DNA from: Alkalispirochaeta sp. | GTDB lineage: Bacteria; Spirochaetota; Spirochaetia; DSM-27196; Alkalispirochaetaceae | DNA: 64,000 nt | Direction: 5' to 3' | Assembly: GCA_965601925.1 (NCBI GenBank) | Contig: OZ271854.1 | Coordinates: forward strand, 416,001-480,000 | In this document: one piece after another, positions 1-64,000 of the stretch | How the letters are laid out: each line of letters starts with the position of its first letter | How positions within the stretch are numbered: the first letter of the stretch is position 1 | Notes under the pieces: generated by a model | The model's database searches: none | Told to the model about the DNA's origin: nothing | What the model saw: only the letters and a program-made list of their open reading frames with translations | Made by a program: the position numbers and the translations under genes

Positions 1-599
1 ATCGACATCGTCGCGATAGCCGGCATGGAGAGGGGAACGATGAGGCGCAGAAACGTGTAAAACTCACCGGCTCCGTCGATGATCGCCGCTTCGATGAGCG
101 AGTCCGGAATGCTCGATTCGATGTAGGCGCGTACGAAAAAGACCATCCCTGCGTTGGCCATGAGGGGCAATATCAGCGGCGGATAGGTATCGATAATCCC
201 GAGGCGTACGCACAAGTCATAAAACCCGATGAGCGCGAGCTGTTGGGGAATCATCATCGTCGCCAAAACGATCCAAAAAAGAAGCTCCCGACCGGGAAAG
301 CGAAACTTCGCAAACCCGTAGGCGGTCATCGCGCCGAAGAAGGCCGACAGTACGACGCTGGGTACGGTAATGATCGTACTGGCAAGAAAGCCGCGCCAAA
401 TGTTCACCCTATCCTGAATAATGCGATAGTTCTCGACGATGCGGTCCCCGGGAAGAAGCGCGATACCTTGTGAAATCTCGACATTACTGCGTGTGGCGTT
501 AATTACCATGATGTAGAACGGTACGACGCTGACCGCGGCGAGTACGACAAGAACGATGTACAAGACGCCCTTTTCGACGCGCCTCCGCTTCGCAATCAT
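1..599 (-). CDS. carbohydrate ABC transporter permease (MalG-like), runs off window start
   Basis: Read manually: [17 protein letters not shown]..., [22 protein letters not shown] (EAA motif); ATG overlaps the stop of the upstream permease. Confidence 0.9.
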
Positions 600-1522
600 C
601 GCACACTCCTTCGCGTCGAACTCCGTTCGTAACTGATCACCTTAAACGCGATTACCGAAAAGACGAGGATCATGATGAATAGGACGTAGGCGACCGCCGC
701 GGCGTAGCCGACGTTGAAAAAGGAGAACGCTTGGTTGTAGAGATAGAGCACCATAGTGGTGAGCGCGTTATCGGGAGCGCCGCGGCCGTTGGTTAACACG
801 CGAGGGATATCGAAAATCTGCAGCCCGCCTATGAGGGAGGTGACCGCGACGTAGAGCATGGTCGGCCGTAAGAGCGGGAGCGTGATGCGGCGAAAGACCT
901 GCCACGTTGAGGCGCCGTCGATGTGCGCCGCCTCGTATAGCTCCTCGCCGATCGCGCTGAGGCCGGCCATGACGATGATCGTGGTATAGCCGAACCATTG
1001 CCACCACTGAATGAAAGAGACCGTACCCTGGGCGATGAGGGGCTCTTGCAGCCAGTTGATCGGCTCCGCCAACACACCGAAGCGCAGTAACATCTGGTTG
1101 AGGGCGCCGAAACGCCAATCCAATAGTACCGCGAACAGTACGCCGATCGACGCGGCGGTTACCAGATTGGGTAAAAAATAGAGTGTGCGCAGCGTCTCCC
1201 GTCCCCCGATACTGCGGTCGCTCAATATCACGCCCAAAAAGAGCGCGATGGCGATTTGCGGCACAAAATTAACCAACCAGATGTACCAGGTATTGCCGAT
1301 CGCCTGATAGAAGAGCGCGGTCGAGAAGAGCCGCCGATAGTTGTCCAATCCGGCGAACTCGTTCTCGAACATAGTAACCGGCGTCTGGAAACTGAGGATA
1401 AGCGTATAGATCATCGGGTACAGTTGAAACGTGAGAAACGCGAGAAAATACGGCAGGACGAACAAGTACCCCTTGTTGTCCCGTCGATGAAAGAAACGCC
1501 GGATCGATGAATCGACTGCCAT
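596..1522 (-). CDS. carbohydrate ABC transporter permease (MalF/UgpA-like)
   Basis: [11 protein letters not shown] motif, several TM segments; start placed at the ATG after GGAGG. Confidence 0.92.
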
Positions 1523-1595
1523 GTACACCTCCGAGTACCGTTGGTCGAGCCGGCCGGAGAGGGCTTCCTCGCGACCGGCCGACAAACCGGACGAT

Positions 1596-2930
1596 TCAGC
1601 GCTCTACCACGACCCGCGTAATTCCCGGCACGATATCGCGCACCGCTACTTCGAAATCGGCGATCGCCTCCTCCAGCGTCTTTTGACCGTTGGCATACTG
1701 GTCCACCTGATCACCCCACGCGTTCTGAATCTGGAAGTCCCAAGGACCGACGAACGAGACGTCGACCTGCGTCACCTGATCGAAGAAATAGGCGTAGTGA
1801 TTCTGTCCGTCGAGGAACGGCTCGGAAAAATCGTCCTGAATCGCCCGAATCACCTCGACATTGGAAACGAAGTCGCCGGTATCCCGAGCCCAGTCGGCCT
1901 GGAACTCCGGATTGCTACCGACGAATCGCACCAGCTCCCACGCCAGCTCCTTGTTCTCGGAGAAGCGATTGATACCGATCCAAGTACCTCCCCAGCTATA
2001 CGGCGCCGGGGGATCGGCGAGGCCCCAGTCGCCGGAGAACTCGGCGTTTCCCGCGTCGGCCTCGGGCTCGGCGTTGGGCTTGAGCACGTAGTGGAGTCCC
2101 CACGTGGGCAGGATGTAGGCAAAGACGCTACCGTCGGCCATGGATGAGAACCACGGCGGCTGCCACGTTCTCGTCCCCGCCTCGATCCGGTTCTCCCGCA
2201 TCCGGCGCGCAATACGCATGTAGTCCACCAGACTCCGAGGTATCGTGAGCGTGTCGCCGTCGACGTAGGGATCGGTACGGCGGTTGGTGACGAACTCCAG
2301 CATATCCGAGTAGCCGGCCACGAGGAATCGCTCGCCGCCGTAGGTCTCCTGAATCATCTCGCCGAGCTCATAGAAACGGTCGATATCGCTGGTGTACTCG
2401 GAAACCGCTTCCGGATCGTCGGTCCCGAGCACCTCTCGAGCGATGCTACGACGATAAAAGAGTCCGCCCGGAGTAGCCTGCCACGATAGTGCGGTTATCT
2501 CCCCCGCGTCGTCGCGCGCCAAATCGACAACGTAGGGCACCAGATCGTCGACAAGCGCTTCGGCGTTGTACGGTGCGCCGGAAATCGGCTCCCAATATCC
2601 CGCGTCGATCAACTGTCGAAACCACGCTCGTTCGCCGGTAAAGACATCGGGAACCTCGGAGCGACCGCGAAGGGTATTGTTGATGCGGTTGAGATAGATC
2701 TCATCCTGATTGGGGAAGACGGTAAACTCGACCTCTACTCCGGGATACACCTCCTCGAAGTACTCGATCATATCCCCCAACTCATCGGTAAAAGACCAGA
2801 CGACGAGCGTACCGGACGGTTCACCGTCCACCGCCGCGCCACCGGCCTCTCCCTGCCCTCCGGCACCCACCGAATACACGAGTAGTAGTGCGCAGGCCCA
2901 CGTTAGGGCCGTTCTTCGTAAGGGACTCAT
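1596..2930 (-). CDS. sugar ABC transporter substrate-binding protein
   Basis: Signal peptide, [14 protein letters not shown] motifs typical of family 1 solute-binding proteins; upstream of two permeases. Confidence 0.9.
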
Positions 2931-3144
2931 GGGTTCCTCCTCGTATTATTGGTACTATATTTGTACTTCCAATCGACAATCAAAAGTACCTTTTAAGACA
3001 CATTATCACGCTGAAGGGGAGCGGTAAAGCGAAATGATCGAAATAGAGCACGATATTCGGCCTTTAGTTGCAAAGAAGCAGATACTTTTACCATACCTTT
3101 ATATAACGATTGCCCATCATTCGGTCTCTTGATATGGTAGGATC

Positions 3145-4278
3145 ATGGCGCGATTAGTGTCTTCGAGCGCGGAACACACCGGACTCAAGTACCTCTATGT
3201 TCGCGATCTGTTGGTACATCGCTTCAAAAAAGAACGATATCAGCCCGGGCAAAAGCTTCCGACGGAGCAGGAACTCTCGCGGAGCCTCAGCGTCAGCAGA
3301 ACCACGATCCGCCAGGCGCTCAAACTCCTGGAGGACGATGATATCATCGTACGGCGTCACGGAAGCGGTACCTTTTTTGCCGGCCACGCCGGTCCGACTC
3401 CCCGACCCGAGACGACGAACGGATTGATCGGAATGGTCAACTTTTTCTTCATGGACTACATCTACCCGGATATCCTCCGCGGTATCGAGCAGACGATCTT
3501 TTCGGAAGGGTATACGCTGGTGCTCGCCAACTCGCACCAGAACGAGCACCAAGAGCTCCTTTCGGTCGAGCGTTTAGTCGAACAAGGAGTAAAGGGACTC
3601 ATCCTGGAGCCGTCGCGCAATCTCCAGATACGAGACGATCATCCCATGGCGGGACTCTTGGACACTCTCGACATACCGGTGGTGACGACGCACTGGGGTA
3701 TCGAGCACCGGCGCGTATCGACGGTCTCGATCGACGACGAATGCGCCGGATATGAGGCGACGCGCCATCTCATAGAACGAGGCCACCGATCCATAGCAAT
3801 CGTATATAAGGAAGATGTGCAGGCCGGCTACGACCGTTACCGAGGCTACCGCCACGCGCTCGAGGAGGCGTCGCTCCCGCATTGCGAGGAGTGGGCCGCG
3901 GCGTATGACAGTCAACTGGAGTTAGACGACCCACGCCAGGGATACGCGTTGACGCAGCGGCTCCTCGATATCCCACAACGGCCCACGGCGATCTTCTACT
4001 TCAACGACTTCAACGCGATTCAGGGATACCGAGCGATCCAAGAGGCGGGGTTGAGAATACCCGAGGATATCTCGGTCATCGGGTTCGACAACTATCGCAG
4101 CGCAGAGCTCCTCTACCCGCCGCTGACCACATTCGAGCATCCCAAGTATCGCTTGGGCCGGTGGGCGGCGCGCATCCTTCTGGACGAGATCACCGAACCG
4201 CGCCCGCGCCTCCCCAAAAAGATGGTCTTTGAGCCGATATTGATAGAGCGCGAAAGCGTCGCGCCACCACCCGCGTAA
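3145..4278 (+). CDS. GntR-HTH/LacI-effector-domain transcriptional regulator (AraR-like)
   Basis: KLPTEQEL...VSRTTIRQAL...RRHGSGTF HTH; IPEDISVIGFDN, PPLTT effector domain. Confidence 0.92.
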   Translation: MARLVSSSAEHTGLKYLYVRDLLVHRFKKERYQPGQKLPTEQELSRSLSVSRTTIRQALKLLEDDDIIVRRHGSGTFFAGHAGPTPRPETTNGLIGMVNFFFMDYIYPDILRGIEQTIFSEGYTLVLANSHQNEHQELLSVERLVEQGVKGLILEPSRNLQIRDDHPMAGLLDTLDIPVVTTHWGIEHRRVSTVSIDDECAGYEATRHLIERGHRSIAIVYKEDVQAGYDRYRGYRHALEEASLPHCEEWAAAYDSQLELDDPRQGYALTQRLLDIPQRPTAIFYFNDFNAIQGYRAIQEAGLRIPEDISVIGFDNYRSAELLYPPLTTFEHPKYRLGRWAARILLDEITEPRPRLPKKMVFEPILIERESVAPPPA

Positions 4279-4313
4279 ATCGCGCGACCATGCGAGCTCC
4301 TTCGGAACGTGCG

Positions 4314-5369
4314 TTACACCCGGTCTCGCTGCCGTTCGAAATGCGCGTAGCTCCACGGCCATATCGCGCCGTAGTGTCCCTGGGGACTCCACGCCCCGCG
4401 CCGTACGATGACGCCGTACAGGTACTGTTGAACGATGCCGTGGTGGAGGGCCGCGGGGACCGTCCGCAGTAGCGCGTCCACCTCGCCGGTCAGCGTTTTG
4501 ATCGCCTCGCACTCCGCTAGGGAGTAGCGGGATGCGGCCGCAAGCAGACTCTTTCGAACTCGTTTACTCGTAACTCGCTGCCCGGTAAGGCGTGAAAGCT
4601 CGTCAAAGAGCGTCGCATCGCCGACGCCGGATGACCGCAACATGCACACCTGATAAAGACGATCCAACTGCCAGGATAACCCGATAACGAGCTGAATCGT
4701 CTCGCTCGTAGCCGAGAGCGCGGCCGCGATGTCCAACGCGTGATCCAGATCGCCCTCGACGACTGCGTCGTACAACGAGAAGACGCTCTCTTCTCGTCCG
4801 TGATAGATAAACCGGTCGACGTCGTCGACGGTCACGCGCTCCCCGACAAAGGCGATGAGGCGGTCGGCCTCGTGCCTCAGGTCCAACGTGTTATTCTGCA
4901 CCAGCTCGAGCATGAGCTCAACGGCGTCCGGTTCGATCCGCACTTTGTGTCGCCGGAAGTACCCCTGCAGCCACGACTGCTTCTGGTTGTCGAACATCTC
5001 CCAGAAGACGCGCTTGTTCCGACTCCCCGCCGCCTTTTCGAGGTCTCTGGAGACCGAGGACTCGGCACTCTCCAGAATCAATACCGAACCGGGAGTCGGC
5101 TCGGCTCCGTACTCCACCAAGGCTCGCACCTCGTCCTTACGCTTCAACTGCTCGACGGCGCGATAGAGGATATACGTCGCCGACCCGAAGAGTGAGCCGT
5201 TACGTAAGATGGCGACGACATCCTCGGGCGGTGTCTCGAACGCGTAAAACCGATGCTCTTCCAAACCGTCGCCGTGCTCTTTTTTGAGGGCCTCTCGGAT
5301 CTCGGTGATGGCGGCGAGTTTTTCACCCTCCTCGGGGCCGACAAAGAGAAGAACGGGGGCGATCGGCAT
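4314..5369 (-). CDS. holA: DNA polymerase III delta subunit
   Basis: N-terminal VLLFVGPEEG, SLFG, clamp-loader-like size and layout. Confidence 0.8.
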   Translation of the reverse strand: MPIAPVLLFVGPEEGEKLAAITEIREALKKEHGDGLEEHRFYAFETPPEDVVAILRNGSLFGSATYILYRAVEQLKRKDEVRALVEYGAEPTPGSVLILESAESSVSRDLEKAAGSRNKRVFWEMFDNQKQSWLQGYFRRHKVRIEPDAVELMLELVQNNTLDLRHEADRLIAFVGERVTVDDVDRFIYHGREESVFSLYDAVVEGDLDHALDIAAALSATSETIQLVIGLSWQLDRLYQVCMLRSSGVGDATLFDELSRLTGQRVTSKRVRKSLLAAASRYSLAECEAIKTLTGEVDALLRTVPAALHHGIVQQYLYGVIVRRGAWSPQGHYGAIWPWSYAHFERQRDRV

Positions 5370-5374
5370 CGATC

Positions 5375-5986
5375 CTACTCGTAATTTCGTACGATATGTG
5401 CAAGGCGACCCAAGATACGGGCGTCGCGCGTATAAATCGGCGGATAGACGGGATTCTCGGCTTTGAGCTGGATTCGATTACTCTCACGATAGAATCGCTT
5501 GAGCGTAACCGCCTCGTCGATCATCGCGACGACGATATCGCCGTTATCCGCAACGGGCTGCTGCGAAATAATCGCGATATCGCCGTCCATGATCCCGGCG
5601 TTAATCATGCTGTCGCCGTGAACGTGGAGAGCGAAATAGCGCTTGTTTCCCAACATCATCGCCGGAACCGAAACCGTACCGTCGTAGTTCTCCTCGGCGA
5701 GAAGCGGCTTACCGGCCGCAACCATTCCCAGAATGGGTACTTGGCGTACCGACGTCTCGTCGGTCTCCTCGGCCGGATCGTCGAGCACCTCTATCGCGCG
5801 CGAGCGGTTCGTATCGCACCGAATCGCGCCCTTGCGCTGCAACGCCTTCACGTGATCGTAGGCGCCTTTTACCGAAATCCCGAAGTGCTCGGAGATCTCC
5901 CGAATCGTCGGTGGGTACTTATTCTCCGCGACGAATCGCCGAATAAACTCGAGAACCTCTTGCTGTCGATTGGTAATCGGTCTCAT
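5375..5986 (-). CDS. lexA: LexA repressor
   Basis: YPPTIREI HTH, VAAG cleavage site, GDSM catalytic Ser, TLKR catalytic Lys. Confidence 0.96.
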   Translation of the reverse strand: MRPITNRQQEVLEFIRRFVAENKYPPTIREISEHFGISVKGAYDHVKALQRKGAIRCDTNRSRAIEVLDDPAEETDETSVRQVPILGMVAAGKPLLAEENYDGTVSVPAMMLGNKRYFALHVHGDSMINAGIMDGDIAIISQQPVADNGDIVVAMIDEAVTLKRFYRESNRIQLKAENPVYPPIYTRDARILGRLAHIVRNYE

Positions 5987-7320
5987 CGTTCCACCTCAAT
6001 CCCGAATTTCTTGATCTTTGCGTGCAAGTTACTGGGATAAATACCCAACTCCTGCGCCGTGCGCGAGATATTGAAGTCGTGCTCGCCAAGCTTCTCGACC
6101 AGAAACTGCCGCTCGAAACGATCGCGAGCCTCTGCAAGGCCAAGATGAAGAAAATCGCTCAGGGGCGACGTACGGACGGCGGTTGTTCGGCTACCTACGA
6201 AGCGTTCAACCTCGTCGCGCGTTATCTCGGTACTATCGGCCATTATGCTAACCCGTTCGGCGAAATTCTTCAACTCGCGAATGTTGCCGGGCCACCGATA
6301 TGTCGAAAGTGCGTCTAATGCGTCGTCGGAAAAGCGCAACTCGCCGTTGAATGCCGCCAACAGGAGCGGAATATCCTCGATACGCTCGCGCAACGCCGGC
6401 ATCCCGATCGGCACGACGTTGAGGCGAAAGAAGAGGTCCTCTCGAAAGCTCCCGCCGGCGATCGCCGAGGCGAGATCCTTGTTGGTCGCCGCAATGATTC
6501 GCACGTCCACCGTTACCGACTCCTCACTACCCAACCGTTCGAATCGCATCTCCTGCACGACGCGCAGAACCTTCGCTTGGGCGTTCAAGGACATGTCGGC
6601 AACTTCGTCCAAAAAGAGCGTCCCGCCGTGGGCAAGCTCGAACTTGCCCTTGCGCCCCGCCTCAGCGCTCGTGAAGGCACCCTTCACGTGGCCGAACAAC
6701 TCGCTCTCGATAAGCGTGTCGGGAATGGCGGCGCAGTTTACGGCGACGAACGGTCCGTCGGAACGCTCGCTCCGCTCGTGAATCTCCCGCGCCACCAGTT
6801 CTTTTCCGGTACCGTTCTCCCCGGTGATCAACACTCGAGCGTCGCTTGAGGCGGTGTGCTCGATGAGCTCTCGCACGTGCCGAATCGCGGCGCTCTGCCC
6901 GACGAGGCGATCGCGGGGTACCAACTTGCCGCGCAACGTCTCGTTCTCGCGCCGCAGATGTTCAATCTCCAAGGCGTTACGCGTTACCGTCGTGACGCGA
7001 TCGATACTCAGAGGCTTCTCCAGAAAGTCGAACGCGCCGCGCTTTACCGCCTTGACCGCCATATCGATGTTTCCATGGCCGCTGATCATTACGACCGGCA
7101 CGCGCGGGAAGCGTTCTTTCACCTCCTCGAGCACGTCCAGGCCGCCCTTGCCCGGCAACCACACGTCCAAGAGCACGCAATCGACGACTTCGCGTTCGAG
7201 CATTCCGATGCCGATCAGTCCGTCTTCGGCGGTGAGAACCTGATACCCTTCGTCGGAGAGAATATCGGAGAGGATCTCGCGAATCCCCGCCTCGTCGTCG
7301 ACGATCAGAACCGTCATCAT
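5983..7320 (-). CDS. sigma54-dependent response regulator (NtrX/NtrC family)
   Basis: REC domain, GENGTGKE Walker A, ESELFGH...GAFT, WPGNIREL, C-terminal HTH. Confidence 0.93.
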   Translation of the reverse strand: MMTVLIVDDEAGIREILSDILSDEGYQVLTAEDGLIGIGMLEREVVDCVLLDVWLPGKGGLDVLEEVKERFPRVPVVMISGHGNIDMAVKAVKRGAFDFLEKPLSIDRVTTVTRNALEIEHLRRENETLRGKLVPRDRLVGQSAAIRHVRELIEHTASSDARVLITGENGTGKELVAREIHERSERSDGPFVAVNCAAIPDTLIESELFGHVKGAFTSAEAGRKGKFELAHGGTLFLDEVADMSLNAQAKVLRVVQEMRFERLGSEESVTVDVRIIAATNKDLASAIAGGSFREDLFFRLNVVPIGMPALRERIEDIPLLLAAFNGELRFSDDALDALSTYRWPGNIRELKNFAERVSIMADSTEITRDEVERFVGSRTTAVRTSPLSDFLHLGLAEARDRFERQFLVEKLGEHDFNISRTAQELGIYPSNLHAKIKKFGIEVER

Positions 7321-9134
7321 ACCTCACCGCTCCCTTCGTGGAATTGCTCGACCGGAAGATCGAGCACAAAGGTCGTGCCGCTGCCCGGCGCGCTCTCGTA
7401 GGATATGCGTCCATCGTGGTCAAAGACAATACGCTCAACGATGGCGAGTCCGAGTCCGGTGCCGTGGGGCTTACTCGTGACGTACGGCTCGAAAATGTCG
7501 CCCTGCAGATCCTCGGGGATACCGGGCCCGTCGTCCTCCACGCGCACGCGGCAGATACGTGCACCGGCACGCTCCGCCTCTCTCGCCGATACTGCAATCC
7601 GTACCGCATCTGCGCTCGCCTCGACGGCGTTGGCGTACAGATTGACGAAGGCCTGACGCAACTGCCCTCTGTCGGCCTTCACCCGCATCTCGTCGGCGAC
7701 GCCGGTGAGGTCGAGCGTCACGCGCGGGTCCTCACGATACATCGCGGCGACCTCATACAAGAGCGCTCTCAGGTCTACATCCTCGAACCGCGGCTCCGGC
7801 CTGCGCGAGAACGACCGAAACTCGTTGAGAAGGGACGTCAGCTCTTCGACCTCGCGGACGATCATCGAAACGGTGCGGTCCAGCACTTCGCCGAAATCGG
7901 GCGAGCCCACTTCATAGCGCCGTTTCAGCCGTTCCGCCGCGAGACGAATCGGCGTCAGCGGATTTTTGACCTCGTGGGCGAGGCGTTGGGCGATCTCCTG
8001 CCACGCCTGCACCTTCTCAGCCTGAGCGATTCGTCGTCGCGTCCTGTCGAGTTCGGTCACCATACGATTGAACGAAATCACCAACAGGCCGAGGTCGTCT
8101 CCCGGCCTGGCGAGAATGCGTACCGAGTAGTCACCGTCGGCGACTCGTCTGGTCGCCTCCTCCAACGACTCGATCGGACGCATGATCCTATCGGAGAGGA
8201 AAAATCCGGCGAGAATCGCGAGCAGGAGGATGGGAGACGCGAAGACGCCGTAGAGAATCGCAACGATCAACACAAACGTAGAGCGCAACCCCTCCAAGCG
8301 CGAGAATATCTCCTGAGCCTGGGTGAGTCCTCGCGCCCGCGCTTCGAAGCCCGGCGGTAAACGCACCGTGAGGAGTGCGACCATCGTCTCAGCGCCCTCC
8401 CCTCCTGAACGGACGCCGACGACAAGTCGCAGTATTCCCTCTCCCGCTACCGACGCACGAGCGACCGGTCCGACATCGCCGAGCCGTACTCGGGCCGGCG
8501 GTGCGGCACTGCGAAATCGTCTATCGCCGCGAAACGCAACCTCCGATCCGTCCGCGTCGAACAGCTGAAACGTCGCCGCCAGCGGGACGCGTTGACGAAT
8601 CTCGGGCCAGATCTCGCCGCCCGACGCATCGACCGCGATTTCGCTCCACCGATCGGCGACGATACGCTGCATCGATCCGTCGAGACCGAACACGCGGAGA
8701 TCGTAAATCTGCCGATCGTAATAGTCGAAGATGAGGCTCAGTCCACCGCGAACGGCGTCGCCGGTACCTGAGTTGAACAGAAGCTGTAACGCGGAGGAAA
8801 GAAAACTCACGGAGACGACCCCCTGTGGGACCGCGGCGAAGATGACCACGGCGGCAAAGAAGGTCGTCAAGCGCGCCTTGAGAGAGCTGCCCGGTTTCCT
8901 GGCACTGCGGTCGCGCACCAGTCGCGCGACATTCAGTCCGACGACGGCCAATAACCCGGTTGGAAAGATTACGGCCAAAGCGCCGAACACCCAGACGAGG
9001 CTCCTGTCGATCTCGAGCGGATTGACCAAGAGACGGTTGGAGAGGAGCACGGTGAGCATCACCACAACGCCGTATAACGCGCCGAGGCTCGCGAGCGTCG
9101 TCATCGACGCGGTGGCGTTGCGTAGCGCTTTCAT
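7317..9134 (-). CDS. HAMP-domain sensor histidine kinase (NtrY-like)
   Basis: AWQEIAQRLAHEVKNPLTPI H-box, N/G1/F/G2 boxes, TM segments. Confidence 0.92.
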   Translation of the reverse strand: MKALRNATASMTTLASLGALYGVVVMLTVLLSNRLLVNPLEIDRSLVWVFGALAVIFPTGLLAVVGLNVARLVRDRSARKPGSSLKARLTTFFAAVVIFAAVPQGVVSVSFLSSALQLLFNSGTGDAVRGGLSLIFDYYDRQIYDLRVFGLDGSMQRIVADRWSEIAVDASGGEIWPEIRQRVPLAATFQLFDADGSEVAFRGDRRFRSAAPPARVRLGDVGPVARASVAGEGILRLVVGVRSGGEGAETMVALLTVRLPPGFEARARGLTQAQEIFSRLEGLRSTFVLIVAILYGVFASPILLLAILAGFFLSDRIMRPIESLEEATRRVADGDYSVRILARPGDDLGLLVISFNRMVTELDRTRRRIAQAEKVQAWQEIAQRLAHEVKNPLTPIRLAAERLKRRYEVGSPDFGEVLDRTVSMIVREVEELTSLLNEFRSFSRRPEPRFEDVDLRALLYEVAAMYREDPRVTLDLTGVADEMRVKADRGQLRQAFVNLYANAVEASADAVRIAVSAREAERAGARICRVRVEDDGPGIPEDLQGDIFEPYVTSKPHGTGLGLAIVERIVFDHDGRISYESAPGSGTTFVLDLPVEQFHEGSGEV

Positions 9135-9214
9135 CGAAATCTACCGCACCTCATCCGGCGGGTCGAAAGACGGACGCACGCGAAGGCGAACCGGTCCGTC
9201 GCGAAATCGAAACG

Positions 9215-9481
9215 TTACTCTTCCTCAAATCGATTTTCAAAGAGTTGCGCCAAACTCGCGACCGCCTCTTGCTCGTCCGTTCCGTCGGCCGCGATCGTGA
9301 TCGCCGAGTTGTACCCCGCACCGAGGGTAATAATTCCCATGATCGACTTTGCGTTAATCGTCTCGTGGTCTTTTTTGAACTCGATATGCGAGGCAAATTG
9401 GGACGCCGTCTGAACGATAAGTGCCGCCGGGCGCGCGTGAATACCGGCGCGATTGCGGACCACTACCTCCTTTTCAACCAT
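9215..9481 (-). CDS. ptsH: phosphocarrier protein HPr
   Basis: GIHARPA (His15) and NAKSIMGI (Ser46) motifs. Confidence 0.96.
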   Translation of the reverse strand: MVEKEVVVRNRAGIHARPAALIVQTASQFASHIEFKKDHETINAKSIMGIITLGAGYNSAITIAADGTDEQEAVASLAQLFENRFEEE

Positions 9482-9490
9482 GAACACTCC

Positions 9491-10474
9491 TCACGAAATC
9501 GCTTTTTTCTGCAGATACGCCTTGCGGGCGTTCTCGCTATCGAGCCACCGCATGACATTTCGATTGAACTCCCGCGCGCTATAGTATCCCATTTTCTTCA
9601 GCCGCTCGTTCATCGCGGCGGTCTCGATGATGATCGGAATATTACGGCCCGGTTTGACGGGGATCTCGAGGTACGGCGTCGCTACATCCAAAATCTCCCA
9701 CGTTCGCTCTTCGGCACCGATACGATCGTACGCCTTTCTGGAGTCCCACTCTTCGAGCTGGCATATCAACTGGATCTGCTTATTCTCGCGGATCGATCCG
9801 ACGCCGAACAGATGCGTAATGTTGATGATACCCAGACCGCGGATCTCCATGTGGTGGCCCAGTGCCGGGTTGGCACCCTGGCCGAGGAGAATGTTCCCCG
9901 CCACTCGACGAATCTCCACCGCGTCGTCGGCGACCAACCGATGGCCGCGCTCGATCAGCTCCAACGCCGCCTCACTCTTGCCGACTCCGCTATCTCCCAA
10001 AATGAGCACCCCGATACCGAACACCTCGACCAACGTGCCATGGATCGTCTCGCGCTCGGCAAAGACGTTGCCCAGAGCGCGAATCAGGCGCATGACGAAC
10101 TCGCTCGTAGCAAGGCTGGTTTGGAGGGTGGGACATTCCGCCTCATCGGCGATGCGCATGAAATCTGAAGTCGGCGAGAGGCCGTGGGTAAAGACGCACG
10201 CGGGAATATCGAGACGAAACAGCTCCTCAATGGTCTCTGTCGTCCCTTCCCGCGCCAGCTTCTCGACAAAGGCCGTCTCCCCGCGCCCGAAGATCTGGAT
10301 CCGCTTCACGCCGAAGTTATCGAAGAACCCGTTCAACGCGAGTCCCGGCCGATTGAGTTCGGTGGTGGAAATCACCCGCAATAATCCCTGACGACCGCCG
10401 ATGCAGGTCAAATCGAGGTCGTTGTGTTCCTTTAGATCGAGATCCAGAAGATCGAGAACGGTAAACTGGTCCAT
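9491..10474 (-). CDS. hprK: HPr kinase/phosphorylase
   Basis: NRPGLAL, GDSGVGKSE, LVADDAV, MEIRGLGII. Confidence 0.97.
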   Translation of the reverse strand: MDQFTVLDLLDLDLKEHNDLDLTCIGGRQGLLRVISTTELNRPGLALNGFFDNFGVKRIQIFGRGETAFVEKLAREGTTETIEELFRLDIPACVFTHGLSPTSDFMRIADEAECPTLQTSLATSEFVMRLIRALGNVFAERETIHGTLVEVFGIGVLILGDSGVGKSEAALELIERGHRLVADDAVEIRRVAGNILLGQGANPALGHHMEIRGLGIINITHLFGVGSIRENKQIQLICQLEEWDSRKAYDRIGAEERTWEILDVATPYLEIPVKPGRNIPIIIETAAMNERLKKMGYYSAREFNRNVMRWLDSENARKAYLQKKAIS

Positions 10475-10476
10475 AA

Positions 10477-10776
10477 TCAGGCTTTATGATCCTGCTTCTT
10501 TTCTACTTCTTTACGAACTTTTTGGTCGACCTTGTCGACCAGCTCATTGATTCCCTTGTTCAACTCATAGGAATCGGACTTGATAACCGCGTTGGTTCCC
10601 CACCGAAAGTGAATTTTTGCCTCCAACGCAAACATATGATCCTTCTCCTTGGTGAGGGTGAAGTCCAAATCGACGATCTTGTCGGCGGCGAAATCGATTC
10701 GTTGCATGCGCGTTTCCAATAGTTGCTTGGTCTGATCGTCGGCATCAAAATGAACCGCTTTGATCGTCATATTCAT
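10477..10776 (-). CDS. hpf: ribosome hibernation promoting factor (HPF/RaiA)
   Basis: 99 aa, directly downstream of rpoN, HPF-like pattern. Confidence 0.82.
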   Translation of the reverse strand: MNMTIKAVHFDADDQTKQLLETRMQRIDFAADKIVDLDFTLTKEKDHMFALEAKIHFRWGTNAVIKSDSYELNKGINELVDKVDQKVRKEVEKKQDHKA

Positions 10777-10797
10777 GGTACACCTCCATATCGTGGA

Positions 10798-12171
10798 TCA
10801 TCGCTCGTAGGACGAGCTTATTTTGAGCTCCTTGCGGTACTTGGCGACGGTTCTCCGCGCGATCTTGATCCCCCGTTGCGCAAGCAGATCGGAGATACGC
10901 TGGTCGGAAAGGTGCTTTCCGGTCTTCTCTTCCCCTTCCAGAATCTCCCGCACGATCTCTTTCACCCCCCCTTTACTATACCGGGAACCGCTCGGTCCCG
11001 TACCGGCGATGCTATTCGAGAAGAAGTGTTTCAACTCGAAGATACCCCACTCCGTTTGAATATACTTTCCATTCGTGACCCGGGACACCGTCGCCTCGCT
11101 TACGTCTACCTCGGCTGCGATATCTTTGAGTGTGAGGGGTACGAGGTACTTTTTGCCCTTGAGAAAGAAATCGCGTTGAAAATCGAGAATCGCCCGCGCA
11201 ACCCTGAGAAGCGTCTGGTTCCGCTGCCGCACGCTGTGGATAAACCACCGCGCATCGCGTACCCGCGCGCCGGCGAAACGGCGGGCATCTTTGTCGCCAC
11301 CGTCGGCGATCTCGGAGAACATGTCGTCTACTCCCAATACCGGTATCTCCTCGTCGTTGACGACCAGTACGAACTCGCCGTCACGGCGACGCAGAATGAG
11401 ATCGGGTACGACATACCGCGACTCGTCGGTGGAAAACATGCGGCCGGGAAAGGGGGTAAGACCGCGAATCACCTCCAGCGCCGCACCGACCTCCTCGGTC
11501 GTGATCGATAGTGCGCGGGCTATCTCGCGAAACTTGCCCTTCTCCAAGGGTTCGAGATGGTCCCGTATGATCTCGGCGATACCCCGCGGCGGATCGGGCA
11601 CTCCGAGCGCCTGAACGACCAGAGACTCTTTATAGTCGGCAGTACAGCACCCGACCGGCTCGAACAGGCGAATGGTGTGCATCACCTTCCGGAGCGCCTC
11701 GTGGCGTTCGACGTCGACCAACGTCATCGGATCCTCGCGATGAAATCCATCTTCGTCGAGGTTGCGGATTAGCAGCAAGCCGAGAGCAAATTCATCCCGA
11801 TCGATCGGCTGAAGCTGCAACTGCCACACCAGATGTTCCTGGAGCGATTCGGGCCGCGAGAGCGTTCCTTCGATGAAGAGCCGTTTGCTGTCTTCATCTC
11901 CTTCGTATCGACTTCCCGTAACGAATCCCGGATCCGAGGAGTTCTCGAAATACTCGTACTCCTCGCGGCGTGCCGTCTCTTCTACTTGGGTATCGAGGGA
12001 GACGGTCGGTGTGTCCTGTACGACCTCGAGCGCCGGGTTAGCCTCCAACTCCTCGCGGATACGCAGCCTGAGATCCTGCAACGGGAGCGTCATGATCTGA
12101 ATGCTTTGCAAGAGCTGCGGAGTCATCCGAAGCTCCTGTCGCTGCACGAGCGCAGGACGTTGATACTGCAT
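10798..12171 (-). CDS. rpoN: RNA polymerase sigma-54 factor
   Basis: PQLLQSIQIMTLP, NPALE, ARRTVAKYR RpoN box. Confidence 0.97.
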   Translation of the reverse strand: MQYQRPALVQRQELRMTPQLLQSIQIMTLPLQDLRLRIREELEANPALEVVQDTPTVSLDTQVEETARREEYEYFENSSDPGFVTGSRYEGDEDSKRLFIEGTLSRPESLQEHLVWQLQLQPIDRDEFALGLLLIRNLDEDGFHREDPMTLVDVERHEALRKVMHTIRLFEPVGCCTADYKESLVVQALGVPDPPRGIAEIIRDHLEPLEKGKFREIARALSITTEEVGAALEVIRGLTPFPGRMFSTDESRYVVPDLILRRRDGEFVLVVNDEEIPVLGVDDMFSEIADGGDKDARRFAGARVRDARWFIHSVRQRNQTLLRVARAILDFQRDFFLKGKKYLVPLTLKDIAAEVDVSEATVSRVTNGKYIQTEWGIFELKHFFSNSIAGTGPSGSRYSKGGVKEIVREILEGEEKTGKHLSDQRISDLLAQRGIKIARRTVAKYRKELKISSSYER

Positions 12172-12224
12172 ACCACCCATAATGGGAGAGCCCCAAATCT
12201 TTGTCAATTTGGGGTGCCTATCGG

Positions 12225-12959
12225 TTATGACTGGTAATCGTCTCCGAGATAGATCTTTCGCGCCGTCTCGTTGGCCTCGATCTCGCCTCTCGTTCCGGCG
12301 ACGACGATCTGCCCCTGATGGATGAGGTAGGAGTAGTGCGAGATGGCCAACGTGTCCCGTTCGTTGTGATCGGTTATAAGAATGCCGATGCCCTGCGACG
12401 CCAACTGCGCGACGATCGTCTTGAGTTCGAACCGTGCCCGCGGATCGATACCGGCAAACGGCTCGTCGAGCAGCAAGAAGCGCGGCTCGATCGTAAGGGC
12501 GCGGGCGATCTCGGTACGTCGCCGTTCTCCGCCGGAGAGGGTATACGCCTTCTGTCGACGCAACGCGGTAATACCCAGCTCATCTAGGAGCTTGTCGACA
12601 CGCTCGCGCTTCTCGCCGCGCGTGAGGTCGCGGCGCGGCTCAAGCACCGCCATCAGATTTTGCTCAACCGAGAGCTTGCGAAACACCGACGGTTCTTGGG
12701 GCAGATATGATATACCCAAGCGCGCCCGTTGATACATGGGGAGGCGGGTGATGTCGTTCTCGTCGAGATACACGCTCCCCGCACTCGGCGTGATAAAGCC
12801 GACGATCATATAGAAACAGGTAGTCTTTCCCGCGCCGTTAGGACCGAGAAGGCTCACGACGCGCCCATTCTCCATCGAAAACTCGACGCCTCGGACGACC
12901 TCGCGCTTTCCGAAGCGCTTTCTCAAGCCGGCGATCCGCAAGGTATTGGTGGCATTCAC
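12225..12959 (-). CDS. lptB: LPS export ABC transporter ATPase LptB
   Basis: GPNGAGKTT, YLPQEPSVFRKL, LSGGERRR, LLDEPFAGIDP; start placed at GTG 12959. Confidence 0.94.
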   Translation of the reverse strand: MNATNTLRIAGLRKRFGKREVVRGVEFSMENGRVVSLLGPNGAGKTTCFYMIVGFITPSAGSVYLDENDITRLPMYQRARLGISYLPQEPSVFRKLSVEQNLMAVLEPRRDLTRGEKRERVDKLLDELGITALRRQKAYTLSGGERRRTEIARALTIEPRFLLLDEPFAGIDPRARFELKTIVAQLASQGIGILITDHNERDTLAISHYSYLIHQGQIVVAGTRGEIEANETARKIYLGDDYQS

Positions 12960-12966
12960 GATCTTG

Positions 12967-13803
12967 TTACTCCTCGGAAAGACGCTCGGCGGAACCGTCG
13001 GTCTCCGTCCCCTCGGTAGAAGGCTCCGGCGACCCGTCCTCGCCGCCGGTCGACTCGTCGATGGCCCCTTCACCCTCAGATGCTTCTCCCGACTCTCCGG
13101 TATCTTCCCCGGCGTCCCCGAGTTCGGACTCGTCGTTTGCGGCGCTTTCTTCGGCGTCCGCCGCCTCCTCATCGTCCTCGACGACCACCGACCCTTCGAC
13201 CCGTCCCTGCAGCTCGATCTCTTCGGTCTCGAGGTTGAGGACGATACGGCTCGCCCGATACTCGTCGCCGCGCCAGAAGACCACGGGGAATCCCGAGAGC
13301 TCCAGGATCTCCTCAGCGCGACGGTATCGGAGAAACTGCGCCCGGGCCGTGAGATCGTCCTGCAACACCCGCACCGCAATCTGTACGAAAATGAGATCGC
13401 CGCCGTCGCGTGTTTCGAGGTATCCGCCTTTGAGGAGAAGCTCGTTCCCGGCGTCTTCCACCACGACCGATCCCTGTGCTTGAGAGTTCTCCGTCTCCCG
13501 GTCGAACCGTAGCGACTCGGCGGTGATTACCAGGTCGCGTTCGGCGTCGGTGACGCGCACGTTTCCTCTCGTCTCGGCGTAACGAAAGTCGGTGCCCGAA
13601 AGCTCGATCTCATCGGCGTCCAACGTGATCGCGTCGCTGACCACGCGGGCGTTGCCTTCCAGGAGCGTACGTTCCCGCCCTTCGGCCAGAACGACCTCCG
13701 TTCGATCGCCGGAAAACGAAAATGCGTCAGCGTGCGCAAAGCCGCCGCCGACAATGAAACAGAGCACAACCGACGCGATCGCCGTCGTTTCGCGGCGCCT
13801 CAA
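12967..13803 (-). CDS. lptA: LptA/OstA-like periplasmic protein with acidic tail
   Basis: Signal peptide, repeated GNARV/GNVRV beta-jellyroll pattern, between lptC and lptB. Confidence 0.75.
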   Translation of the reverse strand: MRRRETTAIASVVLCFIVGGGFAHADAFSFSGDRTEVVLAEGRERTLLEGNARVVSDAITLDADEIELSGTDFRYAETRGNVRVTDAERDLVITAESLRFDRETENSQAQGSVVVEDAGNELLLKGGYLETRDGGDLIFVQIAVRVLQDDLTARAQFLRYRRAEEILELSGFPVVFWRGDEYRASRIVLNLETEEIELQGRVEGSVVVEDDEEAADAEESAANDESELGDAGEDTGESGEASEGEGAIDESTGGEDGSPEPSTEGTETDGSAERLSEE

Positions 13804-14414
13804 GAGTCGTCCTCATCGGAAAACACACCCTCTACGCCGCGGTCGAACTCGAGCGAGTTACGACGCCCGTCCAAGCGCAGCCCGTAGCCGCGCAGTTGCG
13901 AGCCGTCGTCGCGGTCAAGGGTCACCACATCCTCGTCCTCACCCGACAACACGCGCTCGGCGTCATTCCAATAGAGAAACTCACTTTGGAGCTCGGCCTC
14001 TTCTACCTGGGAGTAGAACCGTACCACACCCCGTAACTCGACGTTCTCGGTATCGAAAAAAAGCGTTCCCGCCTCGGCGCGTCCCTCCAGCCGGAGCTCC
14101 CCGTCGGGGCCGAACTCGCGAAACTCGAGTCCGCCGAACTGTTGATATCCTTCGTCCGGAAAACTCGCGATCCGGCGCGCCGTGAGCTCCAGGCGGTTTT
14201 CGCGCTCTATCACCATGCGCACATCGAGAATCTCGACTTGGGGGAGCGCACCGTCCACCTCGCCCTCTATCGTCGCACCGCTGTAATCGAAGGTACACGC
14301 CGAAGCGGCGAGGAGGGAGACGACGACGCAGGCGAGCCGCTGCACCGTACGCGCAGCGCGCATCCGAGACGGTGCGCCGCACGGAGCGATCACCGGCGCG
14401 CTATACCGGTACAC
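13800..14414 (-). CDS. lptC: LptC-like lipoprotein
   Basis: ASAC lipobox-like sequence, LQSEFLYW, G.GL pattern; synteny; start uncertain. Confidence 0.7.
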   Translation of the reverse strand: MYRYSAPVIAPCGAPSRMRAARTVQRLACVVVSLLAASACTFDYSGATIEGEVDGALPQVEILDVRMVIERENRLELTARRIASFPDEGYQQFGGLEFREFGPDGELRLEGRAEAGTLFFDTENVELRGVVRFYSQVEEAELQSEFLYWNDAERVLSGEDEDVVTLDRDDGSQLRGYGLRLDGRRNSLEFDRGVEGVFSDEDDS

Positions 14415-16023
14415 CGACCGTCATCCGCTCGACGGCGGCGCCGATAAACCCGCGAAAGAGGGGGTGCGCCTCCACCGGTTTGGACTTGAACTCGGGATGA
14501 AACTGGACGCCGACACCCCAGGGGTGCCCCGCCCACTCCAACGACTCGACCAACGAATAATCCTCCGTTACACCGGCGGTAATAAGGCCGCTCTCGTTCA
14601 GCTGCTGTCGATACGCGTTGGAGACCTCGTAACGGTGTCGGTGGCGCTCCTCCACGATCTCACGTCCGTACACCGTCCTGATCGTCGTCCCCGGTAAGAG
14701 CCGCGACTTACTCGCTCCGAGGCGCATCGTACCGCCGTAGTTCTTCACATCGACCTGCTCTTCCAGAAGGCTCACCACCGGATGGTTGCATTCGGGGGCG
14801 AACTCGGTGCTGTCCGCATCCTCGAAGCCCAAGACGTGGCGGGCGTACTCGATGACCATGACCTGCATGCCGAGACAGATACCGAAGTAAGGAATGCCTC
14901 CGGTGCGCGCATACTCTGCGGCAAGTACCATGCCGTTGACGCCGCGCCCGCCGAAGCCTCCGGGGATTAGGATACCGTGTACCCCGGAAAAAATCTCATC
15001 GAAGTCGGCGTCCGGCTTCTCCAGACGTTCGGAGTCGATTTTGACCAACTCCACACGGCACTCGTTGGCGATTCCGCCGTGGAAGAGCGCCTCGTCGACC
15101 GACTTGTAGGAGTCGGAAAGCTCAATGTACTTACCTACCACGGCGATCCGTGCGACGCACTCCGAACCGGTGACGACGCGTACGACGCGCTCCCAGTCGG
15201 AAAGTTTCGCCGGCGATATCTCGATGCCCAGGCGCTTCATCGCAATCTCATCGAGTCCCTGACGATGGTACATCAACGGTATCTCGTACAACGTCGACTG
15301 GATGTCGTAGGCGGAGATGACACCTTCGACGGCGACGTTGGTAAAGAGAGCTATTTTCCGCTTGAGATCGTCGGGAAGGGCCGCAGGCGCCCGGCATAGA
15401 AGGATATCGGGTTGAATACCGATCTCCCGCAACTCCTTGACCGAATGCTGGGTCGGCTTCGTTTTGAGCTCGCCGTTCACTACCTCGGGAATAAGCGTCA
15501 CATGCACGGCGAGCACGTTGGCGGCGCCCAACTCGTGAATAATCTGGCGTACCGATTCGAGAAAGGGAAACGATTCGATATCGCCGACCGTGCCGCCGAT
15601 CTCGACGATCGTGACATCGACCCCCTCCTCGTCACCGACGGCTCGAATTCGCTGCTTGATGCGGTCCGAAATATGCGGGATTACCTGCACGGTACGCCCT
15701 AAGTAACGACCTTCGCGCTCGCGCCGAATTACTTCTTGGTACACCTGGCCCGTGGTGATGGAGTTTGCCCGCGAGAGTGGCGATGAAGTAAAACGTGCGT
15801 AATTTCCTAAATCGAGATCGGTTTCGGCGCCGTCGTCGGTGACGTAAACCTCGCCGTGTTGATACGGACTCATCGTCCCCGCATCGACATTGATGTAGGG
15901 ATCGACCTTTATCATACGGACTGCAAGTCCCCGACTCTCCAGAAGACTCCCCAAAGATGCGGCTGCGATTCCCTTTCCGAGACTCGAGCAAACACCACCG
16001 GTAACAAATATGTACTTGTTCAT
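14401..16023 (-). CDS. pyrG: CTP synthase
   Basis: KYIFVTGGVCSSLGKG, KTKPTQHSV, GICLGMQ, QFHPEF. Confidence 0.98.
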   Translation of the reverse strand: MNKYIFVTGGVCSSLGKGIAAASLGSLLESRGLAVRMIKVDPYINVDAGTMSPYQHGEVYVTDDGAETDLDLGNYARFTSSPLSRANSITTGQVYQEVIRREREGRYLGRTVQVIPHISDRIKQRIRAVGDEEGVDVTIVEIGGTVGDIESFPFLESVRQIIHELGAANVLAVHVTLIPEVVNGELKTKPTQHSVKELREIGIQPDILLCRAPAALPDDLKRKIALFTNVAVEGVISAYDIQSTLYEIPLMYHRQGLDEIAMKRLGIEISPAKLSDWERVVRVVTGSECVARIAVVGKYIELSDSYKSVDEALFHGGIANECRVELVKIDSERLEKPDADFDEIFSGVHGILIPGGFGGRGVNGMVLAAEYARTGGIPYFGICLGMQVMVIEYARHVLGFEDADSTEFAPECNHPVVSLLEEQVDVKNYGGTMRLGASKSRLLPGTTIRTVYGREIVEERHRHRYEVSNAYRQQLNESGLITAGVTEDYSLVESLEWAGHPWGVGVQFHPEFKSKPVEAHPLFRGFIGAAVERMTVGVPV

Positions 16024-16235
16024 CCCGGGGCTTCATTATCCGCGCCGCTTTGCGCGCTGTCAACGAACGAAGGGGGTCATACGGCAATTCTTGTTGTGAT
16101 AAGAATCGTCGGGGCCCCCGGCACTTCCTCCGCTCGTCGGAAGTGCCGGGGGCTGTCGAGAATGATGTTTGACAGCACCTACACCAACGATTACTCTTAG
16201 GGCAAGAAATGTGAACCTTTTAAAGATAGTACACT

Positions 16236-17051
16236 ATGTCTGACTTCCTTGGCGACGCCGACTTCGAGCGATTTCGAAGCTTAATTTACGATGAGAGCGG
16301 AATTCACTTTTCCGAAACCAATCGAACTATCCTGGAGAGCCGTCTCAAGGAGCGGTTGCGGGCGGCTAACATAGAAACCGTCGGCGAGTACTACACGTAC
16401 GTTCGTTCCACCGGCGAAGAACTCAAAGTGCTGCTCGACGCGGTGACGACCAACCTCACCCGCTTTTTTCGAAACGCGGCACACTGGCAAACGTTCGAGA
16501 ATTACGTGATGCCGGACTTAATCCAGCGAAAGCGTGCCAGCGGAGATCAAACGTTTCGGATGTGGAGCGCCGGATGCTCCACCGGCGAAGAACCCTACAC
16601 GCTCGCCATAGAGATGCTGGAACTCATGCCCCCCGGGTTCAGCGTCGAGATTCTCGCCTCCGACTTAAGTCTCAAGTCGCTCTTAACGGGTCAGCAGGGG
16701 TACTATCGGGAGAGCCGCGTCGCGGGCATACCGGAAGGGCACCTGGCCAAGTACTTCGATCACAAAGAGGGCGGCTACCAAGCCAAAGACGAAGTAAAGA
16801 GACTGATCAAGTTCGACTATCACAACCTCAAGCACGACAGCGGGCGACGAAATCTCGATGTCGTGTTTTGCCGCAACGTATTGATCTACTTCGACGATGC
16901 CGCGCAAAAGGCGGTCGTCGACCGATTCTGGCAGGCGATGGCGTCTCACTCGTATCTGTTTATCGGACACAGCGAGTCGTTATTCGGTATGGAGACCGAT
17001 TTCAAGTTCATTAGAACCGATTGGGCGTGCATCTACGGGAAAGAGGTCTGA
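16236..17051 (+). CDS. cheR: chemotaxis methyltransferase CheR
   Basis: TTNLTRFFR, WSAGCSTGEEPY, FCRNVLIYF, GHSESL. Confidence 0.97.
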   Translation: MSDFLGDADFERFRSLIYDESGIHFSETNRTILESRLKERLRAANIETVGEYYTYVRSTGEELKVLLDAVTTNLTRFFRNAAHWQTFENYVMPDLIQRKRASGDQTFRMWSAGCSTGEEPYTLAIEMLELMPPGFSVEILASDLSLKSLLTGQQGYYRESRVAGIPEGHLAKYFDHKEGGYQAKDEVKRLIKFDYHNLKHDSGRRNLDVVFCRNVLIYFDDAAQKAVVDRFWQAMASHSYLFIGHSESLFGMETDFKFIRTDWACIYGKEV

Positions 17052-17054
17052 CAT

Positions 17055-18242
17055 ATGGAAATCGGTGTTCTCGTGGTAGACGATTCCGCTTTGATGCGCA
17101 ATCTGGTGAGTCGCATCGTCAACGCCGCACCGGATCTCACCGTCGTCGGGACGGCGATGAACGGAGAGTTTGCACTGAGCAAAATTCCTCGCCTCAAGCC
17201 GGACATTATCGTCCTCGACATCGAGATGCCGGTCATGACGGGCATCGAGTTTCTTCAGGAGCGGGAGAAGCGGGGAATAGACATACCGGTCATTATTCTC
17301 TCTTCGATCGCCCAGAAAGGCGCTAAAGTCACGATGGAGGCGTTGGCCCACGGGGCCAGCGACTTCATTACCAAACCGTCCGGCGCAATTTCCCAGGATA
17401 TTCACATCGTCGGCAATCAGCTGGTGGCGCTGCTTCGCGGATACGGCGGGAAATACCGCCGGATGCGGGGACTGGAAGTGCCCCCGGCGCCGGATGATGA
17501 CGGTGCGTTCGTACCCCAGACTCGCGGCGACTCGACGCCGCCGGCCGCGGCACATAGCGTTCCGGACGCGCACGAGGACGGCGTTGCGACGGTTGACCGC
17601 CCTATCCAAAAAAAGCCGGCGGTTGTCGTTGAACGCAAGAAACCGAAGAGCGAGCCGGGACCACTCGAGCTTATCGTGCTCGGCATCTCTACCGGTGGGC
17701 CGAATGCGCTTCGCAAAGTATTCACCGATATAGACGGCGACATCGGCGTCCCGATCGTCGTCGTCCAACATATGCCCGCCGGGTTCACCACCGAGTTCGC
17801 CCGAAGCCTCGATCGCGTTTCATCGCTTGAGGTAAAGGAGGCGGCGGACGGCGACATACTCAAGCCCGGTCGCGTACTTATCGCTCCCGGTGATTATCAC
17901 ATAGCGGTAGAGCGACGCAAACTCGCCGGCATCGCTCACCTGAATCACGACGCTCCCTGCAACGGTCACAGACCGTCGGCGGGGGTACTCTTTCAATCGG
18001 CCGCCAAGCATTACGGTAACAAGGTGATGGCCGTCATCATGACCGGCATGGGACGCGACGGCTCCTTCGAGATCGGAGAGATCTACGAGGCGGGCGGCGT
18101 CACGCTCGGGCAGGACGAGCCGTCGAGCGTCGTCTACGGCATGCCCCGGGTCGCCTTTGAGAGTGGTCATCTCCACCGCCAAGTCTCGTTGGACGAGATG
18201 GCGAAAGAGATAAACGAGACGGCGAAGACGCTGAAGGCATAG
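17055..18242 (+). CDS. cheB: chemotaxis methylesterase CheB
   Basis: REC domain plus GISTGGP, QHMP, MTGMGRDG. Confidence 0.97.
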   Translation: MEIGVLVVDDSALMRNLVSRIVNAAPDLTVVGTAMNGEFALSKIPRLKPDIIVLDIEMPVMTGIEFLQEREKRGIDIPVIILSSIAQKGAKVTMEALAHGASDFITKPSGAISQDIHIVGNQLVALLRGYGGKYRRMRGLEVPPAPDDDGAFVPQTRGDSTPPAAAHSVPDAHEDGVATVDRPIQKKPAVVVERKKPKSEPGPLELIVLGISTGGPNALRKVFTDIDGDIGVPIVVVQHMPAGFTTEFARSLDRVSSLEVKEAADGDILKPGRVLIAPGDYHIAVERRKLAGIAHLNHDAPCNGHRPSAGVLFQSAAKHYGNKVMAVIMTGMGRDGSFEIGEIYEAGGVTLGQDEPSSVVYGMPRVAFESGHLHRQVSLDEMAKEINETAKTLKA

Positions 18243-18263
18243 ACTGCGCCGCCGACGCAGCTC

Positions 18264-18291
18264 ACACCCCGCGAATCGCGCGGGGATGTGA
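18264..18291. terminator. hairpin between convergent cheB and lipoprotein genes
   Basis: CCCCGCG/CGCGGGG stem followed by an A-run (U-tract on the minus strand). Confidence 0.5.
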
Positions 18292-18357
18292 AAAACGCTT
18301 TAATGAACGTTGATCTGAAAGTTTTGGAGCGAAATCACGCCCGCTGTGTCGCAGATT

Positions 18358-19692
18358 TTAGTTGTTAATCACGAGATCGAAGGAGCTCGATCCTAAACCT
18401 GATTCTTCGACTATGTTGAGCCAATACCGTTCGCCGGGAGTGAGCGTTATGATTTTGACCTCATCCGCATTATCAGTGTTGGTGTTCGATAAATCGAGAA
18501 ACATTTGATCGGCTTCACTACCGTGAAACAGCATCCAATCGATATTCGACGCGAGATTAGTGACCTCAATACTATGCGCCCCAGCGGAAGCGGATCCGGC
18601 GATAAAGGTGTAGTACCGATCGCCGGACGAACCGATCGATTGGTTATCATAGGTGGTATTCAGATCGATCGGAAAATGCCCGCTATATAAATCGACCGAC
18701 CCCGTGTAGCTTCCGGCGATCACATCTCCGCCCCAAAGGGCAAGATTCCACTCTAGTGTATAGTCCGTTCCGACATTCGAGACGGCAACTGCTCCCATGG
18801 CTATCCGATCGTAAGAGCTTGGCGTAAACCCGTACCGATCGATGAAGACGTCTCTGCTGAGCTCCGATGCCGCATAGTCGATGGCCGCGCCGTCCGCACC
18901 TACCATGACAATTACGCCCGTCATCGTACTCGCCGTACTCGACAGAGAGGTAAGCACGTACGTGCCGGCATCAACGTCCCGTGAATCGCTGTTGTCGTTT
19001 AACGACATGTAAATCATGCCGCTATCTACGGAGGACGAAATAAACACGTCGGTACGGTACGCACCGTCGGCGCCTAATCCGAAATACTCAAGATTGAGCG
19101 TATCCAACCCGTCTATCGACGGTACGCCGTCGGGCCCGTCCGATCCTCCATGGTCAAGGCTCCCGGTGTAGCTTCCGCGTATCGAGCCGCCGTCGGATAG
19201 ATCAAGATTCCACTCAAACGTGTACTCGCTGCTCGATTTCGAAACCGTAACCGTTCCACTGATGATTTGATCATGCTGGTTAAGCGTAATCCCTTGCGTC
19301 TCGATGACATTACGAGGAGCCACTGAAGCCATATAATCAACGGAAAATGTGGTGCTGTTGAATCCGACGACGACATTGATATCCGACATTGTACTCGGCG
19401 CCTCGGAGAGAGTATCGAAGCGATAGGTACCCGCTTCTACGTCGCCTGGATCGACGGAGTCATTGAGCACAAAGTTAATTTGATCCGCCGTCATGGTGGA
19501 ATTAATCAACACTTCGGTCGTATAGCCGCCGTCGGTACTCGGTCCGCCGGCACCGGTAAACTCCAAGTAGTTCAAACCGCGTAGAGCTGGAACTTCGTCG
19601 TCGTCCTCTTCCTGGAGCGCCGTCAATAAATCGCACGCCCCCAGCAAACCTATCAGTCCGAACAATAGACCGAGGTACAGAAACCGCCGCAT
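18358..19692 (-). CDS. hypothetical lipoprotein with duplicated beta-rich domain
   Basis: MRRFLYLGLLFGLIGLLGAC lipobox; two similar ~140-aa units each ending GSYTGS[LV]D. Confidence 0.8.
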   Translation of the reverse strand: MRRFLYLGLLFGLIGLLGACDLLTALQEEDDDEVPALRGLNYLEFTGAGGPSTDGGYTTEVLINSTMTADQINFVLNDSVDPGDVEAGTYRFDTLSEAPSTMSDINVVVGFNSTTFSVDYMASVAPRNVIETQGITLNQHDQIISGTVTVSKSSSEYTFEWNLDLSDGGSIRGSYTGSLDHGGSDGPDGVPSIDGLDTLNLEYFGLGADGAYRTDVFISSSVDSGMIYMSLNDNSDSRDVDAGTYVLTSLSSTASTMTGVIVMVGADGAAIDYAASELSRDVFIDRYGFTPSSYDRIAMGAVAVSNVGTDYTLEWNLALWGGDVIAGSYTGSVDLYSGHFPIDLNTTYDNQSIGSSGDRYYTFIAGSASAGAHSIEVTNLASNIDWMLFHGSEADQMFLDLSNTNTDNADEVKIITLTPGERYWLNIVEESGLGSSSFDLVINN

Positions 19693-19924
19693 GAGTAATC
19701 TCCTATATGTTGAACTTAATGTCCAAAAAAGTAGCATGGTTTCCTTTTCTTGACAATATTCCAATACGAAATAAAAATGAATTTTTTCCGGCATCTAAGG
19801 CTATTTCAGACGAAGAATGTGCACATTACTCCATAAAAGATAAGAACTTACGAGTATACTTACGTATCCGATCTCTGTGCCGTGAGAATGACACTATTCG
19901 GACGCCGTAGGCGCCTGGCCTCTC

Positions 19925-21022
19925 TCATCGCCGCGACGATTCTCGAACCATGAGCTCCGCCTCAAGCAGAAACTCACGTGGCGCGCGGTCGGGGTGCGCA
20001 ATGCGGCTGAGCATCGCCTCGACTGCCGCGTCACCGATAGCCTCGCACGGTTGTTTGAGCGTGGTGAGAGGTACGCGGACCAGGCGGGCGTATTTGACGT
20101 CGTCGAAGCCGATGATTCGCACGTCGCGCGGGATGGCGACGCCCACCTTTTCCAGAGAGAGGATGAGCAGCGCCGCAGTCTCGTCGTTGACGCATACGAT
20201 ATCCCGCGCTCCAGACGCCATGAGCCGCTCCACGGCGTCGAGGTTTTCCGGATCGAGAAAGTGCTCCCACTCCGGTGACGGGATGAGGTCGGCGGCAAGG
20301 AGCGCGAGCCGGTAGCCGTCGACGCGTCGCTCCACGGTGGTGGCGGTGTGCGGTCTGGCGACAAAATCGACTCGCCGCGCCCCTTGCGAGGTCAGGTGCT
20401 CGGTGGCGACCCACGCTGCACGGATATTGTCAATGCCGACGATATCGAATTCGCTCCGTTCGGGAAAGGGAAGATAGTCTGCGTCGAGGAGCACGACCGG
20501 AACACGACTCTGCGCTAAGCGATCGATGACGGCTCTGTTCGTTGTGCCGCGGTCGGGATCGAGCTCGGCCGGCTGGAAGAAGATACCGTCGACCTCCTGA
20601 GCGATATAGCGGTCGGCCGTTCTGAGAAGCTCCTCGCCGGAGGTACCCTGCGCTGCGGAGCCTCCCCAACTCAGCGTGTAATGGTCCTCGGTGGCGCGTT
20701 CGGCTATACGGGCGCAGACCGGTTCGAAAATTTCGCCGCGCCCCAAGCCCGGTACCAGGAGGCCGAAAGTATGAGGTCTGTCACCGCTCCCCGGCGTAGT
20801 TACGAAGCTACCGGAGCCGACCTTTCGCTCGATTAAACCTTCGGCGGCGAGATCGTTGAGCGCTCGCGTCACGGTGGGACGCGATACACCGTATTCGCGC
20901 GCCAACTCGCGCTCGGTTGCTATGCGCTCGCCCGGGCTGAGCACGCCGGTATGAATGCGTTCTCGAATCCGGCGACTGATCGTCTCGTGCTTCTTTGCCG
21001 AACTCTCCGATGCGTGATCCAT
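19925..21022 (-). CDS. GntR-HTH/LacI-effector-domain transcriptional regulator
   Basis: TERELAREYGVSRPTV, IPRDVRIIGFDD, PLTTLKQP. Confidence 0.92.
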   Translation of the reverse strand: MDHASESSAKKHETISRRIRERIHTGVLSPGERIATERELAREYGVSRPTVTRALNDLAAEGLIERKVGSGSFVTTPGSGDRPHTFGLLVPGLGRGEIFEPVCARIAERATEDHYTLSWGGSAAQGTSGEELLRTADRYIAQEVDGIFFQPAELDPDRGTTNRAVIDRLAQSRVPVVLLDADYLPFPERSEFDIVGIDNIRAAWVATEHLTSQGARRVDFVARPHTATTVERRVDGYRLALLAADLIPSPEWEHFLDPENLDAVERLMASGARDIVCVNDETAALLILSLEKVGVAIPRDVRIIGFDDVKYARLVRVPLTTLKQPCEAIGDAAVEAMLSRIAHPDRAPREFLLEAELMVRESSRR

Positions 21023-21113
21023 CACCGACTCCTTACTCCCGTTCTATTGACAAATTGTCTTTTCCAATGTATTCCAATGTATATCCAATCATAATGATTG
21101 GAAAGGTCATTTT

Positions 21114-22499
21114 ATGAACTCTACCGCAGCACCGCTCCTTGGAGTCGATATCGGCACAACTTCGATATCTATCGTCGTTGTCGATTCTGCCAGTGGTCGC
21201 AATCTCTCGAAATACACCGAAAACCACAACGCCCGACTCCCGTCAGACGAGCCGGGATCGTACATACAAAACCCGGATATTCTCGCCACGACGGCGCTTC
21301 GGCTCATCTCTCGCGTACGAGAACAATACCCCAACATCGCCGCATTGGGTATCACGGGACAGATGCACGGAATTATCATTCTCGACGAAGCCGGGCGCGC
21401 GATCAGCCCCGCATATACGTGGCTGGACCGCCGCCTCGCGTGGCGTAGCCCCGATGGACGACCATTTCAGGCGCTGATGAAGGCCGAGTTGGGCTACGAT
21501 GTGCCGGTAGGATACGGCGTGGGTACACTGTTCGCGTTGCAGCGCCTCGGTGCGATACCCCCGGGAGCGCGATATGTTGCCGGCGTCCCCGATTACGTAG
21601 CGATGCGGCTGATCGACGGGAAGGGCCCGATAACGGCCCCGGGCCTCGCGCATAGCATGGGTTGCTACTCACTCCGGGAGGCACGCTTTCACTCCGATCT
21701 GTGGCGCCGCACAAGCTCACTCGCTCCCCCGGAAGTCCGCAATGCGACGGAGGTTATCGGCGAAACGTCCGACGGTATCCCCGTCGTCGCGCCGGATGGG
21801 GACAACCAGGCGAGCTTCATCGCCGGCATTCGCGATCCCGACCGCGCCATCTCGATCAACATCGGAACGAGCGGACAAGTCAGCGTGCACGTCCCTTCAA
21901 CATCGACCGACTCTGAGAACGACGGCTCTATGGAGCGGCGCCCCTATCCGGGAGGCGGGACGCTCGCAGTGGGGGCGACTCTCAGCGGCGGCAAATCGTT
22001 CGAGGTGCTCACCTCTCTGATCGGGGATATCATGAAGCGCATCGACGCCGGGAAGTACGACCCGTACCGTCTGTTGGCCGATCTGCCGCGGCCGGTGGAG
22101 GGAACGGCGCTGCAGGTGGACACCCGATTCACCGGCACGCGCACCGATCCGTCGACGCGTGGCGCAATAACGCGACTGGGGACGGATAATATGACCCTCC
22201 CCCACCTTTACTGGGGTATCGCCGACGGCGTCGTCACCGAGCTTGTACAGTTGCTTGCGGATCATCGTCGAATCCTGGACGCGTCGGGGAGTTACATCGG
22301 AATCTCGGGCAATGCAATCAACCGCAGTGCGGCGATCCGCACGATCCTCGCGGAAAAACTCGCGCGACCGCTACGCCGCCCGGTAGACGTCGAGGCGTCC
22401 GCCAGGGGTGCGGCAATGCTCGCGGCGGCGACTCTGGAAGGGGGGGCCGCCGCACTCCCTGCGATCCAGTCGCGGATGATACGCTACGTGGAAGAGTGA
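21114..22499 (+). CDS. FGGY-family carbohydrate kinase (sedoheptulokinase-like)
   Basis: LGVDIGTTS, ITGQMHG, GDNQAS, NIGTSGQ, FTGTRTDP. Confidence 0.85.
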   Translation: MNSTAAPLLGVDIGTTSISIVVVDSASGRNLSKYTENHNARLPSDEPGSYIQNPDILATTALRLISRVREQYPNIAALGITGQMHGIIILDEAGRAISPAYTWLDRRLAWRSPDGRPFQALMKAELGYDVPVGYGVGTLFALQRLGAIPPGARYVAGVPDYVAMRLIDGKGPITAPGLAHSMGCYSLREARFHSDLWRRTSSLAPPEVRNATEVIGETSDGIPVVAPDGDNQASFIAGIRDPDRAISINIGTSGQVSVHVPSTSTDSENDGSMERRPYPGGGTLAVGATLSGGKSFEVLTSLIGDIMKRIDAGKYDPYRLLADLPRPVEGTALQVDTRFTGTRTDPSTRGAITRLGTDNMTLPHLYWGIADGVVTELVQLLADHRRILDASGSYIGISGNAINRSAAIRTILAEKLARPLRRPVDVEASARGAAMLAAATLEGGAAALPAIQSRMIRYVEE

Positions 22500-22514
22500 C
22501 GCATCGCGTTGGGA

Positions 22515-23360
22515 TCAACCCAGCCCGTACTCGCGTGCCTTGGCGGTGAGAAAGGCGACGCCGTCACGAATCAACGCCTCGGGATCCTTGACGATGTCGC
22601 GCCACATACACGTTGCGCGGGCGATGTCGGGATTGAGCCGTACAAAGGACTCCATGACCAACGCTCCGGTGAAATCGATCTCCTTCAGTCCGGCGAAGAC
22701 GTCGTCCCAGTCGACGGTACCGGTGCCGGGCGTGCCGCGATGACTCTCGGAGAGATGGATGTAACCCATACGCGCCCCGGCGAGTCGAATCGCGTCGCTG
22801 TACGACTCCTCCTCGATATTGAGATGGTACGTATCGAGGTGAATGAACACGGATGGCGAATCGATGCGGTCGAGAAGCTCGCTCGCCTGCCGGGCGGTAT
22901 TCACGAGAAAGGTTTCATAGCGGTTGACCGGCTCGATCCCGAGCCGTATCCCCCGCGGCTCGGCATACTGGGCCACGCGGGAGAGTACATCGGCGATCAC
23001 CCGATAGTCGTCCTCGGAGGGCGGTCGACCCGGTAACGCTCCCAACGTCCCGTAGATGACGCCGGTGAGCGTCTTACCGCCGGCCTCTTCGACGGCGTCG
23101 ACCGCCGTACGCAGAAACCGCTCCGCCTTTTCGGGCTTATCGGGCAGACTCGCCTCAACCGGCAGGCCGAGCGAATAGGTCGCATAAATGCCGTGCTCAT
23201 CGAGGAGTCGCTTGGTCCCGTGTGCGTTGAGGCGATCGGGGTGGAGAAGCGGAATCTCTACAAAATCGAGCCCGATGCGCGCGGCCTCGGAAATGACCCG
23301 TCTACCGGTCGTTTCGTTCCATTCTCCTTCCCATACAAAGGCGTGTGCTCCAAACTCCAT
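22515..23360 (-). CDS. ketose 3-epimerase family sugar epimerase (psicose/tagatose 3-epimerase-like)
   Basis: EPVNRYET, HLDTYH, HLSESHRG, MESF metal-ligand motifs. Confidence 0.88.
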   Translation of the reverse strand: MEFGAHAFVWEGEWNETTGRRVISEAARIGLDFVEIPLLHPDRLNAHGTKRLLDEHGIYATYSLGLPVEASLPDKPEKAERFLRTAVDAVEEAGGKTLTGVIYGTLGALPGRPPSEDDYRVIADVLSRVAQYAEPRGIRLGIEPVNRYETFLVNTARQASELLDRIDSPSVFIHLDTYHLNIEEESYSDAIRLAGARMGYIHLSESHRGTPGTGTVDWDDVFAGLKEIDFTGALVMESFVRLNPDIARATCMWRDIVKDPEALIRDGVAFLTAKAREYGLG

Positions 23361-23411
23361 ATCGTACTCCTTTACCGTGATTCGCCCGATACCGGGTCTC
23401 GCTCGCCCGAC

Positions 23412-24446
23412 CTATACATAGGTCTCGTGGCGCCGTTTTTCGCGTTGCTCCGATCGCCGACGTTGAACGAACCGGTACGCAATGACACCCGTCAGCATAA
23501 CACCCCACAACGCCACCGTGGCAAACGAACGCACTCCCAAGAGGTTGAGACCGCTGGTTGCCATTTGGAGAATCACCAAAGCCATCACCAGCCCCGAAAC
23601 CTTGCCGAATCCGCCGAACGGATCGGTGCCGCCGAGCATACAGATAAGCACCGTCGAGAGGAGCAACGACGAGCCTTGGCGCGCGTTGGCCGAGTTGAAA
23701 CGCGCCAGCATGACGATCGCGGCTACGCCGGCCAACACCCCGGAGAGTATATAGGTACGCATGAGGACTGCGCGGACATCTACGCCCGAGAACGCGGTCG
23801 CCGTCGGATTGGATCCGACGAAATAGAGGTGCACGCCGTACGGCCGACGCCTGAGGAGCACCGCGACGAGTACGGCCACAACCGCAAATATCCACATTTG
23901 AATCGGAATGCCGATAACCGACAGATTTCCGAGGACGAGAAACTGCGAAGGAAGGCCGGAAATGACGAATCCCCGCGTAATGGAGAGCGTAACACCCTCG
24001 TAGAGAATCATCGTTCCCAACGTCGTCAGTACCGCCGGCACCTCCACATACCCGATGAGGTACCCATTGACGGCACCGAGAGCGGCCGAGGTCGCAAGCC
24101 CGACTACCACCGCCACGCCGACCATCATCCACATGACGAGCCCGGTCGTCTCCGCCGGCACCACACGCGTCAAAAAGAGTGCCATGACCACCGCGCTCAG
24201 GTTGGCGGAACTGATGATCGAGAGGTTGATCCCCGCGGTAATCATCGCGACCATCATGGCGAGTGCCAAGAGTCCCAACTCCGGCATTTGCGTCAAAAGA
24301 TTGGAGAGGTTGACCGGCCGTACGAAACGCCCTCGCGTCGCGATCGTCATAACGGCGACAACAACGACGATCAACCACGGCAGCGCGGCGATGTCGTTAT
24401 TCCGCTCGCTCCACCGCCGATACGCGCGTACAAAATCAGCGAACAT
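23412..24446 (-). CDS. monosaccharide ABC transporter permease
   Basis: GINLS, GSNPTATAFSG, LGGTDPFGGFG (RbsC-like). Confidence 0.9.
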   Translation of the reverse strand: MFADFVRAYRRWSERNNDIAALPWLIVVVVAVMTIATRGRFVRPVNLSNLLTQMPELGLLALAMMVAMITAGINLSIISSANLSAVVMALFLTRVVPAETTGLVMWMMVGVAVVVGLATSAALGAVNGYLIGYVEVPAVLTTLGTMILYEGVTLSITRGFVISGLPSQFLVLGNLSVIGIPIQMWIFAVVAVLVAVLLRRRPYGVHLYFVGSNPTATAFSGVDVRAVLMRTYILSGVLAGVAAIVMLARFNSANARQGSSLLLSTVLICMLGGTDPFGGFGKVSGLVMALVILQMATSGLNLLGVRSFATVALWGVMLTGVIAYRFVQRRRSEQREKRRHETYV

Positions 24447-25452
24447 CGATCGTCCGTTCCTTTCGTTTTGCCAACACCGTCTTGAACGACGTAACACTGA
24501 TGCTTCCCAGCACCACCGCTCCGATAATCACCTGGTGCCAATACGCCGGGACCCTGAGAATCGTCAACGCGTTGGTGATCACGGTAATCAATGCAACGCC
24601 CAGAAGCGTGCCTCCGATCGTCCCGGCGCCACCGAAGATATCGGCCCCTCCCAAGACGACCGCGGCAACCACATCGAACTCACGACCTACCAGTGCGTTG
24701 GGTGCGACGGTCTGGGTGTTGAGCGCCTGAACGAGTCCCGCTACACCGGCCGAGAACCCGAGAAAGGCGTATGCAAATAATCTGAGACCGAAGATGTCCA
24801 GGCCGGCTCGACGCGCCGCCTCGAGATTCCCGCCGAGGGCGTACAACCGTCGTCCGAGTTTGGTATAGCGCAGGATAAATACGCCGACGCACGCCATAAA
24901 AAACCAGATAAGGGTAATGTAGGCCATGCCGTACGACGCACCGTTTTCATCGACCAATGAAAAGATAAATCCTCGCCCCACCGCGCCGAACCAACGGGGA
25001 AAGTCGTAAATCCACGTCCCTCCGGAGAGAATCTGCAGGACGCCGTAATAAATATTGAGATTTGATATGGCGATGATGATCGACGGCGCGTTGAGCCAGT
25101 GGATCAATGCCGCATTGATTCCTCCCAGGAGCGTTCCGACGACCAGGGGCACGAGAATCGCAACGACCACCGGCGTCTCGGGATTGGAGGCGAGCATGAG
25201 TGCCATCACATACTGGGCGACCGTTGCGGTGGCGGTAAACGAGATATCGAGTCCTCCGGCAATGAGCACGAAGAGGAATCCCACGGAGAGAATACCGGTA
25301 AAGGCCGCGCTCCTGAGGATCTGAAACCCGTTGCGTCCCGTGAAAAAGCGCGGATTGACGAGGGATACGACGGTGACTACCCCGACGAGAATCAACAGGA
25401 GGTAGGTTTCATTGCGGGAAAAGACGCGGGTAGTAAGGCCGTTGTGTCGCAT
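24436..25452 (-). CDS. monosaccharide ABC transporter permease
   Basis: GGLDISF, GGNLEAARRAG, VVLGGADIFGG (RbsC-like). Confidence 0.9.
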   Translation of the reverse strand: MRHNGLTTRVFSRNETYLLLILVGVVTVVSLVNPRFFTGRNGFQILRSAAFTGILSVGFLFVLIAGGLDISFTATATVAQYVMALMLASNPETPVVVAILVPLVVGTLLGGINAALIHWLNAPSIIIAISNLNIYYGVLQILSGGTWIYDFPRWFGAVGRGFIFSLVDENGASYGMAYITLIWFFMACVGVFILRYTKLGRRLYALGGNLEAARRAGLDIFGLRLFAYAFLGFSAGVAGLVQALNTQTVAPNALVGREFDVVAAVVLGGADIFGGAGTIGGTLLGVALITVITNALTILRVPAYWHQVIIGAVVLGSISVTSFKTVLAKRKERTIDVR

Positions 25453-25459
25453 AGCTCCT

Positions 25460-26950
25460 CTACGCCAAGTTGAATTGCTCGAGAAGTGCCTCCTCGGCGC
25501 CGGGGCCGGGAGTAATCTCGTCGAGGATGCGTCCCCGATCCATCACCAACACGCGGTGGCAGTTGGCCAGCACCTCGTGAACCTCGTCGGAGATCATGAT
25601 GATACCGATGCCCGTTTCGGCGAGTTGCTTCACGATCTTGTGGACGCCGTTTTTGGCCACTACATCGATGCCCACCGTCGGCTCATCGAGGATGAGCACC
25701 TTCGGCCGCGTGGCGAGCCACTTGGAGAGCACGACCTTCTGCTGGTTCCCACCCGAGAGCGTCTCGACCGGAGAGTCGAGGTCGGGAATCTTGATCGCGA
25801 GTTTGTCGACCCAATGTCCGGCGAGGGAGACCGTGCGACCGCGATCGAGAAGTCCGAGGGCGTTCAGGAGCTCATCGAGAACCGAGACGGTCACGTTGGA
25901 CAAGATCGGCTGCGCCATCACGAGTCCCTGGGTGAGCCGATTCTCGGGAACGTAGGCGATACCGGCGCGTGTCGCCGCTCCGTTACTGTCGAGTTCGAGC
26001 GCCTCGCCGGCGAGATAGACCGCCCCCGAATCGGGCGGATTCATACCGAAGAGCGTCAGCGCGAGTTCGGTACGCCCGGAGCCGAGTCTGCCGGTGATGC
26101 CGAGGATTTCACCCTCGCGCAGGGTGAGCGATACATCGCGGTAGTTGCTCCTCTTGGTGAGCGCCTCCACCCGCATGAGCTCGCCGGCGCCGTCGGCAAC
26201 CGGTGCCGGCGGTTGCGTTACGACCTCCTGACCGGTCATAAGGTGGATCAGCTTCTTTTGATTCAACTCAGCGGGTCGGTACGTGCCGACCGAGCGTCCG
26301 TCCCGAAAAACCGTTACCCGCTCGGCGATTTCGAAGATCTCGTTGAGTTTATGACTCACAAAAAGTGTGGCGATGCCGCGCGACTTGAGGAGCATAATCG
26401 TCGCAAACAACCGATCGACCTCCTGCCGGGTGAGCGAGGCGGTCGGCTCGTCGAGTATCAGTAACTTCAGATCACCCACGATCGAACGCGCGATCTCGAC
26501 TTGCTGCTGCTCGGCGATAGAAAGAGACGCAACGAGACGATCGAGATCGAGCTCCAGACCGATCATGCCCATAGCTTCGCGGGCGCGCGAGCGAATCGCC
26601 TTCCAACTGACCAGCGGGCCGGGGGTGTCGCCGTACAGCCCGAAGGCGATATTCTCCCGCACCGTCAGATTGGGAAAGAGCGCCAGATCCTGGTAGATGA
26701 CGCGCACGCCGTGGTCGATCGCCTCACGGGCGGAAACGGACGTCGTCTCGCGCCCGTCGATCACGATGCGAGAGCCGGGCTCGGGTCGAACCACCCCGGA
26801 GATGATCTTTATCAGAGTCGATTTGCCCGAGCCGTTCTCGCCGACGAGACAGTGGATTTCACCCCGCTCGAGGGCGAAATCCACGCCGTCGAGGGCGCGG
26901 ACACCGGGATAGAGTTTGGTGATGTTCGTACACTCGATGAAGCTGCCCAT
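25460..26950 (-). CDS. monosaccharide ABC transporter ATPase (RbsA-like, two NBDs)
   Basis: GENGSGKST, LDEPT twice, LSGGNQQKV. Confidence 0.94.
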   Translation of the reverse strand: MGSFIECTNITKLYPGVRALDGVDFALERGEIHCLVGENGSGKSTLIKIISGVVRPEPGSRIVIDGRETTSVSAREAIDHGVRVIYQDLALFPNLTVRENIAFGLYGDTPGPLVSWKAIRSRAREAMGMIGLELDLDRLVASLSIAEQQQVEIARSIVGDLKLLILDEPTASLTRQEVDRLFATIMLLKSRGIATLFVSHKLNEIFEIAERVTVFRDGRSVGTYRPAELNQKKLIHLMTGQEVVTQPPAPVADGAGELMRVEALTKRSNYRDVSLTLREGEILGITGRLGSGRTELALTLFGMNPPDSGAVYLAGEALELDSNGAATRAGIAYVPENRLTQGLVMAQPILSNVTVSVLDELLNALGLLDRGRTVSLAGHWVDKLAIKIPDLDSPVETLSGGNQQKVVLSKWLATRPKVLILDEPTVGIDVVAKNGVHKIVKQLAETGIGIIMISDEVHEVLANCHRVLVMDRGRILDEITPGPGAEEALLEQFNLA

Positions 26951-26986
26951 CAAATCTCCCGTCCCGGGACCGCAAAACTCGGCCGA

Positions 26987-27973
26987 CTAAAAACCGAAGG
27001 CGTCGGCGTTCTCGGCGGTGACCTCCGCCGGCGCGTGAAAGGTGACGACCGTACCGTCGATCGCCGGCTCTCCGTACTCGGGGAGACTACCGATACCGTC
27101 GAAGCTCCCACCGGTCAGAAAATGGCGGACCAAATGCGCCGAGTCGCGACCGATTCGGTAAGGATTGCTGATGTAGTTCGCGTTGATCGATCCCTCTTCC
27201 AGATACGACTTGGCCTGACTCGGAACCGATCCTCCGACGATCGCGATATCGTCGCGGTTGAGCGACGTAATCGCCTGAGCGCCGCCGATTGCGCCGAGAC
27301 TCCCGATATACATGACGCCGACGAGGTCGTCGTAGGCGGCAATCAGCTCCAAGGTTCGATCCTGAGCCTCCTCGACGCTCTCCGAACCCTCCAGACGGCT
27401 GGTGACTTGGTACAATCCGGGATAGGTCGCCTCCTGATGGGCGACGGCCATGTCGGCGCGCTGGTTGTGTGACTCAACGGTGAGCCCGCCTACCATGATG
27501 GCGTATCCGCCCTCCGTGCCAGCTTCGCGCACGAACAGATCCATCATGTCCGAACCGTAACGCTCGGCAATGAGAAACTCGATATCGAGGTCGGCATTTT
27601 GCACGCCCGGCGCTTCCTGGGTAACCATCAGGATGCCGGCATCACGCCCGCGGGCGAGAATCGGTTCGAGCACTTGTGTATCGTTGGGCACGACCACGAT
27701 CGCATCGGGTTCCTGTGCGATCGCGTCCTCCAAGATACGCGCCTGAGCGGCGGGATCGGTGTCCGGAGCGCCGACCACGGTGATATCGAGATCGCCGATC
27801 TCTTCGGCGTAGTCCTCAAATCCGTTTTCCATCGCGGTAAACCACGGAATACCGACCAGTTTGGGAATAAAAACGATCTCGTACACACCGTCGTCTTCCG
27901 CGGCGCCTCCGGCGAACACAGCCGCTCCGACCAAGATCGAAAACATCAAAAGGAACATCGCGAATCGTCTCAT
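26987..27973 (-). CDS. monosaccharide ABC substrate-binding protein (LsrB/RhaS-like)
   Basis: Signal peptide, PKLVGIPWF, VVPND motifs. Confidence 0.88.
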   Translation of the reverse strand: MRRFAMFLLMFSILVGAAVFAGGAAEDDGVYEIVFIPKLVGIPWFTAMENGFEDYAEEIGDLDITVVGAPDTDPAAQARILEDAIAQEPDAIVVVPNDTQVLEPILARGRDAGILMVTQEAPGVQNADLDIEFLIAERYGSDMMDLFVREAGTEGGYAIMVGGLTVESHNQRADMAVAHQEATYPGLYQVTSRLEGSESVEEAQDRTLELIAAYDDLVGVMYIGSLGAIGGAQAITSLNRDDIAIVGGSVPSQAKSYLEEGSINANYISNPYRIGRDSAHLVRHFLTGGSFDGIGSLPEYGEPAIDGTVVTFHAPAEVTAENADAFGF

Positions 27974-28167
27974 GGAACTACCTCCTCCTATATTGGCCTA
28001 CACCCAGGATACACCGTAGCAGAAATACGTCAAGGCCAATTAGCATATAATTATACCTCCAATTACTATACCAATTTTGCAAATGGTAATGTATTATTCC
28101 CGCCTATTCCTCTATACGCGACGTTGACACGCACGACTCGACGCGATACGCTCAGATTAACATTCAT

Positions 28168-28262
28168 ATATGGGGAGTTCGGACCCTTTCCGGACTGAGA
28201 GGAGAGTAGAATGGGCTCTCGACCCTTTGACCTGATCCGGATAATGCCGGCGTAGGGAAGTC
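28168..28262 (+). promoter_or_regulatory. TPP riboswitch
   Basis: GGGGAG...CTGAGA...GACCCTTTGACCTGATCCGGATAATGCCGGCGTAGGGAAG consensus upstream of ykoF-like gene. Confidence 0.95.
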
Positions 28263-28301
28263 GATACGGTCTCGGTACGAGGTCGTAGACCACGCAAAGC
28301 C

Positions 28302-28330
28302 GGCCGCCATTATGGCGGTCTTTTTTGTTT
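28302..28330 (+). terminator. intrinsic terminator in the riboswitch expression platform
   Basis: GGCCGCCA-tta-TGGCGGTC followed by TTTTTTGTTT. Confidence 0.8.
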
Positions 28331-28366
28331 CAGCCCATCCACCTCCTTCCCCGCGAGGAGGCTTTT

Positions 28367-28978
28367 ATGCGAATCGGCGCGCACATCTCGTTGTATCCCA
28401 TGACCGATCGGTTCGTGGAGACGATTCTACCGGCGGTACGCGCTATCGGCCGCAGAGACGATCTCGACGTCACGACCGACGACGTGAGTACCTTAATCCT
28501 CGGGGAGGCGGCAGCGGTATTCGCCGCCGCCCGGGACGCCTTTGCTTCGACCGCGGCCGGCGGCGTTCACGTCGTCTTAAATGCGCTCTTTTCCCGCGGA
28601 TGCCCGGGGGACTCTTACTGCGCCGCGCAGTCGCCCGACCGGACCGCGGATGATCCGATGTCGGCCACGGCTCCCTCGACGGCGCCCGATCCACCGACAT
28701 CGGCCGACGGAGACGCCATCGAAGCGGCGGCACAGTTCGCGTTGTATCCACTCGGTCTCGACACCTACATGGACGAGATTTATCGTGCGATCGAGACGAC
28801 ACGCACCGGTGGGGCGAGGAGCACATCCAAGAACTTCTGTACGCGCCTCGACGGCACGGCGAGCGCGATCTTTCGCACTTTGTATCGGTCGTTCGTCGAT
28901 GCGACGGCGACACACGTCGTCGTTCACGCGACCGTTTCGGCCAACAGCCCGAGTACGAGAGGAGCGGCAACTCGATGA
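28367..28978 (+). CDS. ykoF: YkoF-like thiamine/HMP-binding protein
   Basis: Duplicated SLYPM/ALYPL units, SRGCPGD, SANSPS; follows TPP riboswitch. Confidence 0.85.
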   Translation: MRIGAHISLYPMTDRFVETILPAVRAIGRRDDLDVTTDDVSTLILGEAAAVFAAARDAFASTAAGGVHVVLNALFSRGCPGDSYCAAQSPDRTADDPMSATAPSTAPDPPTSADGDAIEAAAQFALYPLGLDTYMDEIYRAIETTRTGGARSTSKNFCTRLDGTASAIFRTLYRSFVDATATHVVVHATVSANSPSTRGAATR

Positions 28979-29571
28979 CTACTCGACAGTCTTCCGCGTC
29001 CGGTTGGACTACAAGGGAAAGCGTGGTGGTGGCCGTATCCTCGGCGGTATTCGGTATGTTGTACCTCGCATGGGTTCAGGTGTGGCTCGTGGCCCAGGGA
29101 CTCATAGGCCCGATCGCTATGGACATCGTGTTCGGCTTCTGGTTTGCGGGCTCCACGTTCAACGCGTACGTGATCCGCAAACCGGGCGTCGCCTTTGCGA
29201 CGGCGATGATCGCCGTTGTAGTGCAGATTCTCTCCGGGAATGCGGCCGGCGCCATCCTATTGCTCACCGGTCTCGTCCAAGGCGCCGGCTCCGAGCTACC
29301 GTTCCTCCTCACCCGATGGAGGCGTTATACGTGGCCCGTCATCGTCGCATCCGCGGCGGCGGCGGCGATCATGAGCTTCGTCTACAACTGGGTTCGCTTT
29401 GACTACGGGAATCTCGACGGCGCGCTCTTGATCGCGATGGGATCGTTCCGCCTCGTAAGCGGCGTCGTGCTGGGAGCGATCGTGCCGCGCCTGTTAGCCG
29501 ACCGGTTGATTCGAACCGGCATCTTTGTGGGCCTTGCAATCGATCCGGCGGCGACCGATGGTGTTGACTGA
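28975..29571 (+). CDS. ykoE: ECF transporter S component (YkoE-like)
   Basis: IRKPGVA, GLVQGAGSEL, hydrophobic. Confidence 0.85.
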   Translation: MTTRQSSASGWTTRESVVVAVSSAVFGMLYLAWVQVWLVAQGLIGPIAMDIVFGFWFAGSTFNAYVIRKPGVAFATAMIAVVVQILSGNAAGAILLLTGLVQGAGSELPFLLTRWRRYTWPVIVASAAAAAIMSFVYNWVRFDYGNLDGALLIAMGSFRLVSGVVLGAIVPRLLADRLIRTGIFVGLAIDPAATDGVD

Positions 29572-30898
29572 TCGACTTACCGTGACCTATCCCCGCCGCG
29601 GCGCCGCGCTACGGGACACCACCATCGCTCTGGAGCCCGGTTCGACGGCGTGGGTGGTCGGCAACAACGGGTCGGGAAAGAGCACGTTGGGTCTCGCCCT
29701 CGCCGGCCTCATACCGGAGATCGTACCGGCAACACGACGCGGGACGGTAGTGATCGGCGGTCGGGATCCCGCCGCACTCTCGACGCGTGGGCGTGCCACG
29801 TCGGTCGGCGTGGTTCGCCAGGACCCGGAGGCCCAAATCTGTACGTCCTCGATACCGAGCGAACTCGCCTTCACGTTGGAGAATCGCGCCGCTCCGGCCG
29901 AGACAATCGCACAATGCGTCGGGCGAACGATGCGGGAGTGGGATCTCGGCCACCTTTCGGACCGCCCGCTACACACGCTGAGCGGCGGGGAAAAGCAGCT
30001 CGTCGCGATTGCGGCGGTCGCCGTCGCGCCGCCGCCGCTGTTCATCGTCGACGAACCCGCCGCCTATCTCGATGAGGAGCACCGAGCACTCGTGTACCGG
30101 TCTCTCGTCGAGTTGCGGAGTCGCCGTCCCGAGATGATCATGCTCATCGTGGAGCACCGCACCGACGGCCTCCCGGAACCGGACGTCGTCTTTCGGTGCG
30201 TCGACGGGCGTGTTGTCGTCGCCGACACTCCCCCACGACGCTGGGGTACCTCGTTTCCTCGTCTATCGTCGCAGCCGTTGCGCGACCGCATCGCGCTCTC
30301 CGTCGAAGGGCTCTCGTTCCGGTGGGAGTCTGTCGACCGCGCCCCTCGGATGCTCTTCCGAGAGTTCGATCTTCGCGTTCGGCACGGTGAGATCGTCGTC
30401 GTCCGTGGACCCAACGGATGCGGCAAGACGACACTCCTCAGACTCATTGCCGGGGCGCTGAACGGAGCGGCGGGACGGATTATCGCCGAGGATATCGCCT
30501 ACGTCCCGCAAAACCCCGAGCACCTATTCGTCTCCTACCGCGTCCGGGATGAACTCATCCAGGGGAGCCGCGGCGACCCGGGGCGGGCGGCGTTCATCGC
30601 CCGGCGGTTCGGTCTCGAGGAGCTGTGGGACGCGAACCCGTACGAGCTCTCAAGCGGCCAACAACGACGCGTGAGCATTGCAATCGCCGCAGCCGGCGGC
30701 GCCTCGTTGGTGTTATTGGATGAGCCGACTTTCGCGTTGGACGAGGAGGGAGTCGTGAGACTCATCGAAACGATGGAGGCGTTGCGGGCCGAGGGATCCG
30801 CCCAACTTGTCGTCACGCACGACCGCCGATTCGCCGAACGGGTGGCTCACCGGTTGGTCACGATCAGGGACGGTCGACCCGTGGAGGAGCGCCCGTGA
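29558..30898 (+). CDS. ykoD: ECF transporter duplicated ATPase (YkoD-like)
   Basis: Two Walker A motifs (GNNGSGKS, GPNGCGKT), QDPE/QNPE Q-loops. Confidence 0.85.
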   Translation: MVLTDRLTVTYPRRGAALRDTTIALEPGSTAWVVGNNGSGKSTLGLALAGLIPEIVPATRRGTVVIGGRDPAALSTRGRATSVGVVRQDPEAQICTSSIPSELAFTLENRAAPAETIAQCVGRTMREWDLGHLSDRPLHTLSGGEKQLVAIAAVAVAPPPLFIVDEPAAYLDEEHRALVYRSLVELRSRRPEMIMLIVEHRTDGLPEPDVVFRCVDGRVVVADTPPRRWGTSFPRLSSQPLRDRIALSVEGLSFRWESVDRAPRMLFREFDLRVRHGEIVVVRGPNGCGKTTLLRLIAGALNGAAGRIIAEDIAYVPQNPEHLFVSYRVRDELIQGSRGDPGRAAFIARRFGLEELWDANPYELSSGQQRRVSIAIAAAGGASLVLLDEPTFALDEEGVVRLIETMEALRAEGSAQLVVTHDRRFAERVAHRLVTIRDGRPVEERP

Positions 30899-31638
30899 CG
30901 AGCGCCTCCACGTTCTTGGCGCGCGTCAATCCCTTGACCCGCGCCGCCGTATCGGTCGCATACATCATCGTTGCGACCATCGGATCGAGTGCCGCGCTCT
31001 CGGCACTATGGCTCGTCACGGTGAGCGGGGCCACACTCGGTCTCACGACGATCTCGCCCCGCCGCCTTCTCATCCGGATGGTGCCGTTTGCCGTCGTCGG
31101 ACTCGGGTTCGTGTGGATGAATCTCTTCTTTCACCGTAGCGGTGACGTGGCGGTAGGGTTGCGCGCCGGCGGAGAGCTCATGCTGAGGGCCCTGGTATTC
31201 GGCGGCTTCTCGTTGTTTTTCGTTCTCGACATGGATCGGGAGACCTTCGCGCGCTCGCTGATACGGTTTCTCCACGCGCCGCCCCGCGTAGTGTACGCGG
31301 TCATGGTCGCCTTCCGTCTCCTGCCGATTCTTCGCACCGAGTTCGAGACGATTCGTCTCGCCATGCGGTTGCGCGGCATCCCTCGGACACGAGGCCTCGT
31401 CGATCGTGCGACGGCGCTCAAAACGGCGCTCTCCGCGCTATTCGTTGCGTCCATTCGTCGTGCGCAACGACTCGCCGTGGCGCTTGAGGCCCGTGGCCTG
31501 GACGACGGTCCGCGTACGTTCCTTACCTCGCCCCGATTCGGAAGTCGGGACGTGATATTCGCCGCGACGGCGTTGGCTTGCATGGGAATCTCACTGTGGT
31601 TGGTATCGTGGAAGCTCTGGAACGGACGTTTCGTATAA
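30895..31638 (+). CDS. ykoC: ECF transporter T component (YkoC-like)
   Basis: AMRLRG and ALEARG motifs. Confidence 0.85.
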   Translation: MTSASTFLARVNPLTRAAVSVAYIIVATIGSSAALSALWLVTVSGATLGLTTISPRRLLIRMVPFAVVGLGFVWMNLFFHRSGDVAVGLRAGGELMLRALVFGGFSLFFVLDMDRETFARSLIRFLHAPPRVVYAVMVAFRLLPILRTEFETIRLAMRLRGIPRTRGLVDRATALKTALSALFVASIRRAQRLAVALEARGLDDGPRTFLTSPRFGSRDVIFAATALACMGISLWLVSWKLWNGRFV

Positions 31639-31724
31639 GTATTGTCGGCCACGCAGCGGCGAGACTTGCTCGCCCGTACCGTTTCCTCTATGCTATGGAT
31701 GCGATCAAGATCGAGTGTATGTGA

Positions 31725-32798
31725 ATGAGTAGCGATACCGAAGACTTAATCAGACTCTCCTTTTTTACCGACATGGCACAATCGATCGCCTCGGCGATCA
31801 CGCTGGAAGAGACGCTCTCGGAGGTGATGCGCCACGTCGGCGGTATCTTCGCCCCTCGCAACTGGTCTCTCCTCCTTCGCGACGCAAAGACCGACGAGTT
31901 GGTATTCACACTGGTCACCGGCGGCGGCGAAGTCGACAAGCTCAGGGGACGTCGACTGGCTTCCGGGAAGGGGATCGCCGGATGGATCGCCGCACATCAA
32001 AGTCCGCTGGTCATCCCCGATGTAACCAAGGATCCGCGCTTCGATCCCTCGATGGATGCGATGACCAATTTCGTAACCAAGAGCATCATCGGTGTGCCGT
32101 TAGCCTCCCGCGGCCAGGTGTTCGGCGTGATCGAGCTGGTAAACAAGCTCAACGGCGAACCGTTTACCGCGCTCGATCTCAAGATACTCTCCACGATCGC
32201 CGATTTTGCGGCGACGGCGATAGAAAAGGCGTATTACTTGCGCGCCCTACGATCGATGGCGTTGGAGGACGATCTCACGGGCCTCGCCAATCGACGCGCC
32301 CTTTCACGCGCGATTGAACGTGAAACCGCCCGGGCGCGCAGAAGCGGCGTGACGGTGGCGCTGTTGATGGTGGATATCGACGACTTCAAGACGATCAATG
32401 ACACGCGCGGGCACGGTGCGGGAGACGAGGTACTCAAGCATCTCGCGACCATCCTTAAGCGCAATGTTCGCGAGATCGACGTCGTGTGTCGGTACGGCGG
32501 CGACGAGTTTGCGATTCTCATGCCCGATACGACGACCGAGGCGGCGTCGGAAATTCGAGGTCGGATACTCAAAATGCTTGCCGGGGGAACACCGAAACCG
32601 CCGGTGCCGTATCACATAAGCATCGGCGTTCACGCCGCGGGCCCGGACTCGATCGACTCTCTCTTTGAGCGCGCCGATCTCCACCTCTACCGCGAGAAGG
32701 ACCGCAAGCGCGAGGCCGACATCGAAAACGTAGGAACTCATATCGTCGAGTTTTTGGACGTCGGGAAGCGGTTCGGACGCGACGGCGGGCAGCGGTAG
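31725..32798 (+). CDS. GAF-GGDEF diguanylate cyclase
   Basis: GAF (GIAGW, DPRF, NK), DDLTGLANRR, intact RYGGDEF with RxxD (REID) inhibitory site. Confidence 0.94.
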   Translation: MSSDTEDLIRLSFFTDMAQSIASAITLEETLSEVMRHVGGIFAPRNWSLLLRDAKTDELVFTLVTGGGEVDKLRGRRLASGKGIAGWIAAHQSPLVIPDVTKDPRFDPSMDAMTNFVTKSIIGVPLASRGQVFGVIELVNKLNGEPFTALDLKILSTIADFAATAIEKAYYLRALRSMALEDDLTGLANRRALSRAIERETARARRSGVTVALLMVDIDDFKTINDTRGHGAGDEVLKHLATILKRNVREIDVVCRYGGDEFAILMPDTTTEAASEIRGRILKMLAGGTPKPPVPYHISIGVHAAGPDSIDSLFERADLHLYREKDRKREADIENVGTHIVEFLDVGKRFGRDGGQR

Positions 32799-32927
32799 TC
32801 GGTATCATATAGGTCCCGCCGTCGGAGAGACGGCGCCTACCCTTTCGTGCCGGAAGCGACTCGTCGGATCGGTGGGACCCCGCGCCGCCGCTTGGCCCTC
32901 GCAGGTGGTCCGGCGTACATTACACGC

Positions 32928-33635
32928 ATGCAAGGGACACTCGGAAAAGGGCAGACTCTTTCGGTCTACGACATCGGGACGGTTCCGTATCGCGAGGCTC
33001 TCGAGCTGCAACATACGCTGGTCGAGCGTCGCCAACGGGACGAGGTCGGTGACACCCTCCTCCTTTTGGAACACCCGCCGGTCATCACGATGGGACGGAG
33101 CGCGGTGGCCGATCACGTACTGGTACCCGAATCCGAAATTACGCGGGCCGGCGGTACCATCGAGTACATAGAGCGCGGCGGAGAGACGACCTATCATGGG
33201 CCGGGCCAACTCGTCGGCTACGCGATTCTCGACTTACGCGCCCATCTTCGGAGTCTCAAAAAGTTCGTCTACCTTCTGGAGGAGCTCTTCATTCGATATC
33301 TCCACCAGGAGTACGATATCACCGCCGGACGCGATCCCGACCATCGCGGAGTGTGGGTTGCCGACGAAAAGATCACCGCCCTCGGGATCGCGGTGCAACG
33401 ACGCGTGACCTTTCACGGCTTTGCCTTTAATGTAAATACGGACCTAAGCCACTTCGACTGGATCGTGCCGTGCGGCATCACCGATCGAAGCCAAACATCA
33501 CTCCGAGAGGTTACCGGTCGACGGCAGGAGATGGCTTCGGTCAAAGAGGGTGTTGCACGCGCCTTCGCAGATGTCTTCGGCTATCGGCCGGAACGTCCCG
33601 TCTCGGCGAGTCCGGGACGACTTCGCGTTGGATAG
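32928..33635 (+). CDS. lipB: lipoyl(octanoyl) transferase
   Basis: LEHPPVITMG, RGGETTYHGPGQ, HGFAFN, IVPCG. Confidence 0.96.
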   Translation: MQGTLGKGQTLSVYDIGTVPYREALELQHTLVERRQRDEVGDTLLLLEHPPVITMGRSAVADHVLVPESEITRAGGTIEYIERGGETTYHGPGQLVGYAILDLRAHLRSLKKFVYLLEELFIRYLHQEYDITAGRDPDHRGVWVADEKITALGIAVQRRVTFHGFAFNVNTDLSHFDWIVPCGITDRSQTSLREVTGRRQEMASVKEGVARAFADVFGYRPERPVSASPGRLRVG

Positions 33636-33643
33636 GAAGTCGC

Positions 33644-34054
33644 TCACTCGTCTACTACCGTTCGTACGACGGGAAGATCGGCACGGCGACTTCCCCGTGC
33701 CACCACGATTCCGATAGCGCAGCAGGCCGCCGCGACGGCCGCAATGATTCGCGCCGCCTCGTCGCCGCCCGCCGCAAATCTTCCAACCCCACCGAAGACG
33801 CCGACGCCGGCGACGAACGGTGTGACGAGCAATCGAACGAGCGCCCGCACGATCGAGCTCGGCGAGCTCTCGATCCGGACGCGGCATCCGGTCTCGATAC
33901 GCTTCGCGATTTCCGGAGCGACTCGCGCCGAGAGCGTTCGGAGTGAACGCGCGCAGTGGCCGCCGCGGCACGACTTGCACGACGGCGGAACCAGAGAGAC
34001 ACGTACGAGATCACGTTCGGCGTTGAGGTCGACAACGGTAACGATCTCAGCCAT
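33644..34054 (-). CDS. RseC/MucC-like (SoxR-reducing system) membrane protein
   Basis: CKSCRGGHC motif followed by two C-terminal TM helices. Confidence 0.65.
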   Translation of the reverse strand: MAEIVTVVDLNAERDLVRVSLVPPSCKSCRGGHCARSLRTLSARVAPEIAKRIETGCRVRIESSPSSIVRALVRLLVTPFVAGVGVFGGVGRFAAGGDEAARIIAAVAAACCAIGIVVARGSRRADLPVVRTVVDE

Positions 34055-35189
34055 CGACTTTGGACGCGTCCCGCCCCGTCCGGTGCGGGTCCTTCGACGC
34101 GTCGGTCTCCCCGGATCGTCCGTCCGGGCGCTCGTTATTACGCTTGTGGTTGCGTCGGTCGTGCTTTGCGGAGTCGCGACGGGAATCCTTCCGACCGCCG
34201 TTCCTTCCGCCGGAGCGTTCGTGAGCGCGTTGGCGCTCCTCGGGCGGCGGTGGAGGACACTCCTTCCGCAGCGCCTCAAATCCGACGACGTAGCCGCTCG
34301 CGAGATCGACGTCGAGAATCGCTCCCTGGAGCTCCAACGCATCCCAGCTCTCCTCCGACTTGATCGGGATGCGCGTCAGGTATTTCCGAATTTCGGGAGA
34401 AGTCGTCATACCGCCGACACTCTGCTGGCTTCCCGTTCGCCCGGCGTCGCAGATCACTGCGGTACCCGAAGGAAAGACTTGGGCGTCGGCGGTCTGTACA
34501 CGCTGCCCGCTTCCGATGACGGCGGTAGCCTTTCCGTCGGCGTGATGAAACATCGTATACTTCTCCGCGGTAGTCAGAGCGTGAAAATCGACGATGACCG
34601 CCACGCTGTCCTTGCTTAACCGTTCCAGCACGTTGTCGAAATAGGTATACGGATTTCCGGCGTGGATTCGCGCAAACCCCGACTGTCCAAGCAGGCTGAG
34701 AACCGAGATTTTAACGCCGGGTCTCTTGGTGTCGCCGTCCTTCGACGACGTCTGGTTCCGGTCCGTCCGTGGGTCGGAATCGGCGGCGCCTTGCTGCCCG
34801 TCGTCGGGTTCGTCGGCCTCGGCCGCGTCGTCGACAGGCCGACTCTCGGACAGCGCAGCCCACTCCGACGGCTCAACGGTATAGTGGCGCCACCCCCGCC
34901 CCGGCATGTCGGCCGGAAGGTTGGCGGGACGCAGCATATAAAAGGCGCGCTCGATATGCTCGGCCATATCTTTTTTCAGGAACGTCTGGTCGCCGCCGGT
35001 AATCACGTCGACCCCGAGCTTACGGAGATAGATCGAGTGGTTCTTACCGATACCGAACCCTCCCGTGACTCCGTCGCCATTGGCGATCACAAAGTCGATC
35101 CCCTTCTCCTGGCGAACGTCCGATAGAAGCGTCTTAATACAATAGAGCCCGGGCTTGCCTACAATCTCGGCGATGTACAGTATGCGCAT
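34047..35189 (-). CDS. YmdB-family metallophosphoesterase homolog with degenerate active site
   Basis: MRILYIAEIVGKPG, LRPAN, DFHA, VQTAD, DAGRTG; most metal ligands altered. Confidence 0.88.
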   Translation of the reverse strand: MRILYIAEIVGKPGLYCIKTLLSDVRQEKGIDFVIANGDGVTGGFGIGKNHSIYLRKLGVDVITGGDQTFLKKDMAEHIERAFYMLRPANLPADMPGRGWRHYTVEPSEWAALSESRPVDDAAEADEPDDGQQGAADSDPRTDRNQTSSKDGDTKRPGVKISVLSLLGQSGFARIHAGNPYTYFDNVLERLSKDSVAVIVDFHALTTAEKYTMFHHADGKATAVIGSGQRVQTADAQVFPSGTAVICDAGRTGSQQSVGGMTTSPEIRKYLTRIPIKSEESWDALELQGAILDVDLASGYVVGFEALRKECPPPPPEERQRAHERSGGRNGGRKDSRRDSAKHDRRNHKRNNERPDGRSGETDASKDPHRTGRDASKVDG

Positions 35190-35343
35190 GTGCGGACATG
35201 GTACCTGCGACGACGGGCTAACACAATCCCGCCCTCGATGTGTTATATTATCGTCAGGTGCCACATGGACCAAGGCTGCCGATCGAAGGATGACAGCCGC
35301 GCGCTGCCGTACGGAGCGCACATACCGACACAGGAGGTGTAGT

Positions 35344-35838
35344 ATGCACAACCGAGACTCTCTGGATCTCGGGCGTCTGCTCGACCAAATTTTTCAAGCG
35401 ACGGAACGGTTTACCAACTCGTTCGGTGACTTCGGTTTCGAGTTTCAAAAACACGCCGATCACCGTAACTATTACTCGTTCTATCCCTTCCCCCCGGCCA
35501 ACATTTACATGTTGCCGGACAAGACGATGATCTTCGAGTTTGCCCTTGCCGGGTATCGGGACACCGACATCTCGTTGGAGTTTCAAGGTGAGTACATGGT
35601 GCTCTCCGCAAACGCCCCGGAGCAATCGATCGAGGGTGAAGAGGTGATCTTCTTTAACCGTCGACTCAAGTTCAAGACGATTCCCGACCAAAAGTACTTC
35701 GTACCTGAGGACAAGTTCGATCGCGAGTCCGCTACGGCCGTCTTCAAGAACGGTATCTTGAAGGTTACCATTCCTCCGCGGGACGAGGTCAAAAACGCAG
35801 CGGGCGTGAAGATCAAGATCGTCAACGAGGACGAGTAA
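35344..35838 (+). CDS. Hsp20/alpha-crystallin small heat-shock protein
   Basis: FPPANIY, FALAGY, AVFKNGILKVTIP, IKI tail; AGGAGG RBS. Confidence 0.9.
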   Translation: MHNRDSLDLGRLLDQIFQATERFTNSFGDFGFEFQKHADHRNYYSFYPFPPANIYMLPDKTMIFEFALAGYRDTDISLEFQGEYMVLSANAPEQSIEGEEVIFFNRRLKFKTIPDQKYFVPEDKFDRESATAVFKNGILKVTIPPRDEVKNAAGVKIKIVNEDE

Positions 35839-35898
35839 CGGCGAAACGCGCGGCTCGTGGGCGGGTCGCGCCGGGAGAGAATAGAGAAGGAGCGCAAT

Positions 35899-36012
35899 AT
35901 GCTTTTATGGATCATAGTCGGTGTCGCAATCGGATACTTCTTCAAGCCCCAGATCGATCGAGTAGTGTATCGAGTCATTCGGGCGATCCGCGACAACCGT
36001 CGTAATAACTAA
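35899..36012 (+). CDS. 37-aa single-pass membrane microprotein (absent from ORF track)
   Basis: AAGGAG RBS; MLLWIIVGVAIGYFFKPQIDRVVYRVIRAIRDNRRNN; terminator follows. Confidence 0.75.
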   Translation: MLLWIIVGVAIGYFFKPQIDRVVYRVIRAIRDNRRNN

Positions 36013-36040
36013 CCGTAGTATCTACATGGTGGTGCCCACC

Positions 36041-36073
36041 GAGCCCGCAAGTATCGCTTGCGGGCTTTTTTTG
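36041..36073 (+). terminator. intrinsic terminator
   Basis: AGCCCGCAAG-tatcg-CTTGCGGGCT followed by a T-run. Confidence 0.88.
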
Positions 36074-36142
36074 TACAGCGAGAGGGAGACGCGAACGATA
36101 GTAGCTACGGGCCGTTCGGTCCCGACGCGCTGAGTGCCGCGA

Positions 36143-37084
36143 CTACCACTGGACCGTGACGCGAAAGCCGCTGTGACGCCGCACGTTGACGACCGCGCCA
36201 CCGTCCAAAATAAGGTACTGTCCACGAATGCCGACCAAGGTACTCTCCACGACGGGACTCTTCTGAAGATTGACCGACTTCACCTTGGCGGGCGCGACCG
36301 GAAGTGGATACGCCAAAGCCAGCGGTTCGAGCTCGGCGGGCGCGAGAAGATACCGGGACAGCTCCTCGCCGTCGGGAAGGGTCGCAAAATGGTCGCGAAT
36401 CCGGGCACTCTCGCGGTCGAGATCGATATCGGCGGTGAGCTCTCCTTTTAACATGCGTTGCCAGGCGGTACGATCGGTGTAGAGCTCTTTGAGTGCCACC
36501 TCTATGCGCCCGGCGAGTTGGCGATAGGGAACGCCGGCGATCCGCACCGCCCAGGCGGCGCCTTGATCGATCCAGCGCGTGGGAACCTGCGTCATCCGCG
36601 TTACGCCGACCTTCAGTGCGCTCGTGGCCGCCAAGTAGACCGCGTGGGGCTGATTGTGATGCGCCTCCTCCCACTGCGGATCGCGGCCGCGCCCCAGGTG
36701 CGCTTCGCACAGCTCCGGCCTGACGATACACTCCGCCGCCTCGGGAGCCGAAGCAAAACAGGGATAGCAGAACCCCTCGCCGAAGAGCTTGGCGACACTA
36801 CGCCCGCACCGTATGCAGGTATACTCGCCGGTCCGCTCGATCCGAATCGCCTTCCCGACCAGACGGTCGAGATCGATCTCGGTGACGTCCGCCGGATCTT
36901 CTCCGGCGGCGGGTCGCGGCTCCTCCAGACGCAGGCGATAATGTACCGGCACGATCGAAATGGGGCGGTTCCCGACGGTCAACGCGCGAGCGAGATTCGT
37001 CGCAGCCGCCATGTCCTTGTCGGGCGTCTCGGTCGCCTCTCCGACGGCGGTCGGCATCTTTACCAGGATACCCTCTCTATTCAC
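36143..37084 (-). CDS. DUF2797-like Cys-rich (putative zinc-binding) protein
   Basis: CIRCG, GFCYPCF, CIVRPELC, KVGVTR, TRWIDQGA, GIRGQYL; start placed at GTG. Confidence 0.8.
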   Translation of the reverse strand: MNREGILVKMPTAVGEATETPDKDMAAATNLARALTVGNRPISIVPVHYRLRLEEPRPAAGEDPADVTEIDLDRLVGKAIRIERTGEYTCIRCGRSVAKLFGEGFCYPCFASAPEAAECIVRPELCEAHLGRGRDPQWEEAHHNQPHAVYLAATSALKVGVTRMTQVPTRWIDQGAAWAVRIAGVPYRQLAGRIEVALKELYTDRTAWQRMLKGELTADIDLDRESARIRDHFATLPDGEELSRYLLAPAELEPLALAYPLPVAPAKVKSVNLQKSPVVESTLVGIRGQYLILDGGAVVNVRRHSGFRVTVQW

Positions 37085-37164
37085 GCCCCCATCGTAGCCG
37101 GACCGACGGAGTCGTGTCACCACGGGCAAGGTACGGAGGCGGAGGCGCCACCTTTGAGAGCGCG

Positions 37165-37355
37165 CCGACTCAGTTCAATCGACATACCCGGTGTACGATG
37201 TTCGGACATTTAGCCGACTCCGGACAGCGGACCGTAGGCAGACATAGACCTGTTGATTCTCTCGATAGGGGATGCGATCGTTTGCCACACGAACGTTTGG
37301 TGATAACGGGACCGGTAGGTCGCGCAATCGGACCGAAAAGCCGCTTGTCGTACAG
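37165..37355 (+). pseudogene. cas2: decayed cas2 remnant preceding the array 1 leader
   Basis: Ungapped similarity to the window's own Cas2 (FGHLADSGQRT..DSLDRGCDRL vs [21 protein letters not shown]), then frameshifts; ends where the leader starts. Confidence 0.7.
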
Positions 37356-37533
37356 GCGCGAACCCCAAGCGCACACGGAAAAACCGGCACGTTCGCGATG
37401 ACAATAAATATTTACTGTACAATATTTTATGGGTACGATGGTTTTGTAAGAGATCAAAAATTATCGCATAGAGTCGGCTATCGCATATCAAGCGAACTAA
37501 AGTGCTGTAAGGTATTAACTTATCAGTCGAACG
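37356..37533 (+). promoter_or_regulatory. CRISPR leader 1
   Basis: AT-rich; begins GCGCGAACCC.AAGC...GTTCGCGATGA like leader 2; near-identical length. Confidence 0.85.
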
Positions 37534-38692
37534 GTCGCTCCTCACGCGGGAGCGTGGATTGAAACTGCAGTTCAGCCCTTGCTTTGCCGAAACGCTGGGT
37601 CGCTCCTCACGCGGGAGCGTGGATTGAAACTACTCCGACGATGACTCCTACGAGCGCTATATCAGGTCGCTCCTCACGCGGGAGCGTGGATTGAAACACC
37701 GTGTATCACGGCTACTTCCTCCCAACCCGCAGGTCGCTCCTCACGCGGGAGCGTGGATTGAAACTGGTACGTGAGATAGAGGAGCTCCTGCCTGTTGTGT
37801 CGCTCCTCACGCGGGAGCGTGGATTGAAACTTGCCCTCGGAGATGCTGGGCACGTTCCATGCGGGTCGCTCCTCACGCGGGAGCGTGGATTGAAACTCGT
37901 TGGGGCGCGACGGAACGGACTGGAAGAGCGTGTCGCTCCTCACGCGGGAGCGTGGATTGAAACACGGGCGGGGGTCTGCAGGCCCTCGAAAACGCGGGTC
38001 GCTCCTCACGCGGGAGCGTGGATTGAAACGTACCATGCGAAGTTGTGGTGGTTGTGGACCTCATGTCGCTCCTCGCGCGGGAGCGTGGATTGAAACTTTG
38101 TCGCATCACGGTCGTGACAGACGTTGTGACAGACGTCGCTCCTCACGCGGGAGCGTGGATTGAAACTCGAGGGAACGCGCCGGCGCCTTGCCGCGATGGG
38201 TCGCTCCTCACGCGGGAGCGTGGATTGAAACACCCATATCACACGTCAAAATTTTGCTGTATGACGTCGCTCCTCGCGCGGGAGCGTGGATTGAAACTAC
38301 GCGACGCAAGGCATGCGCCAAGCACTCGGGGGTCGCTCCTCACGCGGGAGCGTGGATTGAAACAACGAAGTGTCTGAGGAAGACTGGAAACGCGCCGGTC
38401 GCTCCCCATGCGGGGGCGTGGATTGAAACCGGGTAGCCGGCAAAAAGCGTCTCTCTCGTCGCGTCGCTCCCCATGCGGGGGCGTGGATTGAAACCGGATC
38501 AGCTGTGACGCGCCGACACCGGTAATGAGTCGCTCCTCATGCGGGAGCGTGGATTGAAACAAAAACGACTCGGTCGCATCCAGGGTGCCGCCCCGTCGCT
38601 CCCCATGCGGGGGCGTGGATTGAGACCTGTCCCACTCCAACGCCTCGCTCACGATCACGAGTCGCTCCTCACACAAGAGCATAGGTCGAAAC
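37534..38692 (+). CRISPR. type I-C CRISPR array 1: 18 repeats (last degenerate), 17 spacers
   Basis: 32-bp repeat GTCGCTCCTCACGCGGGAGCGTGGATTGAAAC; 33-38 bp spacers; variants toward the trailer. Confidence 0.98.
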
Positions 38693-38812
38693 GTGTAACA
38701 CGGCGACCCGGTTACACCGATGTGGTGGGATTTTCCATGAATACAGACGATAAGCACGCCCTTCGTTGACAACGATCGATAGTGGCAAAATACTCATGAC
38801 GTAGAGCGAACT

Positions 38813-41038
38813 ATGCAGTACTACGCCCATAGCCTTCCGGATACGCCTCCCTCGGAGTGGCAGCCGTTAGAGGATCATCTCTACGCCGTCGCCGACAAGG
38901 CGCGGGAGTTCGCCGAAGGCTTCGGGTTCGGCGATTGGGCGTATCTTGCCGGGTTGTGGCATGACCTCGGGAAGTACTCGCTGGACTTTCAGCAGAAAGT
39001 GTTGGGAAGCAATTCCGAAGGCTATCGCGACGGACACGTCGCCGAGAAACGGGGACGTGTCGACCATTCGAGTGCGGGAGCGCAGTGGGCCGACGCCCAA
39101 GAGACGTGGCATGTGGCAAGCCGCTTCATCAGCTACGCAATCGCAGGCCACCACGCGGGTCTTCCTGACTACGAGTCGGACAACAACGCCTGTCTTATTG
39201 AGAGACTCAAAAAACGGATACCGGCCACGGCGCCCCCAATAGAGATCGCCTCACCGCCGTACGCCGCCTCGCCCTCCTTACCGGCTTGGAATGAGACCGG
39301 TAAGGAGGGCTACTTTTCATTCTCCTTTGCGATCCGCATGATTTTCTCGTGCCTTGTTGACGCCGATTGTCTCGACACCGAGTCATTCTGCGACCGTGAA
39401 AAGCATTCGATACGAAATGGATTTCCTTCCGCCGTCGAGCTGAAAGACGCTCTGGAACGCAGGCTTGCCAAGTTTGATACGGCAGAGAAAACGACCGTGA
39501 ACAAAGTACGACAGGCCGTCTCGTCGGCGTGTCGTCTCGGTGCGAAGATGGAACCGGGCTTCTTCTCTCTAACCGTGCCGACCGGCGGCGGCAAGACCCT
39601 TGCGTCAATGCGATTCGCGCTCCACCACGCCCTCAAGTATGAGAAACGACGGGTGATATACGCAATTCCCTACACCAGCATCATCGAGCAGACCGTCGGC
39701 GTGTTCCGAGACGTATTCGGCGAAGAGGTCGTAGTCGAGCACCACAGTCGCGTCGAGGCCAATGATGCGCACGAGACGACGCGTACGCGTCTCGCAGTGG
39801 AGAACTGGGAGGCGCCGGTCGTCGTTACGACGAACGTGCAGTTTTTTGAATCGTTATTCGCCGATAGAACGTCGCGGTGCCGCAAGCTGCACAACATCGC
39901 CGGGAGCGTAATTATCCTGGACGAGGCGCAGATGCTGCCGATTAGCCTCTTGATCCCGACGCTCGCCGCGCTCAAAGAGCTCGTAGCACACTACGGCTGC
40001 AGTGTCGTCTTATGCACCGCGACGCAGCCGGCATTAGTCGCCGGTGATCATTTACCGCGCGGTTTGCAGAACGTCCGCGAGATCATACCGGAGCCCCGTG
40101 TCCACTTTAATGCACTCAAGCGGGTTCGGATACACGCGATCGGCCGGATCGATTGGGTTGAACTCACCGATCGCCTCGCCGGACATGACCACGTCCTCTG
40201 CATCGTCAACTCGCGACGGGACGCCCAAGAAATCTACGCTGCCCTTCTCCACAAGACTGAGCGCCGGGCCTGCTTTTATCTCACCACGTACCTGTGTCCC
40301 AAGCACCGAGACGCCGTGTTTGAAGAGATAAAACGTCGCCTCAGGGACGGGGAGCCGTGTCGTATTGTGAGCACGCAGCTCATCGAGGCGGGCGTCGACA
40401 TCGACCTCCCGGTAGTCTTTCGTGCCGTTGCCGGTATCGACAGCATCCTGCAGGCCGCGGGGCGCTGCAACCGCCACGGTACCCCGGGTCGCCTCGGCGA
40501 GGTGTTTGTCTTTGAGGGAGAGCGCCCGGCGCCCCAGGGACTTCTCAGACAAACGGCGCGCATCGGTGCAGAGTTCCTCGGCGAGGAGAACGACATTACC
40601 GAGTTCGACGCGATTACGCGGTACTTTGCGCGGCTCTATCAATACCAGGACGCTAACCTCGATGCGCGGGACCTTATGAAGCTTTTAGAACACGACGGCG
40701 CCCAGTCTCTCAGGTTTCAGTTTCGCGAGATCGCAGAACGTTACAAGCTGATCACGAGTGAAGATGTACCGATTGTGATTCGGTACGATAAAAAGGCGGA
40801 AGAACTCATACAGACACTACGGTACGCTCCGTCGCCGCGTGCGATTGTGCGACTGCTGCAGCCGTACATCGTTACGGTCCCGCAGAATGTAGCTCGGACG
40901 CTCGCACAACGGGGTGATGTATACTTGGTAGCCGATCTGATCTATGTGCTGGAGCGCAAAGACTTATACGAGAAGGACGGAGCCGGTTTTGTGATGCGCG
41001 AGTTCGCCGATATGGAACCGGCGGGGCTCACGTGGTAG
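38813..41038 (+). CDS. cas3: Cas3 HD nuclease-helicase
   Basis: HDLGK, GHHAGL, VDAD, VPTGGGKT, DEAQ, QAAGRCNR. Confidence 0.97.
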   Translation: MQYYAHSLPDTPPSEWQPLEDHLYAVADKAREFAEGFGFGDWAYLAGLWHDLGKYSLDFQQKVLGSNSEGYRDGHVAEKRGRVDHSSAGAQWADAQETWHVASRFISYAIAGHHAGLPDYESDNNACLIERLKKRIPATAPPIEIASPPYAASPSLPAWNETGKEGYFSFSFAIRMIFSCLVDADCLDTESFCDREKHSIRNGFPSAVELKDALERRLAKFDTAEKTTVNKVRQAVSSACRLGAKMEPGFFSLTVPTGGGKTLASMRFALHHALKYEKRRVIYAIPYTSIIEQTVGVFRDVFGEEVVVEHHSRVEANDAHETTRTRLAVENWEAPVVVTTNVQFFESLFADRTSRCRKLHNIAGSVIILDEAQMLPISLLIPTLAALKELVAHYGCSVVLCTATQPALVAGDHLPRGLQNVREIIPEPRVHFNALKRVRIHAIGRIDWVELTDRLAGHDHVLCIVNSRRDAQEIYAALLHKTERRACFYLTTYLCPKHRDAVFEEIKRRLRDGEPCRIVSTQLIEAGVDIDLPVVFRAVAGIDSILQAAGRCNRHGTPGRLGEVFVFEGERPAPQGLLRQTARIGAEFLGEENDITEFDAITRYFARLYQYQDANLDARDLMKLLEHDGAQSLRFQFREIAERYKLITSEDVPIVIRYDKKAEELIQTLRYAPSPRAIVRLLQPYIVTVPQNVARTLAQRGDVYLVADLIYVLERKDLYEKDGAGFVMREFADMEPAGLTW

Positions 41039-41140
41039 CCGATAGGGCACCGGTATAGACGGAGTCACGGGAATCCCGCTCTTCTCGGAGCAGGCTCCTG
41101 TTCACTTGATCACTGTTTATACATTGTATATCCTCATCGT

Positions 41141-41377
41141 ATGGAAGCAAAAATACAGCGATGGGGAAATAGTTTGGGCATTCGAATCCCCGCGGCGATG
41201 GCGCGGGAACTCCATTTACAGAACGGATCCGTCGTCGATGTCGTAGAGGAGTCGAACAGCATCGTTATCCGCCCCGCGAAGAGGCACGATATACACTCCC
41301 TTTTGAACGCAATAACCGACGATAATCGGCACTCCGAGGTCGCCTGGGGCACTCAAGAAGGGAACGAGGCGTGGTGA
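41141..41377 (+). CDS. mazE: MazE/AbrB-type antitoxin
   Basis: IQRWGNSLGIRIP, C-terminal W...G.E.W; overlaps mazF. Confidence 0.93.
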   Translation: MEAKIQRWGNSLGIRIPAAMARELHLQNGSVVDVVEESNSIVIRPAKRHDIHSLLNAITDDNRHSEVAWGTQEGNEAW

Positions 41378-41709
41378 CGAGCGCCTACGTGCCAGATCGC
41401 GGTGACATCGTCTGGTTAAGTTTTTCTCCGCAATCGGGCCATGAGCAAGCGGGTAGGCGTCCCGCGATCGTACTCTCACCGGCCGAGTACAACGGCAAAA
41501 CCGATCTTATGATCGCGTGTCCGATCACCAGCAGAATAAAGGGATATCCATTTGAGACTCGCATACGAGGAGCGCGAATCGACGGTGTCGTCCTCTCCGA
41601 CCAGGTAAAGAGTCTCGACTGGAAAACGCGTAATGCAACCTTTGCGGAGAAGGCGAAGGCGGAGGTTCTGCGGGAGGTACGAGGTAAACTGATGGTGCTC
41701 CTCGATTGA
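41371..41709 (+). CDS. mazF: MazF/PemK endoribonuclease toxin
   Basis: YVPDRGDIVW, GHEQAGRRPA, CPITS, DQVKSLDW. Confidence 0.95.
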   Translation: MVTSAYVPDRGDIVWLSFSPQSGHEQAGRRPAIVLSPAEYNGKTDLMIACPITSRIKGYPFETRIRGARIDGVVLSDQVKSLDWKTRNATFAEKAKAEVLREVRGKLMVLLD

Positions 41710-41825
41710 GGAATGGAGTGCCGCTTATGAATCAGTATCGTCGTGTGGTGCCCGTATTTGGTATGTGACGACGAGGGGCCGCTCTGACCTCGAGGCAACG
41801 AGCCTCCAATTTCTTGCTCTCTTGC

Positions 41826-41871
41826 TTGACAGGTGCACTTCTTGGATGTACCATGATACGAGAAGTACGAA
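41826..41871 (+). promoter_or_regulatory. sigma70-type promoter overlapped by a TTC-PAM protospacer for the mini-array spacer
   Basis: TTGACA (41826-31)-N17-TACCAT (41849-54); minus strand TTC-GTACTTCTCGTATCATG (41871-41852). Confidence 0.75.
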
Positions 41872-42094
41872 ATATAAAAAATCAATATCAACGCATTCGC
41901 TTTCAAATAATCGAGAGTACGGAAAGTCGCGCGATTGAATATGAGGAACAAACGTACAACCTGCCGAACAGGGCGCGAGGGAGTCAAAGTACCCGGTCAG
42001 CTTGGTCATTGTTCGCTGGATTACTTCACATCGCAAATTGGATTCGCAGCGCTTTTGGTGGATAAAGAAATCAGGACTGTGCATCGATCTTTTT

Positions 42095-42188
42095 GTCGGG
42101 CTTTTTACCCGCGGATTGAAACGTACTACTCGTTTCATGTGTGTTCGTGAGGAACCGGCCCTCGGGTCGGTTCCTCACCTTTCTTCAA
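42095..42188 (+). ncRNA. crRNA-like regulatory RNA (degenerate repeat + 24-nt spacer + terminator), CreA/CreR-like
   Basis: GTCGGGCTTTTTACCCGCGGATTGAAAC keeps a stem and an 11-nt handle; spacer matches the upstream promoter; 14-bp hairpin plus CTTTCTT. Confidence 0.8.
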
Positions 42189-42276
42189 TTATCACCAGCA
42201 ATACCGATAAAAATTATTTTAGAATATACAAAAGTATGTGATAATATGACCACAACTAAATATTGTGGGGAGCGGT

Positions 42277-42927
42277 GTGTCCTTCGGAATAACACTCAAA
42301 GCCTGGGGTCCGTTCGCACTCTTTACGCGCCCGGAGATGAAGGCCGAACGTGTCAGCTACGACGTCATGACGCCCTCCGCGGCCCGGGGCATTCTCGATG
42401 CAATCTACTGGAAGCCGGGGATGCGGTGGGTCGTCGATCGGATTGAGGTGCGCAAGCCGATCCGCTTCACTTCCATTCGACGCAACGAGATTGCGGGAAA
42501 GATCCCGGTTGGAAAGGTGAAAAGCGCGATGAGAGGCGGCGAGATGCCCTTTACCGTGGTCGAGGATCACCGCCAACAACGTTCATCGTTGGTGCTCCGG
42601 GATGTCGAGTATCTCATCGATGCGCACTTCGAGCTGACCGGCTACGGCGATAACAATGAGGCGAAACATATCGATACGTTTCGTCGTCGAGCGCGGTCCG
42701 GGCGCTGTCACCACCAACCGTGCATGGGTACACGGGAGTTTCCGGCCTACTTTGAACTGATCGAGGATAATCGTCCCCCCAAACATTACCGCGAAAGCCG
42801 CGATCTCGGATGGATGTTGTACGACATGAACTTTGCCGCTGATCCCGAAAGTCCGTCGCCGAGCTTCTTCCGCGCCGAGATGGTGGAAGGGGTAATCGAC
42901 CTGCACGGGGCGGACATACGGGGATAG
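42277..42927 (+). CDS. cas5c: type I-C Cas5 (Cas5c/Cas5d) pre-crRNA endonuclease
   Basis: ALFTRPEMKAERVSYDVMTPSAARG, MGTREF, LGWMLYD. Confidence 0.97.
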   Translation: MSFGITLKAWGPFALFTRPEMKAERVSYDVMTPSAARGILDAIYWKPGMRWVVDRIEVRKPIRFTSIRRNEIAGKIPVGKVKSAMRGGEMPFTVVEDHRQQRSSLVLRDVEYLIDAHFELTGYGDNNEAKHIDTFRRRARSGRCHHQPCMGTREFPAYFELIEDNRPPKHYRESRDLGWMLYDMNFAADPESPSPSFFRAEMVEGVIDLHGADIRG

Positions 42928-42929
42928 CG

Positions 42930-44702
42930 ATGATTCTGCAAGAGCTTGTGCGCCATTACGACCGACTCACCGCCGAAGGTTCCAACGAGTTACCGCCCGA
43001 AGGATTTTCTCGTGAGAAAATTCACTTCGTCCTTCGCATCGACCGAGATGGAAATGCACTGAACGCTATCCCGCTGACCGGCGAGGATGCAAAGGGAAAA
43101 ACGCAGGCGTTTCAAGAGCGTATCGTCCCGAAATACAAGGATAGGGCAAACGACGTGTTTCCTTTTTTTTTGTGGGACAAGACGGCGTATGTAGTTGGGG
43201 TCGATCCGACCGCACGGTCCCAACGCCTCACCGAACAGTTCGTTGCCTTCAAGGGGTTACACCACGCGATTGGGGATCACATTGATGAGCCGGAGATGAG
43301 AGCGGTCCTTGGGTTCCTTGACGGTTGGTCTCCGGAGATGGTGGATGAGGTGCCGGGACTGAGAGAGCTCATCGGCGGTAATCTTGTGTTTGAGGTCGCG
43401 GGTTTTAACCGTCCGGTCTTCGAGAACCCGGTACTGCGTAACGCGTGGCTACGACACATGCACGCACAGCTTGGTGGCACAAGCTCCGTGTGTCTGGCAA
43501 CGGGAGAGACGACAAAGATAGCTCGCACTCATCCCAAAATACGTGGCGTATTCGGGAGTCAGACGAGTGGTGCGGCAATCGTCTCTTTTAACGACGACGC
43601 CTATACCTCATACGGCAAAACCCAGAGCTACAATGCACCCGTAGGTGCCGCGGCGGCGGAGAAGTATACCAAAATGCTCAACTATCTGTTGCGGCGCGGC
43701 AGCCGCAACGTCGTACGCATCGGCGATACGAGCGTCGTGTTCTGGTGTGAGACACAGACGCCCCTTGAGGGCGGAATCGGCATGCTCATGGGACGTCGGG
43801 ACGATGATACGATAGGTGACGATACGATCCGCGCCTTTCTCATGCGCCTCAAAAAAGGCCTGCCATACGATTTTGAACCCGATCGCCGCTTTTTCATCCT
43901 GGGGTTAGCGGCGCCCAGCAAGTCACGCCTCTCGGTGCGCTATTGGTATCAGGGCACAACAGGTGAACTTGCCGACCGCCTGCGGCTCCACCTCCAAGAT
44001 ACGGATATCATCTCGATGTGGGACGACGACCCTGTCCCGCCCAGTGTGTGGCACATGCTCATTTCGGCCGTCTTGGGTGGCGACGCGGGCAACATCGACC
44101 AGCGCATGCAGGAGACGCTCATGCGCGCAATTCTCTTCGGCACGCCGTATCCGCGGCGACTCTACAGCGCAATACTCGATCGCATCCGTGTAGGAGATCG
44201 GCGCATACGCGCCTTCGAAACGGTTCGCGCCGGCATCATCCGCGGCTACCTAAAACGCCGAAGACGCAGTCTACAAACTCAGGAATCGGCCAAGGAGGTT
44301 CCCATAATGCTACAACGGGATACAGAGAGCGCTCCGTATCAACTCGGTAGGCTCTTTGCGGTGTACGAAAAGATTCAAAAGGCTTCGTTTGGTACCAGAA
44401 CGCTCAACAGAACGATTAGAGATCGGTTCTATGCGTCCGCGTCGACGACTCCGCGACGGAGCTTTGCGACGATTACGAAACTCTCGATCGCCCATCAAAA
44501 AAAGCTGCCCGAGAATGCACGAACGTACTACGACAAGCTCCTGCAAGAGATCGCGGACCGTCTTCATCCCGACCGATATCCGAGCCGGCTCTCTCAGGAG
44601 GACCAGGGCCTCTTTGCCCTCGGCTACTACCACCAGCGCAAAGAACTCTTTACCCCAAAAGGCGACGCCACGGACGCGGAACAGACAAACACGGAGGAAT
44701 AG
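42930..44702 (+). CDS. cas8c: type I-C Cas8c/Csd1
   Basis: MILQEL, FLWD, SFN..AYTSYGK, YQLGRLFA, FALGYYHQ. Confidence 0.96.
   Translation: MILQELVRHYDRLTAEGSNELPPEGFSREKIHFVLRIDRDGNALNAIPLTGEDAKGKTQAFQERIVPKYKDRANDVFPFFLWDKTAYVVGVDPTARSQRLTEQFVAFKGLHHAIGDHIDEPEMRAVLGFLDGWSPEMVDEVPGLRELIGGNLVFEVAGFNRPVFENPVLRNAWLRHMHAQLGGTSSVCLATGETTKIARTHPKIRGVFGSQTSGAAIVSFNDDAYTSYGKTQSYNAPVGAAAAEKYTKMLNYLLRRGSRNVVRIGDTSVVFWCETQTPLEGGIGMLMGRRDDDTIGDDTIRAFLMRLKKGLPYDFEPDRRFFILGLAAPSKSRLSVRYWYQGTTGELADRLRLHLQDTDIISMWDDDPVPPSVWHMLISAVLGGDAGNIDQRMQETLMRAILFGTPYPRRLYSAILDRIRVGDRRIRAFETVRAGIIRGYLKRRRRSLQTQESAKEVPIMLQRDTESAPYQLGRLFAVYEKIQKASFGTRTLNRTIRDRFYASASTTPRRSFATITKLSIAHQKKLPENARTYYDKLLQEIADRLHPDRYPSRLSQEDQGLFALGYYHQRKELFTPKGDATDAEQTNTEE
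44307..44702 (+). CDS. cas11: Cas11c small subunit from an internal start in cas8c (131 aa)
   Basis: AAGGAGG 8 nt before in-frame ATG 44307, at the start of the C-terminal helical domain. Confidence 0.8.
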   Translation: MLQRDTESAPYQLGRLFAVYEKIQKASFGTRTLNRTIRDRFYASASTTPRRSFATITKLSIAHQKKLPENARTYYDKLLQEIADRLHPDRYPSRLSQEDQGLFALGYYHQRKELFTPKGDATDAEQTNTEE

Positions 44703-44703
44703 C

Positions 44704-45603
44704 ATGGGCGACACGATCACGAAACGGTATGAGTTTCTTCTGCTTTTTGACGTAGAAAGTGGCAATCCAAACGGTGACCCGGACGCCGACAACCATCCCC
44801 GCATGGATTTTGACATGAACATCGGCTGGGTATCGGACGTGGCGCTGAAACGCAAGATCAGAAACTACGTGCTACTGAAACATCGAAACGCGGATCCGCA
44901 TAGGATCTACGTCACTGAGCGGGGGATACTCAACCGGACCATTGACGACGCCCACCGAGAGACCGGTTCGTCGGTCGCGGGGGTGAAGGAAAAAAACAAA
45001 GACAAGCGCGGCTCCGACGAGGAGGCCGACAAGGCGAAGCAGTGGATGTGCGACCATTTCTTCGACGTACGGACCTTTGGCGCGGTCATGAGCACGGGGC
45101 ACAACGCGGGGCAGGTTCGCGGTCCGGTACAAATCGCATTTGCAAAAAGCGTTGAGCCGATCGAGGCGGTCGAACAGACGATTACGCGCATGGCCGTCAC
45201 CTCGGAAGAGGATGCCGAAAAACAGAAGGACAACCGCACGATGGGACGCAAGTGGATCGTACCTTACGGCCTATACCGCGCCGAGGGGTTTGTTTCGGCC
45301 TTCTTTGCCGAGGATACCGGGTTTTCCGGGGAAGACCTGGCCCTTCTGTGGGAAGCTCTCACCAATATGTTTGAACACGACCGCTCGGCGGCGCGCGGAA
45401 GGATGAGCACACGCAAGCTGTTCGTCTTTGAGCACGACAGCGCGCTGGGTAACGCGCCTGCCCACACGCTTTTTGACCTCGTGGCGATCAAGAGGGTCGG
45501 AGACGGGGACATTGAGCGACCCGCGCGATCCTTTTCAGATTACGCGATCACCATCAATCGGAAGGGCGTGCCCGCAGGGGTCAATCTTCACGAAATGGTG
45601 TGA
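44704..45603 (+). CDS. cas7c: type I-C Cas7/Csd2
   Basis: GNPNGDPDADN.PR, DVALKRKIR, DVRTFGAV, TMGRK, FEHDRSAARG. Confidence 0.97.
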   Translation: MGDTITKRYEFLLLFDVESGNPNGDPDADNHPRMDFDMNIGWVSDVALKRKIRNYVLLKHRNADPHRIYVTERGILNRTIDDAHRETGSSVAGVKEKNKDKRGSDEEADKAKQWMCDHFFDVRTFGAVMSTGHNAGQVRGPVQIAFAKSVEPIEAVEQTITRMAVTSEEDAEKQKDNRTMGRKWIVPYGLYRAEGFVSAFFAEDTGFSGEDLALLWEALTNMFEHDRSAARGRMSTRKLFVFEHDSALGNAPAHTLFDLVAIKRVGDGDIERPARSFSDYAITINRKGVPAGVNLHEMV

Positions 45604-45609
45604 CACGCT

Positions 45610-46254
45610 ATGGCGTTTGCCGAAAACGAACTGGTCCCCATAAGCGCGCTCCAGCACGTATTGTACTGCGAGCGGCAGTGCGGACTGATTCATATCGAGC
45701 GTGTGTGGGCGGAGAATCGATTTACCGCCGAGGGCGACGTGCTCCACCGTAACGTCCACCGGGAGGAGACGCGCCGCCGAGGCGGACTAAGTTCGGAGTA
45801 TAGCGTTCCCCTTCGGTCGTTGGAGGTAGGAGTCGTCGGGATCGCCGACGTGATCGAGTACCCATCTGACGGCCCGCCGCGCCCCGTCGAGTTCAAGCGC
45901 GGTCGACCCAAGCAGACGCTCATCGACGTGGTACAATTGTGCGCCCAAGCGCTCTCGTTAGAGGAGATGACGGGACAAGCGGTGCCGTTCGGCTACCTGT
46001 TCTACGGAAAGACGCGGCGTCGAGAACGGGTAGACTTTGGGCCGACCATTCGCAGCGCGACGCACGACGCTGCTCGCCGGGTGCACGAGCTATTCCGGTC
46101 ACGGGTGACCCCGGTGATGGAGTACGAACCGGCGCGGTGCGACGCCTGTTCGCTCTTTGACATATGTGGCCCCAAGGTCGCCGGCCGAAGGCAAAGCGCC
46201 TCGGCGTTTCTCTCCCGACAGATCAAGAGTGTCCTTCGGGAGAGCGCGCCGTGA
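45610..46254 (+). CDS. cas4: Cas4 RecB-like nuclease
   Basis: ISALQH..YCERQ, PVEFKRG, QLCAQ, CDACSLFDIC. Confidence 0.96.
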   Translation: MAFAENELVPISALQHVLYCERQCGLIHIERVWAENRFTAEGDVLHRNVHREETRRRGGLSSEYSVPLRSLEVGVVGIADVIEYPSDGPPRPVEFKRGRPKQTLIDVVQLCAQALSLEEMTGQAVPFGYLFYGKTRRRERVDFGPTIRSATHDAARRVHELFRSRVTPVMEYEPARCDACSLFDICGPKVAGRRQSASAFLSRQIKSVLRESAP

Positions 46255-47282
46255 AACGTCATCTCAATACACTCTTCGTTACCCGTCAGTCGAGCTATCT
46301 CCGCAAAGAGGGCGAATCGATCGTGGTCAACCACGACGGCTCGGAGCTTTTTCGCGTGCCGATTCACAACCTCGGCGGCGTAGTGTGTTTCGGGAATGTC
46401 TTGTGTAGTCCTTTCCTGCTTGGGCATTGCGCGGAGAACAAGGTGAGTGTGAGCTTCCTCACCGAACATGGAAGATTCTTGGCACGAGTAACCGGGGAGA
46501 CCGACGGGAATGTCTTGGTTCGACGAGAGCAATATCGACGAGCCGACGACCCCGAACACTGCGCCTCGATCGCCCGCGGTATCGTCATCGGAAAAGTCAT
46601 GAATGCGCGCGCGGTGTTGCTCCGGACGCAGCGCGATCACGGGGGGAAAATCGACACTGAGCGCGTGGCAGACGCGATTCGCCGCCTCGACGCATCGTTG
46701 CGGCGTCTTGAAAAAGAGAACCTTCTCGACTCGATCCGCGGTATCGAGGGTGAGGCTGCGGCGAGCTACTTCGGCGTGTTCGACGAGCTTATCGTACACC
46801 AAAAAAAGGCGTTTCGTTTTACGAGCCGGTCACGGCGCCCACCGTTGGATCCGATCAATGCGTTGCTTTCCTTCGTCTACACACTGATACTGCACGATGT
46901 GCGTTCGGCGCTCGAAACGGTAGGTCTTGATCCGGAGGTCGGCTTTCTGCATCGCGACCGTCCGGGACGACCGGGCCTCGCTTTGGACCTGATGGAGGAG
47001 CTGCGCCCGTGGCTCGCCGATCGGCTCGTCCTCTCGTTGATCAATCGCAAACAGGTCGGCGCTTCGGGATTCGATATAACGGGAACTGGAGCCGTGCTCA
47101 TGGACGACGATACGCGCAAAGTTGTTCTTCTTGCATATCAGAAGCGTAAACAAGAGGAGCTACAACACGGATTCACCCAGGAGAAAGTCTCGATAGGACT
47201 CATACCGGTGGTGCAGGCGCTGCTATTCGGAAAGTACATTCGGGACGAGCTCGACGCGTATCCGCCGTTTTTGTGGAAGTAG
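46251..47282 (+). CDS. cas1: type I-C Cas1
   Basis: LNTLFVT, RGIEGEAA, RRPPLDPINALLSF, LALDLMEE, YPPFLWK. Confidence 0.97.
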   Translation: MKRHLNTLFVTRQSSYLRKEGESIVVNHDGSELFRVPIHNLGGVVCFGNVLCSPFLLGHCAENKVSVSFLTEHGRFLARVTGETDGNVLVRREQYRRADDPEHCASIARGIVIGKVMNARAVLLRTQRDHGGKIDTERVADAIRRLDASLRRLEKENLLDSIRGIEGEAAASYFGVFDELIVHQKKAFRFTSRSRRPPLDPINALLSFVYTLILHDVRSALETVGLDPEVGFLHRDRPGRPGLALDLMEELRPWLADRLVLSLINRKQVGASGFDITGTGAVLMDDDTRKVVLLAYQKRKQEELQHGFTQEKVSIGLIPVVQALLFGKYIRDELDAYPPFLWK

Positions 47283-47308
47283 GGATGAAAGGATAGGGGG
47301 GGTGACGC

Positions 47309-47599
47309 ATGTTGGTGGTCGTGAGTTATGACGTGAAGACCGACGAGGCGGACGGCAAGAGACGCTTACGCCACGTTGCGAAGCACTGCCTCAATTTCGG
47401 CCAACGCGTTCAGTACTCGGTATTCGAATGTCTCGTTGATCCGGCGCAATGGACCAAACTCAGACAGAAGCTCGTTGAGACGATCGATGAGCGCTACGAT
47501 AGCTTGCGATTCTATTTCCTGGGAGCCAATTGGAAGCGGCGCGTCGAGCATATCGGGGCTAAAGAGCCGTACGATCCGGAGGGTGCGCTCATCGTATAG
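47309..47599 (+). CDS. cas2: Cas2
   Basis: VVVSYDV, GQRVQYSVFEC, DSLRFY. Confidence 0.97.
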   Translation: MLVVVSYDVKTDEADGKRRLRHVAKHCLNFGQRVQYSVFECLVDPAQWTKLRQKLVETIDERYDSLRFYFLGANWKRRVEHIGAKEPYDPEGALIV

Positions 47600-47776
47600 C
47601 GCGAACCCTAAGCTCACGCGAAAATACCGGAATGTTCGCGATGAATATAATTCATTACGATATAGATATTTATTGTTTTCCATGTCTTTCGAAAGAGACA
47701 ACACCGCTACAAAACCCCTGCCTTCGCGCAGTAAACTTATTAACTATAGATGTCGTATCGACTTAAGAGTTGAGCA
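47600..47776 (+). promoter_or_regulatory. CRISPR leader 2
   Basis: AT-rich, between cas2 and the first repeat; shares distal motif with leader 1. Confidence 0.88.
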
Positions 47777-49001
47777 GTCGCTCCCCATGCGGGAGCGTGG
47801 ATTGAAACGGTATCTCAGAGACATCGATATCGAGGTGAACGCGTCGCTCCCCATGCGGGAGCGTGGATTGAAACCGTTCCGCGTCCTGGTGTTGATATGG
47901 GCGGCGATGTCGCTCCCCATGCGGGAGCGTGGATTGAAACGACTTTTGGATAGCGGTGCTCGAAGACTCTACCACGTCGCTCCCCATGCGGGAGCGTGGA
48001 TTGAAACCGAACCACATCCTCGGTAAAACCGTACTCTCTTACGTCGCTCCCCATGCGGGAGCGTGGATTGAAACCCTAGATTGAGGGATTCCTCCCAACC
48101 CTGGGTCGTGTCGCTCCCCATGCGGGAGCGTGGATTGAAACTTTGGGAGATTGACTGACAGTGTATCCATTATCGGTCGCTCCCCATGCGGGAGCGTGGA
48201 TTGAAACATACGCATCATCGATACGTAGAAGTGCCGCCAGGGTCGCTCCCCATGCGGGAGCGTGGATTGAAACTTTGACCCCGAGCGGACCCGCGAGAGG
48301 ATGGAATCGTCGCTCCCCATGCGGGAGCGTGGATTGAAACATGGACAGTCTCGACGCTGATCTCCATGGGGTGTGTCGCTCCCCATGCGGGAGCGTGGAT
48401 TGAAACAATGCGGAACAGCACACGGGTGCGCCGCCTCGCGCGTCGCTCCCCATGCGGGAGCGTGGATTGAAACTCCCATAACACATCCGGGAAGAGCAGA
48501 TAGAGCAAGTCGCTCCCCATGCGGGAGCGTGGATTGAAACATCGTGATTGCGTATCTTGCGGGACTCCATCATAGTCGCTCCCCATGCGGGAGCGTGGAT
48601 TGAAACGGGAACGTGTCGACGAATTGAATGAACGTCTCCGGTCGCTCCCCATGCGGGAGCGTGGATTGAAACTCTTGGTATTGGTCGTGGTTTTTGCGAG
48701 AGAAAGTCGCTCCCCATGCGGGAGCGTGGATTGAAACACCGGTCCGAACCGTATCGTCTATGAAGTCACAGTCGCTCCCCATGCGGGAGCGTGGATTGAA
48801 ACGACGCGGAGCGCGCGGCGGACCGCAAGGAGTCCGGTCGCTCCCCACGCGGGAGCGTGGATTGAAACGCGAGATCCAACATCCGTATCCCGTTGTAAAT
48901 CGCGTCGCTCCCCACGCGGGAGCGTGGATTGAAACATGAGATCCGTAGTGGTCGGACCGTTGTCGATGAGTCGCTCCTCATACGGAAGCGCGAAAAAAGG
49001 G
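47777..49001 (+). CRISPR. type I-C CRISPR array 2: 19 repeats (last degenerate), 18 spacers
   Basis: 32-bp repeat GTCGCTCCCCATGCGGGAGCGTGGATTGAAAC; 33-35 bp spacers. Confidence 0.98.
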
Positions 49002-49084
49002 CTCGGTCGTCGCCGGATAGGTACCATGAGCCCGTGCCTCCAACCGCTTGCCGCACCGCCCGTCGGATTCGTACACTCACGCCC

Positions 49085-49903
49085 ATGTATCGTCTTCTTG
49101 CTACCGACATCGACGACACGATTCTCGCTCGCGACGGCACCTTTCCCGACGCCAATCGGCGCGCCCTTACGGCGTTGCACGACCGCGGGGTTGTGGTGGT
49201 ATTCAGCTCCGGACGCGCCACGGTGAGTATGCGCACCGTCATTCGCGACCTCATCGGGCTGGAAAAAGACGAGTACCTCATATCGTTCAACGGTGCACGC
49301 GTCGTATCGGCACTCTCCGACGAGGTCTTGTACGAACACTATATTCCCCGGGATGTAATAGCCGAGATCGAGGCGTACACCGTCGAACACGGACTCTTGC
49401 TTCAAGGCTATACCGACGAGGCGTTTGTCGCGGCGCCCGGCGATGCACGGAGGCGGTCCCTCGCCGAACGCTACGCGGTCAGCGCCTCGATGGCGTGGGA
49501 GGCGGTGGCGAGCGTCACGGATACGCTTCCCCGGGGAAGCGCGAAACTTCTTATTATCGATGAGCACGACGTGTTGGTTCGCCATCGCGAGGCGCTGAGC
49601 GCACTTTCCGGCGGCCGGTTTGAGACGGTATTCTCCAAACCACACTATCTGGAGATCGTCGCCTCGGGAGTAAATAAAGGCGACGCGCTAAGCACACTTG
49701 CGCGCCACCTGACGATTCCTATTGAACAGACGATCGCGATCGGTGATGGGTTAAACGACTGTGAGATGGTAAGCGTCGCCGGTACCGGCGTCGCGGTGGC
49801 CAATGCCCACGATGAACTGAAGGACGCATCCGACGTAGTATTGACGCGAAACGCCGATGAGGCCGCGCTTGAGGAGCTTGTCGCGCGCTTCTTTTCGCAC
49901 TAG
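49085..49903 (+). CDS. Cof-type HAD-IIB hydrolase
   Basis: DIDDT, SSGR, FNGA, VNKG, GDGLND. Confidence 0.93.
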   Translation: MYRLLATDIDDTILARDGTFPDANRRALTALHDRGVVVVFSSGRATVSMRTVIRDLIGLEKDEYLISFNGARVVSALSDEVLYEHYIPRDVIAEIEAYTVEHGLLLQGYTDEAFVAAPGDARRRSLAERYAVSASMAWEAVASVTDTLPRGSAKLLIIDEHDVLVRHREALSALSGGRFETVFSKPHYLEIVASGVNKGDALSTLARHLTIPIEQTIAIGDGLNDCEMVSVAGTGVAVANAHDELKDASDVVLTRNADEAALEELVARFFSH

Positions 49904-49915
49904 AGCAGACCGAAC

Positions 49916-51298
49916 ATGGAACGACTCCTTCTTACATTGTCGCATCGCGTGCGGCGCTATGTGCTGCTCATCCGTAGCGTATCCGCGGTTCTCCTCCGTC
50001 ATTCCTCGGGGAGTCTTGCCGACCGTCAGCGACGTTACTTCCGATCGCGCATGAGGGTCCTGCACCGCCGGGCATCGCGTTATGAGATGACCGATATTAC
50101 CAGACTCGACCGCGACGCTGGAGATACGGCGGCACGAACGTTCGATCGCGGCGCGGTATGGGAAATACGCCTCACCGGGCCGCGGGGCATTCGTCATTCG
50201 GTAGGTGACACGTTGCTTTTACGATGGTCGAACCCGCCGCACCTCGTCGACGAGATCATCGGCATTTTGCAATGCGCCGATACTCGACGCTATCCGATCA
50301 TCACCCACTCCAGCGTCTTTCAGCCGGGCCGACTACGGTACGCACGACTCAGACGCATCCTGGAAGAGGATATCGAGCTCCGGGTGGCCGGGCCTCAGCT
50401 GCTCGATCGTCTCGGATACGGTGCGTCACACCCGCTTGGCGGTAACGGACTCGACCGTCTCGCCCCGCAGCACGTAGGGGACGGTCGCGGTGTCTCCCTG
50501 ACCGCTACGCTGCGGAGTGCGACACCACCGATCGGCCCACGCGAGCTACTTCGCCTCCAACCGCGAACCACGGCACGAGCGTACTCCCTCAGTCGCGTGG
50601 AGCGCGGTGGACGCCTTTTCGGACGGGACCGAGTGGAGATTATCGTGAGCGCCGCAGAGACGAAAGTAAAGGAGCCCGACGGCGCCATCGTACCGGCCGA
50701 CGGTCGTGCAACGGCTTTTGTACGCCGTCTACACGAAAACGCTCAGCCGCGTATCGTCCACGCGTGGAGCCTGCGCCACCCGTGGCGCTTGGACACACAG
50801 CAGTCCGAGCGGTTGGTTATCATCGTTACCGGAACGGGGATCGCTGGCGCACTCGCATGGCTGCGGGAGCGTACAATGCACGGCACGGGAGCGACGCCTA
50901 CATCGGTGTGGCTTATCTTCGGCGTGCGCGCATGGAGCCGCTACGGCCTGTACCAGGAGGAACTCCTCGACTACCGCCGCCGCTCTATAATCGACGAGAT
51001 GGACATCGCACAGTCCCGCAGTGAGGTCGAGGAGCCGAGCGTAACGGATGCCGGGGCGCGGCTTCACCATTGCACTCGCGTTACCGACGTTGTGGCGCGC
51101 CGGCGGGAGACGTTCACCGAGTGGCTCGCAGCGGGCGCTGCGCTGTACGTATCGGGTACACGCGCCATGGGTTCGGCCGTGCGACGCGAAATAGTCTCCG
51201 CCGCCGTTCACGCCGGCTTGGCGCGCGAAGCCGACGATGCACAGCGGCATATTACCGCTTGGGAAGAGGACGGCCGGGCTCAGTTCTCGATATCCTGA
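49916..51298 (+). CDS. FAD/NAD(P)-binding oxidoreductase resembling CysJ/P450 reductase without the FMN domain
   Basis: RAYSLS, GRATAF, TGTGIA, LIFGVR, LYVSG...MG. Confidence 0.72.
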   Translation: MERLLLTLSHRVRRYVLLIRSVSAVLLRHSSGSLADRQRRYFRSRMRVLHRRASRYEMTDITRLDRDAGDTAARTFDRGAVWEIRLTGPRGIRHSVGDTLLLRWSNPPHLVDEIIGILQCADTRRYPIITHSSVFQPGRLRYARLRRILEEDIELRVAGPQLLDRLGYGASHPLGGNGLDRLAPQHVGDGRGVSLTATLRSATPPIGPRELLRLQPRTTARAYSLSRVERGGRLFGRDRVEIIVSAAETKVKEPDGAIVPADGRATAFVRRLHENAQPRIVHAWSLRHPWRLDTQQSERLVIIVTGTGIAGALAWLRERTMHGTGATPTSVWLIFGVRAWSRYGLYQEELLDYRRRSIIDEMDIAQSRSEVEEPSVTDAGARLHHCTRVTDVVARRRETFTEWLAAGAALYVSGTRAMGSAVRREIVSAAVHAGLAREADDAQRHITAWEEDGRAQFSIS

Positions 51299-51506
51299 TC
51301 CCTGGTTTTCACACCGGGATCAAATTGGAGGACGGGCTCGGTACGTCGCGCTATCGGCGATCGGCAGGCGGACTCAACACGACCAGCTCCGAAAATATAC
51401 CGAACGATATACAGCCACCTCGCGACGAAGGCGGTATCTTTATTATCGCAGAACAAAAACTTATTGATTTGGTCGGGTATTCGAAACGCTGATCGAGGTA
51501 GGAGAC

Positions 51507-54299
51507 GTGGTACGAAAGAACGTACTGCAGGCTGCGGTAGCGGCAAGCGTCGCTCTCTTTTTGTCGGCCGGTTGTATACAACCGTTCGGGTTCTCCCCCG
51601 AAGCGCTGCAAGCCACCGCTCAAGAAGAGCTCCCCCAGGTTGAAGCACCCCTCTTTGCTATCGCCCCGGGCGTATACAATCGCGATCTATCGTTGTCACT
51701 CTCCACACCGACCGCGGAGGCGACGATCCATGTAACGACGGACGGCACGACACCGACCGAGTCGTCGCCGGTATACACCGGTCCGATACCCATCACGGGA
51801 CACGAAACGACCGTCACGATACAAGCGATAGCCGCCAAAGAGGACATGCGCCCAAGCGATGTAGCGAGCGCGACCTATACGATCAACTACAACGCGGTAA
51901 ATCCCCCGACCTTTTCGGTGCTGCCGGGAACCTACAATACCGATCAGTTCGTCTCCATCGTGAGCGATGAGCCGGTGGCGACGATCTTCTACACCACCGA
52001 CGGCACCGATCCCGATCCCGCAGACCCGTCGCAGATCTACGGCGGTCCGATTCCGGTCGTCGGCCACGATACGATCGTCACCATCAACGCGATCGCCGTT
52101 GCGCCCCAAGCGCTCCCCAGCACCGTGGCGAGCGCGACCTACACCATCAACTACAACGCGGTAAATCCCCCGACCTTTTCGGTGCTGCCGGGAACCTACA
52201 ATACCGATCAGTCCGTCTCCATCGAGAGCGATGAGCCGGCGGCGACGATCTTCTACACCACCGACGGCACCGATCCCGATCCCGCAGACCCGTCGCAGAT
52301 CTACGGCGGTCCGATTCCGGTCGTCGGCCACGATACGATCGTCACCATCAACGCAATCGCCGTTGCGCCCCAAACGCTCCCCAGCACCGTGGCGAGCGCG
52401 ACCTACACCATTAACTACGACGCGGCAAATGCTCCCTCTTTTAGCCTCGCTCCCGGCACCTACGACACCGACCAAAGTGTAACGATCACCAACAACGATC
52501 CCGATGCGACGATCTACTACACCACCGACGGGTCCGATCCCGATACAAACGATCCGTCGCAGATCTACGGCGGGGAGACGATATCGGTCGCCGGTCATAA
52601 CACAACTGTTACGATTATCGCCACTGCGACCGCGCCGCAAAAGCAACCCGCCACGGTGACCGGCACCTACTCGATCGTTTGGAACACCGTCGCGACGCCG
52701 ATCTTCCAAACGAGCGCGGCGCCGACGTACGACAACGCAATCTCGGTCTCCATCTCCATGTCGACCGCGGGAGCGACCATCCACTACACCACCGACGGCT
52801 CACCGCCTACGGCGTCATCGACGCAGTACGGGGGGCCCATCGCGGTCGATGGGACGACTACCATTCGGGCGATCGGTGTTCGCTCGGGGTACGTCGACTC
52901 GGCCGGCGCGACTGCAACCTACAATTTCAAGACGGCGCCGGTGTCGATAAATACCTCCGGAGGAACATTCAACAACGCCGTCGCCGGTGTGGAGCTCTCG
53001 ACAAATACGAGCGGCGCCACGATCCACTACACGACCGACGGCTCCACGCCCACGCCGTCATCGACGCAATACGGCGGCCCACTCACGATAACCTCGACGC
53101 AAACACTCCGAGCAATCGCCGTCAAGACCGACTACGCCGACTCCAATGTGGCGAGCGAAACGTACACCTTGGTGGTAGCCGACGTGTTCTTCAGCATCAC
53201 CGGTGGAACCTTCGACAACGACATCAACACCATAACGCTGTGGACGGAGACGAACGACGCAACGATCTACTACACCACCGACGGCAGTTTTCCAAACCCG
53301 GCAACGTCCGACGTCTACAGCGCGCCGTTGTCGGTCACATCGAGTCAAACGATCAGCACCATCGCGGTCAAGAACGGGTATACCGATTCCAACGAAGTGT
53401 TCAACGAGTACACGATGGAGGTCGCCCCGGTCACTTTCACCCCGAACGGCGGCACCTACAATAACGATCTGGCCGCCGTAACGCTCTCTACCAACACAAC
53501 CGACGCAACGATCCACTACACTACGGACAACACTACGCCCACGACGGGATCGCCGATATACGGCGCCCCGTTGTCCGTCACATCGGATCAGACGATCCGC
53601 GCCATCGCCGTTAAGAACGGATATGCGGGTACGGGTGTGTTCACCGCATCATATGCGTTTCAAGTCGCGGAGGTCGATTTCAGCGTCGCACCGGGGAGTT
53701 ACACGCAATCGTTTAATGTAGCACTCACGACGACGACAACCGGAGCCGCCGTTCACTATACCCTCGACGGCTCCGAGCCGACGGCGAGCTCACCGACATA
53801 CTCCGGATCGATTCCCATCCAAGAGACGACGACATTGCGAGCGCGCGCATTCAGGAACGGATACACGGCCGGCCCGATAAGTACGGCCGCCTACACGCTC
53901 GATACGCCGTATCACAACACCACCTTCGCCGATGTGCAGCAGGCGCAGGATGCCGGACAGTTGAACACGACACCGACAGACAACAGCGGGGCCAACCGAC
54001 TGCCGTTAGGCACGGTCTTCTATATCAGCACCGATCAAGGCAGGCTGGTCAAGCTCGTGCTGCGAGAAGATAAGGGAGACGGGTACTGGTACGATCTCAT
54101 TGCGTATAACAACGACGGTTCGGTATTTCAGCACCGCGTGCGGAACTTCATCAACCCGAACAACTCCGTCGACGCCGACTTTGGATTCACCTACGAGGGG
54201 ACGGGAACGGGAGAGTTCGCTCTGACGGCGGCGGACGGTACACCACCAACGAGCTTCATACCGATAAACGGGGCGACAATGCTCGTTATCCGCCCGTGA
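51507..54299 (+). CDS. surface lipoprotein with nine chitobiase/beta-hexosaminidase C-terminal (FN3-associated)-like domains
   Basis: LSAGC lipobox; nine I[HFY][YV]T[TL]D[GN]-type units. Confidence 0.88.
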   Translation: MVRKNVLQAAVAASVALFLSAGCIQPFGFSPEALQATAQEELPQVEAPLFAIAPGVYNRDLSLSLSTPTAEATIHVTTDGTTPTESSPVYTGPIPITGHETTVTIQAIAAKEDMRPSDVASATYTINYNAVNPPTFSVLPGTYNTDQFVSIVSDEPVATIFYTTDGTDPDPADPSQIYGGPIPVVGHDTIVTINAIAVAPQALPSTVASATYTINYNAVNPPTFSVLPGTYNTDQSVSIESDEPAATIFYTTDGTDPDPADPSQIYGGPIPVVGHDTIVTINAIAVAPQTLPSTVASATYTINYDAANAPSFSLAPGTYDTDQSVTITNNDPDATIYYTTDGSDPDTNDPSQIYGGETISVAGHNTTVTIIATATAPQKQPATVTGTYSIVWNTVATPIFQTSAAPTYDNAISVSISMSTAGATIHYTTDGSPPTASSTQYGGPIAVDGTTTIRAIGVRSGYVDSAGATATYNFKTAPVSINTSGGTFNNAVAGVELSTNTSGATIHYTTDGSTPTPSSTQYGGPLTITSTQTLRAIAVKTDYADSNVASETYTLVVADVFFSITGGTFDNDINTITLWTETNDATIYYTTDGSFPNPATSDVYSAPLSVTSSQTISTIAVKNGYTDSNEVFNEYTMEVAPVTFTPNGGTYNNDLAAVTLSTNTTDATIHYTTDNTTPTTGSPIYGAPLSVTSDQTIRAIAVKNGYAGTGVFTASYAFQVAEVDFSVAPGSYTQSFNVALTTTTTGAAVHYTLDGSEPTASSPTYSGSIPIQETTTLRARAFRNGYTAGPISTAAYTLDTPYHNTTFADVQQAQDAGQLNTTPTDNSGANRLPLGTVFYISTDQGRLVKLVLREDKGDGYWYDLIAYNNDGSVFQHRVRNFINPNNSVDADFGFTYEGTGTGEFALTAADGTPPTSFIPINGATMLVIRP
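51864..52425 (+). repeat. 264-bp in-frame tandem duplication
   Basis: GCGAGCGCGACCTA recurs at 51864, 52128 and 52392 with near-identical intervening DNA. Confidence 0.93.
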
Positions 54300-54422
54300 G
54301 CACGCGGCGGCCGTCGCTTCAGGTCGGTTCGTAGTGCGGCGTGTTGCCCGCCGGCTTTGAGCGATCACAAACCTCGCTCCACCCCCTATCCCAACCGGCC
54401 CGATCCCGGATAGCTTCCCTCC

Positions 54423-56255
54423 ATGCACAAAGATGCCGCCAACCAACGCTTGCGCAACATCGCGATCATCGCCCACGTCGACCACGGAAAGACGACCCTG
54501 GTAGACGCCCTCTTTCGCCAATCCGGCGTCTTTCGCCACGGGCAGGAGGCGGCGGAGCGCCTCATGGACAGTATGGACCTGGAGCGGGAGCGCGGCATTA
54601 CCATCGCCGCCAAAAACGGCGCCATCTCCTGGAAGGGTATCAAGATAAACATCCTGGATACGCCGGGACACGCCGACTTCGGCGGGGAAGTGGAACGGGC
54701 GCTCTCTATGGTGGACGGCGTGTTGTTACTCGTCGACGCCTCGGAGGGGCCGTTGCCCCAGACACGCTTCGTCCTGGACAAGGCGCTACGCGCATCGCTC
54801 CACGTGGTAATCGTGATCAACAAGATCGACCGTTCCGATGCGCGTCCCCTGGAAGTACTCGATGAAATCTACGATCTCCTCATCGACCTGGACGCGGGAG
54901 AAGAACAGCTGGACTGCCCCGTGCTCTTCGCCGACGGCAGAAGCGGCATCGCCAAAAAGAGTCTGGAGGAGGAGTCGGATAACCTGCATGCGCTCATGGA
55001 TACGATCGTGGAGGAGGTTCCGCCCCCGGTCTACAACTCGTCGGAGCCGTTTCAGATGTTGGTGTCCGACCTCTCCTACTCGGACTTTCTGGGACGTTTG
55101 GCGGTCGGCAAAGTGATCCACGGCTCGGCCAGGAGTCGCGAATCGTTGGTGTGCTTGGGCGAGCACGAACGACAGACCAATCTCAGCGTTACCCGTCTGC
55201 AGACCCACGAGGGTCCGTCATTGAGGGATGCGGAGGTCGCATCGCCCGGCGATATCGTGGTGCTTGCCGGCGTGGAGGACGTGCATATCGGCGATACCAT
55301 CTGCGCCAAGACCGCACCCAAGGCGCTTCCCCGCATCACGGTGGACGAACCCACGGTATCCATGCTCTTTGCTCCCAATACCTCGCCTCTGTTAGGACGC
55401 GAGGGGAAGATCGTCCAGTCGAGCAAAATCTACGAACGTCTCAAGAAAGAGACGATGCTCAACGTCTCCATCCAAGTCGAGGAGACCGCGAGCAAAGAGG
55501 GGTTCATCGTCAAGGGGCGCGGAGAGTTTCAGATGGTCATCCTCCTGGAGACGATGCGTCGCGAGGGCTTTGAGCTCAATGTCGGGCGCCCCAAGGTGAT
55601 CTTTCGCACCGAAAACGGCAAGACACTAGAGCCGATCGAGCATCTGTTCCTGGAGTGCGACGAGAGCTTCACCGGCGTGGTGACCGAGAAGCTCTCCAAG
55701 CGCAAGGGACGTATGCTCAGCTACGAGATTCACAAAGGCAACCGCGCGAGGTTGGAGTTCAGCGTGCCGTCCCGAAGCTTGTTGGGATATCGCGACGAGT
55801 TCCTCACCGACACGCGCGGTACCGGAATCATCAACTCGTCGCTTCTCGGGTATGAACCGCATCGCGGCGAGTTTCTGAATCGCTTTACCGGCTCTCTCGT
55901 GGCCGACAGATCGGGAGAGGCGGTACCGTATGCGCTCTTTAACTTGGAGCCCCGCGGTCAACTGTTCATCGCCCCGGGCGAGCCGGTCTACGAAGGGATG
56001 ATCGTCGGCGAACACAACAGAGAGAACGACCTCAACGTCAATCCGTGCAAGACCAAAAAACTCACCAATATGCGCGCCGCCGGCAAGGACGACGCGGTGG
56101 TCCTCACCCCGATTCTTCCCATGACTCTGGAGCGAGCCATCCAGTTCATTCGCGACGACGAGATGGTGGAGGTAACGCCGGAGTCCATCCGCCTACGCAA
56201 GGTGTACCTCGCCGCGCACCATCGTAAGGCTGACTTACGCAAACAGTCGGTGTAA
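54423..56255 (+). CDS. typA: translational GTPase TypA/BipA
   Basis: RNIAIIAHVDHGKTT, DTPGHADFGGE, KKLTNMRA, EVTPESIRLRK. Confidence 0.97.
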   Translation: MHKDAANQRLRNIAIIAHVDHGKTTLVDALFRQSGVFRHGQEAAERLMDSMDLERERGITIAAKNGAISWKGIKINILDTPGHADFGGEVERALSMVDGVLLLVDASEGPLPQTRFVLDKALRASLHVVIVINKIDRSDARPLEVLDEIYDLLIDLDAGEEQLDCPVLFADGRSGIAKKSLEEESDNLHALMDTIVEEVPPPVYNSSEPFQMLVSDLSYSDFLGRLAVGKVIHGSARSRESLVCLGEHERQTNLSVTRLQTHEGPSLRDAEVASPGDIVVLAGVEDVHIGDTICAKTAPKALPRITVDEPTVSMLFAPNTSPLLGREGKIVQSSKIYERLKKETMLNVSIQVEETASKEGFIVKGRGEFQMVILLETMRREGFELNVGRPKVIFRTENGKTLEPIEHLFLECDESFTGVVTEKLSKRKGRMLSYEIHKGNRARLEFSVPSRSLLGYRDEFLTDTRGTGIINSSLLGYEPHRGEFLNRFTGSLVADRSGEAVPYALFNLEPRGQLFIAPGEPVYEGMIVGEHNRENDLNVNPCKTKKLTNMRAAGKDDAVVLTPILPMTLERAIQFIRDDEMVEVTPESIRLRKVYLAAHHRKADLRKQSV

Positions 56256-56393
56256 AATACCGTAAGGAGATATTCATCTCCCCTATGTAAGACGATTTTC
56301 AGCGTCAAAAATATATCGAACGATATATAGCCGGTGTAAACGGCCGCGAATATGCTCACCCACACGGATCGCGGCCGGTCGGAGAAATACGCT

Positions 56394-58052
56394 ATGAAAA
56401 TCTGGCTGAAGGTAGTCTTTGTCGTCTTACCCATCCTCTTCACGACGCTCGTCATCGGCGGCATATCGTCCTTTTTCGTGGCCGTGAACGGGGTCAATCG
56501 CGTTACCACCGAGTTCCTCGACTTCAAGGTCTCGGAGCTGGAGCGTCACATGGCGAGCGAGTGGGACCTGTTGGCTCAGAACGGACTAACCGGTAATCCC
56601 GTGATGGTACAGGCGACACAGGCCGGTATCGAGGTATACGCACGCTCGCTCGTGCGCGGCGAGTCGGAGCTCATCCTCGCCGTCGACCCCGATCTTCGGG
56701 TGGTGATGGCGACCGACGATATCGCCCTGGAAGACGAAGAACGCGATCGACTCGCGGAGGTGATCGGCAACGCCGAGCGCGGCTTACAAAGCGTTACGAT
56801 CGCCGAGATCGAGCGCGTGGCGATGAGCTTCTCGTTCGAGCCGTTCGGATGGTTTGTCTTCGTCTCCGAGGGACGAGACGCCTTCTACACCTACCTCAAC
56901 CGGATAACCGTACAGACCATCATACTTATTCTGGGAGGATCGACATTCTCGATTCTGCTGATTCTCTTCTTTGTACGGTTTACCATGCAGCCTCTCTCCC
57001 GTATGGCAGCGGCAATGAAGACGATCATTTCGTCCAACGACCTGAGCGAGCGTGTCGAGGTGGAGCACGACGACGAGATAGGCCAGGTATCACACACCTT
57101 CAACATCATGATCGGAGAGCTGGACAAAGCGTACAACACGATCAAGCAGTACGCCTTTGAGGCGGTAGTCGCGCAGAAGAAAGAGATGAAGATCCGCAAC
57201 ATTTTCCAGAAGTACGTTCCCCAGGAGCTCATCGATCGCTTTTTCGTCAATCCGGACGCGATGTTGGTCGGCGAAAATCGCGAGATCGCCGTGCTCTTCT
57301 CCGATATTCGGTCGTTCACGACGATATCCGAGCGCATGAGCCCCGACGATCTGGTGAACTCGCTCAACCGCTACTTCTCGGTGATGGTCGATATCATCAT
57401 GAATCGCAACGGCGTGGTGGATAAGTACATCGGCGACGCCATTATGGCGATATTCGGCGCGCCTGTGCGCCACGACGACGACCCGTTGCAATCGGTGCGG
57501 GCCGGCATGGAGATGGTCGACGCGGTCAAAGTCTTCAATCAAGAGCAGCTCCGTACGGGCAAGCCGGAATTCCGTATCGGAGTCGGGATTGCATACGGTG
57601 AGGTTACCGTCGGGAACATCGGCACCGAGCGCAAGATGGACTACACCGTCATCGGCGACATGGTCAACCTCGCCTCGCGTCTGGAAGGTCTCACGAAGCT
57701 GTATCGCCAAGATTTGATCATCTCCGAGAGCTTGTACGAGGAGGTGAAGAACGAGATCCCGTGTCGCCTCATCGACGCGGTGGCGGTCAAAGGGAAACAT
57801 CAGAGCGTGCGGATTTATACGGCCCACGGAGCGCTCTCCGCCGAGGAGGAGCGCGCCCTCAAACTCCACAACGAGGGCATGGAGCTCTATTTCAACCGGG
57901 AGTTCAACGGGTGTGTGGAGAAGTTCGACGAGATAGAGGCTCTCGGCAAGAGCGAGCACGTCAATGAGCTCATGCTGCAACGGTGCCGGACCTATGAGAA
58001 CGATCCGCCCCCCAGCGACTGGGACGGCGTGGAGATCATAAAGAGCAAGTAG
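56394..58052 (+). CDS. membrane-bound HAMP class III adenylate cyclase
   Basis: Two TM helices, HAMP, FSDIRSFT, KYIGD, DYTVIGDMVNLASRLE (K/D indicate ATP specificity). Confidence 0.93.
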   Translation: MKIWLKVVFVVLPILFTTLVIGGISSFFVAVNGVNRVTTEFLDFKVSELERHMASEWDLLAQNGLTGNPVMVQATQAGIEVYARSLVRGESELILAVDPDLRVVMATDDIALEDEERDRLAEVIGNAERGLQSVTIAEIERVAMSFSFEPFGWFVFVSEGRDAFYTYLNRITVQTIILILGGSTFSILLILFFVRFTMQPLSRMAAAMKTIISSNDLSERVEVEHDDEIGQVSHTFNIMIGELDKAYNTIKQYAFEAVVAQKKEMKIRNIFQKYVPQELIDRFFVNPDAMLVGENREIAVLFSDIRSFTTISERMSPDDLVNSLNRYFSVMVDIIMNRNGVVDKYIGDAIMAIFGAPVRHDDDPLQSVRAGMEMVDAVKVFNQEQLRTGKPEFRIGVGIAYGEVTVGNIGTERKMDYTVIGDMVNLASRLEGLTKLYRQDLIISESLYEEVKNEIPCRLIDAVAVKGKHQSVRIYTAHGALSAEEERALKLHNEGMELYFNREFNGCVEKFDEIEALGKSEHVNELMLQRCRTYENDPPPSDWDGVEIIKSK

Positions 58053-58059
58053 CGTGGCG

Positions 58060-59247
58060 ATGAAAGCGCACACGACGATGATGACCATGGCGTGCCTCAT
58101 GGCGTGGCCGCATGGGGCTGTATACGCGCAGGAGACGGCGAGTACGCGCCCTACGGCCGTCATCCACATTGACGATTTCTCGCCGGCCGCGGGAGAAGGT
58201 GCTACGAGGGAGATCGTGTTGTCGGCGCTCCGCGATCTGTTGCAGACCCTCGGGTTCGATTCGGTCGACCGCTCGATGGGAGCGGCCGACGATGCGGAGC
58301 TCTCCCGGACGGCGGCACTGGCCGACGCCGGGGCGATCGGAGCCGACGTAGCGGTTACGGGCTTTTTCCGTCAGACGGAACGGGAGGTGTTGATTAACCT
58401 GAAGGTCCACGATGTCGAACAGGGAGTCGTACTGGCGAGCCTCTTGGACCGGGGTCGCCCCGGGCTCGCATTCTACAACGCCCTCCCGTCGACGATAGAA
58501 GGTTTGCGACCCGCTCTGGAAGCGTTTTTGGACGACCGTTACGTGTACATCCCTTCCGAGACCGAGGTGCGGAAGATCACGCTCCGTTCGCGCGATGACG
58601 GCGCACGAGTATACTTTGCCGACCGTTTCGTGGGGTCGATATCGGGGGGCGAGTTGGTCGTGCCGTTTACTCCGTTCGAGATAGGCTCCGTCGTCACACT
58701 CCGTATGACACAGCCGGACTATCACGATCTGCACGCCGATATCCTCCTGGACTCGCGAGCCGTCGTCGTGACGTTACGTCCTATGACGCCGCAAACCTCG
58801 GTCGCGGCGACGTTCTCTTGGGAGTTGGACCGTGTTCTCGGTGTCGGCGCGGGAATACGCGCCTACCTTAGCCCGGACGAGACCTTCGGGGAGTTACAGC
58901 TCAACACGAGTGCCGACCCATTCGAGGGATACACGCGCACCGATGCGGCACTCGTCCTCGGACGGTACGCTTTTTTTGCCCCGACCTCGCCGATACGATT
59001 GTATCTGTCGGCGGGGGCCGGTTTTCTATGGTCGGTACCGATCGACGGATCGGGAGAGCGGTTCAGCGATTGGTATTTGTCGATCGCCAATCCGACGATC
59101 GAGTTCACGGTGCGCGGGCGGCGCCTCTTTGCCGGCGCGGAGTTGCGCTACAATCTCGGCGTACCGTCCGGTTATTGGAGTCGCACGTGGCTATTCATCG
59201 GCGACGCCGTTCCGCCGTTTATAGTGGGGACCGTGTTCACATGGTGA
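58060..59247 (+). CDS. exported hypothetical protein, possible C-terminal beta-barrel
   Basis: Signal peptide; amphipathic beta strands ending GTVFTW; start uncertain. Confidence 0.72.
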   Translation: MKAHTTMMTMACLMAWPHGAVYAQETASTRPTAVIHIDDFSPAAGEGATREIVLSALRDLLQTLGFDSVDRSMGAADDAELSRTAALADAGAIGADVAVTGFFRQTEREVLINLKVHDVEQGVVLASLLDRGRPGLAFYNALPSTIEGLRPALEAFLDDRYVYIPSETEVRKITLRSRDDGARVYFADRFVGSISGGELVVPFTPFEIGSVVTLRMTQPDYHDLHADILLDSRAVVVTLRPMTPQTSVAATFSWELDRVLGVGAGIRAYLSPDETFGELQLNTSADPFEGYTRTDAALVLGRYAFFAPTSPIRLYLSAGAGFLWSVPIDGSGERFSDWYLSIANPTIEFTVRGRRLFAGAELRYNLGVPSGYWSRTWLFIGDAVPPFIVGTVFTW

Positions 59248-60491
59248 AACCGTTCTGCATACTGCTATCGGTCGCGACGGGCCTCCTCGGCGCATACGCA
59301 CAAATCGGCGCAGTACCGGAGGCGGCCGATACCGAACAACGTCGCTCCGTCATATTCTTCGCGGCCGGCGACGACGCCGATTTTACCACCGCCGAGCTTC
59401 GTATCGTGTACGAATCGCTCGTCTCGGCGATACGCCGCGCCGATCCCAACCTGGTCATTCTGGAGCACGACACCTTCGATACCCCGGAGGATCACGAGAG
59501 ACTCTACGCTGCGGCGCTGCGGGAGGGCGCTCACAGCTGGCTCTATGTCGAAGTGACAGGCTCCATGGAGGACGTAGGCGCGCGCGCCTCCTCGTACGAT
59601 ATTCTGCGGGATCGAGGACAAGCACACCTCGGTGACGGCGCCGAACGGGCGGTTCCCTTTCGACTCGTCGATCGACTCTATTGGCAGCCGCTCACCGAAT
59701 CGATGTACGTCTGGAACGATCCGGTAACGCGGCGAGTCGGCGTCACGGTCAACGCTCCGCCCGGTTCGACCATCCACGGCCTGACGGACGAAGCGGTACC
59801 GGTCGGCCCCGCGGGTGAAGTCGTGATACACGTCGAAAACCCGGCAACCTACACCGCCCGGGCCGAGCGCACCGAACACTTTCCCGCCGCCGAGACCTTT
59901 TATGTCGGATACGATTCGGTCGCTATCGATCTCGATCCCATCCCGGTGAGCACGTGGGGTGTCGATCTATCCCTCAACGGCCTGCAATTCCTGGGCGCGC
60001 GCGGGACGTACTACCCCGTGCCGGCGCGAGTATTCGTCCGTGCGGGCATCACCTCATACGCGGTGGGCGTATACTTAATATCGAGCCGGTCCGAGACGGA
60101 GACCCCGGAGCTGTTCGAGTTTAATCCGATGACGCTCCTCTCGGCTCAGGCGGGAGGATATCTCAACGCTCCGGAGCGCCGTATACGCCCCTACGGTGGA
60201 GCGGGAGCGTTCCTTCGCGTCCGTCACGACGGCGATAAGAACGGGCTGGATTCCGTCGCACCCTTCGGTCTGTCCGCGACGATCGGCGTTGAGTACGCTC
60301 CGTTTCTGAGAGTGCGCCTATTTCTGGAGTACGAACCGTTGGTTTATCTACCCGGGTCGGTGGACGATTTTATCGTCGTCTCGTTTCCGCAAGGGTACTA
60401 CGAGGGACGGTCGGTCCCGGGATACATCATCACCGATAATGCGGCGATCGACATGCGGAACACCGCCGTCGGCATCAGAATCTTCCTTTAG
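59241..60491 (+). CDS. exported hypothetical protein, possible C-terminal beta-barrel
   Basis: MVKPFCILLSVATGLLGAYAQ signal; ends VGIRIFL; overlaps the previous stop. Confidence 0.72.
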   Translation: MVKPFCILLSVATGLLGAYAQIGAVPEAADTEQRRSVIFFAAGDDADFTTAELRIVYESLVSAIRRADPNLVILEHDTFDTPEDHERLYAAALREGAHSWLYVEVTGSMEDVGARASSYDILRDRGQAHLGDGAERAVPFRLVDRLYWQPLTESMYVWNDPVTRRVGVTVNAPPGSTIHGLTDEAVPVGPAGEVVIHVENPATYTARAERTEHFPAAETFYVGYDSVAIDLDPIPVSTWGVDLSLNGLQFLGARGTYYPVPARVFVRAGITSYAVGVYLISSRSETETPELFEFNPMTLLSAQAGGYLNAPERRIRPYGGAGAFLRVRHDGDKNGLDSVAPFGLSATIGVEYAPFLRVRLFLEYEPLVYLPGSVDDFIVVSFPQGYYEGRSVPGYIITDNAAIDMRNTAVGIRIFL

Positions 60492-60502
60492 TGTCGCCTC
60501 AT

Positions 60503-62656
60503 CTACCGCAGGGTGACCAGATCCCGCAGCGTCACCAACATCTCCCGTCGAATCCCATTGTCGGTGCCTTCCTCAATTCGTTCTCGAAGGTACTCCAATT
60601 GCTCCGCCGGCTCGCTGAAGAACGAGAGATCCTCCAGGATCTCGGTAATATCGAGCAGCGCGCTCCGATATCCGGCGTTCTCAAATGCGCGGTCGTATGA
60701 ACGAATGCGTGTCAAAAGCTCGGGAAACACGCCGCTCATCTCCGGAGAACCGACGAAGGTATCGAGCAGAAACTTCGACTCCACCAGCCCCGCTTCATCC
60801 TCCATCGTGACCCGACTGTGACGGTCCACGAACTCGCGATACCGCGTCTGCAGTCCGTCCAGGGTGGCCACCGTCTCCTGAAGTGCGTCGGCCTCCCGTC
60901 GGGACGCACGCAGACGATCGGCGTAGTCTGCGCGCTCTGCGCGGAGATCGCGGATTTCGCCGGAGGCGATGTCCAGGGCCGCGTTGAGTTCGACGATTCG
61001 CGCCTCCGCGGCGGCGGAGGCCTCGATCGCCGCCTGAGTCGAGCGCTCGGCGGCGGACTCCACGTCCGTTTGCAACCGGGCGATTCGCCCCAGATGCTGC
61101 TCGACCTCATTCGCGAGACGTTGCCGATCGTTCCGCAACGTCTCGGCGGCAGCCTCCGACTCCTCGAGGCGAGCGTCCACATCGGCGATCGCGGCGCGGA
61201 GCTCATCGATTTCAAGCCGACTTTCGGCAATCTCCCCCTCAAGAGTTGCCTCCCGATCCTCCAAGAGAGCGATCGTTTGTACGTACCGTTCGTTTTCCGC
61301 CTCCGAAGTCTCGAGCAGAGCCTCCAACGGCCCGATGATCGCCTGCGCCTCACGCCGGGTGCGCCCGACCTCTCTGTCGACGACGAAGGCGTGGGCCGCC
61401 TCGAGTCCCGACACTTCGGCAAGGGCCGCCCGATACGACGCAGCGGCGCGCTCCTCGTCGAGAGCCGCGAGGGACGTACCGGCCGAATCGAGGTGAGTGC
61501 CGATGTTCTGGAGCCGCTCCAGCCGCTCGGCGATCGAAGCGGCCTCATCACGTGCATCACCCTCGGCCGCGATCAATCGGTCTATCGCATCGACCATAAA
61601 CAGGTCGATCTCGCGGCGTGGATAGGCGATCGGCACGCCCTCGGTCGGATCGATGAAACTCCTGAACGCCGCAATCGACTCGCGCGCCTCGTCATACTCG
61701 TTTTGCCTGACCGCGGCACGGAGGCGCGCAAGGTGCCCCGATACCTGATTGTTCAAACTCTCTTCCGCCTCACGCTGTCGCGCCAGCTCGTCCAACCGCG
61801 CTTGCGCCGCCCTTACATCGGCCTCCGCGGCCTCCCGGCTCTCTCTAAGCGCTACCGTGCGCATCTCCAACCGGCGGCGGAGGTCCGCTTCCCGCTCCTG
61901 AAATGAGACGACAAGAGCGGCGCGCTCGGCGTTTAACTGCGACAACTGTGTATCGTACTCGACCTGGATACGTTGCATATCCTCTTCCAGCCGTCGTCGC
62001 TCCGTCTCCAACTGAGCGCGAAAGGCCTCTAAGTCGCGGTCGACCACAATAGCGCGGTCCTCCTCGTAGGAGCTCAATCGACTCTCCAAATCGCGGCCCG
62101 CTATACCCTGTTGCACCAGACGGCGCCGTTCGGCGTCCAACTCGGCATCCAACCGGCCGCGCAGCGTCTCTTCGCGCTCGCGGATCTGCTCTTCGATGGA
62201 CTGGAGGAGCTCATTGCGCTCCATTGCGACCGCGCGAAGCCGACCTTGAATTTCGGAGATCTCGCGCTCTTTTTGCTGCAGTTGGTCGCGCGATTCCGCC
62301 TGCAGTTGCCGAATCAGTTGATTCTCGACGGTCGCGAACACCGCTCTGCGTTCTCGGAACTGTTGATCGTCCTGTCGGAAGAACAGCCACAGCAAGACCA
62401 CCGACACGCCGATCACGACCAACGCGGCGACGTTGACGACAAGTGGAAAAAGCATCCCCTTTTTCGCCTTCACCACGAACAGATCGTCGCTCAGCTCGAT
62501 CTTATGCGCGTCTACTATCTCATCGAGATGATCGACGATTTCCTTTTTTTCTTCTTCCGAGATACCGGAGACGGTTTTAAGCGACGGTTCGTTTCCCACG
62601 TATGTAAATATAACATGTCCGGCCGCGAGCGAGCCTCTCCTCACGAGAGTTAGCAT
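60503..62656 (-). CDS. membrane-anchored long coiled-coil protein
   Basis: One TM helix, then extensive E/R/A/L/Q heptad-rich sequence; GGAGAGG RBS before ATG 62656. Confidence 0.8.
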   Translation of the reverse strand: MLTLVRRGSLAAGHVIFTYVGNEPSLKTVSGISEEEKKEIVDHLDEIVDAHKIELSDDLFVVKAKKGMLFPLVVNVAALVVIGVSVVLLWLFFRQDDQQFRERRAVFATVENQLIRQLQAESRDQLQQKEREISEIQGRLRAVAMERNELLQSIEEQIREREETLRGRLDAELDAERRRLVQQGIAGRDLESRLSSYEEDRAIVVDRDLEAFRAQLETERRRLEEDMQRIQVEYDTQLSQLNAERAALVVSFQEREADLRRRLEMRTVALRESREAAEADVRAAQARLDELARQREAEESLNNQVSGHLARLRAAVRQNEYDEARESIAAFRSFIDPTEGVPIAYPRREIDLFMVDAIDRLIAAEGDARDEAASIAERLERLQNIGTHLDSAGTSLAALDEERAAASYRAALAEVSGLEAAHAFVVDREVGRTRREAQAIIGPLEALLETSEAENERYVQTIALLEDREATLEGEIAESRLEIDELRAAIADVDARLEESEAAAETLRNDRQRLANEVEQHLGRIARLQTDVESAAERSTQAAIEASAAAEARIVELNAALDIASGEIRDLRAERADYADRLRASRREADALQETVATLDGLQTRYREFVDRHSRVTMEDEAGLVESKFLLDTFVGSPEMSGVFPELLTRIRSYDRAFENAGYRSALLDITEILEDLSFFSEPAEQLEYLRERIEEGTDNGIRREMLVTLRDLVTLR

Positions 62657-62747
62657 GTACCTCTCCGAGCCCCATCGCCGGGAGACACGGGAAATCATTG
62701 ACACGGGGAGGTCGATTCTATAGAGTCGGAATTCGCATTGACACGAT

Positions 62748-62831
62748 GCCCGAGTGGCGGAATTGGTAGACGCGCTAGGTTCAGGGTCTAGTGGGGGCAA
62801 CCCCGTGAAGGTTCAAGTCCTTTCTCGGGCA
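62748..62831 (+). tRNA. tRNA-Leu(CAG), CCA not encoded
   Basis: GCCCGAG/CTCGGGC acceptor stem, anticodon loop TTCAGGG, long variable arm, GGTTCAAGTCC; upstream TTGACA-N17-TAGAGT. Confidence 0.96.
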
Positions 62832-62870
62832 AAGGAAAAAGGCGATCCGTGAGGGTCGCCTTTTTCCTTT
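62831..62870. terminator. bidirectional-type terminator after tRNA
   Basis: AAAGGAAAAAGGCGATCC-gtga-GGGTCGCCTTTTTCCTTT. Confidence 0.85.
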
Positions 62871-63222
62871 GGGGCCCCGAGATAGGGCTTGAAACGGAGG
62901 TGCGGCGCGAAACCCGGACGTACCGCAACGAAGTGAGGAACGTGCGGTTGGAGCGCCGAGGCACAGGATGTGCCGAGAGCACCGTAGGCGGCCTGAAGTC
63001 CCGAGCCACATAATAGCGGGAGCCAAGCCGCCTCCCGCCCCACCGACATAAAAATCATTGACAGAATACCGACCCGCATGTGACCATTACTATGATACAC
63101 GTATCAAACGGAGTCTTTTGGCTCGGCGGATACGTCCCCACCATCTATACAAAGTCCTCCATGTAATCTCAAACCGTTCACGAGCCCCAAAAAGTGACGA
63201 CATCACACGAGGAGGCATAGCC

Positions 63223-63648
63223 ATGTTACGAAAGATTGTCGTTGTTGTACTCTTTGGTACGGTTTCGACGGTTTCCGCTCAAATGCGGGTCAACTTCACC
63301 GAGGCGTTTTTCGCTCCGGAGGACTACTTGGACCAGGAGGTAGTTTTCTCCCGCGTGTTCGCCGGCGATATGTTCAACATGAATCTCGAGTCGGGCGGCG
63401 GCGACACGTTTCTTCTCAGGATTGAGGATGATGTGCGGAACTTCGTCGGCGGTCCCGGAGCCCCGTTCGTCCCCATCCTGCCCGAGAGACTCGCACGCCA
63501 ATGGGAGGCGCTGGAGCTCGGATCGGTGGAACTCCGCCGATCGAATGTACACGGGCGTCTGTACCGGGGCGAACATTGGATCATCCTGGAGATTAACAAA
63601 ATCGAAATGCTCAGTGCGACCGGCGCTGTGCTGGACGTCATAGATTAA
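63223..63648 (+). CDS. small exported hypothetical protein
   Basis: GAGGAGG RBS; MLRKIVVVVLFGTVSTVSAQ signal peptide. Confidence 0.78.
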   Translation: MLRKIVVVVLFGTVSTVSAQMRVNFTEAFFAPEDYLDQEVVFSRVFAGDMFNMNLESGGGDTFLLRIEDDVRNFVGGPGAPFVPILPERLARQWEALELGSVELRRSNVHGRLYRGEHWIILEINKIEMLSATGAVLDVID

Positions 63649-63656
63649 CGAGTCGC

Positions 63657-64000
63657 CTACAACCTCCCGACGATCTCCGGCTCGGCGTTCTGGAGTCGTC
63701 GCGGCGGTACCCCGGCGATGATCGCCTCGAGATCGTCGGCCACCATGCGGCCGATGAGGAGGAGATCCTCGGTGACCGAGCCCGCTCTATGCGCTGAAAG
63801 TACCGTATTGGGTGCACGGCGGATCGGATGGTCCGCCGACAGCGGCTCCGCGGGAAAGACGTCGATCGCCGCTTTGATTCGCCGGTCGTGCAGTACGTCG
63901 GTCAACGCGTCGAAGTCGACGACGTGCGCGCGACTCAAAAGTGCGAAGACGGCGCCGCGTTTCATGCTCTCCAGAAGGGTCCGATCGATCATGTGACGGT
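63657..64000 (-). CDS. D-isomer-specific 2-hydroxyacid dehydrogenase, C-terminal part
   Basis: LSRA, AAIDVFPAEP, LSAHRAG. Confidence 0.85.
   Translation of the reverse strand, partial: RHMIDRTLLESMKRGAVFALLSRAHVVDFDALTDVLHDRRIKAAIDVFPAEPLSADHPIRRAPNTVLSAHRAGSVTEDLLLIGRMVADDLEAIIAGVPPRRLQNAEPEIVGRL

Follow-up and report, generated by a model that had tools for sequence, protein, structure and literature searches.

A small protein gene as candidate cargo of a guide-targeted promoter in a spirochaete type I-C cas locus

What does a promoter control when the type I-C locus in which it lies appears to target it with a guide of its own? The locus in question belongs to a genome examined as a single contig of 5.05 Mb with 60% GC, which encodes three FlaA flagellar sheath genes, of a kind linked with spirochaetes. 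In the window (the whole 64,000-nt stretch of DNA that was analysed, whose numbering is used throughout) the locus runs in the order array, cas3, mazE, mazF, a 567-nt gap, cas5, cas8c, cas7, cas4, cas1 and array (Table 1). The original prediction saw in this gap a guide-repressed promoter with a cargo of unassigned kind, and this framing proved right, with a TTC-flanked match of 15/15 positions on the promoter. Among the three options that it offered for the cargo, a small protein is now the best supported, while an RNA toxin failed the tests run and autoregulation alone is weakened.

The two arrays (37534-38626 and 47777-48950) flank the cas genes in the same orientation and have related leaders, 75% over 75 nt; the genome holds 35 repeats in all. 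The DNA between mazF and cas5 was absent from the 60 relatives searched, in 6 of which cas3 is joined directly to cas5. Two Logan contigs of the same sample that span 40000-44000 have zero differing letters against the assembly, an agreement that is not independent because these contigs are possibly the assembly's own source. Cluster look-ups with the Cas and MazF proteins of the window returned this genome only, and a search of sequencing runs for the locus gave no RNA run among the matches listed. Two reverse-strand ORFs, of 137 aa and 200 aa, matched no Pfam family above the cut-off, and the 137-aa ORF is absent from the 15-billion-protein collection. The mazEF pair has its own promoter-like site (TTGATC at 41106, with TATCCT) and is not targeted by the guide, whose best PAM-flanked match upstream of mazE is 8/15. 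At this site (41106-41143) mazE is apparently leaderless, with the end of the -10 box 7 nt 5′ of the ATG and no SD, and a TATACA/TGTATA palindrome lies between the -35 and -10 boxes. Just 3′ of mazF, a hairpin contains a 13-codon SD-led ORF (41727-41768) in the frame of the cargo ORF, with one TGA between the two.

Table 1. Features of the cas3-cas5 interval and its surroundings, in window coordinates
Feature	Position	Strand	Basis or remark
cas3 (type I-C)	38813..41038	+	Pfam Cas3_HD, DEAD, Cas3-like_C_2
mazE (41141-41377) and mazF (41371/41374-41709), type II toxin-antitoxin pair	41141..41709	+	Pfam PF04014, PF02452
Sigma70-type promoter, TTGACA-17-TACCAT	41826..41854	+	10/12 consensus; start site inferred near 41861
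Protospacer (41868 to 41852) with PAM TTC (41871-41869)	41852..41871	-	Covers -10 box, inferred start site and SD-like motif
70-aa version of the cargo ORF, ATG start, frame shared with the 63-codon ORF	41853..42065	+	
Weak SD-like motif AGAAG, 8 nt 5′ of ATA	41861..41865	+	
Cargo, 63-codon ORF, ATA at the homologue's start; candidate small protein toxin	41874..42065	+	P0001 homology, substitution test
Degenerate repeat, 28 nt versus 32	42095..42122	+	4-bp hairpin directly 5′ of 11-nt handle; fold
Spacer of crRNA-like guide	42123..42146	+	
14-bp hairpin with weak U-tract (5/8)	42147..42178	+	Region folding z = -5.4
Separate cas5-operon promoter-like site (TTTAGA, TG-extended -10) in a 31% GC stretch	42218..42247	+	
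cas5c, first gene of cas5-cas8c-cas7-cas4-cas1	42277..42927	+	Pfam; start per protein collection

The guide and the promoter that it matches

The guide unit is a solitary repeat that keeps a hairpin and a conserved 3′ end, followed by spacer and 3′ hairpin, directly before cas5c in the cas3-cas5c interval; the guide is real, and its sequence anatomy is confirmed. Outside both arrays, GYGGATTGAAAC occurs in the degenerate repeat only (1/35 genome-wide). The predicted guide RNA measures 50-53 nt from handle to loop, and cas5 starts 155 nt downstream of the degenerate repeat. None of the 33 array spacers examined has a seed match within 41700-42270.

Within spacer nt 1-17 the guide matches its target at 15/15 pairing positions, with mismatches at 6 and 12. 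Besides the spacer itself this target is unique in the 5.05 Mb genome, where the next best site reaches 13. None of 300 random guides exceeded 13 matches in the 13-kb locus, which puts the match far above chance. The targeted promoter is also the best plus-strand promoter match in 41000-42400. Relative to protospacer position 1, its -35 box lies at -42 and its -10 box ends at -14, the start site being a predicted one. At the cas5-proximal promoter-like site the best PAM-flanked match of the guide is only 9/15, and at the cas3-proximal site it is 7/15. The middle base of the AGAAG motif coincides with protospacer position 6, which the guide leaves unread. By analogy with known guide-repressed promoters, we consider it very probable that the guide represses the TTGACA promoter.

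The cargo reading frame and its homologue

The original prediction drew the cargo as an ORF of 70 aa at 41853-42065. This ORF is present at these coordinates, with its first six codons under the protospacer, its stop 29 nt 5′ of the pseudo-repeat (start 42095) and its ATG at 41853 overlapping the -10 hexamer TACCAT (41849-54), all as described. It is uncalled by the gene finder, and its ATG has a weak SD (-3.6 kcal). The accompanying claim that an upstream transcript would be required did not survive, since the start codon of a homologue falls at 41874-76, within the transcript of the targeted promoter, so that an upstream transcript is unneeded if the ATA at this position is used.

This homologue, P0001, is a protein of 63 aa from one 2254-nt Logan contig, matched in a search with the 70-aa ORF. 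It aligns gap-free over 41874-42062 with 45/63 residues identical (71%), comes without the seven N-terminal residues of the 70-aa form and starts with Met where the window reads ATA. Because a second ATA/Met swap between the two occurs at residue 12, the first Met of P0001 is perhaps an ordinary substitution that was picked as the start. Inside the predicted transcript the conserved frame has no ATG, GTG or TTG start, apart from one TTG that would leave just the last 18 codons. The ATA at 41874 lies 13 nt past the inferred start site, and the leader around it is unstructured; an AGAAG-type motif 5-10 nt upstream, a feature noticed post hoc, accompanies 2% of random ATA codons, and its pairing energy of -3.0 kcal is within the random range. 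In E. coli, AUA initiation is given as 1-2% of that of AUG (10.1101/063800). An ATA start combined with a weak SD therefore suggests either low-level protein or a gene that is starting to decay, two outcomes that we hold about equally likely; the copy in the window may be a weakened or degenerating one.

Selection on the frame was assessed by simulating neutral change to the same 17 differences, for this one pair and on protein sequence alone, and 28-29% of neutral runs left the frame open. Compared with the open neutral runs, the changes in P0001, which was itself found by virtue of being an open frame, are more conservative (mean BLOSUM, p 0.024-0.035) and concentrated in the linker (p 0.023-0.027), whereas the other two of the four statistics, which consider how many changes are positive and how long the longest identical run is, are not significant (p 0.06-0.08). 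This one pair of sequences thus offers modest evidence that suggests selection on the protein. The homology search proposed for the 70-aa ORF returned a single homologue, P0001, and no other in the searches of order, class and phylum: the 98 other genomes from the order gave no hit, 400 from the class gave two weak hits at chance level (one with stops), and 320 from the phylum gave no hit. Viral contigs, plasmids and phages likewise gave no homologue of the cargo, the 5.8-billion set returned P0001 again and no other, 1.84 billion representatives returned P0001 plus one unrelated-looking repeat protein (E 5e-4), and ESM Atlas gave no usable hit.

The cargo is laid out as a polar N-terminal half, a variable linker and a C-terminal hydrophobic helix. 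Its C-terminus had been described as amphipathic; a moderately hydrophobic helix is indeed present, but its amphipathicity is not significant against shuffles (p = 0.085). The 19-residue Kyte-Doolittle maximum of this helix is 0.96, below transmembrane hydrophobicity and below the 1.85-2.02 of the transmembrane-like cargo ORFs of other loci. In an AlphaFold model of the cargo (pLDDT 63, pTM 0.25), which is too weak for a fold search, the helix at 41-61 is the sole confident part. Neither the window ORF nor P0001 nor any of six cargo ORFs reached the cut-off of a Pfam family. Two further elements had been pointed out in this stretch. The ORF from ATG 41941 does run for 69 aa through the repeat and spacer to 42150, but the weak SD ascribed to it is absent (+0.3 kcal). 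The 15-mer at 41926-41940 exists and is repeat-like, as proposed, but shows no sign of repeat function: a pattern fitted to it post hoc has 12 occurrences in the genome, and because the sequence 3′ of it gives background target matches only (10/15) and the 15-mer itself falls in six codons identical in P0001, it does not appear to act as a repeat.

Judging from the sequence comparison, a 63-codon protein gene at 41874-42065 is the most likely cargo, rather than the 70-aa ORF as drawn. It is probable that the cargo is, or once was, a protein gene. That it is a toxin active today in this genome is a candidate reading by analogy, and a doubtful one.

The same slot in other cas3-cas5 loci

Among 160 loci fetched with cas5, cas3 lies upstream in 142 and the gap between the two exceeds 100 nt in 24. 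A plus-strand pseudo-repeat with a seed-matching TTC target was found in 11 of the 24 gapped loci (11/142 other cas3-cas5 junctions), calls for which the match past the seed is, in several of the 11 loci, short or in need of a shift. One of these slots is occupied by a Fic-domain gene (L133). In 6 of the 10 slots without a large gene there is an SD-led ORF, of 30-56 aa, versus 0.72 expected from dinucleotide shuffles, and 4 of these 6 ORFs are transmembrane-like (19-residue hydrophobicity of at least 1.8) versus 0.017 expected, under thresholds (28-80 aa, hydrophobicity 1.8) that were chosen after seeing the ORFs. The remaining four slots comprise one with a CreT-like mini-ORF, one with unread bases and two without a clear ORF. 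The ORF stop lies 57 nt before the end of the repeat in the window, and 55, 56 and 58 nt before it in L063, L061 and L133. Loci with a cargo ORF include those of Luteimonas huabeiensis (L074), Pannonibacter carbonis (L057), Phaeospirillum tilakii (L063) and Woodsholea maritima (L060). The small-cargo layout was present in none of 49 class-level spirochaete loci with a cas5 start whose gaps were read. In the 15-billion-protein collection, the L074 and L226 ORFs are absent and the L117 ORF is present.

Other kinds of content were also seen in these intervals. A Burkholderiaceae I-C slot (L058:3808-3880) has a very strong SD, a three-codon ORF with AGG and then a hairpin, making it a candidate CreT-like RNA toxin. 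The Fic-domain gene (L133:709-1401) stands under an I-C guide; Fic cargo is mentioned for type I-F in the text of the CRISIS preprint (10.1101/2024.12.27.630466). At L088:3640-4001 a reverse-strand guide is aimed directly at the cas5 promoter in a CreR-like manner. L228 carries DNA that looks by eye like an insertion sequence directly 5′ of its pseudo-repeat, with the guide kept and no target in the 1.4 kb examined. Between cas3 and cas5, L208 and L242 have small gene pairs that resemble, by eye, type II toxin-antitoxin pairs such as mazEF, with no guide detected.

One slot ORF, that of L074 (3742-3912), belongs to a five-member family in Xanthomonadales. It was followed into the taxonomic family of its host, where 300 genomes were scored and 21 loci with cas5 were read. 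Homologues of the L074 ORF occur in L226, L227 and L234 among these 21 loci and, from an order-wide search, in L257. All five are 51-68-aa proteins with an acidic start, an alternating hydrophobic-basic stretch and a transmembrane-like end. Among them pS is 0.57-0.99 versus a pN of 0.19-0.42, and the third codon position is the most changed in 10/10 pairs. Only two of the ten pairs are unsaturated, with dN/dS values of 0.22 and 0.29. On these substitution patterns the Xanthomonadales slot family is under purifying selection, and the slot therefore does encode real small membrane-type proteins. Guide seed and target co-change in L074, L226, L227 and L234; in L257 there is no TT-flanked seed match for the guide. 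In L257 the cargo and guide stand between two cas3 matches, a short N-terminal one before them and a longer one after them, and the module there apparently lies where the start of the cas operon has been rearranged. The L074 ORF has no homologue in the protein set searched, the ESM Atlas hits of the L226 ORF are unnamed viral proteins that score under 0.9 and serve as a lead only, and the AlphaFold model of the family (pLDDT 61) is too weak for a fold search.

The window ORF has a plan similar to that of the Xanthomonadales family, but homology between them is unsupported, as it is for the cargo of the other slots (hhalign 0.2%, no HMM hit). P0001 versus L226 gave p = 0.0045, as the best of 8 pairs in the conserved frame. 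A stretch of the window, 41980-42003, matches the L227 cargo gene at 22/24 nt in a frame other than the P0001-conserved one; against the L227 slot an equally high score was reached by 3 of 20000 random pieces of the genome, with 15 slots tried, and the match is possibly a remnant of shared origin, or chance.

Alternative readings, known systems and a proposed module

The roughly 230 nt between target and pseudo-repeat could hold no functional cargo and be only the leader of the guide RNA, in which case the guide would repress its own promoter and readthrough past the hairpin would tune cas5-cas8-cas7 in a CreR-like manner. The transcript without a canonical start fits such a leader, as do the weak U-tract after the hairpin (5/8), the slots of L045 and L137 (2/10 comparable slots) without an SD-led ORF over three codons, that of L236 with none, and the position of cas5 61-136 nt after the repeat in 10/11 comparable loci. 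We nevertheless consider a bare leader unlikely, given the gap-free 63-codon homologue with conservative changes and the placement of cas5, which here lies 155 nt on. The case for autoregulation alone is weaker in that a terminator-like hairpin, and after it a separate promoter-like site unmatched by the guide, precede cas5, although readthrough from the targeted promoter into cas5 may occur. It is rather improbable that translation of the 70-aa form begins at ATG 41853 on RNA reading through from the mazEF promoter, with Cascade acting as a roadblock and the TTGACA promoter serving the guide only. For this arrangement there is an in-frame ATG with a weak SD (-3.6 kcal) and just a 5-bp hairpin between mazF and the ORF (region z = -1.4), but the seven extra residues are absent from P0001, no mazE or mazF match is found in any comparable locus (L011-L170), and comparable loci with a clear promoter have the small ORF behind a promoter of its own.

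Published CreT toxins require efficient initiation and a hairpin (PMC8501985, PMC10097628, as far as these describe them), and a CreT-like RNA toxin built on the ATG AGG at 41941, or on another element of the leader, would have to work with an ATG without SD (+0.3 kcal), a single rare codon, no mini-ORF and an RNA (41861-42094) that folds no better than shuffles (z = +1.4). We regard this as very unlikely, even though AGG, at 3.9% of Arg codons, counts as a minor codon in this genome, the L058 slot does hold a CreT-like strong SD, three-codon ORF and hairpin, and CreT RNAs are described as poorly conserved, with one bacterial CreT acting as RNA despite a conserved mini-ORF (PMC10097628). Finally, what is repressed could be a divergent leftward RNA, antisense to the end of mazF, from a weak minus-strand promoter (TTTTTA-16-TATCAT, 8/12) whose -10 box (TATCAT) lies inside the protospacer, much as creT is described as divergent from creA in Acinetobacter (PMC10097628); with a -35 box that matches at 3/6, four minus-strand sites in 41700-42150 that score equal and an apparently conserved protein on the plus strand, this is highly improbable. 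Our preferred reading, which we consider moderately likely, is a CRISPR-repressed module of the CRISIS/CreTA type with a small protein gene as cargo, toxic or growth-slowing on de-repression.

The closest comparison is with the I-C loci of the CRISIS preprint (10.1101/2024.12.27.630466), whose text describes solitary repeats before cas5c with RNAs that are 48-50 nt long and finish in the loop of a 3′ hairpin, cargo promoters repressed 5- to 60-fold, and tested cargo that is often harmful if overexpressed or de-repressed; its I-C screen began with loci interrupted by annotated genes. The window has in common with these loci the subtype I-C, the order of target/promoter, cargo, solitary repeat unit, 3′ hairpin and cas5c, the TTC PAM (the CRISIS criterion being TTC or TTA), the mismatches at 6 and 12 and the 11-nt handle, with a guide RNA of 50-53 nt predicted here versus 48-50 measured there. 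In contrast, the cargo named in the text of that preprint consists of annotated defence genes (Nezha, Gabija and eight new systems) of 440-1026 aa plus 2TM and 3TM proteins, none of them described there as a protein of 30-65 aa. In eight CRISIS systems the start site is reported 37-46 bp downstream of the target, whereas in the window the target lies on the -10/+1 region, not on the -35 side, and there is no promoter-like site at the CRISIS-reported spacing from the target. Type I-F offers a precedent for a target downstream of the start site (PMC10097628). In a further difference from the CRISIS loci as described, cas5 in the window apparently has its own promoter.

Other known systems share parts of this arrangement. 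In CrePA of Acinetobacter baylyi type I-F, for which an anti-anti-CRISPR role is proposed, the gene for a small protein lies between cas3 and the Cascade genes and is kept silent by a guide that matches only in part (10.1101/2024.01.05.574328). CrePA differs, by the same account, in its subtype I-F, two repeats, CC PAM and CreP, a 103-aa KilAC domain; this domain is absent from the window ORF and P0001, which match no Pfam family. CreTA likewise has a guide-repressed promoter, and creTA forms one operon in Halobacterium hubeiense (PMC8501985, PMC10097628, 10.64898/2026.06.02.729485), while the Acinetobacter WCHA45 CreTA is reported to have its target downstream of the start site, as in the window. 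Unlike the CreTA systems so described, the cargo region here lacks an efficient start followed by paired rare or proline codons and lacks a stable hairpin, and its 63-codon frame appears to be conserved as protein. With CreR and regulatory mini-arrays (10.1101/2023.03.03.530964, PMC12737573), as these sources present them, it shares the partial match, the PAM next to a better-kept repeat and negative feedback; it differs in the ORF and hairpin that follow the target promoter and in a cas5-proximal promoter-like site unmatched by the guide. The cargo also invites comparison with type I toxin-antitoxin systems. Hok, TisB and Fst are short proteins with one hydrophobic helix that are silenced by RNA; in the window, silencing would instead be transcriptional and Cascade-dependent.

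In the proposed module, the promoter at 41826-54 would give one RNA holding both the 63-codon ORF and the guide, Cas5c would cleave after the pseudo-repeat hairpin to release a guide of ~50 nt, and guide-loaded Cascade would bind the -10/+1 region. Since a pairing of 17 nt is too short for Cas3 cutting, the promoter would be repressed, which would amount to negative feedback on the guide together with silencing of the cargo. If Cascade were lost or blocked by an anti-CRISPR, the promoter would fire, the small protein would be made, and the cell would be slowed or killed. We infer processing and repression by analogy with the known systems, translation and toxicity by analogy with the slot, where tested cargo is often harmful, and with CrePA, and membrane association of the cargo as well.

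More broadly, we put forward the tentative idea, possible but somewhat short of probable, that in I-C loci of several phyla unrelated membrane-helix proteins of 30-65 aa, most of which gene finders overlook, have independently and repeatedly been taken up to serve as toxins or abortive-infection effectors under Cascade repression, with the spirochaete copy further throttled by its AUA start and an SD whose variable base falls on the one seed-proximal position that the guide leaves unread. A June 2026 preprint counts three classes of CRISPR-repressed toxins (10.64898/2026.06.02.729485). If the idea is true, these proteins would be a further class beside the tRNA-sequestering, proline-codon and KilAC classes. 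We found no 30-65-aa membrane proteins under I-C guides in the openly readable papers and preprint texts covered, though such loci may be listed in papers behind subscription or in supplements such as the CRISIS locus table. The guide mechanism is already known, and the small-protein cargo would be the new part. Seemingly empty slots may hold tiny membrane proteins, and for that reason an antitoxin role could apply to many I-C guides that are at present interpreted as cas autoregulation, with the guide itself a precise means of finding such small genes. Should these proteins prove toxic, anti-anti-CRISPR effectors would gain a further class and small antibacterial proteins new members. The value would lie more in the cargo class than in the single, possibly weakened copy in the window.
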